A DNA stretch of 64,000 nt, taken from IMG/VR virus record IMGVR_UViG_3300025141_000018, one strand, 5' to 3'. Position 1 is the first letter of the stretch. Each line of letters starts with the position of its first letter. The translations under genes were made by a program, and so were the position numbers. Origin of the DNA: a virus. Its lineage: Duplodnaviria > Caudoviricetes. Under the pieces are notes generated by a model. That model did not search any database, was not told where the DNA came from, and was given only the letters and a program-made list of their open reading frames with translations. Below, one piece after another: positions 1-64,000 of this stretch.

Positions 1-8
1 CAAATTGT

Positions 9-242
9 TTACTCTTCATCTTCTTCCTCGTATTCTTCTCTTAAACCCCAGTAATATTTGTTATACGGCAAAGGAACTGTGAAACAATATGTTGATATAT
101 CGCCGGGATTTTGTAGTTCACCGCCTTTTTCGACTGTCTTCATATACTTTGTTGGACATTCTTGGGGTGCAGTAACCATAATCCATCCCATTATACTGAG
201 TCCTATTATCGCTAAATTTACAGTTGTAATCATACTATTCAA
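9..242 (-). CDS. hypothetical small membrane protein
   Basis: 77-aa ORF with N-terminal hydrophobic stretch and acidic tail. Confidence 0.55.
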   Translation of the reverse strand: MNSMITTVNLAIIGLSIMGWIMVTAPQECPTKYMKTVEKGGELQNPGDISTYCFTVPLPYNKYYWGLREEYEEEDEE

Positions 243-432
243 AAACGTTATATTTTCTAAGTATGCCTCGTTCGGCAGATATTAAGTATTCTCTAGGAAC
301 ACCAAGGTTTCCAAGTGTAGCATCTATTGTACACATTTCATATGAACCACTTTGTGCTTCTGAACGAAGTTCAAGAAGTGCATTAATTGCAATTTGCAGT
401 TTTAGTCTATCCTTGATGTGTTCTGGTGCCAT
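235..432 (-). CDS. hypothetical protein (early gene)
   Basis: 65-aa ORF with SD AAGGAG, downstream of the sigma70-like promoter at 467-494. Confidence 0.6.
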   Translation of the reverse strand: MAPEHIKDRLKLQIAINALLELRSEAQSGSYEMCTIDATLGNLGVPREYLISAERGILRKYNVFE

Positions 433-466
433 TTTATATGTCTCCTTGTTGTTTCAGCATGTAAGT

Positions 467-494
467 ATTATACAATCTACACACAAAAAGTCAA
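467..494 (-). promoter_or_regulatory. sigma70-like early promoter TTGACT-N16-TATAAT
   Basis: minus strand reads ggTTGACTttttgtgtgtagattgTATAAT. Confidence 0.7.
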
Positions 495-517
495 CCAAAA
501 AATGGCACTTTTTGAAA

Positions 518-1477
518 TCAAGCCGCTATTGTATCAATTATAACTTTTGTAATATCATATGGATTAGCATTAGATGCTGGGCGCCTATCTTCTAAATAAC
601 CGGTTGTATAATTAGATTCAACTGTTTCGGGCGGTATTCGTACACTTGCACCCCTATCACCCTCGCCATAACTAAACCGATCAATTGATGCTGTCTCATG
701 TAAGCCAGTTAATCTTTGATCGTTATCTTTTCCATAAACTTCAATATGAATAGCATGATTTTGGTCTAATTTATTAAGTATACTATCATATACTTCTTTA
801 TTAGCATCATTTCTCATTTTGTCTGTACTAAAGTTTGTGTGCATACCAGATCCATTCCAATCACCTTTAATAGGCTTAGGTTCTATATTAATATCACAGC
901 CATGCTCCTCTGCAACTCTCTCTAAAATGTATCGTGACATCCAAAGATCATCTCCGGCATTTTTTGCACCTTTACTAAACACTTGGTATTCCCATTGTCC
1001 AAGAGCAACTTCTGCATTTGTACCAGTAATATCAATATTTGCATCAATACATTTAGTCATATGATCAGAAACTACATTTCGTCCTGCAACGTTGCTTGCA
1101 CCTATACCACAGTAATATGGTCCTTGGGGTCCAGGCTCTCCATTTGCCCAACCTAATGGTTTACCAGTACCGTTTGTTATAAAGTATTCTTGTTCAAATC
1201 CAAACCAATATCCATCTGAGTCTTCAAATGTTATGGCTTCTCTCTTGTCAGTTGAACACATAACAAGAAAAGCACCAGTAAGAAACGGATTAGGATATAG
1301 TTTAACTGGTGTTAATGTAACATCCGAATGATCGCCGGGTGCTTGATCTGTTGAAGAACCATCATACGACCAAACAGGTACTTCTTCTAATTTGCTAATG
1401 TTGCCTTCCGCAACCTTTACTTTACTACGTAATTTTTCGTTAGCATCGAGCCATACGTATTCTAATACTGTCTTCAT
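518..1477 (-). CDS. glnII: glutamine synthetase type II
   Basis: WSYDGSST, GPQGPYYCG, NAEVALGQWEYQ, DWNGSGMHTNFST, RLTGLHETA, DRGASVRIP, YLEDRRPASN motifs. Confidence 0.93.
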   Translation of the reverse strand: MKTVLEYVWLDANEKLRSKVKVAEGNISKLEEVPVWSYDGSSTDQAPGDHSDVTLTPVKLYPNPFLTGAFLVMCSTDKREAITFEDSDGYWFGFEQEYFITNGTGKPLGWANGEPGPQGPYYCGIGASNVAGRNVVSDHMTKCIDANIDITGTNAEVALGQWEYQVFSKGAKNAGDDLWMSRYILERVAEEHGCDINIEPKPIKGDWNGSGMHTNFSTDKMRNDANKEVYDSILNKLDQNHAIHIEVYGKDNDQRLTGLHETASIDRFSYGEGDRGASVRIPPETVESNYTTGYLEDRRPASNANPYDITKVIIDTIAA

Positions 1478-1697
1478 TTTATCTCCTTCGAGTCTAAAAA
1501 ATAGACAATGTTATTTAAATTTTCCATTATATTCCTTCCGAATATGCTTAATTTTTCACATTGTATATTTACCGTGGTATTATAGAAACATACGTGCTTA
1601 GGCATATTTTGGAAAAAAGTGCTTAAAATTTATAAGAGACGTCTATTTTTGCTACACGACTAAATAGAATAGTTTAGGTTAGGAGTAATAGAACAAA

Positions 1698-2582
1698 ATG
1701 ACACAATTAATTAACCCTGTTGAATTTACGACTGTGGTTAAGCGTCTTCGTTCCTTTTTCGATAACTTAAATTTTCAAGAAGTACACACCCAAAATAGAT
1801 TAAGCATACTTGCCGCTTGTGAGGACCCAACTACTGTTGCAACCTACGAGTATGGAGGCAAGATATGGCCACTTCCACAAACTGGACAAATGTGGCTTGA
1901 ATACGAACTACTAACAAAACCTGATTTGGCAGGTTGTTATTGTGTTAGTACAAGTTACAGGCAAGAGCAAAATCCACAGGAAGGCCGGCACGAAGTTATT
2001 TTTCCAATGTTTGAATTTGAATCACCAGGTGGTTTTGATGATTTATTAAAAATGGAAAGTGATTTATTAACACACCTCGGATTTAATTGTGATCACGGAA
2101 GAGCAGTTTACAATGATGGACTCATTGACTTCCCAGGTGGGTATTACCAAAGTATGGTAGCACATTATGCGGCGGCCAATAACGAGCTGACCAGTTACCA
2201 CGAAAGCAACATGTATGATGAATACGGAGATGTATTCTTCTTAACATTATTTCCTGAATCAACCAGTCCTTTCTGGAATATGAAAATTTCAGATCAAAGA
2301 GGACCAAAAGATATGAAACTTGCAAATAAATGTGACGTCATCATAGGAGGCATGGAAACTATTGGTAGTGCTGAGAGATCTTGTAATGTACAAGAAATGA
2401 AAGAGCAATTCTATACAATATCCGATGGCGGATATGCTGGTTTGCTATTTGATTTATTTGGTAAAGAGCGGGTAGAGTACGAACTTTTTGAATTTTTAAG
2501 TTATGATTTTAAACCACGTTATGGTGGTGGTATAGGAATAACACGCTTAATTGCAGGAATGAAAAAAGCGGGCCTGTTATAA
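1698..2582 (+). CDS. class IIb aaRS catalytic-domain-only protein (AsnRS/AspRS-like; archaeal-type asparagine synthetase-like)
   Basis: motif 1 RLRSFFDNLNFQEVHT, motif 2 SYRQEQNPQEGRHEVIFPMFEFE, motif 3 GGGIGITRL; no N-terminal OB anticodon-binding domain; TAAATA at 1661-1666 and SD AGGAG upstream. Confidence 0.85.
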   Translation: MTQLINPVEFTTVVKRLRSFFDNLNFQEVHTQNRLSILAACEDPTTVATYEYGGKIWPLPQTGQMWLEYELLTKPDLAGCYCVSTSYRQEQNPQEGRHEVIFPMFEFESPGGFDDLLKMESDLLTHLGFNCDHGRAVYNDGLIDFPGGYYQSMVAHYAAANNELTSYHESNMYDEYGDVFFLTLFPESTSPFWNMKISDQRGPKDMKLANKCDVIIGGMETIGSAERSCNVQEMKEQFYTISDGGYAGLLFDLFGKERVEYELFEFLSYDFKPRYGGGIGITRLIAGMKKAGLL

Positions 2583-2737
2583 TGACAGAGAATGCTGAAA
2601 ATGCATTTATAGACCTTTTCTTCTTTGAGAAATACGGATTTGCTAGTTGCTTTGAGTGCGACAAAACATTTACAGACCTTGTTGAACTAAGCAAGCATCA
2701 AGAGGAACATCTTAAAGAAGAACAGACTCTGGGGTGA
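2582..2737 (+). CDS. 51-aa C2H2 zinc-finger mini-protein (below ORF-track cutoff)
   Basis: MTENAENAFIDLFFFEKYGFASCFECDKTFTDLVELSKHQEEHLKEEQTLG; exact C-x2-C-x3-F-x5-L-x2-H-x3-H; start overlaps upstream stop (TAATG). Confidence 0.7.
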   Translation: MTENAENAFIDLFFFEKYGFASCFECDKTFTDLVELSKHQEEHLKEEQTLG

Positions 2738-2819
2738 CGAAACGGTAGACGTGGTACGTTGTTTGCGTATTGTCCCTTTGCAGAGGGGCGTGTTGGTTCG
2801 AATCCAACCCCCAGAGCCA
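2728..2819 (+). tRNA. atypical tRNA, anticodon GUU (Asn), long variable arm, encoded CCA
   Basis: acceptor TCTGGGG/CCCCAGA, G73, CCA; D stem ACG/CGT; anticodon stem GTACG/CGTAT with loop TTGTTTG; variable stem GTCCCTT/GAGGGGC; T arm GTTGG-TTCGAAT-CCAAC. Confidence 0.88.
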
Positions 2820-2847
2820 TTCATAGTTTAGATTAGGTTAATATTTA

Positions 2848-3108
2848 TTAACGACTATTTAAAACATACACTTTCTTTTTCAATTTTCCAACTGTAAAAA
2901 AATTAAAACCCAATGGTACAGGCTTGTCCCATCCGTTCTTACGTGCTTGTGAAACACTAGAAAATATACCTACTTTAAACATTAAATGAGCCATTAGTGT
3001 GCCATCACCGAATCGAATTGGATTATCTAATCCAAATAACTCTATGTCTTCTTCAGTTTCTTTTTCGTGGGCAAAGTCGAATTCGGGACTACCGGTATGT
3101 CTATCCAT
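2848..3108 (-). CDS. small protein with possible S4-like RNA-binding motif
   Basis: LMAHLMFKVGIFSSVSQARK resembles the S4 motif of the TyrRS C-terminal domain; SD AGGAG 10 nt upstream. Confidence 0.45.
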   Translation of the reverse strand: MDRHTGSPEFDFAHEKETEEDIELFGLDNPIRFGDGTLMAHLMFKVGIFSSVSQARKNGWDKPVPLGFNFFTVGKLKKKVYVLNSR

Positions 3109-3290
3109 GGTAACATATCTCCTTTTTGTAACTGTTTTATCTTTCGATAAGCATGATCCAATTTAGATAATGTGTTAGTGTTTGATACCTCGACATACAC
3201 TCTACGTAATTCTCGAAGTATACGTTCTCGTTCTTTAATGTGTCCTCGGGGGTATTGTTTGTTAGTACTCATTATATTACTATTTAACAT
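3042..3290 (-). CDS. hypothetical protein
   Basis: basic ORF in the minus-strand gene run; 3' end overlaps the next gene. Confidence 0.45.
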   Translation of the reverse strand: MLNSNIMSTNKQYPRGHIKERERILRELRRVYVEVSNTNTLSKLDHAYRKIKQLQKGDMLPWIDIPVVPNSTLPTKKKLKKT

Positions 3291-4324
3291 GTTTCATAAT
3301 GCACGGCTTCAAGTATATCTGCACAACCTACAGTTTTATCACACGAAGTATAACATTCTCTTAATGGCTTATTTTCTAACATATCAAAAAAATCCTTTTG
3401 GTATTTGTCAGTATCTAATATTGTTTTAATATCATGTTTACTAGCATTATTCCAATCGTTACCTAACCAATTATAGATTTCTTTACCGGCACCACCTTCA
3501 TGTGATTCTGCTCGACTAGCATTCCACATACAACATGGTAATATATCTCCGTTTACTGTAAGATAAATTGCTGATCCTGCTAAACTTAAACATTTTATAT
3601 TATGATCGGGCGTTGGCTTTGGTAATGTAACAAAGTTATCTGATAACGGAGTTGCCAATGTAATAGGCCTTTTAAGGAAATTAATTGCTCTATCAGATTC
3701 GTTATAATCTAATACTGATCTAAATCTTTTACAACCCAGTTTTTTACTATACTCTTTAACTAATGGTACATTGTGTTTATTGTGTTTAAATATAACCATT
3801 TTCCATTCAGCAACTCCTCCATTGCTTATAAACGTATGCATATTACGTTCTATTAATTCCCAATTTTCACGAGCCGTTGATTGTCCTATTCTATATTTGC
3901 TATTAGCCTCACCTAAATCATCTATAGAAAATGTTATATATCTATTTTCTTTATTACAAAATTTTGCTAACTCCTTCCATACAGTTTCATTTCCTAATGT
4001 TCCGTTTGTATGAAAAAAGAATCTTATACGTTTGTTTCTTGAGGATACCATTGCTTCACAAATATCAAGAATACCTTTATGTCCAAGTGGATCGCCATAT
4101 GTACCTATAAATTCAATTTGTTTCCATAATAATGAGTTGGGACCTTCAAATAAGTTATGCTTGAATATATTAGGATCTAAATATTGATTATATATTACAT
4201 TATTGTTTTTATGTAACGTATTATTTTCATATCTGTATCGTTTACAGCCAGGGCAAAACAGATTACAAAATGTAGTTAATTCAACTTCTAATGTTATTTT
4301 ACCAAATTTATCTGTATTAAACAT
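3284..4324 (-). CDS. radical SAM protein with C-terminal SPASM/twitch-like domain
   Basis: CNLFCPGC (CxxxCxxC), GTYGDP, FSIDD, GDILPCCM, terminal CxxxC; start moved to MFNTDK. Confidence 0.88.
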   Translation of the reverse strand: MFNTDKFGKITLEVELTTFCNLFCPGCKRYRYENNTLHKNNNVIYNQYLDPNIFKHNLFEGPNSLLWKQIEFIGTYGDPLGHKGILDICEAMVSSRNKRIRFFFHTNGTLGNETVWKELAKFCNKENRYITFSIDDLGEANSKYRIGQSTARENWELIERNMHTFISNGGVAEWKMVIFKHNKHNVPLVKEYSKKLGCKRFRSVLDYNESDRAINFLKRPITLATPLSDNFVTLPKPTPDHNIKCLSLAGSAIYLTVNGDILPCCMWNASRAESHEGGAGKEIYNWLGNDWNNASKHDIKTILDTDKYQKDFFDMLENKPLRECYTSCDKTVGCADILEAVHYETC

Positions 4325-5342
4325 TTTTACCACACTTATGAAAACATGTCCGTATATATTCTTCTTTACGTAAAACTGCTGGTATGTGTTCTGCAAAATA
4401 CGGATGTTCAAATACTTTTGCTACGCCATGTTTTTTTATATTATTCCAGTCATTTGAATAATTATTAAAAAACTCTTTCATGTCGTCTTCTTTGTTTAAT
4501 CTATAATGATAACAACATGGCCACATTTCAAAATTATATGTAATAGCAATAGTTTTTCTTTCGTTAACATGCATACAATCAAATCCTTTTGGATTCTCTA
4601 ATCTTTCTTTTATTTGTTTTTCAATATGTTTAGTTTGCTTAGTAGTTTGTTTAGGTGCTATTACTTGTTTTAATTTGTTATGTGTTTCATTATATGTGTC
4701 TTGCGAAATATGTTGCTTTACTTCTTCTGTTACTTTTAACACATCATTTATTTTTCTAGTATTATGCATATAAAAATGAAAACCATATTCTTGTGCTTTC
4801 TTTTTTGTATACATAACATCGTCTATATTATGTCCAAATTGAATAAACTGCCAGCCACCTTTTCCTTCGTACTGTTTAAAAATATTTAAATTGCGTTCAA
4901 TTATTTCGTAGTCACTACCTATTCTATATTTTTCATTAACGGCTTGATGGCTACCATCTATTGCTACTACAAAACGTATTTTAGTTCCGCCTAGTTTATT
5001 TGTTAGCATAGCAATATTCCGCCAAGTCTCTTCCGTGCCTAATGTAGCATTAGTTGAAATATAAACAGTTTTTGCATTGTGGCTTAACAGAGCATCCACA
5101 ATACTAATGAAATCAGGATTGCCCATAGGGTCAGAGACACCACCAGACAAGGACCAATATACTTCATTTACTATTCCCTCATTTGCTAACCAGTTAATAT
5201 CATCAACCGTCCAATGCTTGATGGGTATTTTTTCTTTGCTTTTAACTACTCTATGATATCGTTCGCACAATACACAAGTTAAATTACAAAAACTAGTTAT
5301 TTCACAATCTACTTCGTGAACTTTCCGCATCGTTGTATACAA
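4317..5342 (-). CDS. radical SAM protein with C-terminal SPASM/twitch-like domain
   Basis: CNLTCVLC, GGVSDP, VAIDG, EMWPCCY, CFHKC. Confidence 0.88.
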   Translation of the reverse strand: MYTTMRKVHEVDCEITSFCNLTCVLCERYHRVVKSKEKIPIKHWTVDDINWLANEGIVNEVYWSLSGGVSDPMGNPDFISIVDALLSHNAKTVYISTNATLGTEETWRNIAMLTNKLGGTKIRFVVAIDGSHQAVNEKYRIGSDYEIIERNLNIFKQYEGKGGWQFIQFGHNIDDVMYTKKKAQEYGFHFYMHNTRKINDVLKVTEEVKQHISQDTYNETHNKLKQVIAPKQTTKQTKHIEKQIKERLENPKGFDCMHVNERKTIAITYNFEMWPCCYHYRLNKEDDMKEFFNNYSNDWNNIKKHGVAKVFEHPYFAEHIPAVLRKEEYIRTCFHKCGKNV

Positions 5343-6277
5343 GTTTCAATTGGGTTTGTTTCGATTCTTTTATCTAATTTTTCCCAAAATTTTTCATTTG
5401 CAATCGAATGAAAACTTTTATATTTTATATTTTTTATTTGCATTACTTCTTTTACTTCTTGTCTAGTTTGTAACCTATTATCATGGGGGCTTGCACCTAA
5501 ATGACAACAAGGAAACACATCACCAGATGCTCCTACATATATTGTTTTCCAATCTTTGCATTGCGGAGCATCAACAAATCCTTTATAATCATTCTTTTTA
5601 ACAATGTTATTCATATCCATATTTTCGGATACTTTTATATTAGGAATATCAAATCCTTCATTAAGATTATTAGACACAAAAAAATCTTTAAAACCTAATT
5701 TTGTTGCAAGAGTTCCTGCTTCTTCAACTTGATGTTTATTGTGTTCAAACATAATATACTTCCAATGAGCATTTCCGCCATTGCTTATAAATGTATGTAC
5801 ATTTTCCATTATTTTTTCCCATCGTACATTGCGTCTATATAAATGATTTGTATCTTCTAATCCATCTATTGAAAAGTTTACAATTAGTTTTCCTGCAAAT
5901 ATATTACCACCTATTATTGTTTTAGTTTTAATATTTGCAAGTGCTATCCATGCATCTTCTTTACCTAGTCCTCCATTTGTATCTATAGTTATGAACGAAA
6001 ATCGTTTAAATTCAATTATCTTGTGAATTATTTTTATAATATCTTTATTGAATAACGGATCTCCCATATTTCCACATAAATTAATTTGAACTTTATCTAT
6101 TATATTTGTACTAGAAAATATGTTTTCAATATCTTCTACAGTTAAATTATTATTATATGTTACTAAAGGATTAAGATAAGAAACGTTTTCATCAAGTGTA
6201 TGCCTCATGCATAACGGGCATCTTGCATTACAACCTGAGCTTAACTCTAAATGTAACTTCCTTATTTCAGAATACAT
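5309..6277 (-). CDS. radical SAM protein with C-terminal SPASM/twitch-like domain
   Basis: CNARCPLC, CGNMGDP, FSIDG, GDVFPCCH, CIQRC. Confidence 0.9.
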   Translation of the reverse strand: MYSEIRKLHLELSSGCNARCPLCMRHTLDENVSYLNPLVTYNNNLTVEDIENIFSSTNIIDKVQINLCGNMGDPLFNKDIIKIIHKIIEFKRFSFITIDTNGGLGKEDAWIALANIKTKTIIGGNIFAGKLIVNFSIDGLEDTNHLYRRNVRWEKIMENVHTFISNGGNAHWKYIMFEHNKHQVEEAGTLATKLGFKDFFVSNNLNEGFDIPNIKVSENMDMNNIVKKNDYKGFVDAPQCKDWKTIYVGASGDVFPCCHLGASPHDNRLQTRQEVKEVMQIKNIKYKSFHSIANEKFWEKLDKRIETNPIETCIQRCGKFTK

Positions 6278-6786
6278 TTTACCTGTTCATATGCTTTCTT
6301 ATTATTTACTTGATCCATATGACAAGGTAGATTAGGTGTAATGTTTACGTGAATTTTAGTTACTTCTTCAAGGGGTTGGTCAAACCAACTTATATGATGG
6401 GCGGTTGGATATTCCTTTATTATTTGTTTTAATAATAATTCGTGCATATTAAGCATGTATTCTTGATCAAAACAATAACGTACATACCAATCTAAGTGAG
6501 GATAATCGGGGTGGTCTTTTTTATTTAAAGCATCTGTGATAACAATATCTGAATTGTTATATACTATATCATCATGAAATGTATTATCTGTTGCGTGTAT
6601 TCTATAAGGACTTGTGTGTACAAATACTAAAGGCACGTTGCCGTATAATGTAAATTTTTTTGCTTGTTGCCAAAGTCTATATTCACATGCTCCGGGAAAA
6701 GCATGAACTTGATTGGCACCTAACAAGTTAGGCCATGCCCATTTAGTATCTCTTGTATAACAAAAACTATCGCCAATAATAATCAT
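6262..6786 (-). CDS. SGNH/GDSL-like hydrolase-fold protein
   Basis: N-terminal IIGDSF followed by W-P-x-L-L and T-x-P-x-R pattern. Confidence 0.55.
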   Translation of the reverse strand: MIIIGDSFCYTRDTKWAWPNLLGANQVHAFPGACEYRLWQQAKKFTLYGNVPLVFVHTSPYRIHATDNTFHDDIVYNNSDIVITDALNKKDHPDYPHLDWYVRYCFDQEYMLNMHELLLKQIIKEYPTAHHISWFDQPLEEVTKIHVNITPNLPCHMDQVNNKKAYEQVKCILK

Positions 6787-7067
6787 TTATCCATGCCACT
6801 AAAGTGATATAATAATATAGTGTAATGTAATGCTTTTAGCAAGTCTTTTTTATTCTTGCCTTCTTTGTCACCAAAACGATAAAGATATTTTATTGCATTT
6901 GCTCTGCAAAAAGGTTCTGCAATTTGTAAATGTTCAAATACATCTTGTATTTGAAAGTTTGCGGTACTAGCGGCATAATGCTCGCTATATGTTTTGTTTA
7001 CATAGTCTGTTAATTCTTTAAGGATTTCTCCTTCATTGTATCTATATTTCATATTCCTTTTAATCAA
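6783..7067 (-). CDS. DUF3310/T7 gp1.7-like phage protein
   Basis: HY...FCRANAIKYLYRFGDKEGKNKKDLLKALHY pattern. Confidence 0.65.
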   Translation of the reverse strand: MIKRNMKYRYNEGEILKELTDYVNKTYSEHYAASTANFQIQDVFEHLQIAEPFCRANAIKYLYRFGDKEGKNKKDLLKALHYTILLYHFSGMDK

Positions 7068-7500
7068 TCATTTTGACTCGGTCTTCGTGCCTACCACCTA
7101 AGAAGTCCGTTTCAAAAAATGTTCTTGCTATATTAATTGCTTGGTATGGTGTTAATACTCTTGCTCCCATACACAATACATTTGCATTATTATGTTGTCT
7201 AGCCATCATTGCAGTATATACATCATGACAAAGTGCGGCTCTAATACCCGTTACTTTATTAGCAACCATACTCATACCAATACCTGTGCCACATATGAGT
7301 ACACCATAATCTGCATCACCACCTGCTACCAAATCAGCAACCGTTTTACCATATTCGGGATAATGTACATTATCAAGTGAGTCGCAACCTACATCATGAA
7401 AAGAGGTATCGGGTTTACGTATCAATGTTGCATATAATGCATCTTTAAGTAATTGTTTAATTTCATAACCCGCGTGATCGCATCCTATTACAAATTTCAT
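7060..7500 (-). CDS. rpiB: ribose-5-phosphate isomerase B
   Basis: GCDHAG, ICGTGIGMSMVANKVTGIRAA, ARQHNNANVL, FLGGRH..R. Confidence 0.95.
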   Translation of the reverse strand: MKFVIGCDHAGYEIKQLLKDALYATLIRKPDTSFHDVGCDSLDNVHYPEYGKTVADLVAGGDADYGVLICGTGIGMSMVANKVTGIRAALCHDVYTAMMARQHNNANVLCMGARVLTPYQAINIARTFFETDFLGGRHEDRVKMID

Positions 7501-8126
7501 AATTTACACCATGCAAATCTTAAGTCCCAATCATAGTTCACGCAATATCCTGCATCCTCTAACAATTTTACGGATCTATAATGTTTAATATGATTAACAT
7601 CATCAAATATAACAGTTTTTTGTTTTAAATGATCTCCTTGTAGTTGCATTAGGCCTTCTTTAAATTCATAAAAGCCCATGCCACCCGCACTATCCAAAAA
7701 TATTAATTGATTATTGTCATTACTAATTAATAAAGGTAAAACATTTTCAGTAGGGCATTCTACATTAATTTCTCTAGTATAAAAATCACGTTCCTGTCGG
7801 TGATCGCTAATATCTCGTTTTACACTCCACGGAAACTCATGATCGTCTTGTAATATAAATTCTACTGAGCCTTTGCGATCCATACTTAATCCGTTAACTA
7901 CTGTTACGTTTGGATATCGACTTAAATTGTTTGTTGCTACTTCTGCTCGTTGTTTGTTACATTCGATAGTAGTTGTTTTAATTCCTGTGCGAGCAAATAC
8001 CGTGGTTGAACCAGTTCCCATAAATGTACCTGTTTCGACTATGTCTTCAAACTCGAAATGTTCGCATAACCAATTAACTGCTATGCTAAAATATCGATTT
8101 TTGTTTAATTCTGTCTCGTATGCCAT
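7497..8126 (-). CDS. class I SAM-dependent methyltransferase-like protein
   Basis: IVETGTFMGTGST motif I, LIFLDS, VIFDD. Confidence 0.7.
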   Translation of the reverse strand: MAYETELNKNRYFSIAVNWLCEHFEFEDIVETGTFMGTGSTTVFARTGIKTTTIECNKQRAEVATNNLSRYPNVTVVNGLSMDRKGSVEFILQDDHEFPWSVKRDISDHRQERDFYTREINVECPTENVLPLLISNDNNQLIFLDSAGGMGFYEFKEGLMQLQGDHLKQKTVIFDDVNHIKHYRSVKLLEDAGYCVNYDWDLRFAWCKL

Positions 8127-8956
8127 TTAATATTCCATTTACAATCGTTAAATGTTAGCAAAAAGTTTCCCCATATGAAATCCTTATGCTCATCTAATTT
8201 GTGTCTTAATTCTATAAAGTCGAAAAACTCAAAGAAACTTGGTGCGTCATTAACTACTTTTTCGTTTGTAAAAAAGAAATAATAATCATCTGGTACTCCT
8301 TTTTTAAAGACTTTACGGTCATATTTCGTCTTAATATACTTTGCACTATTATAACGTGTTTTATCAAAAACGTCAATATAATTCTTTCCAAATATAAAAA
8401 ATGATGTTTCTTCATTATATGTATAGTTGTTGTTTGTAATTGCTAAAAACTTTTCTGCATTACCATTAGGTTCTAATTCATAATTATAATATGTATAAAA
8501 AACATTAATATATTCTTGGCTTTGCATTAAAACCCATTGTCGTGTATCACCAGGATGTATTACCCATCCGCCATGAGTTTGTTGTGTAGCAAATATTGGA
8601 CATCGTTGCCCTTCCTGTTTTATATTATCTATTTGCCAAAAAAACTTTTGCCACCAAGTAATCGATTTATCATAATATTCATTTAATCGTAATGGTTGTT
8701 GCCAACTACCATAATCAAGTTTTCTATTCATTTGTTGCACTATATCTTTATGGGCCCAAATTACATCCCATTCTACATCCGCAAGATAATTTAAATTTTC
8801 TTGCATCCATGAGTAACTTGTATTATGTTTTACTGCAAATTCAAAATATTCGTTTATAGGTACTTGTGCAATACGTACTTTAGTAGATGTATTTTCTATT
8901 AACTTAAAGTATTTTTCTAAATAATCTGTTTTGCTATCTAATTCCATATGCAACAA
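8105..8956 (-). CDS. hypothetical protein, ParB/sulfiredoxin-like motif (paralog A)
   Basis: WWQKFFW...P...VIHPGDTRQW shared with neighbour. Confidence 0.5.
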   Translation of the reverse strand: MLHMELDSKTDYLEKYFKLIENTSTKVRIAQVPINEYFEFAVKHNTSYSWMQENLNYLADVEWDVIWAHKDIVQQMNRKLDYGSWQQPLRLNEYYDKSITWWQKFFWQIDNIKQEGQRCPIFATQQTHGGWVIHPGDTRQWVLMQSQEYINVFYTYYNYELEPNGNAEKFLAITNNNYTYNEETSFFIFGKNYIDVFDKTRYNSAKYIKTKYDRKVFKKGVPDDYYFFFTNEKVVNDAPSFFEFFDFIELRHKLDEHKDFIWGNFLLTFNDCKWNIKWHTRQN

Positions 8957-9866
8957 ACTTATCTAACTGTTTAATTAAATCTAAATTACCTATTTTTACA
9001 ATGTTATTTGAATGCATTTGTTCTTTAAGCCACACAACATTTCTATCTTGGAATACATTAATATAAAATTTCTCTAGAGGTGTTTCTGTATAATGTAATA
9101 TAAAACAATCTTTTTTATCTATATTATCGTATCCATGCTTCCATATTTTATCAACTTGTTTTGTCATCCATTCTTCAATATAATTTTCAAATCTAGGTGA
9201 GCTATGTTTTAAATTTGGAAATAAGTGTGGGTGCATACTTCTTTCTTTATCATATGGAAAGATTATATAAAATGTTCCTCTGTCTAACCATCCTGTTTTA
9301 AATAATGATTTAACACTATCCCTTGTTTTTATAATGTTTTTATATTCTAAATCAATTGGCCATACATTGTGATTATAAACAATAGCATTACATCCTATTG
9401 CATCTGATGCCATTAATGCCCATTTACGTGTACCGCCCGGATGAATATTATATCTAGGCATATCGTCTGTTTTGCTCCAAGGCATGCATTGCACAGGATC
9501 AAGCATGTATTTGTCTGTGTTAAACTCATGCATTAACCAAAAGAATTTTTGCCACCACCATATACTAGAATCCAAATAAGGATTATTTCTAACTTTAGAA
9601 GATTCGCTAATACTAATTTTTTTATCTTTGGTGATTTCTAAATATGCACTAAACGATTCCCAATCAACATTATACAATCTATTTGCAAAATCTAGTATTT
9701 CGTTTTCGGAACGGGTTAATAAACCAGCAAGTTTTTTTCTAGATAACTCAATAATTCCTAATTCAATATTATTATTATCTAGACAATCTATTAGATAATC
9801 TATTGCTATGTCATTATACTGATTTAATGACTGGACATCGTTGTATGTATTCCTTGTACGGCTCAT
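8934..9866 (-). CDS. hypothetical protein, ParB/sulfiredoxin-like motif (paralog B)
   Basis: WWQKFFW...DP...NIHPGGTRKW. Confidence 0.5.
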   Translation of the reverse strand: MSRTRNTYNDVQSLNQYNDIAIDYLIDCLDNNNIELGIIELSRKKLAGLLTRSENEILDFANRLYNVDWESFSAYLEITKDKKISISESSKVRNNPYLDSSIWWWQKFFWLMHEFNTDKYMLDPVQCMPWSKTDDMPRYNIHPGGTRKWALMASDAIGCNAIVYNHNVWPIDLEYKNIIKTRDSVKSLFKTGWLDRGTFYIIFPYDKERSMHPHLFPNLKHSSPRFENYIEEWMTKQVDKIWKHGYDNIDKKDCFILHYTETPLEKFYINVFQDRNVVWLKEQMHSNNIVKIGNLDLIKQLDKFVAYGIR

Positions 9867-10323
9867 TGTGTATTGATATTTGCATTTGCCATCGTTGTTC
9901 TTTTATAGGACGGACTTGGTGAATTGCTTGGGCATTGAATGCAATAGGTGTTGTATAAACAATGCTTTCTATTATATTAAACTCATTATCTAATAGTTCT
10001 ATAGGATCATGAAATGTTGTCAAAGGTATTATAATGCCTACAGTACGTTGGTTATCTTTGTGCCTAGCAAAAGTAAACATTGGTTCAAAAAATTTAAAAA
10101 ATATACGTCCTTCATGTATCTCTTCACCTAACTGTTTATATATACTAAGTATTTCTTTATTTGAAGTAAAGTCTTCGTATATTTCAGGACGTATATTGGG
10201 TCGTAATTCTAAATGAGGACTACCCCAGCCCCCGCCTTTTTTATACCAACTATCTTTATACTTTAAACAAAAGTCTACGATAGGTTGTTTATTGTATTCT
10301 ATATCAAGATATACATATTGCAT
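9814..10323 (-). CDS. 2OG-Fe(II) oxygenase-like protein
   Basis: HxD (RHKD) ... HQV ... R facial-triad pattern. Confidence 0.6.
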   Translation of the reverse strand: MQYVYLDIEYNKQPIVDFCLKYKDSWYKKGGGWGSPHLELRPNIRPEIYEDFTSNKEILSIYKQLGEEIHEGRIFFKFFEPMFTFARHKDNQRTVGIIIPLTTFHDPIELLDNEFNIIESIVYTTPIAFNAQAIHQVRPIKEQRWQMQISIHNEPYKEYIQRCPVIKSV

Positions 10324-10616
10324 TAAGTAGTGCCATTTAATATTGCTTCGGCTTCTTTCTTATCCTTAAACGCCTCTAACCTTTCTTGTTCGAGATCTTC
10401 AAGAACTTCTTTCATCTCTGGATTAACCCATCGATGGTGCCAATCACAATCTGGAGTTGATATTTCAACATAGGTGCCGTCAGGTAATTTTTTACCTACT
10501 CTTCTGCCACCATGTTTGTTCTTTTTTTTCTTTTCAGTAGCCCGCTCTTTTTCTATCATGTGACGCCACTGCGGAGTACCTTCATCTCTTGCGTCTTTAT
10601 ATATTTTTGTTCCCAT
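10323..10616 (-). CDS. hypothetical protein
   Basis: 97-aa ORF abutting neighbours. Confidence 0.6.
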   Translation of the reverse strand: MGTKIYKDARDEGTPQWRHMIEKERATEKKKKNKHGGRRVGKKLPDGTYVEISTPDCDWHHRWVNPEMKEVLEDLEQERLEAFKDKKEAEAILNGTT

Positions 10617-10783
10617 TAATGAAAATCTCTAAATTCTAAATCTTTAAGTTTATGTGCCACATCGTCGACTTTATCTTGCCACTTATAATAGTCGGCGGCG
10701 CTCTTAGCCTCCTTAACCATGCGAAAACCTTCGTTAAGTTGTCTGATAAGCTCTTGTTTTTTTCTTTTCTTTTCGCTAATCAT
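10616..10783 (-). CDS. 55-aa hypothetical protein (below cutoff)
   Basis: MISEKKRKKQELIRQLNEGFRMVKEAKSAADYYKWQDKVDDVAHKLKDLEFRDFH fills the gap with overlapping start/stop at both ends. Confidence 0.6.
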   Translation of the reverse strand: MISEKKRKKQELIRQLNEGFRMVKEAKSAADYYKWQDKVDDVAHKLKDLEFRDFH

Positions 10784-11634
10784 ATTTCTCCTTTAGCTCT
10801 TGCTATCATGTCACTCGCATAATGATTTTTTATTTCTTCGAAATGACTTTCTTCAACTGTTTTATTGTACCCATCTGCTCGCCACAGACTAACTCTGAAA
10901 TCAACAGGCATTGCTCCTAATATAGGATAAAAATGAGTACTACTGTTAATGCCTAAAAATGGCCAGGTTACATGTGTTATGTGATTTGGCACTCCATTTA
11001 AGCATGATAGTTTTAGTTTGTCTTTAGTTAATAGTTTCTTTAATTGCCCATTTAATTTGCCTGCATAGTTTTTCCAACTCTTAAATGTACTTACACTTAT
11101 TAAGTCACCTAAATAAGGTAGTCCGCATTTAAAGTTTAACCATGGTACAAAAATTGCATGTTCAGTCCTTGTTTCATTTCTAATAGCAATAAAAAGAGTC
11201 ATCCATTTATTTTTATCTATTGGGCATAATATTGTATCAAACCGTGTACGTATTACGTAATCATACTCAATGCCTGAACTGAGTAGAAGGTCAGTTGCTA
11301 ATCCTGTGCTTAAAAACTGGCCTACATGTGGTCCATGTTTAAACCAGCCTAGTACATGATCTTCTACAAATTTTGTTCTTGCGTCTATACTATTATATCG
11401 CTCAATTGGTTCCCACCAATCTTCGTAATAGTCATCAAAATTATCTATTTGAACGTTGTTTGTTTTCCATTCATTTTGTATTCGTTGTCGCAACTCTGGT
11501 GAATTATCATCCCAAGAATGAATATAGAAATCCATCTCATAATGATCACCATGCGGCGAGCATTTATTATGAAACCACCATGCACCTTCGTGTAAACACC
11601 GAGGCATGCCCATTACTAATACTGCAACTTTCAT
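10780..11634 (-). CDS. putative glycosyltransferase-like protein
   Basis: KVAVLVMGMPR, DFYIHSW, YDYVIRTRFD pattern. Confidence 0.5.
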   Translation of the reverse strand: MKVAVLVMGMPRCLHEGAWWFHNKCSPHGDHYEMDFYIHSWDDNSPELRQRIQNEWKTNNVQIDNFDDYYEDWWEPIERYNSIDARTKFVEDHVLGWFKHGPHVGQFLSTGLATDLLLSSGIEYDYVIRTRFDTILCPIDKNKWMTLFIAIRNETRTEHAIFVPWLNFKCGLPYLGDLISVSTFKSWKNYAGKLNGQLKKLLTKDKLKLSCLNGVPNHITHVTWPFLGINSSTHFYPILGAMPVDFRVSLWRADGYNKTVEESHFEEIKNHYASDMIARAKGEI

Positions 11635-11888
11635 AACGTATTAATAGCAATCCAGATTAAAAGTAAGTTAGCCATAGCAAGTTCAGCGGCCAATAATGTA
11701 TGATACCATACCCATCTAGATTCGTACTTTCTATCTCGTTTAATTTCTAGTTGTGCCTTCTTCTTGGTTAGTTCTTCTTCCTCGACAACCTCGGCCGAAG
11801 GCATCCATAAATTAGTCCATTTTTCACTTAACTTTTTTAACATGCTATTATTTACTAGACTTCTTACGAATCGGCTTATTAAGTGCAA
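11631..11888 (-). CDS. small membrane protein
   Basis: C-terminal hydrophobic helix. Confidence 0.5.
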   Translation of the reverse strand: MHLISRFVRSLVNNSMLKKLSEKWTNLWMPSAEVVEEEELTKKKAQLEIKRDRKYESRWVWYHTLLAAELAMANLLLIWIAINTL

Positions 11889-12432
11889 CCCCGTCGTACC
11901 CTTCGTTCCAATCTGTTAATTTAGGATGTTCAAGGGGTGAAGACCACCATGCTTCCCAAGGAAAGTGTATCCATATATTCTCTGAGTCTTTAGCACAATC
12001 TCGTACCCAATATTGAGGTTTAAATTCTACTTCATTATTCCACCAAAGAGATGCAAAACGTATGTCGCATTCCTGAGCCCAAGGATGCATAGGTTCGCTA
12101 TTATCTCTGCGTCTAGCATCAATAAATCCTTGCATCTTTTCAAATGTTTCGCCACTATCACAAATGTCATCAACAATTAGTACTTTATTATCCGAGGGTT
12201 TTGGTAGGTAGGTATCCCAATGTGGGAAGTCTCTTAAACTTGCATGTACAGGCTTAAAAGGAAGGTTAAACCAATGCGAAAGCATAACGCCCGGTGTTAA
12301 ACCTCCACGTGATAACCCAACTATAACATCGGGTGTGAATTCATCTATTGCTAGTTGCCTTATAAGGGCATTTGTATCTAGCATCATATCTTTCCAACTA
12401 TACCATATAAACTTTGTCTGTGCTGACATCAT
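11848..12432 (-). CDS. type I phosphoribosyltransferase (Gpt/Hpt-like)
   Basis: VGLSRGG and PRPP-binding LIVDDICDSGET; W-I-H-F-P-W-E. Confidence 0.88.
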   Translation of the reverse strand: MMSAQTKFIWYSWKDMMLDTNALIRQLAIDEFTPDVIVGLSRGGLTPGVMLSHWFNLPFKPVHASLRDFPHWDTYLPKPSDNKVLIVDDICDSGETFEKMQGFIDARRRDNSEPMHPWAQECDIRFASLWWNNEVEFKPQYWVRDCAKDSENIWIHFPWEAWWSSPLEHPKLTDWNEGYDGVALNKPIRKKSSK

Positions 12433-13679
12433 ATCTCCTTGATTAAATTGTGTAACTCTGGTATATAATCTTTTAAATGTTTATTATAAACTGTATCTTG
12501 TACTTTATAATGTGTCTTAAAAGTATTAAAATATTCTTCATTAAATTTTGCATTCCTAAGTGCGGTCACGGCATTCATGCTTACACTATTTTCATGTTCT
12601 TTATTGTATATTAATATTTTTTCTAATGCGTTGTTTTTTACTGTCTGAGGAATTGCGTACAGGCCTGTCCATTCAGGTTCGGATACCCAATTTGGTAATA
12701 ATATATCTAAATTGTTATCATTGCACCATGTCCAGATATTAGTAATATCTAAAATATTAAAAATTGTTGTTGCAGTTTCAACATGGATTTCTTCGACATA
12801 GTCTTTAAATTTGTTAACATTACTATTTACTACATTCCAGTCGCCCGGGTGCCTTATATAATTGTATGTGTCGCCAATACCATCTATGCTAAGAACAAAC
12901 CAAGTCTTTTTAAATTTAGATAATTCATTATATATTTTTTTATTAAACAAAGTACCGTTAGTTGTTATTTGTACTACGCAATCTTTATTAAGTTGTTTAA
13001 GTACATTAACAAGTTCCGGTATTAACATTGGTTCCCCTCCAGTAATATTGAGTTCATATAATTCTCCACATGCTTCAATTAAACTTGATAGGAATTTTTT
13101 CTGTTGCCACCAACGACTACTTTGTACTGTTATACTTTCTTTTGATTGGCGTATAGGTTCTTTCCACCTTGCATCTTTAAATGCTTGTTGATTTTCATCT
13201 ACAATTTGTGACCACATGCTAGAACTTATAGGACTACACATTCTACATGCAAGATTACAGGTAGATCCAAAACGTATATCAATTTGCTTTATGGGAGTAT
13301 CAACATGTGTGCCTTGCTTAACAATGTTGAATATTTCAATTGGTGAGTATCCGTGCCAGGATGTTTCGACTGCCTTATCAAGAGCCAATTGGCGTTTACT
13401 GCGAACACCATTTAATTCTCGCTTATAGCATATTTCACAAGATCTATGCCACTTTCCAGCAAGCATAGTTGCTCGTACTTCTTTTGCATGTTTAGAATTC
13501 CAAAAGGATTGGATAGATGTATCTTTTACAGATAACGGAAGGCCATTTCGTTGTTCGCAACAATGACTAAGGGTGCATTCTATGCCAACATGAACTGTGG
13601 TCCAAGGCCATGGACAAATTGTTTTGCTAAAATCATGCAGGCTCGGCATCTGAGGTAGCCAATACTGATTTTGCTTCAA
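12429..13679 (-). CDS. radical SAM protein with N-terminal Cys-rich (twitch-like) domain
   Basis: CPWPW..HCC..CEIC then CNLACRMC, ITGGEP, TTNGT, SIDG. Confidence 0.9.
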   Translation of the reverse strand: MKQNQYWLPQMPSLHDFSKTICPWPWTTVHVGIECTLSHCCEQRNGLPLSVKDTSIQSFWNSKHAKEVRATMLAGKWHRSCEICYKRELNGVRSKRQLALDKAVETSWHGYSPIEIFNIVKQGTHVDTPIKQIDIRFGSTCNLACRMCSPISSSMWSQIVDENQQAFKDARWKEPIRQSKESITVQSSRWWQQKKFLSSLIEACGELYELNITGGEPMLIPELVNVLKQLNKDCVVQITTNGTLFNKKIYNELSKFKKTWFVLSIDGIGDTYNYIRHPGDWNVVNSNVNKFKDYVEEIHVETATTIFNILDITNIWTWCNDNNLDILLPNWVSEPEWTGLYAIPQTVKNNALEKILIYNKEHENSVSMNAVTALRNAKFNEEYFNTFKTHYKVQDTVYNKHLKDYIPELHNLIKEI

Positions 13680-13929
13680 CCATACGTGTAACTATTTTAC
13701 CCTTATCAGTTCGTATTTCACGAGTCCAACGCCCATGGTCGACTAGCATATATTCGCCTACTTTAATATCAAATACTTCTGGGCCGATTGCTTTACATTT
13801 AAACCAACGTGGTCGAATGCCTTCATCTTTGCCGTCGTCATCCATTAAAATAACGCCTGCTTTAGTTACTCTTTCGCCTTTATCAATAAGTTCGGCTAAA
13901 ACTTTTCCTCTAAGTGGTTTTATATCCAT
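13633..13929 (-). CDS. groS: GroES-like co-chaperonin
   Basis: IKPLRGKVL, T..GVIL, IGP..DIKVGE; start moved to MDIKPL. Confidence 0.8.
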   Translation of the reverse strand: MDIKPLRGKVLAELIDKGERVTKAGVILMDDDGKDEGIRPRWFKCKAIGPEVFDIKVGEYMLVDHGRWTREIRTDKGKIVTRMVEAKSVLATSDAEPA

Positions 13930-13958
13930 TGTTTTATGTGTAATATGGTTTCTTAAAT

Positions 13959-14363
13959 TCATTTTTTACTCTTGGTTTTAGTAGTAGTAGTAGATTTTAC
14001 AGGTTCCTTTTTTATTTCTCTAACTTGTATACTACCATCAGCAAATTCAACCTCCTGGTACATTTTGCCATCTTTCCCTTCGTATTCATTAAGTATGTGT
14101 CCTTCGTCGATTTTTTCTTCCTCAGTCGCGATATCCGGATCACCAAAATTTTCTTTAATATTAACTTCTTCGACTTGTGGTTTTTCTATAACTGCTTGGC
14201 GAGTTTTTGCAACCTCTGAATAAGGTTTAATAACAACATCGCCCTTTACTACATCACCACGAGCATTAACTGGTATATTACCAATTGCTCGAGTTTCCTG
14301 ATGTGCATCCGACAACTCTTGCATGTTAATAGTTCTGCCTTTATTTGTCTTTACTTCTCTCAT
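13959..14363 (-). CDS. hypothetical protein
   Basis: 134-aa ORF coupled to neighbours. Confidence 0.65.
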   Translation of the reverse strand: MREVKTNKGRTINMQELSDAHQETRAIGNIPVNARGDVVKGDVVIKPYSEVAKTRQAVIEKPQVEEVNIKENFGDPDIATEEEKIDEGHILNEYEGKDGKMYQEVEFADGSIQVREIKKEPVKSTTTTKTKSKK

Positions 14364-14803
14364 CTTAAAAACTCCTTAATATCTAAATTGTATTTAATGC
14401 TATTAACTTTGTGTACTCCTAGCAAATATAAGCAGTAACTACCTACACTACTACCTCTACCGACCCCAAGTGCAACATTATTTTCTTTGCATTTATCTAC
14501 AAAGTATTTTAAAAAACGTAACAAATTAATTAAGTCACGTGCTTTAAATAAGTCTAATTCTTCTGTTACTCTATTACGTTCTAAATCGTTTTGTGTTTTA
14601 TCTAACAAAAATTGTTCTATATTAAAATCTTCATAATTATCTGGCATCCACCATGTAGTACTTCGATATTCGTCTGCCTCTGGTGTTTTGAAAATATCTG
14701 TTTTATCTTCAACACAAAAATCCCAAGGCTGTATATCATTTAATAATACCTTGACTGCTTCGTTTTCTGTGTATATGGGATTTAAATCTTTATCTAATCT
14801 CAT
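14360..14803 (-). CDS. dnaE: DNA polymerase III alpha-like fragment (GRGS half of the palm)
   Basis: GVGRGSSVGSYCLYLLGV...KYNLDIKEFLR matches DnaE GRGS..FERFL region. Confidence 0.8.
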   Translation of the reverse strand: MRLDKDLNPIYTENEAVKVLLNDIQPWDFCVEDKTDIFKTPEADEYRSTTWWMPDNYEDFNIEQFLLDKTQNDLERNRVTEELDLFKARDLINLLRFLKYFVDKCKENNVALGVGRGSSVGSYCLYLLGVHKVNSIKYNLDIKEFLR

Positions 14804-15027
14804 GTACTAATTAACTCGTCGTATGTATCTTGCTCGTCTTCATCTTTTGCATTTTTACGAAGGCGTTCATTAATAGCATCGTCAATAGTATCTAAAGTAA
14901 TATGCATTTGATTTACGGCTCCAGAGCGGGCAATGCCCGCCTGTTGAAGTTTTGTAATAACATTACGCTTCATCTCTTGGAGCTCTTCTAAATTTTTATT
15001 TGTTAAATCTAATAATGGATTAAACAT
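14800..15027 (-). CDS. hypothetical protein
   Basis: 75-aa ORF, coupled. Confidence 0.6.
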   Translation of the reverse strand: MFNPLLDLTNKNLEELQEMKRNVITKLQQAGIARSGAVNQMHITLDTIDDAINERLRKNAKDEDEQDTYDELIST

Positions 15028-15287
15028 TAGAATGATAATCTAATTAAAACGTTAACTTCTTTTTGATTTCCGTCAAATATCCAAAACTTTACTTTTAACG
15101 GATATCTGTCCTCATGGTAATCTTGGAACTTCCTAAGGCGTTTAACTATTCCCTTAGGACCTTTCCACCTATTCTTACCACAAACTCTATTTAATATCCC
15201 CACGGCCCGATAGAATTGTTCTAAAGTTTCGATAGACAATTCTATCGGGATAATGGGTATCTCTTTGTATTCACTCATAATTCGCAT
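15027..15287 (-). CDS. hypothetical protein
   Basis: 86-aa ORF, coupled. Confidence 0.6.
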   Translation of the reverse strand: MRIMSEYKEIPIIPIELSIETLEQFYRAVGILNRVCGKNRWKGPKGIVKRLRKFQDYHEDRYPLKVKFWIFDGNQKEVNVLIRLSF

Positions 15288-15404
15288 ATTTGTTTTCGCG
15301 GGATCGCAATGAGAGCCCGCATTAAAGGTAACCTTGCCAAAGGGTTTTAGCTATGTCAATTATCGGGTGTTTTTTTCATACAAAAATCTTTCCTTTGTTA
15401 GTTG

Positions 15405-16115
15405 TTAGTTGTCATCTGGTCTAGTTATTTGAAACATGTTACATTCAAATCCCTTTCCGGTAGTGTCTCCGCCTATGTTATCCAATTCCATTGGTTCGTC
15501 AGGTTTCTCACCAGGGTTAATGTAACCTATACTTTGTAAAAAACTATTACCATCTAAATCTATTGTGTTGAATACTAATCGCCGTACGTCAAATTCTTCG
15601 CCTTCGTCCAATGTCATTGTTGCGTCTATAAATCCGCCCTTTTCGCTACTATATGCAGTAAAGTAATAGCCTGGTTCATAACAATAGTTATGCCCTTCAT
15701 GTGTATATACTTCTCCTTGTTCACGAATCATTTCATCTTCGAGCCAATAGCCTTTGCCGATATCGTCGAATTCGCCTTCATCTGCTTCTTCATACTTTTG
15801 TTTTATTTGATATATATCATCATAATTTACTGTTGTATCGTCTGGTAATTCAATATCCATATATGCACTATCTAAATCGACGCCGTATTCATGTGCTACA
15901 TTATCACATTCGTACCAACCTTCGCCATTTAGAAAGTCCATATCTTCGGGGATACGATTTTCTTCTACATAATCGGCCGCATCCCAACAGTATGCTTCTA
16001 GTGCTTCTGCTCCAAGTGTTTGCCAGTAATCATATTGTTCTGCTGTAATTTCACCTAGTACAAATTCGCCACCATAGCCACCGATATACATCTTGACTTC
16101 TTTTTCATTGCTCAT
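15405..16115 (-). CDS. highly acidic hypothetical protein
   Basis: about a quarter of residues are D/E. Confidence 0.7.
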   Translation of the reverse strand: MSNEKEVKMYIGGYGGEFVLGEITAEQYDYWQTLGAEALEAYCWDAADYVEENRIPEDMDFLNGEGWYECDNVAHEYGVDLDSAYMDIELPDDTTVNYDDIYQIKQKYEEADEGEFDDIGKGYWLEDEMIREQGEVYTHEGHNYCYEPGYYFTAYSSEKGGFIDATMTLDEGEEFDVRRLVFNTIDLDGNSFLQSIGYINPGEKPDEPMELDNIGGDTTGKGFECNMFQITRPDDN

Positions 16116-16561
16116 GTGTCGCTTTTTGATCTGTTCTCGCTACGTTCAACCGAAAACGCACCCTCAGGAAAACGTTCGAGAAGTTTGTCTTTATTACGTT
16201 GTATTACTTCGTTTGGATTTACTTCAAGAGCAGTACAGGCATTAGCCCAATACCATGCTACGTCACCTAGTTCTTTAATTAGTTTGTCTCTAAGTTCCGG
16301 GGTAATTTCTTTTCCTTGAAATAATATTTTTTTAACAATATCACCAAACTCGCCTCCTTCAGCCATCATACCAAATGCGGCTGTTACTAATCGTGGTATG
16401 TTTACATTAGTTTTTAAATGAGCATCTGACATTTCTAGTTCTGCTAATCTATGTAAAAAACTAGCATATTGTTTAGATGTGTCGCTCGTAATACTGTCTA
16501 CAAATTGTCTGTATTCTTCAAATGTTAATTGTGTCATATAATAGTTGTTTACGGCATCCAA
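16112..16561 (-). CDS. mazG: MazG-like NTP pyrophosphohydrolase
   Basis: AEGGEFGDIVKK...KELGDVAWY; NKDKLLERFP. Confidence 0.85.
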   Translation of the reverse strand: MDAVNNYYMTQLTFEEYRQFVDSITSDTSKQYASFLHRLAELEMSDAHLKTNVNIPRLVTAAFGMMAEGGEFGDIVKKILFQGKEITPELRDKLIKELGDVAWYWANACTALEVNPNEVIQRNKDKLLERFPEGAFSVERSENRSKSDT

Positions 16562-16905
16562 GCCGGTTTGTCTGAGAAAGACTCTTTAACATTAAAACTT
16601 GTAGAACATCCACAAGTTGAAGAAGCCTTAGGGTTTTCAAAACGTGGCCCTGGTGCCGATAAATCGGTTGCCCAGTCAATAGTTAAGCCATCTACTAATA
16701 AATGACTTTTTCTATCTACACATATTTTAACACCTAATTGTTCAAAAATCAAGTCTTTCTTTTCGGGTTCATCAAAGGTAAGTTTATATTCATAGCCTGC
16801 ACATCCTCCGCCAGTAACTGTTACTCGAAGATGTTTATCCAATGCTTCAGAATCTTCTGCCATTCTTGTAAAATTTTTACTTGCAATCGTTGTAAGATTA
16901 ATCAT
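16549..16905 (-). CDS. A-type Fe-S carrier (IscA/SufA/ErpA family)
   Basis: GGGCAG, C-terminal CGCSTSF; start moved to MINLTT. Confidence 0.92.
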
Positions 16906-17278
16906 CGTCGTTACCTGTTCCTGGTATCGGTAAAAAGTGTTCTTTCTTTTCAGGATCACCTTTATACTCTTTTTTGTGATTCCATTTATCTGCATCAGGT
17001 AATGGCCCTTTGTCTTTGCTAGTTAAATTAGGCCATATTTTACTATACTTAATATTTATATCTAGCCAGTATTTACGTTTTTCTTCGGGGGTATCTTTGT
17101 GTTTTTCGGGTATAATTGCATTTACAGGACATTCTGGTTTACATACACCACAATCAATACATTGTGTCTCGTGTATTACAATCATGTTCTCGCCTTCATA
17201 AAAGCAATCAACAGGACATACTTCTATGCAATCCAAATATTTGCACTTAATGCATTCTCCAGTTACTATAAATGTCAT
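16898..17278 (-). CDS. fdxA: 7Fe/2x[4Fe-4S] ferredoxin (FdxA type)
   Basis: [21 protein letters not shown]...[16 protein letters not shown]. Confidence 0.92.
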
Positions 17279-17598
17279 TCGTAATAGTATTCCATTGGTG
17301 GGTCATTCCACATGTCTAAATGTGCTTTTGCTTCTTCACTCATCATATGTTGTCCCCACGGAGGATCAAACGTAATTTCAACATTTGCACTTTCGACTTC
17401 ATCTATTATTAATACTGCTTCTTTAACCCATCGGGGTAATTCCTCTGCTACGGGACAGAAGGGACTTGTTAAACTCATTAATATTTTAACATCTTTTTCT
17501 AAAATGTCAACATTATATATTAACCCTAAATCATATACGTTTACAGGTATTTCAGGATCAAAGACTGTTTTTAATTGTTCTATTATTTTCTCTTTCAT
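17275..17598 (-). CDS. sufT: SufT/DUF59 (MIP18-family) Fe-S assembly protein
   Basis: [32 protein letters not shown]. Confidence 0.92.
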
Positions 17599-18632
17599 AT
17601 TAAATGTGGACAGACATTTTCTAACTTTTGTTCTCTTGATTTATCTAATTCGTCTGTGTACGAATAAAATTTATCTAATAATTCTTTGCTACAAGGTTTT
17701 TTAACAACATCTACTATGTCTTTATATTCTGTATCTAAATATTTACTTATTATGTCTTCTTTAACTTTAGCAGGTAAAACCCATGCACCTAAGTGTGGTA
17801 TGTCAAAATTAAATCCATAGTTCATGTCTGTTCCTATTTCGTTTTCTATCCAAGATTTAAATTCTGCTATTTCATGTACATTATAGTTTGTTACAGTTGT
17901 ATGAATATCAATGTAACATATTTCTTTTAACTTTTTAGTATTTTCTAGTATAGTTTCGTAATCTGATTCAGGACCTCTTATATAGTTATGTGTTTCTTTA
18001 AATCCATCTATACTAACACTCATATCTATTTCAAACAAGTTAAGTTTATCTAACCAAGATGGTAATTTACTGGCATTAGTTGATGTAGTAATATGTATAT
18101 TTTTTGTATTATCAACTGTTGATAATTTGTCTATAAACTTTTCTACACTAGGCATTAAAAATGTTTCACCACCTTTAAGTTCTATATAAACTGTGCCAGT
18201 CTTAATACTGTTTGTTATGCTATATACTAAATCATTAATTGTATCCTCTGTTGCATCATATGCTCTACCATGTCTTTCTTGAAACCAACCTGTGCTATTT
18301 CCTGGATTACACATTCGACATCTAAGGTTACAAAAATTACCTAGGTTGATATCAAAAATTTTTATATCCTGACTAGTAAATTTTTTACCTTGTTTTTCTA
18401 AATATTGTCGTCTACTTCTTACATTATTTTCTTCAGCAGTTTTACAATCAATACATCCTATAGGCCAATTACCTTGGCGCATTTTTTCAATTTCGTTTTC
18501 ATATATAGGTTGTAGTGAAGTGAACTTATACTCTGGCTTATATGGTATTCTTTGTTTAAACCAACAACAAGGTGATATAGCCCCCCACGGAGTAAGTTGT
18601 ATTGCTTGTGTAAATGCTATGCATGGTTTCAT
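17595..18632 (-). CDS. radical SAM protein with N-terminal Cys-rich domain, inside the suf cluster
   Basis: PCCW..CIDC then CNLRCRMC, LKGGET, SIDG. Confidence 0.88.
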   Translation of the reverse strand: MKPCIAFTQAIQLTPWGAISPCCWFKQRIPYKPEYKFTSLQPIYENEIEKMRQGNWPIGCIDCKTAEENNVRSRRQYLEKQGKKFTSQDIKIFDINLGNFCNLRCRMCNPGNSTGWFQERHGRAYDATEDTINDLVYSITNSIKTGTVYIELKGGETFLMPSVEKFIDKLSTVDNTKNIHITTSTNASKLPSWLDKLNLFEIDMSVSIDGFKETHNYIRGPESDYETILENTKKLKEICYIDIHTTVTNYNVHEIAEFKSWIENEIGTDMNYGFNFDIPHLGAWVLPAKVKEDIISKYLDTEYKDIVDVVKKPCSKELLDKFYSYTDELDKSREQKLENVCPHLI

Positions 18633-18733
18633 AGATATATGTATGCAAGATATTCACCTAAAGCCGCACCTAACAAAATCGCAATTATTATGGACCATAT
18701 CCAAAATTTAGTCGATATTGTTGGGTCGTTCAC
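18629..18733 (-). CDS. 34-aa single-TM peptide (below cutoff)
   Basis: GTG start with SD AAGGA 8 nt upstream; MNDPTISTKFWIWSIIIAILLGAALGEYLAYIYL; stop overlaps the next start (ATGA). Confidence 0.55.
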   Translation of the reverse strand: MNDPTISTKFWIWSIIIAILLGAALGEYLAYIYL

Positions 18734-19100
18734 GGGCTAAGTCCTTTAGGCGCCATATGAGTTGATTCATACCGTTTGCTCTGCTGGGACTGAATATTAA
18801 TCCTAATGCTGACATTGATTGAGTATTAAAGGCTTGTGCTTCGTTTATTGACATGCTATTAAAGATTTCACAAACCATCTTAGCAAGACCGTTGGTCAGT
18901 AATGAATCTGCTCTTGTCTTATATTTACTCTCGTGTATATCGCACCATAGTTTACTTGTACATCCTTTTACAAATGTTTTATCTGTACAAAATTCTTCAG
19001 GTAGATCGCTACCTTTATCAGACCAATCTATTACATATTGATATCTATCAAAATCGTCTAGTGCGTCTATTTCTTCTTTTATTTCGTTAAAAGTTGACAT
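18708..19100 (-). CDS. sufE: SufE sulfur acceptor
   Basis: DRYQYVIDW..LP, VKGCTSKLW, ADSLLTNGL, SPSRANG. Confidence 0.88.
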   Translation of the reverse strand: MSTFNEIKEEIDALDDFDRYQYVIDWSDKGSDLPEEFCTDKTFVKGCTSKLWCDIHESKYKTRADSLLTNGLAKMVCEIFNSMSINEAQAFNTQSMSALGLIFSPSRANGMNQLIWRLKDLARERPNNID

Positions 19101-20215
19101 ACTTCTTTATATGCTTTACTAAATTTTACTAAATCTCTTTCATCATTGTAAAAACTTATACTTGCTCTTACCAGTCCTCTTTCGTCAATTGACTTTACAT
19201 ACGGCTCAGCACATAACATACCACTTCGTACTGCAATGTTTTTTTCGCCTAATACTGTTGCAACATCTCCTGGATGAGCATCTGTTTTAAAAGTAACAAT
19301 ATTTACGCCATCTTCCCAAACAGGAGTAATTATTTCTTTTAATTTTGCTGTTAGTTCTTTTTCGTATGCTAATAATTCTTCTCTTCCTAATGTTGTAATA
19401 AGTTCACATGCTTTTTGTAACTGCAATGCACCTGCTATATTAGGAGTACCTGCTTCAAACTTTCCGCATCCATCAATATAGGTTTGTTCGTGTTTTTCAA
19501 CTTCAACTACAATACCGCCACCAACTTGGTATGTATCCATTTTATCAAAGTGTTTTTCTTTTACACATAAACATCCTATACCTGTTGGACCATATAATTT
19601 ATGTCCACTAAAACTTACAAAGTCTGCACCTGGATATTTAAATTTTACTATGCTTTGTGCGGCATCTACATGTACTAATGCATTATATACATTTGCTAAT
19701 ATTAATATCTTTTTATAAGGTTGTTGAATGCCACTTACATTTCCAATGTGTGCAAAACTTATAATAGTTCGATCATATACACCTTTAGTACGTTTAAGTG
19801 TTTCATTTAATACTGCTAAATCAATATAACCGTTTTCGTCTAAGTCTAAATATTCTATATTAGCATTAGAATGGCGCCACGGTAATAAGTTTGCATGATG
19901 TTCTGTCCATGGTACTAATACTAAATCTGCTGAAGATAACGTTAATGCATTTGCTAATAAGTTTATGCTTTCGGTTGTGTTACGTGTGAATATTAACTCG
20001 TTGTTTTTAAATCCTGCAAATTCTGCAACAACCGATCTTGCTTCTTCATATTTTGTTGTTGCTTCTTGCCCTAGTTTATGCGGACTTCTATGTATGTTTG
20101 CATTGAAGTACCAATAATAATTGTATTCTGTAATGACTCTGGCTGGAGTCATTGTAGTTGCCGCATTATCTAAATAGACGTGATCTTTATAGTTTGGAAA
20201 GTAACGTTTGTACAT
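19079..20215 (-). CDS. sufS: SufS-type cysteine desulfurase
   Basis: YLDNAATT, EHHAN, DAAQS, FSGHKLYGPTG, EAGTPN, RSGMLCA. Confidence 0.93.
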   Translation of the reverse strand: MYKRYFPNYKDHVYLDNAATTMTPARVITEYNYYWYFNANIHRSPHKLGQEATTKYEEARSVVAEFAGFKNNELIFTRNTTESINLLANALTLSSADLVLVPWTEHHANLLPWRHSNANIEYLDLDENGYIDLAVLNETLKRTKGVYDRTIISFAHIGNVSGIQQPYKKILILANVYNALVHVDAAQSIVKFKYPGADFVSFSGHKLYGPTGIGCLCVKEKHFDKMDTYQVGGGIVVEVEKHEQTYIDGCGKFEAGTPNIAGALQLQKACELITTLGREELLAYEKELTAKLKEIITPVWEDGVNIVTFKTDAHPGDVATVLGEKNIAVRSGMLCAEPYVKSIDERGLVRASISFYNDERDLVKFSKAYKEVCQLLTK

Positions 20216-20768
20216 TGTCTATACTTCGTTTAAGTGTTAGGTGTTTTATTGCAGGGAAAATGCTTAAGATACTTTCTATTAGTCCATAGAGTAATACTTC
20301 TTTTGTATTTTTAATACCTCTAGTGTTCATATAATATATTTGATTAGTATCAAAATTTGACATTGTGCATCCGTGTCTGCAGGAAACATTTTTATTATCT
20401 ATTATTAAATTTGGTTTAGCACTAATTTCGCCTGTTTCTGATAGTATATAGTTTTTTACATCCATATTAGCATCAACATTCTCACCAGTTGGTGGTATAA
20501 TAATTTGACTAGTAAAATTTATTTTGCTATTATTGCTTGCAATATTTTTAGAAACGATATCAACTTTAGTATCTGCTTCGCAAATTACATCAGTTGTAAT
20601 AGTAGTTTTACCTTCAGTACATGTTGTAATAGTAAGTAGATTGAATTCAATGCCCTTCTTAACATAGATGGTTGTATCAATTACATCATTTGTTTTAGCA
20701 AATAATCCGTATGTTGTATTTTTATCAATTGTTATTTCTTTGCTATCCGGAAATACATCATAAAACAT
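20187..20768 (-). CDS. sufD: truncated SufD-like protein
   Basis: only 193 aa; KPNLII..VSCRHG..QIYYMNTRG C-terminal SufD signature. Confidence 0.75.
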   Translation of the reverse strand: MFYDVFPDSKEITIDKNTTYGLFAKTNDVIDTTIYVKKGIEFNLLTITTCTEGKTTITTDVICEADTKVDIVSKNIASNNSKINFTSQIIIPPTGENVDANMDVKNYILSETGEISAKPNLIIDNKNVSCRHGCTMSNFDTNQIYYMNTRGIKNTKEVLLYGLIESILSIFPAIKHLTLKRSIDNVQTLLSKL

Positions 20769-21468
20769 TATAACCCTGCTTCTGTATCTTTTTTAACATA
20801 CGTTTTTCGTGTGTCCTTAATACACCATCTTTAATTATATGTACTTTGGTTACATTTAAAAAATCATACAACTTAAAATTATGACTTATAATAAGTGCTG
20901 ACTTATCACTAGTTAAATATTCTCGTAATGATGCACCAATTGAATTTATTGCATCAATATCTAACCCACTATCTATTTCGTCTAGTAAAACACAAGTTGG
21001 TTTCAAATGAAACATTTGCATTATTTCATTTTTCTTTTTTTCACCGCCACTTGCATTATAATTTACTTTACGTTTATACCAGCCTTCTCCCAATCCAAAC
21101 TTATTTGAAAATTCATTGTACGTATTAATAATATCGCGAACAGTAGTTTCTTTACCAAGATTTTTTTTGGCTTCTTTAATTAACGCCATGTTACTAACGC
21201 CATCAATTTCAATAGGATTTTGAAAGCTCATAAACATTCCATGTTTTGCTCTTTCGTGGGTTGGCATATTTGTTATGTCTTTATCATTTAAAAACACACG
21301 ACCAGATATATCAAATTCCTTACCCATAATAGCATTAAGCAAAGTACTTTTACCAGATCCGTTTGGTCCTAGCAAAGCATGTATCTCACCTTTGGGTACT
21401 TTAAAGTTAGCATTTTTAATTATTGTTTTTTTGTCTGCTCGGACCCGCAGATCTAATACTCTTAACAT
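20758..21468 (-). CDS. sufC: SufC ABC ATPase
   Basis: GPNGSGKST, FQNPIEIDG, SGGEKKK, LDEIDSGLD, ISH. Confidence 0.93.
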   Translation of the reverse strand: MLRVLDLRVRADKKTIIKNANFKVPKGEIHALLGPNGSGKSTLLNAIMGKEFDISGRVFLNDKDITNMPTHERAKHGMFMSFQNPIEIDGVSNMALIKEAKKNLGKETTVRDIINTYNEFSNKFGLGEGWYKRKVNYNASGGEKKKNEIMQMFHLKPTCVLLDEIDSGLDIDAINSIGASLREYLTSDKSALIISHNFKLYDFLNVTKVHIIKDGVLRTHEKRMLKKIQKQGYNVL

Positions 21469-22901
21469 TAGCCTATTGAGTTTTCTAGTTGAACGGCCAT
21501 TAATTTATTTGCCTCTGCGGCAAATTCAAGTGGCAAGTTGTTAAATACTTCTTTACAAAAACCATTAACTAAAAATGTACTTGCTTGTTCGGGATCGTAT
21601 CCTCTTGATTGCAAGTAAAATAATTGCTCGTCACTTAGTTTGCTTGTGGTTGCTTCGTGTTCAACAATAGCAGAAGGCTGTTTGCTTTCTATATAAGGTA
21701 ATGTTACTGCTGAACTATCACTATTTAATATTAAACTATCGCATTGAGTAAAATTTCGTGCATTGGTAGCACTTTCGCCTATACGTACAAGTCCCCTGTA
21801 TGCATTAGAACTTTGCCCTGCTGATATACCTTTGCTTATAATAACACTCTTGGTGTTCTTACCAAGATGAATCATTTTTGTTCCTGTATCAGCAACTTGT
21901 TTATTATTGGTAAGTGCTACTGAGAAGAATTCGCCGGTGCTATCATCGCCAGACAAAATACAACTAGGATACTTCCAAGTAATGCTAGAACCAGTCTCAA
22001 CTTGGGTCCAAGATATTTTGCTTCGCTTGCCGGAGCAATGACCTCTCTTTGTAACAAAGTTATAAATGCCACCATTACCTTTTTCATCGCCCGGATACCA
22101 ATTTTGTATTGTGCTATATTTAATTTCTGCATCGTCTAATGCTACTAATTCAACAACCGCGGCATGTAGTTGATTCTCGTCTCGCATAGGTGCCGTACAT
22201 CCTTCTAGGTACGATACGTACGATTGCTTGTCGGCGATAATGAGTGTTCGCTCGAATTGACCTGTATTTCTTTCGTTAATTCTGAAGTAGGTACTAAGCT
22301 CGAGAGGACACCTGACACCAGGTGGTATATACACGAAACTACCGTCGCTAAAAACACAAGCATTAAGGCAGGTCCAGTAATTATCATTAAATGGAACAAC
22401 CGTTCCCAAATATTTTTTAACCAAGTTTGGATACTTTTGTACTGCATCATTAAAACTCCCAAATATTATTCCTAACTTACTTAGTTGTTCTTTATATGTT
22501 GTTGCTACACTAACAGAATCAAATACTGCATCAACTGCCACTCCTGCTAGAGCTTCTCGTTCATGTAACGGAATGCCTAGTCGCTCAAAATCACGAAGTA
22601 TTGCGGGATCAACTTCATCTAAACTTTTAGGACGTTTTTTAGGGCGAGAAAAATAATGTATGTCTTGGAGATCAATCGTAGGTACACTAAAACTAGGCCA
22701 TTGCGGTTGTTGCAATCTTTGCAACAACTTATATGCTTTTAGCCTATATTTTAACAACCAGGCAGGTTCGTTGTTTTTTTGTGAGATAGTTTTAATTATC
22801 TTTTCATTAAGGCCTTTTTCTAAAACCTCGCTTTCAACTTGTGTGACAAATCCTGCTTCATATTTTTTATTGATTATCTCCGTTAATTCTGTCATTAACA
22901 A
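21468..22901 (-). CDS. sufB: SufB Fe-S scaffold
   Basis: [43 protein letters not shown]. Confidence 0.97.
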
Positions 22902-22929
22902 TGTTCCAAAAGTGTATTCGTGTACGTAC

Positions 22930-23190
22930 TTATCTAATCATTTTATGCAGTTTAAACCAAGCGGCCAGTTCGGAATCTCGAAATCTTACATGAAAAATGT
23001 CGCCTATTTTGGCGTTTGTAAACATATAATCTATATTTGGTTCGCCAAATTTCTTCATTACATTAATAAACTCCTTATTCTGTGCTTTAACACTGGTGTA
23101 AGGAGCATTTAATTTAACCATCACACTATACTTGAAATTGTCATTAGGTGATACTGGTATTATATCGTCTAAAACTTCAAGGCTACTCAT
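22930..23190 (-). CDS. hypothetical protein
   Basis: 86-aa ORF coupled to queD. Confidence 0.6.
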
Positions 23191-23717
23191 TCGTCGACTT
23201 CAAATAAGTCTTCGCCCCATTCTCTGTGTCCTTCTCTCCAAGCCATATTAGTTTGTGTTTCACGTACTTCTACTCTAAAACACCAAAGTCTTTCTGCTTC
23301 ACCCGGACCCCACATATCAGGAATGAATACTCCGTTTACATATTTGTATAATTGATCTGCTAAACCTTCACAACCAAGTTTTGGCAAAACAGTAAGTCTA
23401 GCAATTCCTGCTTTTTCTAATTGTTTATAAAGATCCAAGTGTGGCTCATCTTCTGCTACCAATAATGTGTGATCGAACATGTCATCTAAAAAACTTTTAA
23501 GTTCTCCCATGCCACCATAATCAGCAACCCAATTTCTAACATCTAAATCATCTGTACCAAAAAAGAATCTCATACTAAAACTGTAGCCATGAATAACATT
23601 ACAATGGCTATCTGCTTTCCATTGTCTATATGCACATGGAAATTTATCTACGTATTCTTTTGTACTATTATATTTGTATGTTCTTGGTGATCTATTCTCT
23701 AAAGTAATTGTACTCAT
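23187..23717 (-). CDS. queD: 6-carboxytetrahydropterin synthase (PTPS/QueD family)
   Basis: CAYRQW..SHC..IHGY, WVADYG, FDHT, GCEGLA, EVRET. Confidence 0.85.
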   Translation of the reverse strand: MSTITLENRSPRTYKYNSTKEYVDKFPCAYRQWKADSHCNVIHGYSFSMRFFFGTDDLDVRNWVADYGGMGELKSFLDDMFDHTLLVAEDEPHLDLYKQLEKAGIARLTVLPKLGCEGLADQLYKYVNGVFIPDMWGPGEAERLWCFRVEVRETQTNMAWREGHREWGEDLFEVDE

Positions 23718-24271
23718 TTTTTTACATCCGTTATGTTTAACTCTTTGAATGCTCTTTGCAATCCAACTATTTGATTAAAGCAATCATATAATGCATGGTG
23801 CTTCCACTTATTTGGAGCCTCTGCATGGGACATTTTCATCATTGTTCTTGAATCTTTAACTTGCCAATACATCCATTTAAATCCTCTACCACATGCTTTA
23901 TGGGCATGTTCTAATATAGGATAATCAAATGTACTACCATTTGCCCAATAATGATCTACTCCACTACAAAATTTATATAAACCTTTTAATGCTTCTGCTA
24001 ACGGAACTCTTTCCTTTGAATTGAAGGCTTCTTCTTTTATATGTTCTTCTTGCTTTGCCCACCATTCCATTGTTGGTTCACTTACATCAAATTCATCGCC
24101 CTGTGATTCAATATCAACACGAGAATAAAATGTTGGAAGTGTTACAGTTCCGTTTGGACAAGCACCTTCGTCGTCATCAAATGGATTAAATTTTACTGCA
24201 CCTATAGATAGAATCAAGGCATTAGGCAAAGTGCTTAACGCCTCTAAATCAATCATAATGTGATTATTCAT
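23714..24271 (-). CDS. DEDDh 3'-5' exonuclease (Rv2179c-like)
   Basis: MIDLE, WANGSTFD, HHALYD. Confidence 0.82.
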   Translation of the reverse strand: MNNHIMIDLEALSTLPNALILSIGAVKFNPFDDDEGACPNGTVTLPTFYSRVDIESQGDEFDVSEPTMEWWAKQEEHIKEEAFNSKERVPLAEALKGLYKFCSGVDHYWANGSTFDYPILEHAHKACGRGFKWMYWQVKDSRTMMKMSHAEAPNKWKHHALYDCFNQIVGLQRAFKELNITDVKK

Positions 24272-24614
24272 CTTTTTCTCCGCATCCTTCGTCTCCTCGC
24301 CAACCTATTCGAACAAGGTCCAGTCGGATGTCATCTTCGATACATCCTTCGTTACCTGAGCAGTAATAGTCGAGGTAATCTCCTCCACTGGCTTTGAGTG
24401 TGCTGACAATGCTCCCAGCATGACGCCAACTACAAGACCAATAATTAACATCCTGTTTATTGCTATGTACAACAGAATCATGAAGCCACCTAGTATTGCA
24501 TAAAGCGGCATAGAGTCGCCTAGAATATCCATCGTTTTCCCTTACTTTATCTTTAATGGTTTTACAATCAATTAGATCTCTTTCGAGATCCGGTTTACGA
24601 GTTCTTGTATTCAT
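24264..24614 (-). CDS. conserved-looking phage hypothetical protein
   Basis: LYAALCN..SCSWR..DYLDYYCSG; start moved to MNTRTR. Confidence 0.6.
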   Translation of the reverse strand: MNTRTRKPDLERDLIDCKTIKDKVRENDGYSRRLYAALCNTRWLHDSVVHSNKQDVNYWSCSWRHAGSIVSTLKASGGDYLDYYCSGNEGCIEDDIRLDLVRIGWRGDEGCGEKDE

Positions 24615-24641
24615 TATACAGTATTTAGATAATAAAGTCAA
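24613..24641 (-). promoter_or_regulatory. sigma70-like promoter with nested TAAATA late motif
   Basis: TTGACTttattatcTAAATActgTATAAT (17-nt spacer). Confidence 0.6.
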
Positions 24642-24950
24642 TCACTCAACTTCTTCTACTGTCGCTAACAAAGGAAAATTATTTTGTTTTGCGGCAAGTA
24701 TTGTATCGTGTGCTTTTGTTTCTGCTATTTCGTGTCTAAATATTCCTGCAATACCTTGTCCTTTTTCGTGTACTGCAAATGTTATTCGACTGGCATGTTC
24801 TTCGGATCTTTTAAAAATGCTAATAAGAACCCATACAACAAAATCCATTGGAGTATAATCATCGTTGTGTATCACGACTGCCCAATTTTTTGGTCGTTTA
24901 ACTTTATTTTTAGATTTGGTCTTGGGTTTTTGATCTATAACTTCGGTCAT
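24642..24950 (-). CDS. clpS: ClpS N-degron adaptor
   Basis: VVIHNDDYTPMDFVVWVL, VHEKG, AETK, FPL. Confidence 0.93.
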   Translation of the reverse strand: MTEVIDQKPKTKSKNKVKRPKNWAVVIHNDDYTPMDFVVWVLISIFKRSEEHASRITFAVHEKGQGIAGIFRHEIAETKAHDTILAAKQNNFPLLATVEEVE

Positions 24951-25323
24951 CTTTTAACTTGTTAAGTACAAATTGTTTTTCACAAATTCCGCCATGTTTT
25001 TCTATAATTTCGTTAACACGAGCAACCGGAACCCAACCATAAACTGTATCACTTAAATTATCAGGATCTTCTGCAAATTCCTTTAGTAAAGGTTCTGGCT
25101 CATTTGGAAAGCCTAGTTCAACGCTATCGTAATGATCGGCAATTGCCTGAGGATCTGAGTACATTGACGGACCTGCTTGCAGTGAAAATTCAAATCCATC
25201 TTCGCATTTTACATGCTTAGAGATTTTAGACCAGCCGCCCTCTGGAAGATTGGTAAATGATCCAATTTCTTTAAAAGCACGGATCCAAGTATTCGCCCAA
25301 TCTTTTACAATATTATCGCCCAT
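24910..25323 (-). CDS. phage hypothetical protein
   Basis: CEDGFEFSLQAG..YS.P..VELGFP..VYGWVP. Confidence 0.65.
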   Translation of the reverse strand: MGDNIVKDWANTWIRAFKEIGSFTNLPEGGWSKISKHVKCEDGFEFSLQAGPSMYSDPQAIADHYDSVELGFPNEPEPLLKEFAEDPDNLSDTVYGWVPVARVNEIIEKHGGICEKQFVLNKLKDDRSYRSKTQDQI

Positions 25324-25334
25324 ATCAGTATTTA

Positions 25335-25496
25335 CTATTCATCCTCTTCTAAAAGATGTGGAATAACTACTCCTTCTCCACCAAAGAGGTCTAACTGTAC
25401 TGAACAACGAACCTCAACCCATTCGCCTGTGTGGTCTTTGAATGTCTTCTTTCCCCACATCATCAAATGCTTAATTCCTTTTTCTACTTCTGTCAT
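25335..25496 (-). CDS. 53-aa hypothetical protein (below cutoff)
   Basis: MTEVEKGIKHLMMWGKK...; SD GGAGG; coupled to upstream stop. Confidence 0.5.
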   Translation of the reverse strand: MTEVEKGIKHLMMWGKKTFKDHTGEWVEVRCSVQLDLFGGEGVVIPHLLEEDE

Positions 25497-25783
25497 ACAT
25501 CCTCCTTTGGAACTAATTGATATCCACCTTTGTTATAGGCAATGCTAACTGCAAAGCCCTCTGGTATTGTCTTTCTTTCTGGCTTTTTAACTCCCCCGCC
25601 TTTTCCGGCACCTGCCATCATACGTTCTGCAAAGTTATCTGGTATGTTATCTAATTGACATGTTCTACGAAACGGCTCTGGTTCTGGCCTATCTATAGAA
25701 GTTTTATTAACTCCCCTAATTGGATTCTTTGGCATATCTTCCTCGTATTCTACAATACATCCTGATAAGATTTTTTGCTTCAC
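25493..25783 (-). CDS. phage hypothetical protein
   Basis: C-terminal IAYNKGGYQLV pattern. Confidence 0.6.
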   Translation of the reverse strand: MKQKILSGCIVEYEEDMPKNPIRGVNKTSIDRPEPEPFRRTCQLDNIPDNFAERMMAGAGKGGGVKKPERKTIPEGFAVSIAYNKGGYQLVPKEDV

Positions 25784-25959
25784 GCAACCTTTATTAATTC
25801 GGTTTCACCGTTAACCTTTTTGGTTTTTACATATCCTCCTGCTTCAAGCATATTTAGAGTCTGGCTTGCGACTCGATCTACTGCTCTATACCAAGCAAAA
25901 CGATATCCTAACAATGTTCCTACTGCATAAACTAATATAAACCAAACATATATTTCCAT
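25780..25959 (-). CDS. 59-aa membrane protein (below cutoff)
   Basis: MEIYVWFILVYAVGTLLGY...; GTGA overlap with next gene. Confidence 0.55.
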   Translation of the reverse strand: MEIYVWFILVYAVGTLLGYRFAWYRAVDRVASQTLNMLEAGGYVKTKKVNGETELIKVA

Positions 25960-25960
25960 A

Positions 25961-26296
25961 TTACACTACCCTTTCTTTACGAATTATTTCTGCTTGTAAT
26001 TGTTTCCAATATTTGCCAATTTTTATATTACCAAATTTGTCTTGTTTACGAGCAATTTCCATCTGCTTTACGGAAAGTGAACGCCCTTTAATAATATGTT
26101 TTGCAAAGGAGGAAAAGATATCTGCATCAAATGCAGTAAAACCAATGCCATTAGCCTTGCTAGTCATATCGCAGGCTTGTTCGTCGGCTTCTTGATTATT
26201 GAAAATGACAATTAAGGCACGTTCTACTGCCTTATCGCTGTTTTGAAGGAGGTTAACAATTTTAGTTCTGGTCCAACTTGTTTCAACTTTAGCCAT
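25961..26296 (-). CDS. early phage hypothetical protein
   Basis: AVERAL..QEADEQ..NGIGF; own promoter and SD AGGAG. Confidence 0.7.
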   Translation of the reverse strand: MAKVETSWTRTKIVNLLQNSDKAVERALIVIFNNQEADEQACDMTSKANGIGFTAFDADIFSSFAKHIIKGRSLSVKQMEIARKQDKFGNIKIGKYWKQLQAEIIRKERVV

Positions 26297-26340
26297 CTAT
26301 GTCTCCTAGCAAGTGTTTAACTAATTTAACCTATACATAT

Positions 26341-26368
26341 ATTATACGCTCTTTGTATTAAATGTCAA
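26341..26368 (-). promoter_or_regulatory. sigma70-like early promoter TTGACA-N16-TATAAT
   Basis: consensus hexamers read directly. Confidence 0.8.
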
Positions 26369-26545
26369 CCTTTTTATGTAGTCATTCGTAAAATCGTTTA
26401 TATGTTTCTTTGATTGCCTCGTCTTCTGTCATCCCTTCTTCTATGCATTCTTCATACAAGTAAATTGGTATTAGGATGAGTTGTCTTAATTTTTTGTATA
26501 CTTCCTTTGTAATCATTTTTGTCTAAATCTAATACTTTGAAAGCG

Positions 26546-26860
26546 TCATACATGAATTGCATTTCGGATTCCAAATGTAAAAAGCATCCGTCTGGTAATT
26601 AATGCTTCGTTATTTTCTTCTTTAAATGTATCTATAAATTCTTCTTTACTATCGTCTTTAAATGTATCTATAAATTCTTCTTGGTCTGTTGGAATTGTTA
26701 GGGTATCGTTTTCCCAAGGATCTGCTTCCTCTAAAAAGTCTTCGAGGCGTGTTTCGTTTAAAAAATCGTTGCTATTTTGTGTTGTCATAATCATTATAGT
26801 GCTCCAAAGAAAATATATTGATCCATAAATGCCCAAACTCCGTGTGGTAATTCTGCCCAC
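26546..26860 (-). CDS. hypothetical protein with internal duplication
   Basis: EEFIDTFK occurs twice; start uncertain. Confidence 0.45.
   Translation of the reverse strand: MGRITTRSLGIYGSIYFLWSTIMIMTTQNSNDFLNETRLEDFLEEADPWENDTLTIPTDQEEFIDTFKDDSKEEFIDTFKEENNEALITRRMLFTFGIRNAIHV
26619..26682. repeat. 28-bp direct repeat, period 36
   Basis: tctttaaatgtatctataaattcttctt at 26619-26646 and 26655-26682. Confidence 0.85.
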
Positions 26861-26957
26861 CTACAAAGTTTAATGAAGTGAAGTTGCCAGAAAGTATACC
26901 AGTCTATACTAACAAAACTGTATGCATACCCGAATAAAAATCCTATTAAAAGGTATT

Positions 26958-27224
26958 TTAACATGGTGGAAAGTATACTTCAGAACGTAAGTTTCGAATT
27001 TGCCAACGTTCCCAAACAATGTCTTCTGTGTCGGATTCGTCAACACCAATAAGTGCAAATGTTTTGTAGACTTGTGCTGGACGGGGACCGTCGATGGTTT
27101 CTAAGGAATGAGTAGATCCACGCTCTTTCGCCCATTCACTTGGTGCTCCAAAAGCACAATAATGACGGTGTCCTACTTCTACTTCGTTAAAACTGACGTT
27201 GTGTGCTTGAAGTTGCTTTAGCAT
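26958..27224 (-). CDS. early hypothetical protein
   Basis: SD AGGAG and upstream promoter. Confidence 0.65.
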   Translation of the reverse strand: MLKQLQAHNVSFNEVEVGHRHYCAFGAPSEWAKERGSTHSLETIDGPRPAQVYKTFALIGVDESDTEDIVWERWQIRNLRSEVYFPPC

Positions 27225-27260
27225 GGAATCTCCTGTGCAAGTGTTTTAACTGTTACAACT

Positions 27261-27288
27261 ATTATAACATCTGCACAGGAAAAGTCAA
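27261..27288 (-). promoter_or_regulatory. sigma70-like early promoter TTGACT-N16-TATAAT
   Basis: with extended -10 TGn. Confidence 0.75.
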
Positions 27289-27293
27289 CCGTT

Positions 27294-28223
27294 TTATTCA
27301 AATAAAACGGATATTGATTCGTCGTGATTTACTCTACGAATTGCTTCTGAAAAGATCTCTGCAACAGAGATTATATTGACATGTTTGTTATCGCAAGGTA
27401 TTGTGTCGGTTATGTTCAGTTTCGCTATTGCTCCAGACTGTTTCATCTTGTCTGCACCTTCCTTGCTTAATACTCCGTGTGTTATATATGCTTGCACTTC
27501 TTCGGCGCCGTCTCTTAAGAGGGCCTGTGCCGCCTTGATTAATGTTCCTCCAGTATCTACGATATCGTCGATAATTATACATTGCTTCCCCTTAACGTTA
27601 CCAATGACATTCATTGCTTCGGACTCGTTAGCCCTATCTCGTCTTTTATCGATAATAGCAATATCACAATCTAATGCTTTTGCTAGTGATCTTGCTCGTG
27701 GAACACCTCCTGCATCGGGGGAAACAATAACGCCATTTCCTGCTTTCCCAATCATCGGGCTGTTGTTTAATTTTTTTACAAACAACGGTTTTGCTTTTAA
27801 ATCGTCTACAGGAATATCAAAAAACCCTTGTATTTGTCCTGCATGTAAATCCATTGTTAATACTCGATTAGCACCTGCTGATTCTATCATGTTTGCTACC
27901 AATTTGGCAGTAATCGGTGTTCTTGATCTAGATTTACGATCTTGTCTGCCATACCCATAATAAGGTACTACGGCAGTTATTCTACCTGCACTTGCTCTTT
28001 TACATGCATCTATTAAAATTAATAATTCCATTAAATTATCATTTGCTGGATTGCATGTACTTTGTATTATAAAAACGTCCTCGCCACGAACGTTATCTTT
28101 TACCTCTACCCAAATTTCATTATCAGCAAACCGTGTAACCAATGTTTCAGTTAGCCCACCATTTGCTAATTTAGCAATCGCCTCTGCTAATGGTTTATTT
28201 GAATTTCCTGCTATTAACTTCAT
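27294..28223 (-). CDS. prs: ribose-phosphate pyrophosphokinase
   Basis: FADNE, PYYGYGRQDRK, DLHAGQIQGFF, VSPDAGGV, IIDDIVDTGGT, THG. Confidence 0.97.
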   Translation of the reverse strand: MKLIAGNSNKPLAEAIAKLANGGLTETLVTRFADNEIWVEVKDNVRGEDVFIIQSTCNPANDNLMELLILIDACKRASAGRITAVVPYYGYGRQDRKSRSRTPITAKLVANMIESAGANRVLTMDLHAGQIQGFFDIPVDDLKAKPLFVKKLNNSPMIGKAGNGVIVSPDAGGVPRARSLAKALDCDIAIIDKRRDRANESEAMNVIGNVKGKQCIIIDDIVDTGGTLIKAAQALLRDGAEEVQAYITHGVLSKEGADKMKQSGAIAKLNITDTIPCDNKHVNIISVAEIFSEAIRRVNHDESISVLFE

Positions 28224-28744
28224 TAAAGTGTCTCCGTAAAATATGTTGAGAAGTTGTATTGGTTTTTCTTCTTAAAAAGATAATTCCATAACCATTTGTA
28301 CCAAGGTACCACCCCGGTCTCAAACGTAAATATTTTACCTTTTGGTTTTGAATTGTATATATTAACATCGTCGATATATGCATAACTTTCTGCTTGTTTG
28401 GGATTAAATTTCTTCTCCCATGCAGGACTTATAGCATATATTATATGACCGTCATGTGCTTGTCGAGGAACAACTTGTGGAATGTACTGTACCGCTTCGC
28501 CAAATGCACATGTATAATGTACAAATTCGCTGACTGGATAAACAGTTTCCTCTCCTGGATTACCATACATAAAAACACAAGTTTTTCCTCCAGGATCTCT
28601 TGCTTTACATATATGTAAATCTCCAAATTGTTTTTTTACAACCTCTGAATAATTTGTCGCTTTAAAATGTTTCCTTGCGGTCATAGGTTGTAATTGTGTT
28701 TTATTAATATTTTCTATTATGATTAATAAATCTTCAATCTTCAT
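28223..28744 (-). CDS. hypothetical protein
   Basis: 173-aa ORF coupled to neighbours. Confidence 0.6.
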   Translation of the reverse strand: MKIEDLLIIIENINKTQLQPMTARKHFKATNYSEVVKKQFGDLHICKARDPGGKTCVFMYGNPGEETVYPVSEFVHYTCAFGEAVQYIPQVVPRQAHDGHIIYAISPAWEKKFNPKQAESYAYIDDVNIYNSKPKGKIFTFETGVVPWYKWLWNYLFKKKNQYNFSTYFTETL

Positions 28745-29036
28745 TGACTATTATAAATTTGCTTCCATCATGTTGTTCGGTTAAACGTATTTGACAACCC
28801 AATTTTGAATCGTCATATCTATTTAATGCATAGGCATCTAAAGTTGCATCTTCTTCTTCGTTTACTGGATCAATAGTTCCAGTTACTCGAACATGGCATG
28901 TTGCACAATCGCAACATCCGCCACAAATACCAACTCCATGATCTAAATTATTACGAACAATACATGTTAATAATGTTTCGTTAATATTAAAATCAACGTC
29001 ATTCGTTCTTCCGAGTTTATCTATTATTGTAATCAT
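28734..29036 (-). CDS. [2Fe-2S] ferredoxin (adrenodoxin/Fdx type)
   Basis: CGGCCDCATCHV...SKLGCQI. Confidence 0.9.
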   Translation of the reverse strand: MITIIDKLGRTNDVDFNINETLLTCIVRNNLDHGVGICGGCCDCATCHVRVTGTIDPVNEEEDATLDAYALNRYDDSKLGCQIRLTEQHDGSKFIIVNED

Positions 29037-30058
29037 TTTTCCCTTAATATATCACATGTTATACAATGTAGTCCATGATCAAAAAACCATCTATGACGAA
29101 GGGGAACTGTAATAAGTTCGTGTCCTTCTTGTTCAATTTTCTTTTTTAAATTGCTATCAGTACCGACTGTTAAACTGAGATCAGGATTGATTGTTAACAT
29201 ATTTACATCGAAATGAGTTTCGTATGCTCTGCCAGTCCAATTACTAAAATTGGCATTAATTGTTTCTACTACTTCTTTGGGGTTATCTCCATCAAAACCT
29301 GCTATATCCCATTCACCATCTGTTAACGAATGTATCGCATCTGAATAATTTATTGCACCCTCGTCGTGACCTATTACATTAAAACCAAATTTATTACAAA
29401 AAAGATGTGTCCAATTTGGGAATGTTCTGTTTAAGTCTTTTTCAGAAACACGTTGAGAATAAACTACTAATCCTTCTCTTAATGTTGCCATTGCGGCATC
29501 TACATGTCCTGATATATCTGTTTTAATGTATTTTGTATCTTTAGGAAAAACTGGTTTTAATACTTCAAATTCTTCATCTGTTATTTCCTTACCAATAATT
29601 AAAGTATCATTACATCTAAAAATACATGGTATGTGCATTTTCCGATATTGTGTTTTATTAAACGATGTTATATCATTATCTATAATATCTTCAAATAATG
29701 TTACCATTTCTGTAAGACCAATAACTACGTCTTTATAAACTATTATTTCATTTCGTGGAGAAATAGGAATAGGTAACTTTTTAAATTCAGGATCCCAGGT
29801 ATCAAGTCGTTCTAGGTATTTGGTTTGCCATTTTTCAAAAGCAAACGGTCTTAATACTTTAACACCGTGTTGTTCTAAAATGTGTTGGATGTTATTTAAA
29901 TCTTCTTCTGTTTCCTGTGCAATTTTCATTAGCCAGGGTTTTATAGCATCAAACTGACTAAAATTTAAAGTTTTTTTTAATAAATCTGGTGGTATGAAAT
30001 CTCCCAACATAACTATTTTGAGAGGATCCCAACCATTTTCCGAATATGCATGAATCAT
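29033..30058 (-). CDS. amidinotransferase (pentein) family protein
   Basis: SENGWDPLK, PRN, GHVDA, C-terminal GLHCITCD. Confidence 0.8.
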   Translation of the reverse strand: MIHAYSENGWDPLKIVMLGDFIPPDLLKKTLNFSQFDAIKPWLMKIAQETEEDLNNIQHILEQHGVKVLRPFAFEKWQTKYLERLDTWDPEFKKLPIPISPRNEIIVYKDVVIGLTEMVTLFEDIIDNDITSFNKTQYRKMHIPCIFRCNDTLIIGKEITDEEFEVLKPVFPKDTKYIKTDISGHVDAAMATLREGLVVYSQRVSEKDLNRTFPNWTHLFCNKFGFNVIGHDEGAINYSDAIHSLTDGEWDIAGFDGDNPKEVVETINANFSNWTGRAYETHFDVNMLTINPDLSLTVGTDSNLKKKIEQEGHELITVPLRHRWFFDHGLHCITCDILREK

Positions 30059-31050
30059 TTTTTTAACTTCTCTTGTAATGCCGTGCTTGTCGTAGTATAC
30101 ATAAATTCAGGATCGGATTTATGTATTCTTTTATATGCTTCTTGAACTGCTAATGTTGTTTCATGAAATCCAGATAAAATTAATTTTAGTTTGCCTGGAT
30201 ATATATTACAATCACCTACTGCAAATATACCTGGTGTGCTTGATTGGAACTTTTCTGTATCAACAGGTATACGTTTATCAACATTGTATATATCTTGTGG
30301 TATTCCATTAATAGCATTTATATCTGTAAGCAATCCAAAAAACATAAAAACTTTATCTGCTTTAAGAGTAACTCGCTCGCCTTTTTTGTTTATTGTTATT
30401 TTGTTACCTTCTATTTTTTCAGGTTTCCATCCAAAGAATTTTCTAATATTATCTTCATTTTTAACTGCTTCTACATTGGCAGGTACTGCTTTAAATTTAT
30501 CTGATCTATGTACAAGTGTTAATCTACATTTACTATGTAGTTCTAATGCCCAATCAATAGCAGAATCGCCTCCTCCAAAAATAACAACATCATCACCTAT
30601 AATTTCGTCGATATTTTTTACTGCAAAATCAACTATATTATCTGCTTCTGCTTTAGCAAGCCCGTGTACTTCAGGACGCCTTGCTATAAATTTTCCTGGT
30701 CCAGATGCTAAGAAAATATTCCTAGTCATTAATGTTTCACCATTTGATAGTTCAACTGTATAATTTCCAATTTCGTGTCGTTGTACAACTTTTACATCTG
30801 TATTTAAAAAATATGTTGGATCAAATGGTTTTATTTGTTCCTCTAATGCTTTAACATGTTCTTTAGCAGTTTGGTAAGGAACACCTGGTATATCATATAT
30901 TGGTTTTTCAGGATACAATTCTATGCATTGCCCACCTACTTGACTTAGTGAGTCAATTAATGCACATTTTAAATTAAGTAAACCTGCTTCAAATACTGTA
31001 AAGAGTCCAACAGGTCCGGCTCCTACAATTACAATGTCAAAATTTTTCAT
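30055..31050 (-). CDS. ferredoxin-NADP reductase (TrxB-like)
   Basis: GAGPVG, GGQCIELYPEKPIYDIPG, GGGDSAIDW, FAVGD..YPGKLKLILSGF. Confidence 0.9.
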   Translation of the reverse strand: MKNFDIVIVGAGPVGLFTVFEAGLLNLKCALIDSLSQVGGQCIELYPEKPIYDIPGVPYQTAKEHVKALEEQIKPFDPTYFLNTDVKVVQRHEIGNYTVELSNGETLMTRNIFLASGPGKFIARRPEVHGLAKAEADNIVDFAVKNIDEIIGDDVVIFGGGDSAIDWALELHSKCRLTLVHRSDKFKAVPANVEAVKNEDNIRKFFGWKPEKIEGNKITINKKGERVTLKADKVFMFFGLLTDINAINGIPQDIYNVDKRIPVDTEKFQSSTPGIFAVGDCNIYPGKLKLILSGFHETTLAVQEAYKRIHKSDPEFMYTTTSTALQEKLKK

Positions 31051-31547
31051 GCTAAATGCTCCAAATCAATGTGTATATTCTTTTGAGTAAAATAATCATG
31101 TATCATATAAGTTTGTATATAATATTCTTTATCTCCTGCTACATAGTCTGTTTTCTTTTCTATTTTTCTTATGTCAATTGATTTTGATTGTTGAGTATAT
31201 CTCAATTCTGTAATATGAGAAAAACCAACTTCAGAAAAATACGTTTTGTAAATCGGACCATGAAATATATTAATTATATGTACATTACCAAGGAATTTTT
31301 TTAATCCCGGAATAGCATCTTGTATATTAATGTTATTTAAAACCGTATCTGATTTAATACCAAAATTAGGAAAGCAAAAGTTTTCTGCTAGGATTATTTT
31401 ATTTTTTATAAAAACGTTTGACGCTATATCATATAATACTTGATGCCCAATATACCTGTTATGATCTCTGTTTTCATATTTTAATATATTAGGTTGTTCT
31501 TCAAAATATATAATTAGATGATTAAGATATGCGTCCTGGTATGTCAT
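31047..31547 (-). CDS. hypothetical protein
   Basis: 166-aa ORF coupled to neighbours. Confidence 0.55.
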   Translation of the reverse strand: MTYQDAYLNHLIIYFEEQPNILKYENRDHNRYIGHQVLYDIASNVFIKNKIILAENFCFPNFGIKSDTVLNNINIQDAIPGLKKFLGNVHIINIFHGPIYKTYFSEVGFSHITELRYTQQSKSIDIRKIEKKTDYVAGDKEYYIQTYMIHDYFTQKNIHIDLEHLA

Positions 31548-31828
31548 AATGCTTTAAGTGAAAATTCAAGTGGCATATTATTGATACGAGAAATTTTTGT
31601 TGCTTCGATTGTTTTTTGTTCTGCTATCTCATAACTGTAGGTACCTAAGGCAACATTGTCTGAACTTTTACATTTTTCAATTAATTGCATACTAATGGTT
31701 TCGGGGATATTGAATACATGTTCCATGACTTTAAGTAAAAAATCATCCGGAGTTGCTACACTATATTCAATAATGACAGCATACTTACTTGGAGGTATCT
31801 GCCTATCTTTAAGTTCAACATCATTCAT
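31544..31828 (-). CDS. degenerate ClpS-like protein
   Basis: YAVII..TPDDF..VF..GTYSYEIAEQK..PL retains the ClpS pattern but lacks NDD. Confidence 0.7.
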   Translation of the reverse strand: MNDVELKDRQIPPSKYAVIIEYSVATPDDFLLKVMEHVFNIPETISMQLIEKCKSSDNVALGTYSYEIAEQKTIEATKISRINNMPLEFSLKAL

Positions 31829-31850
31829 ACATATATTTAATTAAATTTAA

Positions 31851-31878
31851 AGTGGGGGCTTCTCTCCATGCCCCCACA
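31851..31878 (-). terminator. GC hairpin terminator
   Basis: gtgggggc...gcccccac with T-run on the minus strand. Confidence 0.6.
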
Positions 31879-31886
31879 TAAATTAA

Positions 31887-32180
31887 TTATTCAGCGTCAG
31901 TTTCTTCATTTCCATCTCGTTTTTCAACGAACGAATAAAGTTCTTCTGCTTTTTTCTTAATGTTACTAATTGAATAAGTTTCTGGTTGGAGGCTTTTGTA
32001 AAGTTCCATATTTGCTTCGCCTTGTTCTTTTGCAAGTTCCCACATTTGATATGAAAATTCTTCTTTACGTTTCATTGATTCTTGAAGATATTGTTGTGCC
32101 ATCTCAAGTAATCTAAATCTAAGTTCAAATGGATTTGACATAATTATTCCTTTCTGTGTGTGTGTGAATGTGTGTGTCAA
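31887..32180 (-). CDS. phage hypothetical protein
   Basis: likely start at MSNPFELRFRLLEMAQ after SD AAGGA. Confidence 0.6.
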   Translation of the reverse strand: MTHTFTHTQKGIIMSNPFELRFRLLEMAQQYLQESMKRKEEFSYQMWELAKEQGEANMELYKSLQPETYSISNIKKKAEELYSFVEKRDGNEETDAE

Positions 32181-32182
32181 AG

Positions 32183-32212
32183 TGTGGGGGTTTCTAAATT
32201 GAAGCCCCCACT
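32183..32212 (-). terminator. GC hairpin terminator after hsp20
   Basis: gtggggg...cccccac. Confidence 0.55.
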
Positions 32213-32219
32213 GAAAATA

Positions 32220-32681
32220 TTAATTAACTATAATAGGGATTTCCTTGGGCTTTTCTTCCTCAGGTATATCCTGTTCTAAGTCAATTACCAGCATGCCGTT
32301 TGTAAGAGTTGCATTTTTAACAAGTACATGCGGGCCTAAGCGAAAAGTTCTCTCAAAAGAACGATTTGCAATACCGCGATGAACTAGACATGTTGTATTG
32401 TCTCCTTCATCTGCTTTGTCTTCTATTGCACCTTTAACTGTAAGGTTACGTTCTTTTTGCGTAACTTTTATATCGCCTTCACCAAAGCCAGCAATGGCCA
32501 TTGAAATTATCCATTTACCGTCCTCGATTTGCTCGATGTTGTAGGGTGGATACCCTGTGGATGTTCCGCTATATGAATTAGAGAACTGCTCTAAGTCCCT
32601 AAACATGCGGTCCATTCCAACCGTAAATGGTGTAAGTGAAGTAATGAAATCGTTAAGATTTCCAGTGTGAATTCTAGTCAT
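32220..32681 (-). CDS. small heat shock protein Hsp20 (IbpA-like)
   Basis: YPPYNI, AIAGF, HRGIANRSFERTF, L.NGML.IDL..IPEEEKPKEI; start at MTRIH. Confidence 0.95.
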   Translation of the reverse strand: MTRIHTGNLNDFITSLTPFTVGMDRMFRDLEQFSNSYSGTSTGYPPYNIEQIEDGKWIISMAIAGFGEGDIKVTQKERNLTVKGAIEDKADEGDNTTCLVHRGIANRSFERTFRLGPHVLVKNATLTNGMLVIDLEQDIPEEEKPKEIPIIVN

Positions 32682-32685
32682 AATC

Positions 32686-32705
32686 TTCTCCTGTATAAGC
32701 AAGAA
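32686..32705 (-). promoter_or_regulatory. ROSE-like RNA thermometer SD hairpin
   Basis: UUCUUGCU-UAUAC-AGGAGAA pairs over the SD with a bulged G in UUGCU. Confidence 0.7.
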
Positions 32706-32826
32706 TAATAATTTTGAGATGAACCACCATTGGTCTCACCTCTGGTAACAAGTGTTGAAACACCTTACCTAAACTCATAATTGGATCGACGATACGTCCG
32801 TATCACTTACATTATGAGTTGTTACT

Positions 32827-32855
32827 ATTGTAACAAAAATATTTATCAAAGTCAA
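32827..32855 (-). promoter_or_regulatory. sigma70-like promoter with nested TAAATA
   Basis: TTGACTttgaTAAATAtttttgtTACAAT (17-nt spacer). Confidence 0.6.
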
Positions 32856-33061
32856 TATCTCTTTTGATACTGCTCAATTAGTTTTTGATTACGTTTTCTA
32901 ATCCGTGCCTTAGCACGTTCTTTTTTAAGCCTGCGTTTTTCGCCAGGCTTTGTAAAATATTGTTTTTCTCTTAATACATTAAATGTATTTTCGTTGTTTA
33001 CTAGTCTTTTTAATTTTTTGATCGCTTTGTCTGGATGGCCTATTACTATTACTGTTATCAT
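32852..33061 (-). CDS. rpsU: ribosomal protein bS21
   Basis: DKAIKKLKR..LREKQYFTKPGEKRR; ATGA overlap with IF3 stop. Confidence 0.85.
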   Translation of the reverse strand: MITVIVIGHPDKAIKKLKRLVNNENTFNVLREKQYFTKPGEKRRLKKERAKARIRKRNQKLIEQYQKRY

Positions 33062-33591
33062 TCTGCGGTTATTATGCAACTAAATCGGCCATGTGTCCTA
33101 CTAATGCTTGAATCAAATTTGACATTATCCAGTGCCTCAAGCACCCTATCAAAAAATGATTTATAATCAAACAGAGCTATTTCTCTGCCTTTAGTCTTTA
33201 CAACGACTTTGACCTTACTGCCTTTATTTATAAAATCTTTAATTTTTCGACACTTTGTTTCAAAGTCATGTTGATCAATGGATGGTCTGAAATCCATCTC
33301 TTTCAATTGGGTTAATTTCTGTTGCTTTTTTTGTTGTTTTTTAATCTTTTGTTGATCAAAGTTAAACTTAGCATAATCTATAATTTTACATACAGGTGGG
33401 TTAGAAGTTGGATTGATACATACCAAATCCAACCCTGCATCTTCTGCTATATATAATGCTTTACCCGGCGATACTAATCCATGATTCTGCTTTTCAGAAT
33501 CAATCAATCTTACTTGTTTAAAACGTAAACAATCTCTATTAGTTAGGTTGTTCTTTTTAGGTGGTTGCCTATAAACCTTTTGTCTTCTCAA
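33058..33591 (-). CDS. infC: translation initiation factor IF-3
   Basis: VRLID, GLDLVCI..PPVCKIIDY, KEMDFRPSIDQHDFETK, KGRE. Confidence 0.92.
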   Translation of the reverse strand: MRRQKVYRQPPKKNNLTNRDCLRFKQVRLIDSEKQNHGLVSPGKALYIAEDAGLDLVCINPTSNPPVCKIIDYAKFNFDQQKIKKQQKKQQKLTQLKEMDFRPSIDQHDFETKCRKIKDFINKGSKVKVVVKTKGREIALFDYKSFFDRVLEALDNVKFDSSISRTHGRFSCIITAE

Positions 33592-33603
33592 TTTCTCTCC
33601 TTC

Positions 33604-34005
33604 TTAGGGTGCAAAGTCTTCTGCTTGTTGCAGGGTGTCAATAAAATGTTCTATGGTAGTAAATATTTGACATAAACTACCAAATGATAATATCTTAGTA
33701 ATAGATTCATTCTTGCCAATTAATATTACAAATTTGTCAATAAGATAAGGAGATATCCAATATACATCCTTATCCTTAAACTCTAAATCAAAAATTACAG
33801 AATCAACATGTGCTAAATTTAATAATAGCCAATCGTAATTTTTTCCAACAAAAATATAAAACGTTAAATTACTTTCTAAGTATAGTGATTCGTATTCGGT
33901 TATTATTTGTTCTGTAAACGATAAGTTATCGCTTATGATAATAATTTTTTTACCAATTGAGGGAATTAAAATGCTAGGTTCAGTTATCTGAATTGTTTCT
34001 GACAT
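33604..34005 (-). CDS. hypothetical protein
   Basis: 133-aa ORF. Confidence 0.55.
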   Translation of the reverse strand: MSETIQITEPSILIPSIGKKIIIISDNLSFTEQIITEYESLYLESNLTFYIFVGKNYDWLLLNLAHVDSVIFDLEFKDKDVYWISPYLIDKFVILIGKNESITKILSFGSLCQIFTTIEHFIDTLQQAEDFAP

Positions 34006-34008
34006 AAT

Positions 34009-35571
34009 TTATTTTGTTAGAGTTGCCCGTTTATGCATTGCGGCTTTTAATTGATTATAAACAGTTTCTCTTGTCTCCGGATCAACTTTTGCTAATGCCT
34101 CTGCTATTTCTGGTTCTCTTAAGATGTGTTCTACATGTCTTTCAAGTTTATGTTCATCTCGTTCATCGATCCTCCACGTAGGACCTTCTGCTTTTTCTTT
34201 TTCTTCAAGTTCGTCTAACTCGCCTAATATGTCATCTACTATTTCGTCGGCGACAGATTCGCCTTCACCGGATGGTGCTATATCTTCTGCTTCTTCTTCT
34301 TTTGGCTCAGGTGTAGGTTCATCTTTTTCTTCAATCTCTGGCATCTCTTCAATAATGTCAGGCACTTGATCAGGTCTAACTTCTGTGCTACTGTCAGGCG
34401 TTGTTGGCCCGGGGAGTGGTCTATCTTCCATAATAGGTTGTTCAAATCCATCATCATATTCTTTCCTTCCTCTTGCCCAAACTATTGTCATATTTCCTGC
34501 AATTACAAGTAAAACGGCCAATGGATCAAAAACAAATATTAATGTTATTATAACACCTCTTACGGCAGAGTCAAGCATATTTTTTGCATCCTCACCATAA
34601 ATCATATCTGCAATATATTTTACCGGACCTACTTCTACTTCTAATTGTCTAAATTTACTTTCAAATTTTAATTTGTTAGTTCGTGCGTTGTCAGCAACTA
34701 CTTGTTCTTTCTCAATAAATCCTTCTAATTGAGCAACTTTAGCATCTACATCTTCTGTTTTTAATTGTGCTTGTGTTCTTAACCCTGCTATTCTTGCATT
34801 GATGTCTTCTATTTGTGATGCATATTTTTTATCTACTTCTGCAAAGTCTTTACGTAATCGCTCGTTTATTTTTCTAATCTTATCTCTTGCTACCCACGAA
34901 ACACCTCTATCTCTTTTACGTACTTTGTCTATTGCTATTTCTTTTTCAGACTTGCCTGTTTCTTCATCTATTTTACCTTCAGCTCTTTTATCTAATAATG
35001 CTAAATCATTTTTAGTACGTTCTGCATATTCTACTAATTTACTATCCTGTACTGCAACTTGTTCGTTGGCTATTGTTTTAAACTGGTCCTTTTCTTGTTT
35101 AATTCTTTCGTAAATTACATTTAATGCTTCTTGTTCAGTTTTAACTAAATTATCTACCCGAAAGTTTTCACCGCGATTAAGTCGTCCAATTTCTTCATTC
35201 CATCGTATAATCTTTGATTTAGCCCTCACTAACTTTTCTTCATATACATCTATTTGTGCGATAGACTCTTCAGTCATAGCACTTTGTTCAAGATGGGCCT
35301 TTGAGAGGTAACCAAAAATACCCATAGAAGTTATGAGCATTAATATAATAACTGATATTAAAAGGTATGATCTTATTAATTTGGGAATTCTAGGCCAGAA
35401 CTGATATAACCAACTTGCAGTAACAAGTTTTCCAACTTCTAATACTGTACCCATAATTGCTATGGATAAAGTCGCACCGCTGAAAATAGCCATTAGGCCT
35501 ACTATTGAATAGTAGGCCGCTGTTGCTGATATACATAGTGCCGTAAAAAGTACAAAGAGTGCAAAAATCAT
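34009..35571 (-). CDS. membrane-anchored coiled-coil protein
   Basis: N-terminal TM helices (AAYYSIVGL, LEVGKLV, GIFGYLSKAH), long coiled coil, EVGPVKYIA, FDPLAV, acidic tail. Confidence 0.75.
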   Translation of the reverse strand: MIFALFVLFTALCISATAAYYSIVGLMAIFSGATLSIAIMGTVLEVGKLVTASWLYQFWPRIPKLIRSYLLISVIILMLITSMGIFGYLSKAHLEQSAMTEESIAQIDVYEEKLVRAKSKIIRWNEEIGRLNRGENFRVDNLVKTEQEALNVIYERIKQEKDQFKTIANEQVAVQDSKLVEYAERTKNDLALLDKRAEGKIDEETGKSEKEIAIDKVRKRDRGVSWVARDKIRKINERLRKDFAEVDKKYASQIEDINARIAGLRTQAQLKTEDVDAKVAQLEGFIEKEQVVADNARTNKLKFESKFRQLEVEVGPVKYIADMIYGEDAKNMLDSAVRGVIITLIFVFDPLAVLLVIAGNMTIVWARGRKEYDDGFEQPIMEDRPLPGPTTPDSSTEVRPDQVPDIIEEMPEIEEKDEPTPEPKEEEAEDIAPSGEGESVADEIVDDILGELDELEEKEKAEGPTWRIDERDEHKLERHVEHILREPEIAEALAKVDPETRETVYNQLKAAMHKRATLTK

Positions 35572-35577
35572 GTATAA

Positions 35578-36153
35578 TTAGACTACTGCTGTCACTGCGA
35601 TATTAGCATTACCGCCGACTGCCTCGATATTTGTAATTGTATCGACGGCCGCGGCTGCGACGCTCTCAATCTTGTGTTGATGTCCTTGTCCAGTTCGAAC
35701 TGATATATTTGCGTATGTCATTCTGTTTGATGTTCTAGCGGTTGCCATTGCGGTTGCCACTGCACGTTTAACTGCCGGGATATCGGTAAGATATGCACTT
35801 CCGTCCCAAAATTTTGGTTGGCCACTAAATTCTGCCGTAATATCTAAAGCAGTGGCTACACCGTTGGTATGTGTTATAGTTGCTCCTGTTGCAAAATAAC
35901 ATTCAATTAGATTAGCATTACAAGAACCTAATTGTTCTATGATCTGCTTCCAACGCATATTTCCACGTTCTACTGCGAGTTGTTTATTTTCTGTATTCAT
36001 TGCAGTTCCTGCTTCTTCTAACTGTTGGGAACTTTGATGAAATACAGTACCTTCGTTTGCACTTGGTGCTGACATTGCTGATAAGGCGATCTTATATCTT
36101 CGATCTACTTTTCCGCCTTGATGTTGTAATTGTTTAATGTATCCGTCGTTCAT
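35578..36153 (-). CDS. hypothetical protein
   Basis: 191-aa Ala-rich ORF with SD GGAG. Confidence 0.7.
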   Translation of the reverse strand: MNDGYIKQLQHQGGKVDRRYKIALSAMSAPSANEGTVFHQSSQQLEEAGTAMNTENKQLAVERGNMRWKQIIEQLGSCNANLIECYFATGATITHTNGVATALDITAEFSGQPKFWDGSAYLTDIPAVKRAVATAMATARTSNRMTYANISVRTGQGHQHKIESVAAAAVDTITNIEAVGGNANIAVTAVV

Positions 36154-36175
36154 TTATTATCTCCGAACTTTTGTA

Positions 36176-36514
36176 TTATTTATCTGCAACGCCCAAGTGA
36201 GTCGTTGCAAATGGTTGGGTTATTAATAGTCCGTTTATATCTATGTATTTGTCTGTGCCTTTTTCTTTTGCGAATAATGTGCCAAAACTTCTACCCTGTT
36301 TACCTTTTTTGGAAAAAGCAATTTGGCACATTAAATCTTTGCCTTCAAGCGTTTTAGAAAGAAACTCTTTACCATCATCTGATTTATCTGGTAATATACT
36401 AACGCCGTATAGTTTAACTTTCTGAGTGATGCGAACATAAAAACCTAGGTCCAAGACCATATCTAGTTGATCGCCACTTATAATCTTGTAAAAAACTACT
36501 CTGTATTCGTACAC
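36176..36514 (-). CDS. thermonuclease (SNase)-like protein, degenerate
   Basis: MYEY..GDQLD..LDLGF..K.GR..G pattern; DGDT and GIDxPE motifs altered. Confidence 0.6.
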   Translation of the reverse strand: MYEYRVVFYKIISGDQLDMVLDLGFYVRITQKVKLYGVSILPDKSDDGKEFLSKTLEGKDLMCQIAFSKKGKQGRSFGTLFAKEKGTDKYIDINGLLITQPFATTHLGVADK

Positions 36515-36542
36515 TCATTGCTCTCCTGTTAATTCAACGTAT

Positions 36543-37142
36543 TTATTGATCCCACCTATAAAAAATATGTGTGTCAATATGTACGGTTTGTTTATAATCT
36601 CGTCGTTTCCCCCACCTAGGCACATCTATATAATCTGCATGGTAATGGGTTGCGCCTTCTGTAAAATCTATAATCATCATTGATCGCTTTAAAAAATACT
36701 TTGTTAAAGCAATCGAATAAACATATGCTTTAATATTCGCTGGCCTGTCATCTTTGCCATCGCAATACCAACTAAATTGACACATATCCCTATAAGGGAA
36801 ATATGCATCCTTGCGTTTTACATACCTATGTTTGCCCTCATGCACTACTCCACAAATCGTATTTGGAAATCTTTTGTCTGCCACTCTATTCATTGTAACT
36901 AAAATTACTGCTACTTTGCCCGCCAAACTTTCGTTGCGAGCTTCGTGGTAGATATTCATTGCCATGCATTTTATTTCCGCTGGAGTAAATGCTATAAACG
37001 TATTCCGATATTTTGGTTCCGAATGTTTTTTAATTGTCATTTCGGCTTTTGCTATTTTTATCTTTTCTGTGTTAGCCGCGATTGTCGTGCATCCTATAAA
37101 GATACAGGTCAAGGTGGCTATACAAAGTTTTCTAAAACTCAT
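36543..37142 (-). CDS. cell wall hydrolase (SleB/Hydrolase_2 family)
   Basis: signal-like N-terminus; NIYHEARNE, NRV..FPNTICGVV, QFSW, GATHYHA; start at MSFRK. Confidence 0.9.
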   Translation of the reverse strand: MSFRKLCIATLTCIFIGCTTIAANTEKIKIAKAEMTIKKHSEPKYRNTFIAFTPAEIKCMAMNIYHEARNESLAGKVAVILVTMNRVADKRFPNTICGVVHEGKHRYVKRKDAYFPYRDMCQFSWYCDGKDDRPANIKAYVYSIALTKYFLKRSMMIIDFTEGATHYHADYIDVPRWGKRRDYKQTVHIDTHIFYRWDQ

Positions 37143-37199
37143 ATATACTATCCTTTTTAATTTTTTACTACATTTATACAAGATAAGTTTTAAGGAAAA

Positions 37200-37231
37200 A
37201 CCCAGCCATGCCTTCATGGCTATAACTGGGT
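37200..37231 (-). terminator. intrinsic terminator
   Basis: AGCCATG-AAGG-CATGGCT hairpin then GGGTTTTT. Confidence 0.65.
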
Positions 37232-37247
37232 TGGTTCTGTGTCCTTG

Positions 37248-37475
37248 TTACTTCTTGCTATAAATACCCCATAAAATCCAAAGGGCAATTAAGCCAACAA
37301 GTCCTTCACCACCTAATGCTTTCACGAATGCGATTACATTTCCCAGGATGTCGAAAGGAAGGAATACTACGTTCGCTCCAAAAATGATTTGAAGAACTAT
37401 ACCCATCATCAGAATCGATAATCCAACTTCTGTTAAACCTCGTATCCAAGCAGATACACTTTTGATAATATCCAT
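37248..37475 (-). CDS. 75-aa two-TM membrane protein
   Basis: SD AGGAG; hydrophobic; start at MDIIK. Confidence 0.7.
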   Translation of the reverse strand: MDIIKSVSAWIRGLTEVGLSILMMGIVLQIIFGANVVFLPFDILGNVIAFVKALGGEGLVGLIALWILWGIYSKK

Positions 37476-37497
37476 CTTATTTTTTCTCCTAAAATGA

Positions 37498-37817
37498 AAG
37501 GTTGATTCTGTTTCCAGGTTCAACCTTTAAAACCCACTAAATTATGCGGCTAACGCCATTGCATAATTAGGACTATACTCTGCATTGTTTGCAGTTATTG
37601 TTAATACAGTCTCTCCGATGCATCATTACGCTGTCGAAATCTATTTCGCCCCCATCAGCGAAATACAACATCTAAAATCCATATTAACCCTCCGGAGCCC
37701 AATAAAATTACAAAGGCCCAAAATAGGTTTTGATTGCTCATTGTTGTACCTCTCTGGTGGAGGCGGGCGGTATCGCACCGCCGTCCAAACGTCGTCAACA
37801 AAGTGTCATCGACCGTG
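37498..37817 (-). ncRNA. ssrA: circularly permuted (two-piece) tmRNA gene
   Basis: acceptor piece ends GGCGG-TGCGATA-CCGCC-CGCCTCC-A-CCA (37782-37755); coding piece starts GGGGGCG at 37653 with G3.U70; tag ANNAEYSPNYAMALAA* at 37592-37542; TAAATA at 37827-37822; 3' hairpin at 37497-37528; outer ends approximate. Confidence 0.92.
37655..37741 (-). CDS. 28-aa hydrophobic peptide in the tmRNA intervening segment
   Basis: SD GAGAGG (37754-37749), 7-nt spacer, ATG; MSNQNLFWAFVILLGSGGLIWILDVVFR*. Confidence 0.6.
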   Translation of the reverse strand: MSNQNLFWAFVILLGSGGLIWILDVVFR

Positions 37818-37835
37818 TGTATATTTACCTGAATT

Positions 37836-38264
37836 TCAGGTAGATTCCCCGGAATTACACCGAGGTGCGTGGATCTCAACTAGGTAAGATTCACGTTTTT
37901 CTAGCACTTTTTTACTAGTAAAATTAGCACACGGGGTAAATATAACCTCCACGTCATCTAATGTATCCTTGGTAAAAAATATGTGCCTAAACTCATCCCA
38001 ACTTTTAGTTTGTCTTGTTCCGTGTTTAGTAATGCCTAACAACTTTCTTGCATGTTGTCGTAATCTTTGTGGTGTTCCAGCATTATAACTGGTATTATCA
38101 CTTGCATTAATTCCGATATAAAAAATGCCAAAACTTGGCGAACTTAGCATATAAATGCCTTGAGAACGAATCTCTTTTGGTGAATCTTTCCGTGTTCTGA
38201 CACTAAAACTGTTATCTTTTGGTATAAAATCTAGAATTTTTTTTAAAGGAAATTTATACTGCAT
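37836..38264 (-). CDS. GIY-YIG homing endonuclease-like protein
   Basis: GIYMLSSPSFGIFYIG, RLRQH, E...N; apparently leaderless from a TTGACT-N18-TATAAT promoter at 38301-38272. Confidence 0.8.
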   Translation of the reverse strand: MQYKFPLKKILDFIPKDNSFSVRTRKDSPKEIRSQGIYMLSSPSFGIFYIGINASDNTSYNAGTPQRLRQHARKLLGITKHGTRQTKSWDEFRHIFFTKDTLDDVEVIFTPCANFTSKKVLEKRESYLVEIHAPRCNSGEST

Positions 38265-38297
38265 AAACTGTATTATAACATAGATGTTACAAAAAAG

Positions 38298-38594
38298 TCA
38301 AGAGATTTTATATAACGTGTAGATCCAAGTTAATTCTTCGCCGGCTTTAATATCACGATTTGTTCGAATATACCAACCAGCACCATCTACTAAAGAATCC
38401 CAAAACTTCATACAATTAGGATTATTGGAATGATTACCAAACGCACCTAACGGAGTTCTTACTATATTTCCGTTAACAAAAAAATGGATTTGTCCTAACA
38501 TTTTACCTTCTGGAATGTCTTTGGTAGCAAATAAACCAAGACCATGAATTCCCGAATCTTTAATGGTTACTAATTCCGGAAGTGGATTATACAT
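38298..38594 (-). CDS. minimal SET-domain methyltransferase
   Basis: GLGLFA, NHSNNPN, DIKAGEELT.Y. Confidence 0.88.
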   Translation of the reverse strand: MYNPLPELVTIKDSGIHGLGLFATKDIPEGKMLGQIHFFVNGNIVRTPLGAFGNHSNNPNCMKFWDSLVDGAGWYIRTNRDIKAGEELTWIYTLYKIS

Positions 38595-38604
38595 TGAGGA
38601 TCCG

Positions 38605-40809
38605 TTATGCTTCCATTAGTTTAAAAAATACGGACCACTTCACGGACTGTCCTGTTTCACCGTAAAGCATAACTTTTAATTTGTGAGAGGATGTATCAGC
38701 AATAATATCTGCATTCCAATGAGTTGCTGAATTTTGGTATGTTGTTTTTGCATTTGAACCAACAATAGATAATGTACCAGCAGTATTATCGGCTACGCCT
38801 TCTACTTTAAATGCATTTTGTAATGTACCGCCTATTTGACGTCCGATAAAGCGAACATCAAAATACCATGCTTTATCACTAGCAGGTCCTATTTGAGCTC
38901 CGCCAAACACTATTTCTTCGCCAGTATTACCTGTTGTTGTGTGTGTAGCCGTATAAACTTGTCCGTCTGGATTTTGTGTTTGAGTTAAAGTCCAAGGTGC
39001 TCCGGTTGGAATTTCTATGTAATCAATTTGATCTACTAAACTTGCACCAGTACCTTGTTTAAGCCTTTTTAGTGTTACATCACCAGAAACATTGCTTTTA
39101 ATTAAACTAATAGCACCCGATGTTCCGGTATCACTAAATGAATGAGTAACAGTTTTCCAGTCCGTAGATCGAAACTCAAGAACACTTGTATCTGTATTAT
39201 AACGTAACGTACCGTTATTAGTTATTGTACGTTGTGCATCAGTTCCACTAGGAATAACTAACCCGCCTGTTCCTGGTATCCATGTATTATCTGTAAGACC
39301 AATAGTTGGATTACCGGCAGTACCGTCGCCTTGATTAATTGTAATTTCATTTGGTGTTCCGGTTAACGTTCGATATAATGGAGTATCGCCGGATCTTGCA
39401 AGTATACCTGTACCTGATGTAGAACTTAAATTTTCAATCCATGTTGTTGGTATAATGCTAGTTACTGTCCAAGCACCATTAAGATATACATATAATGTCA
39501 AGTTATCTTCACGTAATGCTAATGCACCTTCTAGTACTGTTAATGCTTCTAAACCTGCTTGTGAAGAAACAACAATTACGTTTGCAGTAGAACTACCCGA
39601 ACCTCCTCCGCTACTTGATCCGCCACCACTGCTTGAACCTCCGCCTGGTGATGTTGATGCACCCGAATCTTCGCCACCTGCGGCAGTAGTTTCACCAATA
39701 CTGCCTGTTGCACCTGGTGCAGTTTGTGATACAACGGTTGTACCTGACGTTGGCGTTGCTTCGCCATGTAATGTAGATGTTGAGTAGCCTGTTATATTAC
39801 CACAATAATCATATATGGCTGTTTTATCTTGTATTAGTGCATCATAGTTATTACCTTTTTTAAGTAATGCAATCATTTCGGGTTCTACAAGAACTTCAAA
39901 AATATTATTAAACTCTTGCCCTGCCATGCTTGTACCTGCGGCACCAGTAACAGGATAACCTCCTAGTTTATCAAATGTTGCAGATAAGTTACCAGCAACA
40001 TTTGTTGCATCTTTTACTCCACCTTTAAATGAAGTTCCAATTCCTTGTGACCTTGGTAATCCTAAAGAAGCACTACATTCGCCTCCATGTAAACTACTTC
40101 CGCCATTACTATATGCACCATTTAGTAATCCTTCTAAACTAATTAAACTTTCTAAACTACTAATATTAGAATTAACACTTGATATTAACGAATCTAAACT
40201 TGGTGTCGCAAAACTACCATCTAGGATAGCCGTCATGTTATCGCTTATTGATTTTAAAGCACCACTATTTAAACTAGAAAAATTAAACTTACCATCGAGT
40301 CCTACACAGGCACACATATTATCAGGACCTATTGCTCCAATAGCATTTATTATATCTGCACCTTTTCCTAAGAATGAGCCAAATGCACCTTCAAGCATGT
40401 TAGGAATACTTTTTGGATTTACTGGATCGGCACAAAAGTTAATCATGCTACCAATTGCGGCAACTTCACTTATAACACCATTGAGATTTTTAAGTACACT
40501 ATCAATGCCCGTATGGTCATTAAACGAATCCATAGAATCACGTAATGATTCTAAAACATCTTTTAATTCACCTTGTAATGGATTTTTTAATAGTTCGTCT
40601 AATGCAACCGTTAGACAAATTTGGAGGTTAGGTAAGAGTAAGCCTTGTCCTGCGAGCAAGGCACATATCATATCTTTTAAATTGTAACTATATTCGGCTT
40701 GTACACCAATTAAGTCAGAATCACCGAGTAAATTTGTAGTATTGTTTACTGTCGGGGATATATAATCATTAAATGATGATAGTCCGTTACTAAAGTCGTC
40801 GAATGCCAT
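38605..40809 (-). CDS. virion structural protein (baseplate/tail-fibre-like), Gly-Ser linker
   Basis: G/S/T-rich; GGGSSS linker; GTLRYNT fibre-type motifs; adjacent to PAAR gene. Confidence 0.6.
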   Translation of the reverse strand: MAFDDFSNGLSSFNDYISPTVNNTTNLLGDSDLIGVQAEYSYNLKDMICALLAGQGLLLPNLQICLTVALDELLKNPLQGELKDVLESLRDSMDSFNDHTGIDSVLKNLNGVISEVAAIGSMINFCADPVNPKSIPNMLEGAFGSFLGKGADIINAIGAIGPDNMCACVGLDGKFNFSSLNSGALKSISDNMTAILDGSFATPSLDSLISSVNSNISSLESLISLEGLLNGAYSNGGSSLHGGECSASLGLPRSQGIGTSFKGGVKDATNVAGNLSATFDKLGGYPVTGAAGTSMAGQEFNNIFEVLVEPEMIALLKKGNNYDALIQDKTAIYDYCGNITGYSTSTLHGEATPTSGTTVVSQTAPGATGSIGETTAAGGEDSGASTSPGGGSSSGGGSSSGGGSGSSTANVIVVSSQAGLEALTVLEGALALREDNLTLYVYLNGAWTVTSIIPTTWIENLSSTSGTGILARSGDTPLYRTLTGTPNEITINQGDGTAGNPTIGLTDNTWIPGTGGLVIPSGTDAQRTITNNGTLRYNTDTSVLEFRSTDWKTVTHSFSDTGTSGAISLIKSNVSGDVTLKRLKQGTGASLVDQIDYIEIPTGAPWTLTQTQNPDGQVYTATHTTTGNTGEEIVFGGAQIGPASDKAWYFDVRFIGRQIGGTLQNAFKVEGVADNTAGTLSIVGSNAKTTYQNSATHWNADIIADTSSHKLKVMLYGETGQSVKWSVFFKLMEA

Positions 40810-40814
40810 TCATG

Positions 40815-41105
40815 TTACCCGTCTGCAAATACATCTGGGCTTCCATCAATACGTACATGACCACAAGAATCAGGATCTCCTTGCCTATTAACAGGAATAT
40901 TGTTTGCAAAAACAGTTCCACTTCCGCTTGTAGTTTTCCATACCTTGTCCTTGTGTGGATAAGTCCACGGATAATGAAATGTTCCCATACTACCATCAAC
41001 TGCTACTTCTAAATTATTAGCAAAAACAGTTGCTTGAGGTATTAAATCTATTATACCCGGAGGCGTTGCATTATTTTTATCTGATTTTCGTTGTACTTGT
41101 GGCAT
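40815..41105 (-). CDS. PAAR spike-tip protein (gp5.4-like)
   Basis: VFANN..VAVDG, GSGTVFANNIPVNRQGD..SCGH..GSPDVF. Confidence 0.85.
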   Translation of the reverse strand: MPQVQRKSDKNNATPPGIIDLIPQATVFANNLEVAVDGSMGTFHYPWTYPHKDKVWKTTSGSGTVFANNIPVNRQGDPDSCGHVRIDGSPDVFADG

Positions 41106-41380
41106 TAGAGCACTATCCCAGTTGTTGCTTCAATATATTTATCGGCTAATTCTTTAACCGCCGGAGCCATTGCAACAATTTGATCTTTGTTAATCCAAAC
41201 TTTACTATTATCGCCTGTTGCAGGCCATTTAACCATTGCTACACCTTGCGTTGTTCCTTGCAAAGTCATTGAATTTTTTATATACTGAGCTCCATCTTCT
41301 GTAGACAGGCGGCCTATAACTTCATTGCCGCCTGCTAAACTTATAGACATTACTTGATCTTTGTCTTTACTTACTAGCAT
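41105..41380 (-). CDS. hypothetical protein
   Basis: GNEVIG..YIEATTGIVL pattern. Confidence 0.6.
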   Translation of the reverse strand: MLVSKDKDQVMSISLAGGNEVIGRLSTEDGAQYIKNSMTLQGTTQGVAMVKWPATGDNSKVWINKDQIVAMAPAVKELADKYIEATTGIVL

Positions 41381-43361
41381 ATTCCTCGTTTTGAGTAGGT
41401 ATATCCATTAATTCTGTTAAGTCAACAGATTCGCAACCACCAGTATCAGCAGAACAGGCTAATTCCTGCGACCCTGCTGTAAAATCGCTTTTTTCAAAAT
41501 TTGAAAGTTTAGTCCAATCAACGCCTTTAGGCATATTAATTAAACCTGCTTTAAATTCTTTTTCATTGCAATCTTGATACGGTGCTTGTCTATATGTATG
41601 TTCGCTAAATGGCAAGAACGAAACGCCACTTACCGAATCGAAGTGTTCCCAAACCCAATTACCAACTTCCATCCATTCGTCTTCTTTAACAGAGATAGTT
41701 ACAGATGGTTTGTGTTCACACCAATGAGTTTGATACGTCATCCAAAGTTTTAATTGATCTACTGCCGACATATCAGTTCTAAATACCGAATCTTTTGGTG
41801 CTGACATTGGAAAACTAAAAACAGTTGTATGATTAGGTTTCATAACATCGGGTTCATTTGGAAAGCCTTCATCCATCATGAATTTACATAATGGATCTTT
41901 ATTGTCTGCTCTTACAGTACGGATATAATAAGGATTATGACGGGCATGAATACCAGAAGCAGAATCAACGAGCTGAGACACAGTACCACTAGGTTTGACA
42001 CAAGTAACACTGGCTGACTGATTAATTCCGAGTCTTTCTGCCCATTCTTTGTTTGTTCTGACAGCGACATTTCGTAATCCTTCCAATAGTGATTCTAATC
42101 CTTTTTTCTTTCCATTGGTTAACGGACTATCCATTATTCCTGTGAGGCTAACTCCAAGAAGTCGTTCCTCCTCGCAATTTCTGTTCCATTCTTTTGTGAG
42201 GTATTTAAAGTTAGTAAGGGTTGATTGAAAAGTTCCAAGGATAGTTGCAATTCGTACTTTCTCTTCCAGAGATTCAACATTGTCCCCTCTTCTGATAACG
42301 CATTCACTAAGGTTGCAGAATTCGCGGGACCGTAAAATGATTTCAGAGCACGGATTTGTGCCAAAGTCATGTCCAGGATCTCGTCGTTGTCCTTCATCGC
42401 CGTTCCTTTCATTAATTCTTTGCACTTGTGTCTGTGCAGATTTTCCGTTATAAACACCACGTTCACCGGATTTACTGTCATATAAACTAAGCCATTCTCT
42501 CATGAATGTGCCTATGTCTGGTTTGCCTTGATAGTTAACCGAATTATTTGCTAAAGCCCTCTGTCCATGTTGCTCCCACCAATTACCTGTTTTTGCAAAT
42601 CGTAATTCTCTATCATTTAGATCAGATAAACTAATTAATGCACTACGTCTAACACCGCCTACAACAACAATTTCTGCTGTCTTACATACAATGTCGTGTG
42701 CTTCTATAGGTTTTAACTTTCGTCCTGCCGCTTGTTTAAATGTAGCAACAGTAAAATGAAACAAGTCATTAAGAGGCGCCGGTCCTGACGCTCTTCCACC
42801 AAATGTTTTTAATGGTGCTCCTGCTTCTCTAATTTTAGACAAATCCCATTTTGGAACTTGGCCTGTCCATACTAAGCCTAGCAATTCTTTAAATGCTTTT
42901 GCCCAACCTAACTTACTATCAGCAACAACTATTGTTGTATCTGTTGGCCAAAATTCACTAGCAACCGCTGGCATTTTGTCTGTAAATTTACTTTCAACAC
43001 TAAAACCTACGCCTGTACCATTCATCAATATGTATAAAATCTCATCAAATGATCTTGGGTGATCTACTGCGACATATGAGCAATTATATCCTGCAACATT
43101 TTCTCGTTTTAATGCTTCTCCTGCAGTCATCATGCATCGCATACTCGGCATAACTTCTAATTTAAGAACTGCTTGTTCTAGTTCTTTACGTTCTTCTTTT
43201 TTTAATGTGTAGCCACATTCTTCTTTAATATGATTTTCAAAAAAATCAAAATAACGGGCAACAGTTTCGTTCCACGTTTCTCTTCTCTCTTTTTCATAGT
43301 CCCATCGTGCATACCTGGACAAATGAATAAATGATTGGTATTCGGTAGGTAAACCAGACAT
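41367..43361 (-). CDS. nrdJ: class II (AdoCbl-dependent) ribonucleotide reductase
   Basis: YNCS, GGVRRSA, TNPCSEI, CNLSE, KPSGT, C-terminal C..GC; no beta subunit nearby. Confidence 0.92.
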   Translation of the reverse strand: MSGLPTEYQSFIHLSRYARWDYEKERRETWNETVARYFDFFENHIKEECGYTLKKEERKELEQAVLKLEVMPSMRCMMTAGEALKRENVAGYNCSYVAVDHPRSFDEILYILMNGTGVGFSVESKFTDKMPAVASEFWPTDTTIVVADSKLGWAKAFKELLGLVWTGQVPKWDLSKIREAGAPLKTFGGRASGPAPLNDLFHFTVATFKQAAGRKLKPIEAHDIVCKTAEIVVVGGVRRSALISLSDLNDRELRFAKTGNWWEQHGQRALANNSVNYQGKPDIGTFMREWLSLYDSKSGERGVYNGKSAQTQVQRINERNGDEGQRRDPGHDFGTNPCSEIILRSREFCNLSECVIRRGDNVESLEEKVRIATILGTFQSTLTNFKYLTKEWNRNCEEERLLGVSLTGIMDSPLTNGKKKGLESLLEGLRNVAVRTNKEWAERLGINQSASVTCVKPSGTVSQLVDSASGIHARHNPYYIRTVRADNKDPLCKFMMDEGFPNEPDVMKPNHTTVFSFPMSAPKDSVFRTDMSAVDQLKLWMTYQTHWCEHKPSVTISVKEDEWMEVGNWVWEHFDSVSGVSFLPFSEHTYRQAPYQDCNEKEFKAGLINMPKGVDWTKLSNFEKSDFTAGSQELACSADTGGCESVDLTELMDIPTQNEEYASK

Positions 43362-43433
43362 CAACACTCCTTTTAATTGTGTAATCTTGAATTGTATTTT
43401 ATGATAATGCTAATTGCATGTAAAAACTATTTA

Positions 43434-44105
43434 TTAGACTGATGTATTCCAGACCCGGATTTGGAAGAAAAACTCAGTTGCAGTGGCAACCGTATATTTT
43501 AAATCAACTATACTTGTCGCAATAACGGTTGAAAATGAAAATCCTAAGGTAGTTGATAAGTCCTCAAACGAATCGTGTAGACTTACTGCCGTTCCATCCG
43601 TAATAAATCGTAACGTACCAACTCTAAATGTTGAACCTTGTTTTAAAGAATAATCTAAAAACATGGTATTATAATATGAGGTGTTAAAACTGAAACCAGT
43701 ATTAACATTTGTACCGGAGGCTAAAGTTACATGGTGTGCTTGTTGAGCTCCACCAGTCATTCCAACTTCACTGTTATAACCTACTTTTACATTAGGGGAA
43801 CCTGTAGCAGTGACACCATTTACAAGTGTAACTTGGTTAGTTGCTAAGGTAAAATCTGTTGTTAATGCTAACTTACTGTAACCCGAGCCGGCATCGGCTA
43901 AAACAGTTAATGTATCAGGTTTAACAGTCTTATTGCTAAGAGTAAGAACTTGACTAGCACTTCCTGTACTTTGAAATGTTTCGTATGCATTGCCTATGAA
44001 TAGGCGTTGTGTATCGGTGGCGTATCCAAATTCACCTTCATTAAGTACTGGTAAATCGGCTTGGTTGCCTCGCCGTACCTGCATTCGTGCTGTCGTTGTT
44101 GCCAT
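43434..44105 (-). CDS. virion structural protein
   Basis: QVRRG..LP.L.EGEFGYATDTQRLFIG fibre/baseplate-type N-terminus. Confidence 0.65.
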   Translation of the reverse strand: MATTTARMQVRRGNQADLPVLNEGEFGYATDTQRLFIGNAYETFQSTGSASQVLTLSNKTVKPDTLTVLADAGSGYSKLALTTDFTLATNQVTLVNGVTATGSPNVKVGYNSEVGMTGGAQQAHHVTLASGTNVNTGFSFNTSYYNTMFLDYSLKQGSTFRVGTLRFITDGTAVSLHDSFEDLSTTLGFSFSTVIATSIVDLKYTVATATEFFFQIRVWNTSV

Positions 44106-44118
44106 TTATTATAAATCC

Positions 44119-44802
44119 TTAAAACGGGAGCTCTTCTCTACTTGTATTTAGCTCATAATATTTATCGACTGTTTTGGACCATTTATCTGCATATGATTCA
44201 AATTCCTCGCTTATATCAAACTCTTTAAAATTACCATCTCTATCCACCATTAAAATATAGCAATTTTTAATGTCTGTGTCAAACATTTTATTATGTGCTA
44301 ATGCATAGGCAGTACCTTGTAAAAAATAATTTTCTACCCATTCACGTTTCTTTATTTTTTTAGATGTTTTAAAATCAATTATTGCGGGTTCGCCTTTGTA
44401 TATACCAACTAAATCACTAGTACCAGCATAAAGTCCTGGATAAAAAAGAGTACATTCTACGCCCCAACATTCATCCATATTATCTTGTAAATTTGTTATA
44501 AGGGGCTTACTAATTTTTTCAGCCATTTGCCAAACCAAATTACCATTTGGTTTTGCCTCTACCTCTAACAAATAATTTTCAACAAGTTTATGAGTTGCAG
44601 TACCAAGTCCTGCCGCTTCTTTTTTAACTTTATTTGCTTCTTCTTTTCCTACACGTTTTTGCCATGCAAAAATTGCTGACTTATCAGATGTAGCATCTAA
44701 TATTGATGTTACACTAGGTAAGTTTTCGTCGCCAACTTCATATACGCGACTGCCTTTTACCATCGAACGTTGTGATGCTGGATAATCATATTTTGGTTTC
44801 AT
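44119..44802 (-). CDS. PD-(D/E)XK exonuclease
   Basis: PSVTSIL, GT..H, YAGTSD, IIDFKTS, Q..AYA. Confidence 0.88.
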   Translation of the reverse strand: MKPKYDYPASQRSMVKGSRVYEVGDENLPSVTSILDATSDKSAIFAWQKRVGKEEANKVKKEAAGLGTATHKLVENYLLEVEAKPNGNLVWQMAEKISKPLITNLQDNMDECWGVECTLFYPGLYAGTSDLVGIYKGEPAIIDFKTSKKIKKREWVENYFLQGTAYALAHNKMFDTDIKNCYILMVDRDGNFKEFDISEEFESYADKWSKTVDKYYELNTSREELPF

Positions 44803-45371
44803 TTTACCCCGGTAATTAAGTTATATAGATAATTCGCCCATTCCGCGACGGCTTCTTCTTCATAATAACCATAACCACTAGGTTTAGGTTGCACCGTTCT
44901 ACATATATTATAGTATGTTTTGTAGCCTTTGTCAAGTTGAGATTTAATCTCGTATAACTTTTCTACTATATGAAAAACATAAACTTTATGTCCTCTATAT
45001 TCTAATAATTCTTTACATCTGTCTATTTGTATTTTTTGATAGTCTGATGCACTATTAATATCAAATTTATTGTCAAGCCATTGTTGATATATTTCATCAT
45101 CATCACTTGACTCTATAGATTTATTATTCCAGTACACTCTATCTGGAAATGTTGTCATAATAATAATTAATGATTTTTCAGTGGCAGGACTATTAGAAAG
45201 GGCAAGATGTATAATTTCTTCATTTGATCCAACTTCAACGCCATAATTTTCAACAGGCAAGTTTAATTTATTTCCTAGTAAAACAGGCCATGAGGAATTA
45301 TGATCTTTTAACATAGAACCTTTGGTATGTGAATCACCAAAAGTTTTTAATTTTACCAGTAAATTTTCCAA
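44799..45371 (-). CDS. SGNH-like hydrolase-fold protein
   Basis: FGDSHTKG..SWPVLL..NYG..GSN..TFPDR. Confidence 0.65.
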   Translation of the reverse strand: MENLLVKLKTFGDSHTKGSMLKDHNSSWPVLLGNKLNLPVENYGVEVGSNEEIIHLALSNSPATEKSLIIIMTTFPDRVYWNNKSIESSDDDEIYQQWLDNKFDINSASDYQKIQIDRCKELLEYRGHKVYVFHIVEKLYEIKSQLDKGYKTYYNICRTVQPKPSGYGYYEEEAVAEWANYLYNLITGVK

Positions 45372-45682
45372 TCGAAGGTGTTGGTTGTAACGGTGTCTGT
45401 TACTCTCTCAACTGTATAGCCAGCATCTACAAAATACTTAACTACACGGTCCATTTGATATTTTTTAGATCTATCTTCAACACTACCTTGCCATACGTTA
45501 TAGTAGGATTGTGCCGTTGCACCTGTGGTTGTCATTGTGGTGCCTGTAGCAATAGTCGATTCTAAATTCCCAGCGGCAACATCAGTAATAATTTGTGTTT
45601 CAATGGCTTTTATTTCACCATGTATAGTTGAATCTATTGATGTCTTTTTTCTTGCCTCTGCGGCATTCATATATGCACTCAT
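45353..45682 (-). CDS. hypothetical (likely structural) protein
   Basis: 109-aa ORF in the late cluster. Confidence 0.65.
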   Translation of the reverse strand: MSAYMNAAEARKKTSIDSTIHGEIKAIETQIITDVAAGNLESTIATGTTMTTTGATAQSYYNVWQGSVEDRSKKYQMDRVVKYFVDAGYTVERVTDTVTTNTFDWKIYW

Positions 45683-45999
45683 TTTTTAATCGCCTTTATT
45701 GCTTGTTTTTTTGCTGTCGCTTTCATTTTATCTTTTGATTTTTTTGCTGGACTCATTCCTAGTCCTGGGTCTAATGATATTTCGTGTTCATTAGCATCCG
45801 TAACTAAAGGAATAGAGCCTAATATTTCTATTAAGCTCACATTGTCTATATCAAAATTATCTTTGTGTAAATTGTTTTGAAGTGCTTGTAATGAAATTTT
45901 TGTGATGCCATTTAATTTAGCCATGCCCAAGAGATTAATGATAGTATCTCTTAGTGCTGATTCATAATCTGTGGCTTCTACCAAAGTTGCTAATTTCAT
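45679..45999 (-). CDS. putative internal virion protein
   Basis: N-terminus MKLATLVEA. Confidence 0.6.
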   Translation of the reverse strand: MKLATLVEATDYESALRDTIINLLGMAKLNGITKISLQALQNNLHKDNFDIDNVSLIEILGSIPLVTDANEHEISLDPGLGMSPAKKSKDKMKATAKKQAIKAIKK

Positions 46000-46013
46000 T
46001 CATTCCTGTCCTA

Positions 46014-46844
46014 CTACTTAACTTGCATTTTTAAATATGCGGCGGCTTTTTTAATTGCATCTACAGGAACTTTGCCATTTTCCATTTTATGTTCATAAAT
46101 GTAACGGCCGGCTTTTTCTAAAGATTCTTTAGGAATACGTCCGGTTGGTTCATCAATAGCACCTGATGCGGCTTCTGCTCCAGCAAAATCATCTTCAGTT
46201 GGAACATCCATACCCGGATCCATTGCTGGATCTGCTGGTGCCATACCGGCATCCATTGCCGGGTCCATTGCCATTTCAGGAGCAGGACCTTCACCCGACA
46301 TTCCTAATACTGCATTGTCCATTCCATCACGAGCAGACTTAACTGCATCTAATGCTGGTTGCAAAATACCTTCTGCTTGTTGGTTGAAACCATTTGCCAT
46401 TTCAATACCGAAACTTTGTTTCATAGCATCAACAATAGGCATTAATTCCTCTACTTGCATTTCTGCAAGATCTTCTGCCATACCTTGCAACTTATCAATC
46501 ATTGCTTTAGCGGCAAGAACAACTTCGGCTTGATCCAAATCTTGTTCCATAAGTGTAGCCAATTTCTGTGGCTTTGCACTTTCTTTGACTTTCTTTTTTG
46601 TTTTACGCATTGTGGGGCTCACTTCTCTTAGCACTTCTTCGTACAAACTAGCCTGCAATACATTTATTGCATATTCGGGAGTTGATTCAGACCCCGGATT
46701 GTTTCTTTTATCTTGTATATGTTCTTTTACTTTTTTTAACTTGCCTGAGGCATTAGTAAAATCTTTTATCTTTTTGCCAGTGAACGATTGCAATGCGGAA
46801 TTGATTGCCGTTGGCTCCGAGACAGTAATATCAAATAACTCCAT
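46014..46844 (-). CDS. putative prohead core/scaffold-like protein
   Basis: helical, acidic, Pro/Met/Asp repeats; late TAAATA at 46882-46877. Confidence 0.55.
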   Translation of the reverse strand: MELFDITVSEPTAINSALQSFTGKKIKDFTNASGKLKKVKEHIQDKRNNPGSESTPEYAINVLQASLYEEVLREVSPTMRKTKKKVKESAKPQKLATLMEQDLDQAEVVLAAKAMIDKLQGMAEDLAEMQVEELMPIVDAMKQSFGIEMANGFNQQAEGILQPALDAVKSARDGMDNAVLGMSGEGPAPEMAMDPAMDAGMAPADPAMDPGMDVPTEDDFAGAEAASGAIDEPTGRIPKESLEKAGRYIYEHKMENGKVPVDAIKKAAAYLKMQVK

Positions 46845-46886
46845 GGTTAAATCCTGTATTTGTACGATGTTTTAATTATTTATCAA

Positions 46887-47480
46887 TTATAATGAGTTTA
46901 GTATCTTTCTTTTAATATCAGTAGCCTTCATTTTTACTTCAGTTAATTTGGCTTCATATATACCGTTTGGATTTGTTTTTACTCGTCGGCTTAAATTAGC
47001 ACCTTCGAATAATTTACCACCATACTCGTCGTCTAATTTAGCAACTACATTTGCTTTTGAATGGTTGTTTTCCATTAAATGTTTTACAATAGCAGATGCA
47101 GATGCATATAAACAGACATTTTCGTATAATATGTCTGTTCCTTGCATTATATTATAATACTTTTTCTTAATATTACCTATAGTACCTTGTATTTTTTCTA
47201 TAGAATATCCGTCTATTTGTATGCGATTTTCGGTTACTTGCATTGGTACTTCGGCTTTTACTGTTTCTACTGCATCATGTGTCGCATTTGTAAAATTTTC
47301 AAGTATTCGACGCATTTCAGGATCTTTACCTGCCATTGGTGCAATAGGTGTATCAGTTGATACCGTTGTTTGAGTTGTTGACGGTGTAGTACTTGCAACA
47401 GGTTGTCCACTTGAGGCGGCATTAAACTTGCTTAGTACATCCACCATACCTTTTCGTTCTTCGTCCGTAATTGCTTGCAT
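46887..47480 (-). CDS. hypothetical late protein
   Basis: 197-aa ORF. Confidence 0.65.
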   Translation of the reverse strand: MQAITDEERKGMVDVLSKFNAASSGQPVASTTPSTTQTTVSTDTPIAPMAGKDPEMRRILENFTNATHDAVETVKAEVPMQVTENRIQIDGYSIEKIQGTIGNIKKKYYNIMQGTDILYENVCLYASASAIVKHLMENNHSKANVVAKLDDEYGGKLFEGANLSRRVKTNPNGIYEAKLTEVKMKATDIKRKILNSL

Positions 47481-47481
47481 T

Positions 47482-47673
47482 TTATACCTTTATAATTTGT
47501 CCGCCAATGTAATCAATAACTCCACGTGATCGCATTTTTTGCAATAATAACTTTTCACGTTCATCAATATCTTTATTTTCTTTTATGTTTGTATTAACAT
47601 ATTTAAAGAACACTTCGTGTTCTTCATTACTTAGCGGAATTGAAATCGCATTATCTAATTCTATAAGTTTCAT
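47482..47673 (-). CDS. small hypothetical late protein
   Basis: MKLIEL N-terminus. Confidence 0.6.
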   Translation of the reverse strand: MKLIELDNAISIPLSNEEHEVFFKYVNTNIKENKDIDEREKLLLQKMRSRGVIDYIGGQIIKV

Positions 47674-49541
47674 GCCATGCCCCCTACTCTTTTGGCTCGT
47701 TGCATCATTTGACTTGCTACCATGTCATTAGTAACAAGAAATTCTTCTCCTGTATCAGGATTTGTAACTACTGCATTACGTTTAACTTCACTTCGTTTCA
47801 TTGTTGGAACAGGCTTCCTTGTTGATTGTGATGCTCCGGTTGGTGGTGCTTCTGGATTAGGATTGTTGCCAGCAATTCCGGGTTTTTGTTCGGGTGCAAT
47901 AGGTGCTAATTGTGTTGATTGTGTTTGTTGTGGGCTTTGCGGTTGACTAGGTCCTTTTTCTTTTTGTGCAGGAGTAATATATTCTTCAAGTTTTTGTTCT
48001 CCTAATTTTAATCCATAAAAATTACCAGAATGCATAGCCTGTTTAATGCTTATAATATCTGTAACATCAAGTTGATTCATAAATTTTTCTATTTGTTGTT
48101 CTGATGCATTTAGTTTTAAAACATTTTTAACAAATAAAGATATAATATCTTTATCTACATGATGATGTCCTTCTTCGTGACTGTATTCGGTTATTGATTC
48201 TTTTTTTAATTTGCTTGATTGCTCGCCACGTGTAGCATTGTTAAAAGCAGATTGTATTTTTGATGCCATAGTTGTTCCGTCTTTTTTAGGATTCCCAGAA
48301 GGTTCGTCAAGTGAAAATTTTCTTATTAAATCTTTTCCATAGCCTTTAGCCCATTCTTGAGCATCCCAAGATAATTGTTGTACTACTTGATCGGCAACAC
48401 CGGTTTGCCATTTTTCTTTATTTTTACGTTGAGCTTGGGTCATTTGATCTGTGTCTTTACCAAAAAGATACTGACCGTAATTCCTAGGATCCCATACAGA
48501 CGGACCTTTATTTGTTAGTCCGTCAAACGGATTAATATCAGTAGGTAAGGTATCTTTAAAGTCATCATGTTTATCGGTTATTCCTCTACTCCTTGTTAAA
48601 GGACTACTATGAATACCTATTGATGCTATTGAGGTAACATCCTTTATTGTATCTGCACGACGAACATCGACGAAATATTTTTGACCTTCTTTGCTATATT
48701 TGATTGCTCTTTTTCTTTGCTTGTTAAGACCCGGATTGTTTGTCTTAGTGTTCCAAAAATTAGCACCTCCATTATAACTGCCAAATGCACTTCCTCTTAT
48801 ATACTGGTCTGCTTCTATTTTTGCGTTCTTCTTTTCCCTCGTCATTGGTCCTATATCATAATTTCTCAACGCCTGAAGATGCCCTTGGTACCTTTTCCAT
48901 TCTTTAGTTCCTGGTTTTAAATTTGATTTTACTTGTTGTGTATAGGTTGGATCGCCTGATTTTAATTTTTCTTTCTTACTAATAAAATATAACATTCCAA
49001 TTCTAAATGGATCTATGCCGTCGCCCTTCCAGTTTACATCTTGTACTTCTATATTTGTATATCCTTTTGGTGCAGTTGGATCAACTGATTTTGTGTTTGC
49101 TGGTTCTACAAAATCTGTAACATTAAATTGAGTATCGTAGGCGGCCCATTTACGATTAAATTTCTTATCCTTTAACCATGAATTAACTGAATTTAAGCAG
49201 GTGCTCCGACATCCTATAGGACCATATGCTCGATCTTGCCAAGGACGTTCTTCGTAAGTTGCGTTACCATTTTTGTCATACCCGTTAATTTGAAAATTAT
49301 CTGCAACTTGATCTGGGTTCCATTTACTACCCATTTCCTGATTAATTAATGTAAGTGCCTCGGATCTAAAGTCAGCTCTAGAAGCCGCATCATTTCTAAT
49401 TAATTTTCTAGTAGTAAATTCATTTTCAAGTTGATCAATCCACCCCATAATAATTTTACCAGCCTTTTTTTGAAACTGTTTAGAGACTTTTGCGCCGACT
49501 TTTTTTGCTTTACTATACGTTTTTACTTCTTCAATACGCAT
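47670..49541 (-). CDS. large putative internal virion protein
   Basis: MRIEEV N-terminus, internal xITE/LEE sites, Q/P-rich tail. Confidence 0.65.
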   Translation of the reverse strand: MRIEEVKTYSKAKKVGAKVSKQFQKKAGKIIMGWIDQLENEFTTRKLIRNDAASRADFRSEALTLINQEMGSKWNPDQVADNFQINGYDKNGNATYEERPWQDRAYGPIGCRSTCLNSVNSWLKDKKFNRKWAAYDTQFNVTDFVEPANTKSVDPTAPKGYTNIEVQDVNWKGDGIDPFRIGMLYFISKKEKLKSGDPTYTQQVKSNLKPGTKEWKRYQGHLQALRNYDIGPMTREKKNAKIEADQYIRGSAFGSYNGGANFWNTKTNNPGLNKQRKRAIKYSKEGQKYFVDVRRADTIKDVTSIASIGIHSSPLTRSRGITDKHDDFKDTLPTDINPFDGLTNKGPSVWDPRNYGQYLFGKDTDQMTQAQRKNKEKWQTGVADQVVQQLSWDAQEWAKGYGKDLIRKFSLDEPSGNPKKDGTTMASKIQSAFNNATRGEQSSKLKKESITEYSHEEGHHHVDKDIISLFVKNVLKLNASEQQIEKFMNQLDVTDIISIKQAMHSGNFYGLKLGEQKLEEYITPAQKEKGPSQPQSPQQTQSTQLAPIAPEQKPGIAGNNPNPEAPPTGASQSTRKPVPTMKRSEVKRNAVVTNPDTGEEFLVTNDMVASQMMQRAKRVGGMA

Positions 49542-49831
49542 TATCGTCTCTTATTCATTGCTTGAATTCGTTTACTAGCGGCATTATATTTTTTAGTTCT
49601 TAGAGCTTTTCTTATCAAACGGGGGCCATATTTTGCCTTAGTTTTTTTAAGTTGTAGTCGTTTTTTTAAATCGATTGGTGCGTTGCATTGACTGGGGGAA
49701 GAAACTGCTCTACCTTTACGCATTCCGTATGTACATCTATATTTTTTTATAACTTGATTTTTTCCTTTACGAGCCCAAACTACTTTGGTTTCGATAAGAA
49801 TATCATCATTTAGGCATTCTTCGAGAAGCAT
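49541..49831 (-). CDS. basic hypothetical late protein
   Basis: VWAR..KKYRC..G.RKGR.VS..QC. Confidence 0.7.
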   Translation of the reverse strand: MLLEECLNDDILIETKVVWARKGKNQVIKKYRCTYGMRKGRAVSSPSQCNAPIDLKKRLQLKKTKAKYGPRLIRKALRTKKYNAASKRIQAMNKRR

Positions 49832-49863
49832 ACAATGAACCTATATTAACTTTTTAGTATTTA

Positions 49864-50166
49864 TTACAACATGTGAGTTAGCCATGCACCTACAATAGAA
49901 ACAACAATACCTACTAATAGGCCCATTAACATTTTATGTTGGGAGGCTTGGTTTTCGTGCATTTTCATCATAATATCGTCTACTTTACGGAAAAGTATAT
50001 CAAATTTATGATCACTGGATTTTGATTCTTCTTCTATACGTTTACTCAAATTGTCTAATTTCTCATTCATTTGTTTGTACCTTTCACCGCATTTATCTAC
50101 GTGAAATTCAAGAGAAGTTTCCTCTCTCAGTGGTTCTATTTTTTTGGGTCTTGCGGCTCTAGGCAT
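49864..50166 (-). CDS. coiled-coil protein with C-terminal TM helix
   Basis: LEFHVDKCGERY + coiled coil + hydrophobic C-terminus; start placed at MPRAARPKK (SD AAGGA). Confidence 0.65.
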   Translation of the reverse strand: MPRAARPKKIEPLREETSLEFHVDKCGERYKQMNEKLDNLSKRIEEESKSSDHKFDILFRKVDDIMMKMHENQASQHKMLMGLLVGIVVSIVGAWLTHML

Positions 50167-50368
50167 AATAAAACTAATCCTTAAAATAACAATTTGCCGA
50201 GTGGCTTTGAGTAAAGTATTTGTGGTGTTAGCCTTTGTTTGCCTCTGTCGGGGGATACCGTCCCCAGCACCCCCACAGTAGATACCCCCTTCGTTATTAA
50301 CATTTCCCAACAAAAGTTTAGGAAACATAACCTCCAGAGAGGGTTTCATAATATATTTATGAAGTCAT

Positions 50369-50399
50369 AAAAAAAGGTAGGCGTTATAATACGCCTACC
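50369..50399 (-). terminator. intrinsic terminator
   Basis: GGTAGGCGT/ACGCCTACC 9-bp stem plus T7 on the minus strand. Confidence 0.85.
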
Positions 50400-50431
50400 C
50401 ATTGTTTCGGAAACAACTTAATTAATTAAAA

Positions 50432-50800
50432 TTAAGCGTGGTATCCTCTAAAGTCTGCTCTGTAAAAAACGTCTGCAGATGAAAGGTTGATTGAATCAAC
50501 TGTTCCTAATGCACGAATTGCTACTTGTAAATTCGCGGCGGTTACGTTGATTGGACCTTGTGATATAACGTGTACGTGTGATGTATCATCAGCAGGTACA
50601 GTTACAACAGCAATAGTCATATAATGCATGAAAGCATGTGCGATTGCAGGCACAGTACTTAAATCACCTGAAGAGTCAATTCCGGTTTTTGCATCAACTG
50701 CGGCTTTGCAGTCAACTGCCCAATAACCTAAATCAGCTCCGACCATTTCTTTAGCGGCGGTTCCACCATGTTGTTTCAATGTAATTGTTCCAGCGGCCAT
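50432..50800 (-). CDS. putative virion (head-decoration-like) protein
   Basis: small Ala/Val-rich protein, SD AGGAG, TAAATA at 50839-50834, own terminator. Confidence 0.6.
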   Translation of the reverse strand: MAAGTITLKQHGGTAAKEMVGADLGYWAVDCKAAVDAKTGIDSSGDLSTVPAIAHAFMHYMTIAVVTVPADDTSHVHVISQGPINVTAANLQVAIRALGTVDSINLSSADVFYRADFRGYHA

Positions 50801-50832
50801 AATATTTCTCCTAATGCTTCTGGTTGTTAAGT

Positions 50833-52281
50833 TTATTTATCAAAAGAATTAAAATATTTTTCTCTAACAGTAGAGAATATATCCATGATTCTTCCGTGTG
50901 TATTAAAATACCCATATAGCAATCTAAATAGTTTATGCTTTTCGTTGCTATGTAATTTATTATATCGTTGTGCTAAACTTAGTGCTTGTGAAACATTGCT
51001 ATTCTGTACACCAAATGTAGATTTTAACTTATAAAGAAACGCAATAGTATCTGAATTTGTCATGTTACCTGTGCTTATTTTAGTTAAATATTTTCGCATA
51101 TACCATGCCGGCAATGCTTTTGATTTAAGTAATTCGCATGTTTTATCATCTAGCATGTGAGTTTTAGTATAAAATGCAGATATAAGAGTATAGGTATCAT
51201 TCATTGAAATTGAAGTTTTATTAAATCCTGGATAAGCACTATAAATTTTTCTTGTATATTTTTTAGCATCTTCGTCGCCTTCTTCACCTAACACATATAA
51301 TAAAATTATACTACATGTTGTTAAATTAACAGCATCAACAGCAGATAATTGTTTGCTCCAACTTCTATTATGAAATGCTTTGCCTTCGGTTAATATATTG
51401 TCACGGAAAAACGTAAATCTTTCCATTGTATTAACCATGTCAATTGTTTCTTGTTTTCGTTCACCTTTAGCCGTGCCTACTTCGCCCGATTTAATAGATA
51501 CCATAGAATTAAACAATCCTTTAACCCTTTCTTTGCTTACAGGGTGTTTTAAAGACAATTTAACGTCATCTAACAGCTCTTCAAACGACTGTCGTAGGTT
51601 AAAATGACTTAATAAATTAACTGTATCAGCCCATTTATTTGATTGCCATAGTATTTCTCTTGTACCTTTTACTTCTCTACCGGCTTCATCAGCATCATAT
51701 GCTCGTAAACTTAAATTAACTCCACTTAAATTAAACTCTAATTTCTTATCTGTTTCTGGAACTTGTAAACCGACTCTAGCAAGTAAATCAGGTAATTTTC
51801 GTACATGTTGTGCTTCTTGTATTGCAATCTTAACAAGCCCTAAAACCAGTCCTTGTTTTTCAGCAGTCATATTAAGAAAGTTTTCTTTAAATGAACTTTC
51901 CTCGGGTGTTAATGCTATAATGTTATCAATTTGAACTGTTTTTTCTTGTCCAACTTGTGGGTAATTTACTGTTATAATTTCACCTGAATTGTAACTACGT
52001 CTACCAGTATATTTGTCGCTAGTAAATGGAAGTATCTCAGTATTTGGGCGAGCTTCTAAATATCGTTGTAAATCTTTTTTAATATCTTTCTTATTGTCAG
52101 CATCTAAATGTATAATTAAATCAATGTCACCAAAATCGTCTTTACCTGACGCATTAAAACTTCCACTGATTATAGCATCACGGAAAGGCGGAAAACCTTT
52201 TAAAACGTCATTTACATAACGATCTACTGTAGGCTTAACATATTCTCTATCAATTCTGTGTGATCCTGCTACACCGCTCAT
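50833..52281 (-). CDS. Pol-beta-superfamily nucleotidyltransferase fused to a C-terminal helical domain
   Basis: SGSFN..GDIDL (GS..DxD) and QID third Asp. Confidence 0.75.
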   Translation of the reverse strand: MSGVAGSHRIDREYVKPTVDRYVNDVLKGFPPFRDAIISGSFNASGKDDFGDIDLIIHLDADNKKDIKKDLQRYLEARPNTEILPFTSDKYTGRRSYNSGEIITVNYPQVGQEKTVQIDNIIALTPEESSFKENFLNMTAEKQGLVLGLVKIAIQEAQHVRKLPDLLARVGLQVPETDKKLEFNLSGVNLSLRAYDADEAGREVKGTREILWQSNKWADTVNLLSHFNLRQSFEELLDDVKLSLKHPVSKERVKGLFNSMVSIKSGEVGTAKGERKQETIDMVNTMERFTFFRDNILTEGKAFHNRSWSKQLSAVDAVNLTTCSIILLYVLGEEGDEDAKKYTRKIYSAYPGFNKTSISMNDTYTLISAFYTKTHMLDDKTCELLKSKALPAWYMRKYLTKISTGNMTNSDTIAFLYKLKSTFGVQNSNVSQALSLAQRYNKLHSNEKHKLFRLLYGYFNTHGRIMDIFSTVREKYFNSFDK

Positions 52282-52490
52282 TAGTATTTCCTTTTCTCTA
52301 AATTACTACCTTTGTTATTTTCATCTACACATTGGTAGTAAGGTAAACTGGCATCTTTATTAAGAGCTCTAGTTCCTCTTTGAGGTCCTGGCCCTTTAAC
52401 CCAATGTCCAAAACACCCTGATGTACTTGTTCCACATCCAACAACTATCCATGTTGCCATCATTACGAAAAGTAATAATAGTCTCTTCAT
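52281..52490 (-). CDS. small putative lipoprotein
   Basis: MKRLLLLFVMMATWIVVGC lipobox-like. Confidence 0.55.
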   Translation of the reverse strand: MKRLLLLFVMMATWIVVGCGTSTSGCFGHWVKGPGPQRGTRALNKDASLPYYQCVDENNKGSNLEKRKY

Positions 52491-52499
52491 ATTTTACCT

Positions 52500-52685
52500 T
52501 TAAACTGCTTTATTACATTCATACCTAATATTATTTAAACAATTATTACATATGGTATTATTTTCTCGTTTTTCTTTCGTTTTTTCTAATACATGGTCTA
52601 ATGTTTTAAGTATTTTTCTTTTAGTATTTTTTATTTGGCTTAAAAGATAATTTTCAGAAAAGGTTATATATTTGTTTTTATGCAT
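52500..52685 (-). CDS. small hypothetical protein
   Basis: SD AGGAG; C-terminal CxxC...C. Confidence 0.45.
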   Translation of the reverse strand: MHKNKYITFSENYLLSQIKNTKRKILKTLDHVLEKTKEKRENNTICNNCLNNIRYECNKAV

Positions 52686-52705
52686 AATTTGCTCCTATTT
52701 TACCT

Positions 52706-53032
52706 TTAATTTGTTGGATACATTTGATCTGTATAATCAACTTTAAATTTCTTTTTCTTAGGTATAAAATCTCTAGCACGTTTTACACCTGCTTGCATTG
52801 CTTTTTGTATCTTTTTTCGTCGTCCAGGTGTTACCCATTTAAATCCTCTATCGGGGTGTTGGGGCGAATTCATTGCGGCAGTATGTAACCAACTACCTTT
52901 GGGTGCGGCAAGTGCTTTATTAAAATAATCTTGGCTATGAAAAAATGCACCACCTTTTAATTCCGGTCGTAAATCACCTCTAACCCATTGCTGAATTCCT
53001 GCACCTTCTGTCATTATCTCACTTGCTTTCAT
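52706..53032 (-). CDS. putative internal virion protein
   Basis: MKASEIMTEG N-terminus. Confidence 0.6.
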   Translation of the reverse strand: MKASEIMTEGAGIQQWVRGDLRPELKGGAFFHSQDYFNKALAAPKGSWLHTAAMNSPQHPDRGFKWVTPGRRKKIQKAMQAGVKRARDFIPKKKKFKVDYTDQMYPTN

Positions 53033-53991
53033 GCAGTCTCCGTTTGATACTTTGTTAGGTTACTATTATTTGGTAAAAACTTACCAGATAATCCCAATGC
53101 TTTTTGATTTCTAATCCAATATTTTTGTAAATCATCCGGAATATCTACTCGAGTTTTATCTAATATTTTTAAGTAAATTTGTATAACACTATCATAATCT
53201 GGATGATTTAAAATAGAATCATGTAATGTAAAATAATTATCTAATTCTGCTCGTGATAAACTAATACCAAATAATTCATTGAGTAAGTTTAATGCTTCCT
53301 CTGGTGTTCTTGCAACTACTTCTTTAGTTGCCTTATCTTTAACACCTACTTTATGATTAAATGAAAAATTCTTTGCTTGAAACATTGCTAACATTAATTG
53401 TGTTCTATGCAATCCTTTAATATTAGAATTTTCATCATACTCACTAGAGGAATAACTAAATTCTAACCAAGGTAAATGTCCTACCATCCAATCAATTTGT
53501 ATACCTATATTTAAATTATTACCTTCTTCATCAAATTGCGGAAACATTCCAAAAGCATTACCAGGAGTAACTTTTTTAGGATCCATATGTATAGTAGGTG
53601 CATGTTCATTAACATATTCGCTAATTAAAACTAATGCGGTTTTCATAGCAACTTGTTCGTCGCTTGATGTTCTTGCTCGCTTTTTAAACTGATCAAATCT
53701 TTGAACAAATTCTTCAGGTTTAATATTCCATTGTTGAACTGTTTGAGTAGAAATACCTCGAGGAAATAATTTTGTAGCATCTATTGCTAAATCAATATCA
53801 CCACTGGTACTTCTTTTACCTACCGAACCTGTAGGATGAAAATCGCTAGGATTTATATTTGCTCTAGGAAAAACTTGTTTTAATTCTGCAAAGTATCGTT
53901 CTAAGGTAGGCTGAATATTTTCTCGATTAATGCGGTCGGTATTACCTCCAAAGACGTTACCGCCTTCTAATATAACCTCCCTGACTAGCAT
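53029..53991 (-). CDS. Pol-beta-superfamily nucleotidyltransferase with capsid-targeting-like leader
   Basis: MLVREVILE-GG; TGSVGK..SGDIDL; QID. Confidence 0.78.
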   Translation of the reverse strand: MLVREVILEGGNVFGGNTDRINRENIQPTLERYFAELKQVFPRANINPSDFHPTGSVGKRSTSGDIDLAIDATKLFPRGISTQTVQQWNIKPEEFVQRFDQFKKRARTSSDEQVAMKTALVLISEYVNEHAPTIHMDPKKVTPGNAFGMFPQFDEEGNNLNIGIQIDWMVGHLPWLEFSYSSSEYDENSNIKGLHRTQLMLAMFQAKNFSFNHKVGVKDKATKEVVARTPEEALNLLNELFGISLSRAELDNYFTLHDSILNHPDYDSVIQIYLKILDKTRVDIPDDLQKYWIRNQKALGLSGKFLPNNSNLTKYQTETA

Positions 53992-54395
53992 TAAATTTCT
54001 CCGAATTGTTTTTTATATCTATTTTGTTTGGCAAGTTTATTGTATGCATTTACTAATGTTTCCATCTTGTCTTGAAACACCGGGTTGTCGTTATTGTATA
54101 ACAATTTATATGCTCGCCGTACCATAAACGGATCTGCAGGGTCATTAATATCTGCGGTTGCAATGCTTTTAGCAAGTTCCATTAATTGTCTAGCAACATT
54201 ACTTTGCAATGACTTAATATCATATGTTCCACCACTGCCAGGAAAAACGTCGGTGCTAAAAGGATCCTTAGGATCTTCTTTTAATCTATCAATTACATCT
54301 TTCTCAGTAAAAGCCTGTTGGATTCTACGTTTAGGTCGTGGACCTCGCATCACTCTTTTTCTAGTTCCTGCTATTTCAATTTCGGCTATTTTCAT
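53991..54395 (-). CDS. putative internal virion protein
   Basis: MKIAEI N-terminus. Confidence 0.6.
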   Translation of the reverse strand: MKIAEIEIAGTRKRVMRGPRPKRRIQQAFTEKDVIDRLKEDPKDPFSTDVFPGSGGTYDIKSLQSNVARQLMELAKSIATADINDPADPFMVRRAYKLLYNNDNPVFQDKMETLVNAYNKLAKQNRYKKQFGEI

Positions 54396-54398
54396 GTT

Positions 54399-54863
54399 TT
54401 ATCCCTGTATATCGCTTGCTTTGCCAAAAGTGGTCTTTTTAGATTGATGTGTTACTACCCCTGGTTTTGTTTTTTGTGTTGGGGTTTTGCGAGGATATCT
54501 TGCTCTCCAATCTTCTAAAGAACCTCCTCCGGAAGATATCTGTGCCATCGTTGCAACATCTGTTGGCGACATACCATATTTTTTTCTATGTGGCATCATT
54601 CTTTGAGCCATTTGGTCCATGTTTGGACTTCGACCAGCATAAGGTTGTCCTCCTGCGGCGGACCATTTACGTTGAGCATCATCTCTTGCACTTTGTTCTG
54701 AACTATATTTTCTGCCCCAATGACCTTGCTTATTGTATTGGTACCATTCTTTACCGGTCTTTTTATCTATGCCTTTTCTATAACGAGCAGACTGACCACT
54801 TGAATCACCTCTAGTAGGGGAAGTTATTAGTTCCGCTTCATTTATTATCTCAGATATTTTCAT
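54399..54863 (-). CDS. putative internal virion protein
   Basis: MKISEIINEA N-terminus. Confidence 0.6.
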   Translation of the reverse strand: MKISEIINEAELITSPTRGDSSGQSARYRKGIDKKTGKEWYQYNKQGHWGRKYSSEQSARDDAQRKWSAAGGQPYAGRSPNMDQMAQRMMPHRKKYGMSPTDVATMAQISSGGGSLEDWRARYPRKTPTQKTKPGVVTHQSKKTTFGKASDIQG

Positions 54864-55104
54864 TGCTTGGTGCCCTTTTCATTCCTGTTACGAATTTTTT
54901 TGGATCTTGATTTTTAATGCTAATCAACAGCCGTCGGTGTAGATCTAGTGCTACTTCTTTATCATATGTTTCATAAATCATATCAATCAAATTAGTTACA
55001 GTTGATACAATATGCTGTCCACGAGATTCAATAACCATGCCTTTATTCTTAGGAGGTATTACTTCGTTAATCTCTTGTAACAGACTTTTAGTTCTACGTT
55101 GCAT
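54850..55104 (-). CDS. hypothetical protein
   Basis: SLLQEI..IESRG.H..LLISIK..DPKKF. Confidence 0.7.
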   Translation of the reverse strand: MQRRTKSLLQEINEVIPPKNKGMVIESRGQHIVSTVTNLIDMIYETYDKEVALDLHRRLLISIKNQDPKKFVTGMKRAPSNENI

Positions 55105-55120
55105 ATTTTTTAGATCCTGT

Positions 55121-55134
55121 TATAAATATTTATA
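55121..55134. promoter_or_regulatory. palindromic bidirectional T4-type late promoter
   Basis: TATAAATATTTATA gives TATAAATA on both strands between divergent genes. Confidence 0.75.
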
Positions 55135-55340
55135 TGAAATTGACACATATTATTGAACAACCCGAAGGGCCTCCGCCCATTAATCTTCAAGCAATCGAAG
55201 GCATGATTGATCAAGTTGTCCCCGATCCTGCATATGCTGATGAAATCCGTCAAGCAATCGGTATGTTAGGAAGCGGACGACAATTAACTCGTGAACACAA
55301 CCAAGTAATATTGACATATCTTACAATGATATCTGGTTAA
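55134..55340 (+). CDS. small putative internal virion protein, probably leaderless
   Basis: ATG 5 nt after TATAAATA; MKLTHIIEQ. Confidence 0.6.
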   Translation: MKLTHIIEQPEGPPPINLQAIEGMIDQVVPDPAYADEIRQAIGMLGSGRQLTREHNQVILTYLTMISG

Positions 55341-56701
55341 TGTATCTTTTTAATTAACGATTTTAATCTATCTGTTTGGTCAACTGTTACTGCTTCTTTT
55401 GGTTCAGTATCACGCATTGTTGACGTCTTTTTTAGTTTTTCGTACAGATTTTCTTGCGGTGTTTCTTCCATATCATCTGCTAAATCTTGTATTCTTAGTG
55501 TATTAATATCAAAATCTAATTCTACTTTTTGTCCTACACCACTACTGGATCTAGTTTTCATAAATTGTATTTGCACTCTACCACGTTCTCGCATTATTCT
55601 ACTAGTAAAAATTGCAATAACATTATCTGCTGTTTGTATTTTACTAATACCACCTGCAATATGACTGTGATCAAACTCTATTTCATCTACTGCACCTCTG
55701 TTTAATTGTGATGCTGTGGCAAACAAATAATTTCCTTCTACTGCAAAGTTCCTAAGTTCTTCACTAACAAACTTATCTTTAATAAACAAATCACTTGGTG
55801 GTACTTTCCGTTGTGCTGGCATCATTAAATCTAGATAATCTACTAGTATGCATTGTGGTTCTATACCTGTTTGTGTTATGTACTCTTTAATGTATACTTT
55901 AATATCATTAACTGTACAACCATTTGGTAATTGTATAATTTGTAAATTACCTTTTTTCTTTCCGTGCATTTTAACTTTTAATTCAACATCGTCAATATTT
56001 TTAAATATTTCTCTTGTTGAATATCCTGTTATCATGCTGTCTAGTCGCATTGCAGTTAATCCTTCACTAAGTTCTAAACTCAAGTATATTACATTAAATC
56101 CTGCTTCGACCCAGTTAAGTGCTAAGTTTTGTAAGAATAAACTTTTACCTGCACCAGATCCTCCTGCAAATATACTAAGTTCTCCTCTATTAAATCCACC
56201 ATACAATTTGTCATCTATTGTTTTCCATCCTGTACTTGTACTACCATTTTTATCTCTTAACTCTGTTAACCGAGCAAGTGGATCTTGCCAATAATCTGTT
56301 CCTAGGTTTTTTGTTAAACCAATACTAACTGCTTCTTTAATTATACCTTCTACTGTACCATATTCTTGTGTTTCTAATAAATCTGCAGATTCTATAATTG
56401 CTTTTTCTAATGCCTTATGTTTACAAAATTGTTCAAACTCTCCTAAGAACCAATCTGTTTCATGTTTTGTAACTGGTACTTTTTCAAACTTTCCTTTTGT
56501 CTTTGCATTTAATATTTCAAACCCAGGCATAGCAGAATGTTCATCTGAATATTCTTGTATAAATTCTACACTTTCTCTAAGTGTGGCATCAAAGTATTCA
56601 GGTTGAACAATATTACTACATCTTGCATAAAGTTCTGGTTCTGTTACCAAAAATTCTATAAACATTTTTTGTAATTCGTATGTATAATCTACTTCAGCCA
56701 T
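55337..56701 (-). CDS. replicative DNA helicase (gp41/DnaB-like)
   Basis: GGSGAGKS, LELSE, VDYLD, ASQLNR, KTR. Confidence 0.93.
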   Translation of the reverse strand: MAEVDYTYELQKMFIEFLVTEPELYARCSNIVQPEYFDATLRESVEFIQEYSDEHSAMPGFEILNAKTKGKFEKVPVTKHETDWFLGEFEQFCKHKALEKAIIESADLLETQEYGTVEGIIKEAVSIGLTKNLGTDYWQDPLARLTELRDKNGSTSTGWKTIDDKLYGGFNRGELSIFAGGSGAGKSLFLQNLALNWVEAGFNVIYLSLELSEGLTAMRLDSMITGYSTREIFKNIDDVELKVKMHGKKKGNLQIIQLPNGCTVNDIKVYIKEYITQTGIEPQCILVDYLDLMMPAQRKVPPSDLFIKDKFVSEELRNFAVEGNYLFATASQLNRGAVDEIEFDHSHIAGGISKIQTADNVIAIFTSRIMRERGRVQIQFMKTRSSSGVGQKVELDFDINTLRIQDLADDMEETPQENLYEKLKKTSTMRDTEPKEAVTVDQTDRLKSLIKKIH

Positions 56702-57678
56702 TTTTTCTGCTTTAATTTAATTTTGATTTTGTTATATTCCTTAGCATACAGAATTGTAAGTAAGGCTTCGAGCCTGCCATAATATGCTACTGCATCACAA
56801 ATATCTTTAATACCTTCCGGCCATTCTGGCAAACTTATATGCCATCTATTCTCAACTGCAATATCCATTAAATTGGATTCTTTGCCGTCTTTATCTGGTA
56901 CTACAACTTTTATTGTTGGCAAGTGATTTAATAAATCTACTTGTCTACTATTACAATGATTACCGCAAACTGCAACACCATTTACCATTAGTGCATCAAA
57001 TGGGCCTTCGCATACAATCGTATATTTAACATTAGTTTGCTGATCATAATTAAATAAAAAACTTTGCGGAGACCTTGTAATATATTTTGGCGTATTTCTT
57101 GACTTTGGTCGTTTGCATAATCTAGCAGTATATCCAACAATTTTATTATTATACTCAAATGGTAAAATTATACGTTCATTAAAATTGTATACTTTCTCAC
57201 TTGTATAGTGCCAATTACCTGCTTCCAATAAACTACGTTTTTCTAAGTATTTTAATGCTTTAGTAAACTCGTCTGTAACTGAACAATCTAATACAGGTTT
57301 AGCATTAATTGGTAATTTCTCTTCTTTCCATTGTCCTGGTATTGCTAATGAATCAAATGTAACTTGTGTTTTGTCAGGCTCTATTTGCATTGAAGCAAAT
57401 ATAAGTTTTTTAATGTCATTATCTGTTGCTCCAAGATTAGTTAATAAAACCCTAAACTTAGATGTAATTTTTCTACCTGGAAGCCATGATGTTTTAAAGC
57501 CACAATTAAAACAATGATATGCTACTGAATCATTGTTAAAATTAAACCCTCCTCGTTTTCTTGTATCGGGTCGTGATTGTCCATTAAACGTACATACCGG
57601 ACAGTTCATGGTATGCCAGCCACTAGGACTAACTTTAGTATTGATTGGAAGTAATGTTTTTACGTAATCTAGTATCAC
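56689..57678 (-). CDS. DNA primase (gp61-like)
   Basis: CPVC..HCFNC Zn finger; TOPRIM EGPFDA, DKD, KD. Confidence 0.9.
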   Translation of the reverse strand: MILDYVKTLLPINTKVSPSGWHTMNCPVCTFNGQSRPDTRKRGGFNFNNDSVAYHCFNCGFKTSWLPGRKITSKFRVLLTNLGATDNDIKKLIFASMQIEPDKTQVTFDSLAIPGQWKEEKLPINAKPVLDCSVTDEFTKALKYLEKRSLLEAGNWHYTSEKVYNFNERIILPFEYNNKIVGYTARLCKRPKSRNTPKYITRSPQSFLFNYDQQTNVKYTIVCEGPFDALMVNGVAVCGNHCNSRQVDLLNHLPTIKVVVPDKDGKESNLMDIAVENRWHISLPEWPEGIKDICDAVAYYGRLEALLTILYAKEYNKIKIKLKQKKWLK

Positions 57679-58493
57679 GCTCGTATTAAAATTTTGGTTA
57701 ATGTTCCTGCATTACTTACATCTGGTACATGCTGAAATTTTATATACTTTGTTGCAATAGTTAAATTATACGGATCTAATTTTGTTGTAGCAGATGTATA
57801 ATCAACATAATCATTTACTGATCCTAATGGTATAGCAAACCATGCACTACTACCTGAAACTGTATCATCTAACGTTCCATATGCATATAGTTTACCAAAA
57901 TAAGCATCTAGGTATGCAACAAAAGTAATTAACCCGTGTTTATCTGCAACTTCATGTACTCTAATTGAAGAACTTTCAAATATGCCCGAACCACCACTAG
58001 TTTCATTAAATGTTGAAACTGTAATACTATCTTTTGGCGATGCTATAATTGAATCTTCAATTTCTACATTTAAATTACCAGTTCCTGCTAAGTTTGTAAA
58101 CAACGGTTTTTTAACTCCAATTGAATCTTCTGTATAAAAACCTAATCTATACATTCCTGGATCTGTGTGTTCAAAATCACCAGCGGCAGTAATCAAATCG
58201 AAGTTTCCTTCTGTTACAGTATTTTTAGAACACTTAATATTTTTTATTAATGTCCCGTCCGTATTCAATATATTAGCATATACAGACAAGTTATCAATCT
58301 TTACTGCTTTTCTATCTTTATCTTTAACTTGAAAATTAACCGTATTTGCTACGGACTTTATTATTTTAACATTTCCTGCTTGCATTGTCAAGGCACCTTT
58401 TGCGGGGTTATTTTCTAAATAGTACGTGTTGGTAAATGTATAAATATTCACAGTGAAGTATACCCCTTTATAATATTTATGGACTACGAACAA
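57675..58493 (-). CDS. putative structural protein (true start probably further downstream)
   Basis: beta-rich T/S/G composition; TAAATA at 58479-58474. Confidence 0.6.
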   Translation of the reverse strand: MFVVHKYYKGVYFTVNIYTFTNTYYLENNPAKGALTMQAGNVKIIKSVANTVNFQVKDKDRKAVKIDNLSVYANILNTDGTLIKNIKCSKNTVTEGNFDLITAAGDFEHTDPGMYRLGFYTEDSIGVKKPLFTNLAGTGNLNVEIEDSIIASPKDSITVSTFNETSGGSGIFESSSIRVHEVADKHGLITFVAYLDAYFGKLYAYGTLDDTVSGSSAWFAIPLGSVNDYVDYTSATTKLDPYNLTIATKYIKFQHVPDVSNAGTLTKILIRA

Positions 58494-58844
58494 ATTTTAA
58501 AACGATTCCCTTTTTTAAGTATTATTAGATCTAACGATAAAGAATACTTAGGAATTATACAACAATGTGATTCTGCATATGTTATGTTTTTTGATTATAA
58601 TTCTATAAAGAACCCACAACTTAAAAAAGCATTCATCAGTTTAGGTGAAACTTGGTGGTGGGAATCTAATAGAAAAATTCCGATAACATTTTTTCTGTAT
58701 AACGACATGAAAGAGTTTTATCCATTCTTAATGGTTCTTTCGGCAAAAAATACAACAATTGACAGAGGTCACGAAATTAATTTATTTAATATCTCAGAAA
58801 AGCGGACTAAGCGTCGCACTATAGAATTAGTTAAAAAACAATAG
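58479..58844 (+). CDS. hypothetical protein
   Basis: FPFLS..YLGIIQ..WWWESNRKIPI; TATAAATA at 58439-58446. Confidence 0.75.
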   Translation: MDYEQILKRFPFLSIIRSNDKEYLGIIQQCDSAYVMFFDYNSIKNPQLKKAFISLGETWWWESNRKIPITFFLYNDMKEFYPFLMVLSAKNTTIDRGHEINLFNISEKRTKRRTIELVKKQ

Positions 58845-59385
58845 AATTTAACTGCATTACAATAAGTATTGCATAACTTATAGCATGAGATTTTTTAAAG
58901 TAATATGTTCCATCTACTGGTTTTTGCCACACTTTTTGTTCTATCTGTTGCCATGTTTCTTCCAATAGTTGTCGCTTTGCTGGCCTTATAATTGCTAGAA
59001 CTGCGGCTAATTGTTCAACACTTCTTGGTTGCAACTTTCGTAAAATATCAATATGATCGTGTATATGAAATAGTTTTTTAACTACTTTCTCATCTAATAA
59101 TAAGTCCCAATTTGGTTCTTTGGAAATCAGTTCTTCCAGTTTATTTGGATTAATATCTTTGTATGCACTATTATTAATCACATCTAGTTTAAAAAATCCA
59201 AGAGTATCTGCTGTTTTATAATCAACGGCACAAGTACCATTTAACCAATCGGCTGGTACATTATGAAAATAAACACCAGTCTTGTGCTTTTTATTATCTG
59301 TGAGTTTAGCAGGAACATGCTTGAATAATTCTAATACTTTATCTCTATCTGCTACATCAATATCAACATCTGTATTAAACGCCAT
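58831..59385 (-). CDS. dnaE: DNA polymerase III alpha-like fragment (catalytic Asp half)
   Basis: TDVDID, KH..GVY, GFFKLD, LAIIRP, FKKSHAISYA. Confidence 0.82.
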   Translation of the reverse strand: MAFNTDVDIDVADRDKVLELFKHVPAKLTDNKKHKTGVYFHNVPADWLNGTCAVDYKTADTLGFFKLDVINNSAYKDINPNKLEELISKEPNWDLLLDEKVVKKLFHIHDHIDILRKLQPRSVEQLAAVLAIIRPAKRQLLEETWQQIEQKVWQKPVDGTYYFKKSHAISYAILIVMQLNSIVF

Positions 59386-60061
59386 TAAACTTCATTTCCA
59401 TTATTACATTATTAGCCCAATTAATGTCATCTCTATTTCTATCAAATAACCGATTCCATTTTGGTAGATCGTCTCCAATCCAAGTATCTAAATGTTTAAG
59501 TTCGCTATCTTCCATTTTAGATAATAACTGCTTTCCAAAGTCTGTACCAACTGCAATCCATAAACTTAATTTACCATCACGTATAAGTTTTAATATCGTT
59601 GGCGAGTTAACATTTTTATAGAAGTCTTGCATTGGTTTATTTTGATCCTCTGCCCAATCTTGTGTACACAATACAAATTTTTCTAATGCACGTTGACACG
59701 ATTCTTTTAATGCATGTTGTTTAATAAATTTGTCATACGTTGTATCCTTTCTCCAATGATCAACTTTAACGTTATTATCACAGATCCAATCCATAAACTC
59801 TTGATAGTTTTTAATTTGTGCTTCTAACAAATACCTAGCAAATTTAATAAATTCCATGTAATGTCGTGATGATAAAAACTTTGATATATCTGCTTGTCTA
59901 TATGTATTTCTAGCAAGAAATTTATTATAACACCATAGTGCTATAATCATATACTTCTCATCTTTATCGTTGTTATATAATTTTTTTGGACAAGAATGCG
60001 ATGCTAATGTTGTTTCTTTTACAAATTCACGGTTACAAAAACTACATTTAAACTTTGCCAT
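59375..60061 (-). CDS. Zn-finger-containing replication-cluster protein
   Basis: CSFC..F..L..HSC at N-terminus. Confidence 0.6.
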   Translation of the reverse strand: MAKFKCSFCNREFVKETTLASHSCPKKLYNNDKDEKYMIIALWCYNKFLARNTYRQADISKFLSSRHYMEFIKFARYLLEAQIKNYQEFMDWICDNNVKVDHWRKDTTYDKFIKQHALKESCQRALEKFVLCTQDWAEDQNKPMQDFYKNVNSPTILKLIRDGKLSLWIAVGTDFGKQLLSKMEDSELKHLDTWIGDDLPKWNRLFDRNRDDINWANNVIMEMKFNGV

Positions 60062-60476
60062 CTATTTCATTTATCATATTTTGAATTGCTTTTTTATCAT
60101 TTAGCAATATGTTTAATTCGTCTTGATTTAAACTTGGATACAACGAACTTAATCTATCTACAAGTTCGTCTTTTTTAGTTTTTTTACTAACACCAATCCA
60201 CGGATGAAATTGATTAGTGCCTATACCAATAACAGATGCTAATTGCCAAAATAGTTTTTTGTGTTTGTATAAAACTGAAAAGTTTTTGTTTAGCAATTCA
60301 TTAGCATATGTTAGATAATGTGTTTGTAATTCTTTGCTACCTTTAATACTACTAGTCCATCGTAACACCATAAACGGACTAAACTCTTTTTCTTGTTCTT
60401 CGGATAGTTGATCATAGAAGTCTTTATTGCGTCTATCAACTGCTCCTAACATTGATTTAAGATCAATCTTTTTCAT
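60048..60476 (-). CDS. possible clamp-loader small subunit (gp62-like)
   Basis: FSPFMVLRW..N..H..L..FHPWI pattern and replication context. Confidence 0.45.
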   Translation of the reverse strand: MKKIDLKSMLGAVDRRNKDFYDQLSEEQEKEFSPFMVLRWTSSIKGSKELQTHYLTYANELLNKNFSVLYKHKKLFWQLASVIGIGTNQFHPWIGVSKKTKKDELVDRLSSLYPSLNQDELNILLNDKKAIQNMINEIDGKV

Positions 60477-60571
60477 AATAAATATATATTACACTATTTA
60501 GGTTGTTTTCGCAACCTTTATTATGGGGCACCATCCCCGTAGTGGATAGAACCCACTTTAGGAGAAAACAA

Positions 60572-60970
60572 ATGGGAAGACCAATTAGTAAAAGACATAT
60601 CGGTACACCCGATGCTGGCAACGAATTAAAATGTCGGTATCATACCGGAGCCGCAGAAGTAAACGGCTGGATTGTTGCACAAAAAGGTACCAAGCGATAT
60701 AAATGCTACGATGGTTCCACTTATGCAACATGCTCATTAGTTGATAAAGCACAAGGTACATTAGCCGCTGGCGAAATGACTGTTACTGTTAAAGACGATG
60801 GCGGAACAGTTCGCCAGGTCACAAAAATTACAGGACATAGAGTTATGCTTGATTCAGGCACATCTCAGCCTTGGACATTTACAACAGATGCCGCTGATGA
60901 CAAAGTGGAAATTGAAGAAGCAGGTACGGACGATTCCTTTACCGGCGCAGACGATTTCGAAGCAGACTGA
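60572..60970 (+). CDS. hypothetical protein
   Basis: SD AGGAG before MGRPISK; TAAATA at 60479-60484. Confidence 0.75.
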   Translation: MGRPISKRHIGTPDAGNELKCRYHTGAAEVNGWIVAQKGTKRYKCYDGSTYATCSLVDKAQGTLAAGEMTVTVKDDGGTVRQVTKITGHRVMLDSGTSQPWTFTTDAADDKVEIEEAGTDDSFTGADDFEAD

Positions 60971-60978
60971 TAATCTAA

Positions 60979-61000
60979 AAGGGGAACTCGTGTTCCCCTT
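60979..61000. terminator. bidirectional terminator between convergent genes
   Basis: AAGGGGAAC-TCGT-GTTCCCCTT. Confidence 0.75.
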
Positions 61001-61502
61001 ATACCCACAACTTTTCAAAATCTAATACCTCAGGAATTTTTTGTATATCTTTAACAAAAAATGCACAAATGTTAGTCTTAGGATTAACAGGTACTGCTAA
61101 TATATGCCCAACTCTTAACTTAGGTACATACCATTTTTTCTCAGTATAAACATTAACAACATCTAAATCACCAAAGTCTGGCATAATACTTGTATTACTC
61201 ATGTCCAAGCAAAATGCAGAAAAACGCCTGCCTGCACAATGAACTAATGTTAATATTTCACTTTCGCCTGTGAATCTATCAGCAATAATAATATGCCAAT
61301 CCAGTGGCATATGAAACCTGTTTCCTCCTATTTCAACTTCCAAACAAGGTGTGCTGAAACTTTCTAAAAATACTAATGGACAATATATAAAATCAGGAGA
61401 ATTTGGATCACTATAATCTAATACTCCGTAATAAACATCATCTATTTCTTCTGGTATACGATCTATGTCGTATACTCCGTGTTCTAGTGTGTGTAATAGC
61501 AT
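60999..61502 (-). CDS. hypothetical protein
   Basis: 167-aa ORF coupled to the helicase. Confidence 0.7.
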   Translation of the reverse strand: MLLHTLEHGVYDIDRIPEEIDDVYYGVLDYSDPNSPDFIYCPLVFLESFSTPCLEVEIGGNRFHMPLDWHIIIADRFTGESEILTLVHCAGRRFSAFCLDMSNTSIMPDFGDLDVVNVYTEKKWYVPKLRVGHILAVPVNPKTNICAFFVKDIQKIPEVLDFEKLWV

Positions 61503-61503
61503 A

Positions 61504-62955
61504 TTACCATTTTATTTTTTCTATTGTGTAAGGGTATCGAGCTTCATTATAAAATTTCTTACGTGTGGTAAGATGTCTTTTAGAAAATTTAGCAGAAGAA
61601 GTTATATCCCAAATTTGGACAAAGTTCTTATCTTTTGCTTTTCTAATACCTCTACCGATTGACTGTATGACACGGACAAAACTTTTACCTGGCTCGATGA
61701 GGACCAAATTAAATATCCTAGGTATATCGATGCCAACAGATGCAACCCCGTAAGTAGCAATAATTGCTTTGTTGTCAGCGGTTTGAATTTCGTCGTATTG
61801 TTCTCTTCGGTCTGCTGACTTGACCGAACCTGATATGAAAACGCTCTCATCTCCTAATCCTTCTTGGAGTATTTTTCCTGCTTTAATACGATCAACTAAT
61901 ATTAAAGTATTACCACCTTTTACTATATCTTTTAATAACTCTGTAACGTACTCCATGCGAGTTTCATTTGTGGTAAGATATGATAACTCGCTTGCATAGT
62001 TATTATACTGTATTGTGTCCTGTAATTGCAAGACATTTACTTTGCAGTCTGCAAGTACTCCTTGATCTTGCAAATCCGACGCTTTTAAGCGGTTTACAAC
62101 ACCACCTAAACTAACAACTAATGAAACATATGCCCAATCCTCTTTTGGTATTGTGCCTGTTAGTCCCCAACGGATTGGTACCTTTGCAAATGGTCCTGTA
62201 AGTAATCGTTTAAGTACATCTGCTTTTGCCATGTGTACTTCATCAACAATAACTGCACTAATACCATCTATTAAATCATGTAATCCTAATTCACTTTCAC
62301 CATCTTTAAATCGTTTATCTAATACATTAAGACTCTGCCAAGTGCATATCGTATGGGTTTTACCAATTTCCTTTCTATCCCCGTAATACACACCGGCATC
62401 GAGTCCCAAGTTGATATAATCCTTTTCGGTTTGGGTAACCAAATCCTTATTTGGTACAATAATTAATGTACCTCCATATTGTTCTACACGTTGGCTTAAT
62501 GTGGCAGTAACTAATGTTTTACCTGCACCTGTAGCAATTTCTTGTAGACATTGTGGTTGTGATAAAAATTGATTTATAATACTAACTTGATAATCTCTCA
62601 GTATAATTGGACTGCCGGCATCATTATGACCTTTAGGCCATTTTTTATCTTTGTGGGTTTCTTCTGTGACTGTTACAAAATCTAATGCAGTACCTTCGCG
62701 GCTATCTTTTATATCAATATGATAACCTTCGTTAATAAGTTCTGGAATAATATCTTCGAGGAGATTAAGGTAGGTAACGGCCCCAGGACTAAAATAACTA
62801 ACACATCCGTCCCAACGGCCTAATTTGTAAGCAGGTACATGATAAGCATAAGGCATAAAATACTTAAATTTCTTTTCTAATTTACGCCTTGTCATTAAGC
62901 CTAAATTATGTATCTTTACGTTGACTTCATCTTTTATTTCTATTATGCAATCCAT
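61504..62955 (-). CDS. uvsW: SF2 DNA helicase (UvsW-like)
   Basis: LRDYQ, ATGAGKT, DEVH, GLTGT, GIDIP, QSIGRG.R. Confidence 0.9.
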   Translation of the reverse strand: MDCIIEIKDEVNVKIHNLGLMTRRKLEKKFKYFMPYAYHVPAYKLGRWDGCVSYFSPGAVTYLNLLEDIIPELINEGYHIDIKDSREGTALDFVTVTEETHKDKKWPKGHNDAGSPIILRDYQVSIINQFLSQPQCLQEIATGAGKTLVTATLSQRVEQYGGTLIIVPNKDLVTQTEKDYINLGLDAGVYYGDRKEIGKTHTICTWQSLNVLDKRFKDGESELGLHDLIDGISAVIVDEVHMAKADVLKRLLTGPFAKVPIRWGLTGTIPKEDWAYVSLVVSLGGVVNRLKASDLQDQGVLADCKVNVLQLQDTIQYNNYASELSYLTTNETRMEYVTELLKDIVKGGNTLILVDRIKAGKILQEGLGDESVFISGSVKSADRREQYDEIQTADNKAIIATYGVASVGIDIPRIFNLVLIEPGKSFVRVIQSIGRGIRKAKDKNFVQIWDITSSAKFSKRHLTTRKKFYNEARYPYTIEKIKW

Positions 62956-62968
62956 TTAGTTGCCAAAA

Positions 62969-62993
62969 AAAAAGGCCCATCAAGGGCCTTTTT
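62969..62993. terminator. intrinsic terminator (bidirectional form)
   Basis: AAAAAGGCCC-ATCAA-GGGCCTTTTT. Confidence 0.8.
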
Positions 62994-63009
62994 ATAAACC
63001 CTTACTTGC

Positions 63010-63978
63010 TTATCCTCGCTTTATGCAAGTATTCTCAGCAAGTGTCATCCAGCGATGCTCTGACATCTTTTTAAGGTCTGCCAGTTTTGTTACCATTCTC
63101 AAACTAACTTCACGTAATCGATCGGTATTGGATTCCATAAAATTAACTACTTCTTCCTCACCGGCTTTACCGAAGTTATATGTATTAAGCATTCCGTCTC
63201 CGACAATCTGCTTTACACGAAGCATCTTATCGTGCATTGTATCAAGTGTCAAGTCCAAGTAATGACATCTTGAAAGAATCGCTTCCAAGTGATCCTTGAT
63301 CTTTCCTTTGACTTTATCAAACTTTAAGTTTGTAATAAAAATTACTGATCCGCAAAATTCAAATTTCTCCGGAACACCTTCTCTGCGTAATGCTGAACTC
63401 TCTGTGTTCCAACTAATCATTCGCTTAGTACTGGAATCAAGTGCCGCCTTCAACAAGTTCAAACTAACTTCGTCCCAAAGGATGCTATCACAATCATCAA
63501 GTACCAACACGCTTCCTGGATCTGCATACCTGTAAAGTAACTGGTACAAACCAATTGCACTTGCCGCACCTTTTTCAGTTCCAAACTTAATTGTGTTTCC
63601 GGCAAGTTTGTCAAACATACTATTCTTTTCCAGGATCTTTTCAACACCGTAACTTTTACCAACTCCTGGAGGTCCTGTTACAACCATTCCACGTACAATA
63701 CCATCAATTGATGCTTGTGCCATTTCGTCTAAAATATCGAAACGCTCTGCAATTTCTGCAATACGTTCTTCGTCTGTTTTTTCTGCTACAACTACTGGTG
63801 CTTCCTCAATCATAGTCTCTCCGTCTCCAAGGTTTACATAAGGTGCATAATTGTGACTGGTAGTTTTAACTCGAATGTTATTGTCAGCGGTGCGAATAGT
63901 AATAAAACCATCCCATCCGTCTTTTGGGGCGTTAAACGGCTGATATTCTTTTACAAGAACTCCTTCTGTTCCTTGCAT
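63010..63978 (-). CDS. AAA+ ATPase, probably 5'-truncated by the window edge
   Basis: GPPGVGKS, LVLDDCD, VIFITN, SRC; frame stays open upstream to the window end (GSYRGQG). Confidence 0.82.
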   Translation of the reverse strand: MQGTEGVLVKEYQPFNAPKDGWDGFITIRTADNNIRVKTTSHNYAPYVNLGDGETMIEEAPVVVAEKTDEERIAEIAERFDILDEMAQASIDGIVRGMVVTGPPGVGKSYGVEKILEKNSMFDKLAGNTIKFGTEKGAASAIGLYQLLYRYADPGSVLVLDDCDSILWDEVSLNLLKAALDSSTKRMISWNTESSALRREGVPEKFEFCGSVIFITNLKFDKVKGKIKDHLEAILSRCHYLDLTLDTMHDKMLRVKQIVGDGMLNTYNFGKAGEEEVVNFMESNTDRLREVSLRMVTKLADLKKMSEHRWMTLAENTCIKRG

Positions 63979-64000
63979 TCCTTGTCCTCTATAACTTCCA

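Follow-up and report, generated by a model that had tools for sequence, protein, structure and literature searches.

In bacterial two-piece tmRNAs, the spacer forms a short hairpin that is believed to present the RNA ends for processing. A bacterial two-piece tmRNA of this kind, the Caulobacter type, was reportedly described by Keiler and colleagues in 2000. Among phages, a two-piece tmRNA gene is found in marine myophages (Melnitz and pelagimyophages); the gene, its phylogeny and a glutamine riboswitch are reported, and no ORF is described in the intervening segment (PMC9004378). A 2025 tmRNA database records unusual spacers that hold only a tRNA gene or a repeat element, and it describes group I introns in the T loop of tmRNA genes with homing-endonuclease ORFs of more than 100 codons (PMC11915505). 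[quoted passage not shown] A peptide gene in a tmRNA spacer is absent from the literature that we found, including PMC11915505, PMC9004378 and a review of permuted tRNA genes (PMC3978253), in a full-text search with most subscription journals outside it; this agrees with the original prediction, in which no description of a dedicated peptide gene in this segment was known.

We analyzed a 64,000-nucleotide stretch of DNA (the window) from a marine phage of the Caudoviricetes (IMG/VR record IMGVR_UViG_3300025141_000018), which has a G+C content of ~34%, carries nearly all its genes on the minus strand and encodes a class II ribonucleotide reductase, helicases, radical-SAM enzymes and an endolysin. 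On comparative sequence grounds, the excised spacer of its two-piece tmRNA is confirmed to carry a small gene, which is conserved, lies within a conserved hairpin and is predicted to encode a membrane peptide of 28 residues. Our reading, to which we assign a probability of about 0.8, is that the spacer consists of a stem-closed hairpin with an enlarged loop holding a genuine gene for a single-pass hydrophobic peptide of 27–33 residues, and that this gene is translated from the tmRNA precursor.

The permuted tmRNA gene is called by ARAGORN at 37451–37849 on the minus strand, as are the other features of the locus given below, and it matches the Rfam family RF04321 (tmRNA_permuted) with 78.4 bits against a cut-off of 47 bits; its relatives score 69–87 bits. 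With RF01849, the alphaproteobacterial tmRNA family (50-bit cut-off), the window gives no match at the gathering threshold, while relatives L007–L017 score 56–70 bits. The permuted order is evident from the sequence and the cmscan alignment: an acceptor piece with an encoded CCA (37755–37811, comprising the T arm, the 3′ strand of the acceptor stem and ACCA, as delimited by the RF04321 alignment, ARAGORN and the sequence) is followed by an intervening segment of 101 nt (37654–37754, from the RF04321 alignment and the sequence) and by the coding piece, which starts at G1 (37451–37653, from ARAGORN, RF04321 and the sequence). The acceptor stem of 7 bp, G1–G7 with C66–C72 and a G3:U70 pair, is legible straight from the sequence, and the tag frame (37592–37542) encodes ANNAEYSPNYAMALAA, with a hydrophobic tail of the ...ALAA type and a stop. 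The spacer layout is exactly as originally claimed: directly after the CCA, which ends at 37755, an SD sequence GAGAGG (37754–37749) is followed by 7 nt, an ATG (37741–37739), a frame of 28 sense codons encoding MSNQNLFWAFVILLGSGGLIWILDVVFR, a TGA (37657–37655) and a single T at 37654 before G1 at 37653. The ORF with its TGA thus occupies 37655–37741 and, from the sequence, its relatives and selection tests, is predicted to encode a hydrophobic peptide with a single helix. We found no Rfam match inside the spacer and no intron fold.

Similarly to the Melnitz gene, the gene in the window is a permuted ssrA, apparently of the alphaproteobacterial type, in an AT-rich uncultured or marine phage and lies behind a candidate phage promoter, but its spacer carries an ORF, while none is described for Melnitz (PMC9004378). 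With the spacers of alphaproteobacterial genes it shares the position between CCA and G1, the closure by the acceptor stem, a hairpin a few nucleotides from the ends and TGAT-like leaders. The sampled bacterial spacers differ in being short and in lacking a hydrophobic ORF with SD and ATG. An alpha-type tmRNA scores above the family cut-off in 146 of 151 alphaproteobacterial genomes (a tally that includes G043), and from these genes we sampled the 30 best-scoring and 20 of the longest, of which 44 loci were parsed by ARAGORN, with 3 further loci added. In this sample, the permuted spacers measure 5–133 nt (median 40), none has a hydrophobic ORF, and the longest ORF starting in a spacer has 22 aa. 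When genomes were scanned for tmRNAs sharing this T loop, most matches came from Caulobacterales, in which ~90 spacers are hairpins of 22–37 nt without an ORF. Within the genomes searched, the spacer ORF is thus particular to the phage genes, as opposed to their bacterial ancestors. One bacterial genome, G003 (L141 / L172), has a permuted tmRNA with an unusually long spacer of ~118 nt that ARAGORN does not parse.

Relatives of the phage tmRNA were collected in ways that did not involve the spacer. With the 75-aa membrane protein encoded downstream as query, we obtained 20 viral contigs, 16 of which have a permuted tmRNA at the same place. Scans of IMG/VR and of metagenomes used patterns from the mature coding piece alone, making the search blind to the spacer; one of these scans gave 30 matches, of which 15 were new contigs, and among these only L022 and L027 have real tmRNAs, the other 13 being chance matches or lacking an upstream CCA, mostly in GC-rich DNA. 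A blastn search of GenBank phages with the tmRNA region of the window and that of relative L012 gave no match. All searches pooled, this phage tmRNA family is represented by 23 distinct spacers; in L007–L017, in which the tmRNA is found by Rfam and missed by ARAGORN, the spacer limits were taken from the CCA and G1 motifs. All relatives with the tmRNA have the same gene order, i.e. a gene for a protein of 700–830 aa, the tmRNA, in some cases an extra ORF, the gene for the 75-aa membrane protein and the endolysin gene. This order points to one phage lineage, and the 23 spacers are therefore not independent origins. The whole tmRNA including the ORF is missing from L006, and both are thus dispensable. 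In L006 (2480–3003), the promoter and the GIY-YIG-like ORF described below are kept, the break lies directly after a shared hairpin and a TAAATA motif, and ~75 nt stand in place of ~390 nt. The two most distant relatives reached through the 75-aa protein, L020 and L021, have a manA RNA motif (RF01745, 73–78 bits) in the tmRNA slot just upstream of the 75-aa gene, at 2738–2958 and 2713–2930, respectively.

An ATG ORF of 27–33 codons encoding a single hydrophobic helix is present in all 23 distinct spacers and is decayed in none, its frame, start and stop being kept across diverged relatives (23/23). In sequence, the peptides form eight or more groups with no possible alignment between them, as illustrated by MDGRDIILTIILMGGAGTLVLILDAMFR, MEKSFMWIAIIIILILIITYGVLYFGYDFR, MSNNKMFILTILALGIVVVGAYIIVIFYL and MDGEFATIVIISLIIGIVLFGINFLENNSIWLF from different spacers. 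Nevertheless, all groups share one design, in which a few polar N-terminal residues lead into a single hydrophobic stretch (~20 residues) that ends in a short tail, and the maximal Kyte-Doolittle mean over 17 residues is 1.7–3.0 in all of them. When the window spacer is shuffled with its dinucleotides preserved, 8% of the shuffles contain an ATG ORF of at least 27 codons, 2% have an SD in addition and 0.02% also reach equal hydrophobicity. Across spacers, the corresponding values are 4–21% for the ORF and 0.7–3% with an SD-like motif, and 0–0.4% of the shuffles per group combine ORF, SD and a hydrophobicity at least equal to that observed.

The ORF also carries a signature of selection at the amino acid level. 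In the window's group A (four members), the Nei-Gojobori dN/dS is 0.04–0.13, and pS exceeds pN for each pair (Fisher p 2e-5 to 7e-3; the pairs are not independent), with the synonymous excess still significant over the 23 codons outside the helix described below. More divergent comparisons in three other groups gave 0.27–0.42, 0.34–0.61 and 0.32–0.66; in groups C, F and H, dN/dS is thus moderately below 1 and single pairs are not significant. Because selection in the window's group is combined with retention in 23 of 23 spacers, we regard the spacer ORF as a real, selected protein-coding gene, as judged by these comparisons, and the tmRNA precursor is very probably also an mRNA, as originally inferred; the persistence of a hydrophobic helix across unrelated peptides adds to this view. 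The part of the original prediction that did not carry over to the relatives is the exact abutment, as the positions of both SD and stop vary (see below).

Scans of the spacer peptides against Pfam and PHROG gave no usable match and no holin; for the window peptide, no Pfam family, and thus no S23p, was reached at E up to 1. The window peptide has no internal Lys or Arg. Because the peptide matches no known family, it is its composition, one hydrophobic stretch between short polar ends, that points to a small single-pass membrane protein. A holin is not indicated for the window peptide, which has 28 aa and no family match and whose ORF is separated from the endolysin gene by the 75-aa gene. 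Similarly, the purifying selection on the amino acid sequence and the maintained hydrophobic character argue against a leader peptide or attenuator.

Each of the 23 spacers is closed by a helix of 10–13 bp in a fixed register, beginning 2 nt after the CCA and ending 6 nt before G1, as established by folding, duplex prediction and an anchored pair count. In the window, the 5′ strand (spacer nt 3–13; 37742–37752) overlaps the SD GAGAGG and the 3′ strand (spacer nt 85–95; 37660–37670) coincides with codons 24–28 of the ORF; the six unpaired nucleotides before G1 are usually GTTGAT. Pairs 1–10 are formed in 22–23 of the 23 sequences, and at most of them both partners have changed, e.g. GC/AT/TA for pair 1 and TA/CG/GC/AT for pair 5. 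Across 13 representatives, pairing holds in 135 of 143 cells as compared with 96.9 ± 6.1 when partners are shuffled among sequences, and none of 5000 shuffles reaches 135. The alignments thus show that the predicted helix is kept by compensatory changes. Its energy is about −8 to −17 kcal/mol, and it sequesters the SD. In most groups, the SD/start region lies within the helix, and the ATG too falls inside it in groups C, D and E. The helix of groups G and H is neither purine-rich nor SD-like, and a separate GGAG or AGGAG with an ATG is located in the loop, 12–45 nt inside; helix and ribosome-binding site are therefore distinct features that are individually conserved. Because the SD is sequestered, and is degenerate (AAGAAAG) in subgroup C2, the purine run after the CCA could be there mainly to pair with the pyrimidine-rich leader.

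The closing helix, which the original prediction overlooked, explains much of the tight layout that attracted attention to this spacer. The exact abutment of the ORF on both mature ends, on which the original prediction relied, is not conserved among the groups: the stop precedes G1 by 1 nt in groups A, B and C, by 9 nt in D, E, F and G and by 12 nt in H, while the SD lies 0 to ~45 nt from the CCA, with SD and ATG 12–45 nt inside in two groups. A TGAT precedes G1 in 22 of the 23 spacers, including those in which the ORF stops earlier (the L224/L225 spacer ends in TGAA), and also in some bacterial tmRNAs. The stop codon in the window is thus borrowed from a conserved TGAT leader, which explains the exact fit without invoking design. 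Because this fit is not universal, the proposal that ribosome loading and termination gate tmRNA maturation, or that maturation shuts off the peptide, is somewhat weakened and stands as inference.

A TAAATA motif (37822–37827), ~11 nt before the tmRNA 5′ end, is a candidate late-type promoter and is invariant in nine of nine aligned relatives; in the non-coding DNA of the window it is enriched 4.5-fold on the gene strand and is often found 10–40 nt before ORF starts, which is compatible with a T4-like late promoter. Further upstream, a sigma-70-like promoter, TTGACT-18-TATAAT (38272–38301; 11/12 matches, TG extended), was identified by motif match before an ORF of 142 aa (37836–38264) that we tentatively name GIY-YIG-like from a GIY-x10-YIG-like motif seen by eye and that is found only in the window's group and the tmRNA-less L006. 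In relatives without this ORF, a TTGACA-17-TATAAT promoter abuts the tmRNA directly, as is the case in most relatives. Only in the window's group do the 142-aa ORF and a SET-domain gene (PF00856, 38298–38594) form an insertion that separates the tmRNA from the large gene upstream; the two (37836–38594) may be a mobile endonuclease cassette. Directly downstream of the tmRNA, the gene order places the gene for the 75-aa membrane protein (37248–37475), a candidate holin, followed by a cell-wall hydrolase gene (37217–36543, i.e. 36543–37217 on the minus strand) identified as endolysin by matches to Pfam PF07486 (8.5e-20) and to an endolysin PHROG. Inspection of this ORF by eye shows a lipoprotein-like signal (…LTCIFIGC…) after an internal Met, suggesting an exported or lipid-anchored enzyme. 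Pfam and PHROG scans of the 142-aa ORF and the 75-aa protein gave no usable match. A metatranscriptome contig (depth 2, identical sequence) spans 37478–37641, inside the coding piece, and fits an expressed tmRNA; the spacer lies outside the contig, which is uninformative about it. A second metatranscriptome run gave a contig over part of the 75-aa gene of a relative, and a third gave no match.

These observations lead us to suggest the following sequence of events. Translation of the peptide would take place on the tmRNA precursor, which is probably transcribed late. The SD/start region lies in the 5′ strand of the helix and would be transcribed ~80 nt before its pairing partner, the last codons, so that ribosomes could load on the nascent RNA while the folded RNA would be a poor message. 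On reaching the last codons, a ribosome would open the helix and cover G1 and the first bases of the acceptor stem; translation would thereby exclude tRNA-like folding and RNase P cleavage on the same molecule. The closing helix would stack under the acceptor stem and probably present both the CCA end and the cleavage site of RNase P to the processing enzymes. Excision would presumably involve RNase P and 3′-end nucleases, and after folding and processing the spacer would be discarded and peptide synthesis would end. The peptide most likely has an accessory (cargo) function in the host inner membrane and takes no part in trans-translation. We favor a cargo because the cargo of other phages is heterogeneous, the turnover of the peptide is fast, and the tmRNA is absent from L006 and replaced by the manA RNA in L020 and L021.

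Alternatively, the ORF might matter for its translation and not for its product. In this regulatory scheme, which was the idea of the original prediction, ribosome passage from the CCA to G1 would hold the acceptor stem open and gate RNase P and 3′-end processing, tying tmRNA output to the translational capacity of the cell and leaving the peptide irrelevant. The acceptor stem and the closing helix together close the loop in which the ORF sits, the ORF is never lost where the tmRNA is kept, and its stop lies within 12 nt of G1 in 23 of 23 spacers, placing a terminating ribosome over G1 and the 3′ strand of the helix. However, purifying selection on the amino acid sequence in the window's group would be unexpected if only passage mattered, every group retains a single hydrophobic helix although the sequence has turned over completely, the distances from stop to G1 and from SD to CCA vary, and other phage spacers carry non-membrane ORFs, some of which run 13–42 nt into the mature tmRNA. 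We consider a purely regulatory ORF quite unlikely. The idea that the open frame is simply a by-product of an AT-rich hairpin spacer is close to refuted: ORFs of sufficient length do arise in 4–21% of spacer shuffles, and the SD, the start and the last codons are partly constrained by the RNA helix, but neither accounts for a frame, an ATG and a hydrophobic product in every distinct spacer, for a dN/dS well below 1 that extends outside the helix, or for a joint shuffle probability of at most 0.4% per group.

The genomic setting raises another alternative, in which the peptide belongs to the lysis module as a tiny holin-, antiholin- or pinholin-like protein that is made late with the 75-aa protein and the endolysin and tunes the timing of lysis. 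Its size and shape are those of a membrane-active peptide, a TAAATA late-type motif lies upstream of the tmRNA, and in every relative the tmRNA is located between the gene for the 700–830-aa protein and the cassette of the 75-aa gene and the PF07486 endolysin. This synteny, however, reflects a single lineage, the peptide resembles no holin or lysis family, the 75-aa gene is still present in relatives that lack the tmRNA (L006, L018–L021), and the spacers of other phages hold non-membrane cargo. A role in lysis therefore appears unlikely to us, and we continue to favor an accessory membrane peptide with its own selected gene.

Support for the idea that the spacer can accommodate small genes comes from other viruses. 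IMG/VR was scanned for the arrangement CCA-spacer-G1, matches were validated by T-arm and acceptor-stem pairing, and an ORF was scored if an SD and ATG preceded a frame covering at least 60% of the spacer, with one shuffle of each spacer as control; all counts are among the matches listed, and low GC means <0.36. Among these matches, an ORF is present in none of 69 distinct validated spacers of 20–50 nt (shuffles, 0; low-GC spacers with ORF, 0/50), in 11 of 58 spacers of 90–120 nt (shuffles, 3; low-GC, 9/15) and in 13 of 47 spacers of 120–150 nt (shuffles, 0; low-GC, 13/26). A closing helix of at least 7 bp is found in 55 of the 58 listed spacers of 90–120 nt. The ORFs belong to unrelated families, some membrane-like and some polar or cysteine-bearing, and several extend 13–42 nt into the mature tmRNA. 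Because ORFs of unrelated families fill AT-rich viral spacers, the spacer appears to be a slot that is permissive for small genes in phages with AT-rich DNA, and the family of the window would be one well-sampled instance. Conserved non-membrane spacer ORFs of 32–45 codons, e.g. MDFHWISWTKGEPFQWGDFRYN… and M[FL]KW…KHQGDLSKHRLHT…, form the sets L372, L395, L439 and L456; L388, L411 and L457; L423 and L434; and L262, L318 and L321, and several of them end 13 nt inside the mature tmRNA.

It is tempting to speculate that the stem-closed spacer of phage two-piece tmRNAs is a general, exchangeable slot for the expression of small genes in which translation of the cargo is mechanically coupled to tmRNA maturation, a joint reading that we hold to be doubtful. 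If it were true, loading only on the nascent, unfolded spacer would give roughly one pulse of peptide per tmRNA made, and the acceptor stem would be kept open by the ribosome at the stop codon. In the groups with the stop 1 nt before G1, the RNase P cut would leave a message ending just after the stop codon, so that the peptide could become a substrate of its own tmRNA.

Among RNAs that combine an RNA-level function with a translated small ORF on one transcript are SgrS/SgrT, RNAIII/delta-haemolysin and SR1/SR1P. Those RNAs are base-pairing regulators with the ORF in the mature RNA, whereas the phage ORF lies in a part that is removed during the maturation of a tRNA-like RNA. The type I toxins and small hydrophobic peptides of the hok, tisB and aapA1 kind, which have 19–40 aa and a structurally masked SD, are similar to the phage spacer gene in size, in having a single hydrophobic helix and in having the SD/start region in a long-range helix with the 3′ part of the message. 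By virtue of this masking, translation is expected to be limited to a window of time or to need processing. The spacer peptide has no sequence similarity to these peptides, and the likeness is resemblance and not membership. Similarly to the group I introns of ssrA, the phage spacer is a segment of the ssrA gene that is removed and that houses a protein gene, but those introns are self-splicing, while the phage spacer lacks an intron fold and its predicted product is a membrane peptide of 28 aa (PMC11915505). The Coxiella IVS is likewise a stem-closed segment that is cut from the precursor of a stable RNA and holds an ORF; in contrast to the S23p ORF described there as decaying, the phage spacer ORF is under purifying selection and kept in all tmRNA-bearing relatives, and its peptide is no S23p (PMC4990558).

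Elsewhere in the window, we note several further features. The region 1698–2819 (plus strand) contains an ORF of 294 aa (PHROG 29758, unknown function) in which a class II synthetase-like GGGIGITRL motif was seen by eye; after it, an ORF of 51 aa with a CxxC...HxxxH pattern (2582–2737, plus strand), the C2H2 ORF of the original prediction, overlaps with its end a tRNA-Asn(GTT) of 92 nt (2728–2819). A freshwater-2 RNA motif (RF02980, 58.2 versus 49.9 bits) at 60500–60574 (plus strand) ends in AGGAGAAAACAAATG, which provides the SD and start codon of a plus-strand ORF. Several proteins with radical-SAM domains by PHROG matches are encoded in this one window (3284–4411, 12429–13679 and 17595–18632, minus strand).

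Spacers of tmRNAs have so far been treated as discarded non-coding RNA, while here the excised spacer would double as a messenger. Genes of this kind go unseen because annotation masks the spacer as part of an RNA gene and ORFs of fewer than 30 codons are not called. The locus is a compact natural case in which a coding constraint overlaps an RNA-structural constraint imposed by a helix that serves a different purpose, and it offers a system for studying how, on one transcript, translation competes with the steps by which a stable RNA folds and is processed. Finally, we note that this phage lineage has kept a peptide gene in the tmRNA spacer through extensive sequence turnover, making tmRNA spacers a new place to look for small proteins of phages.
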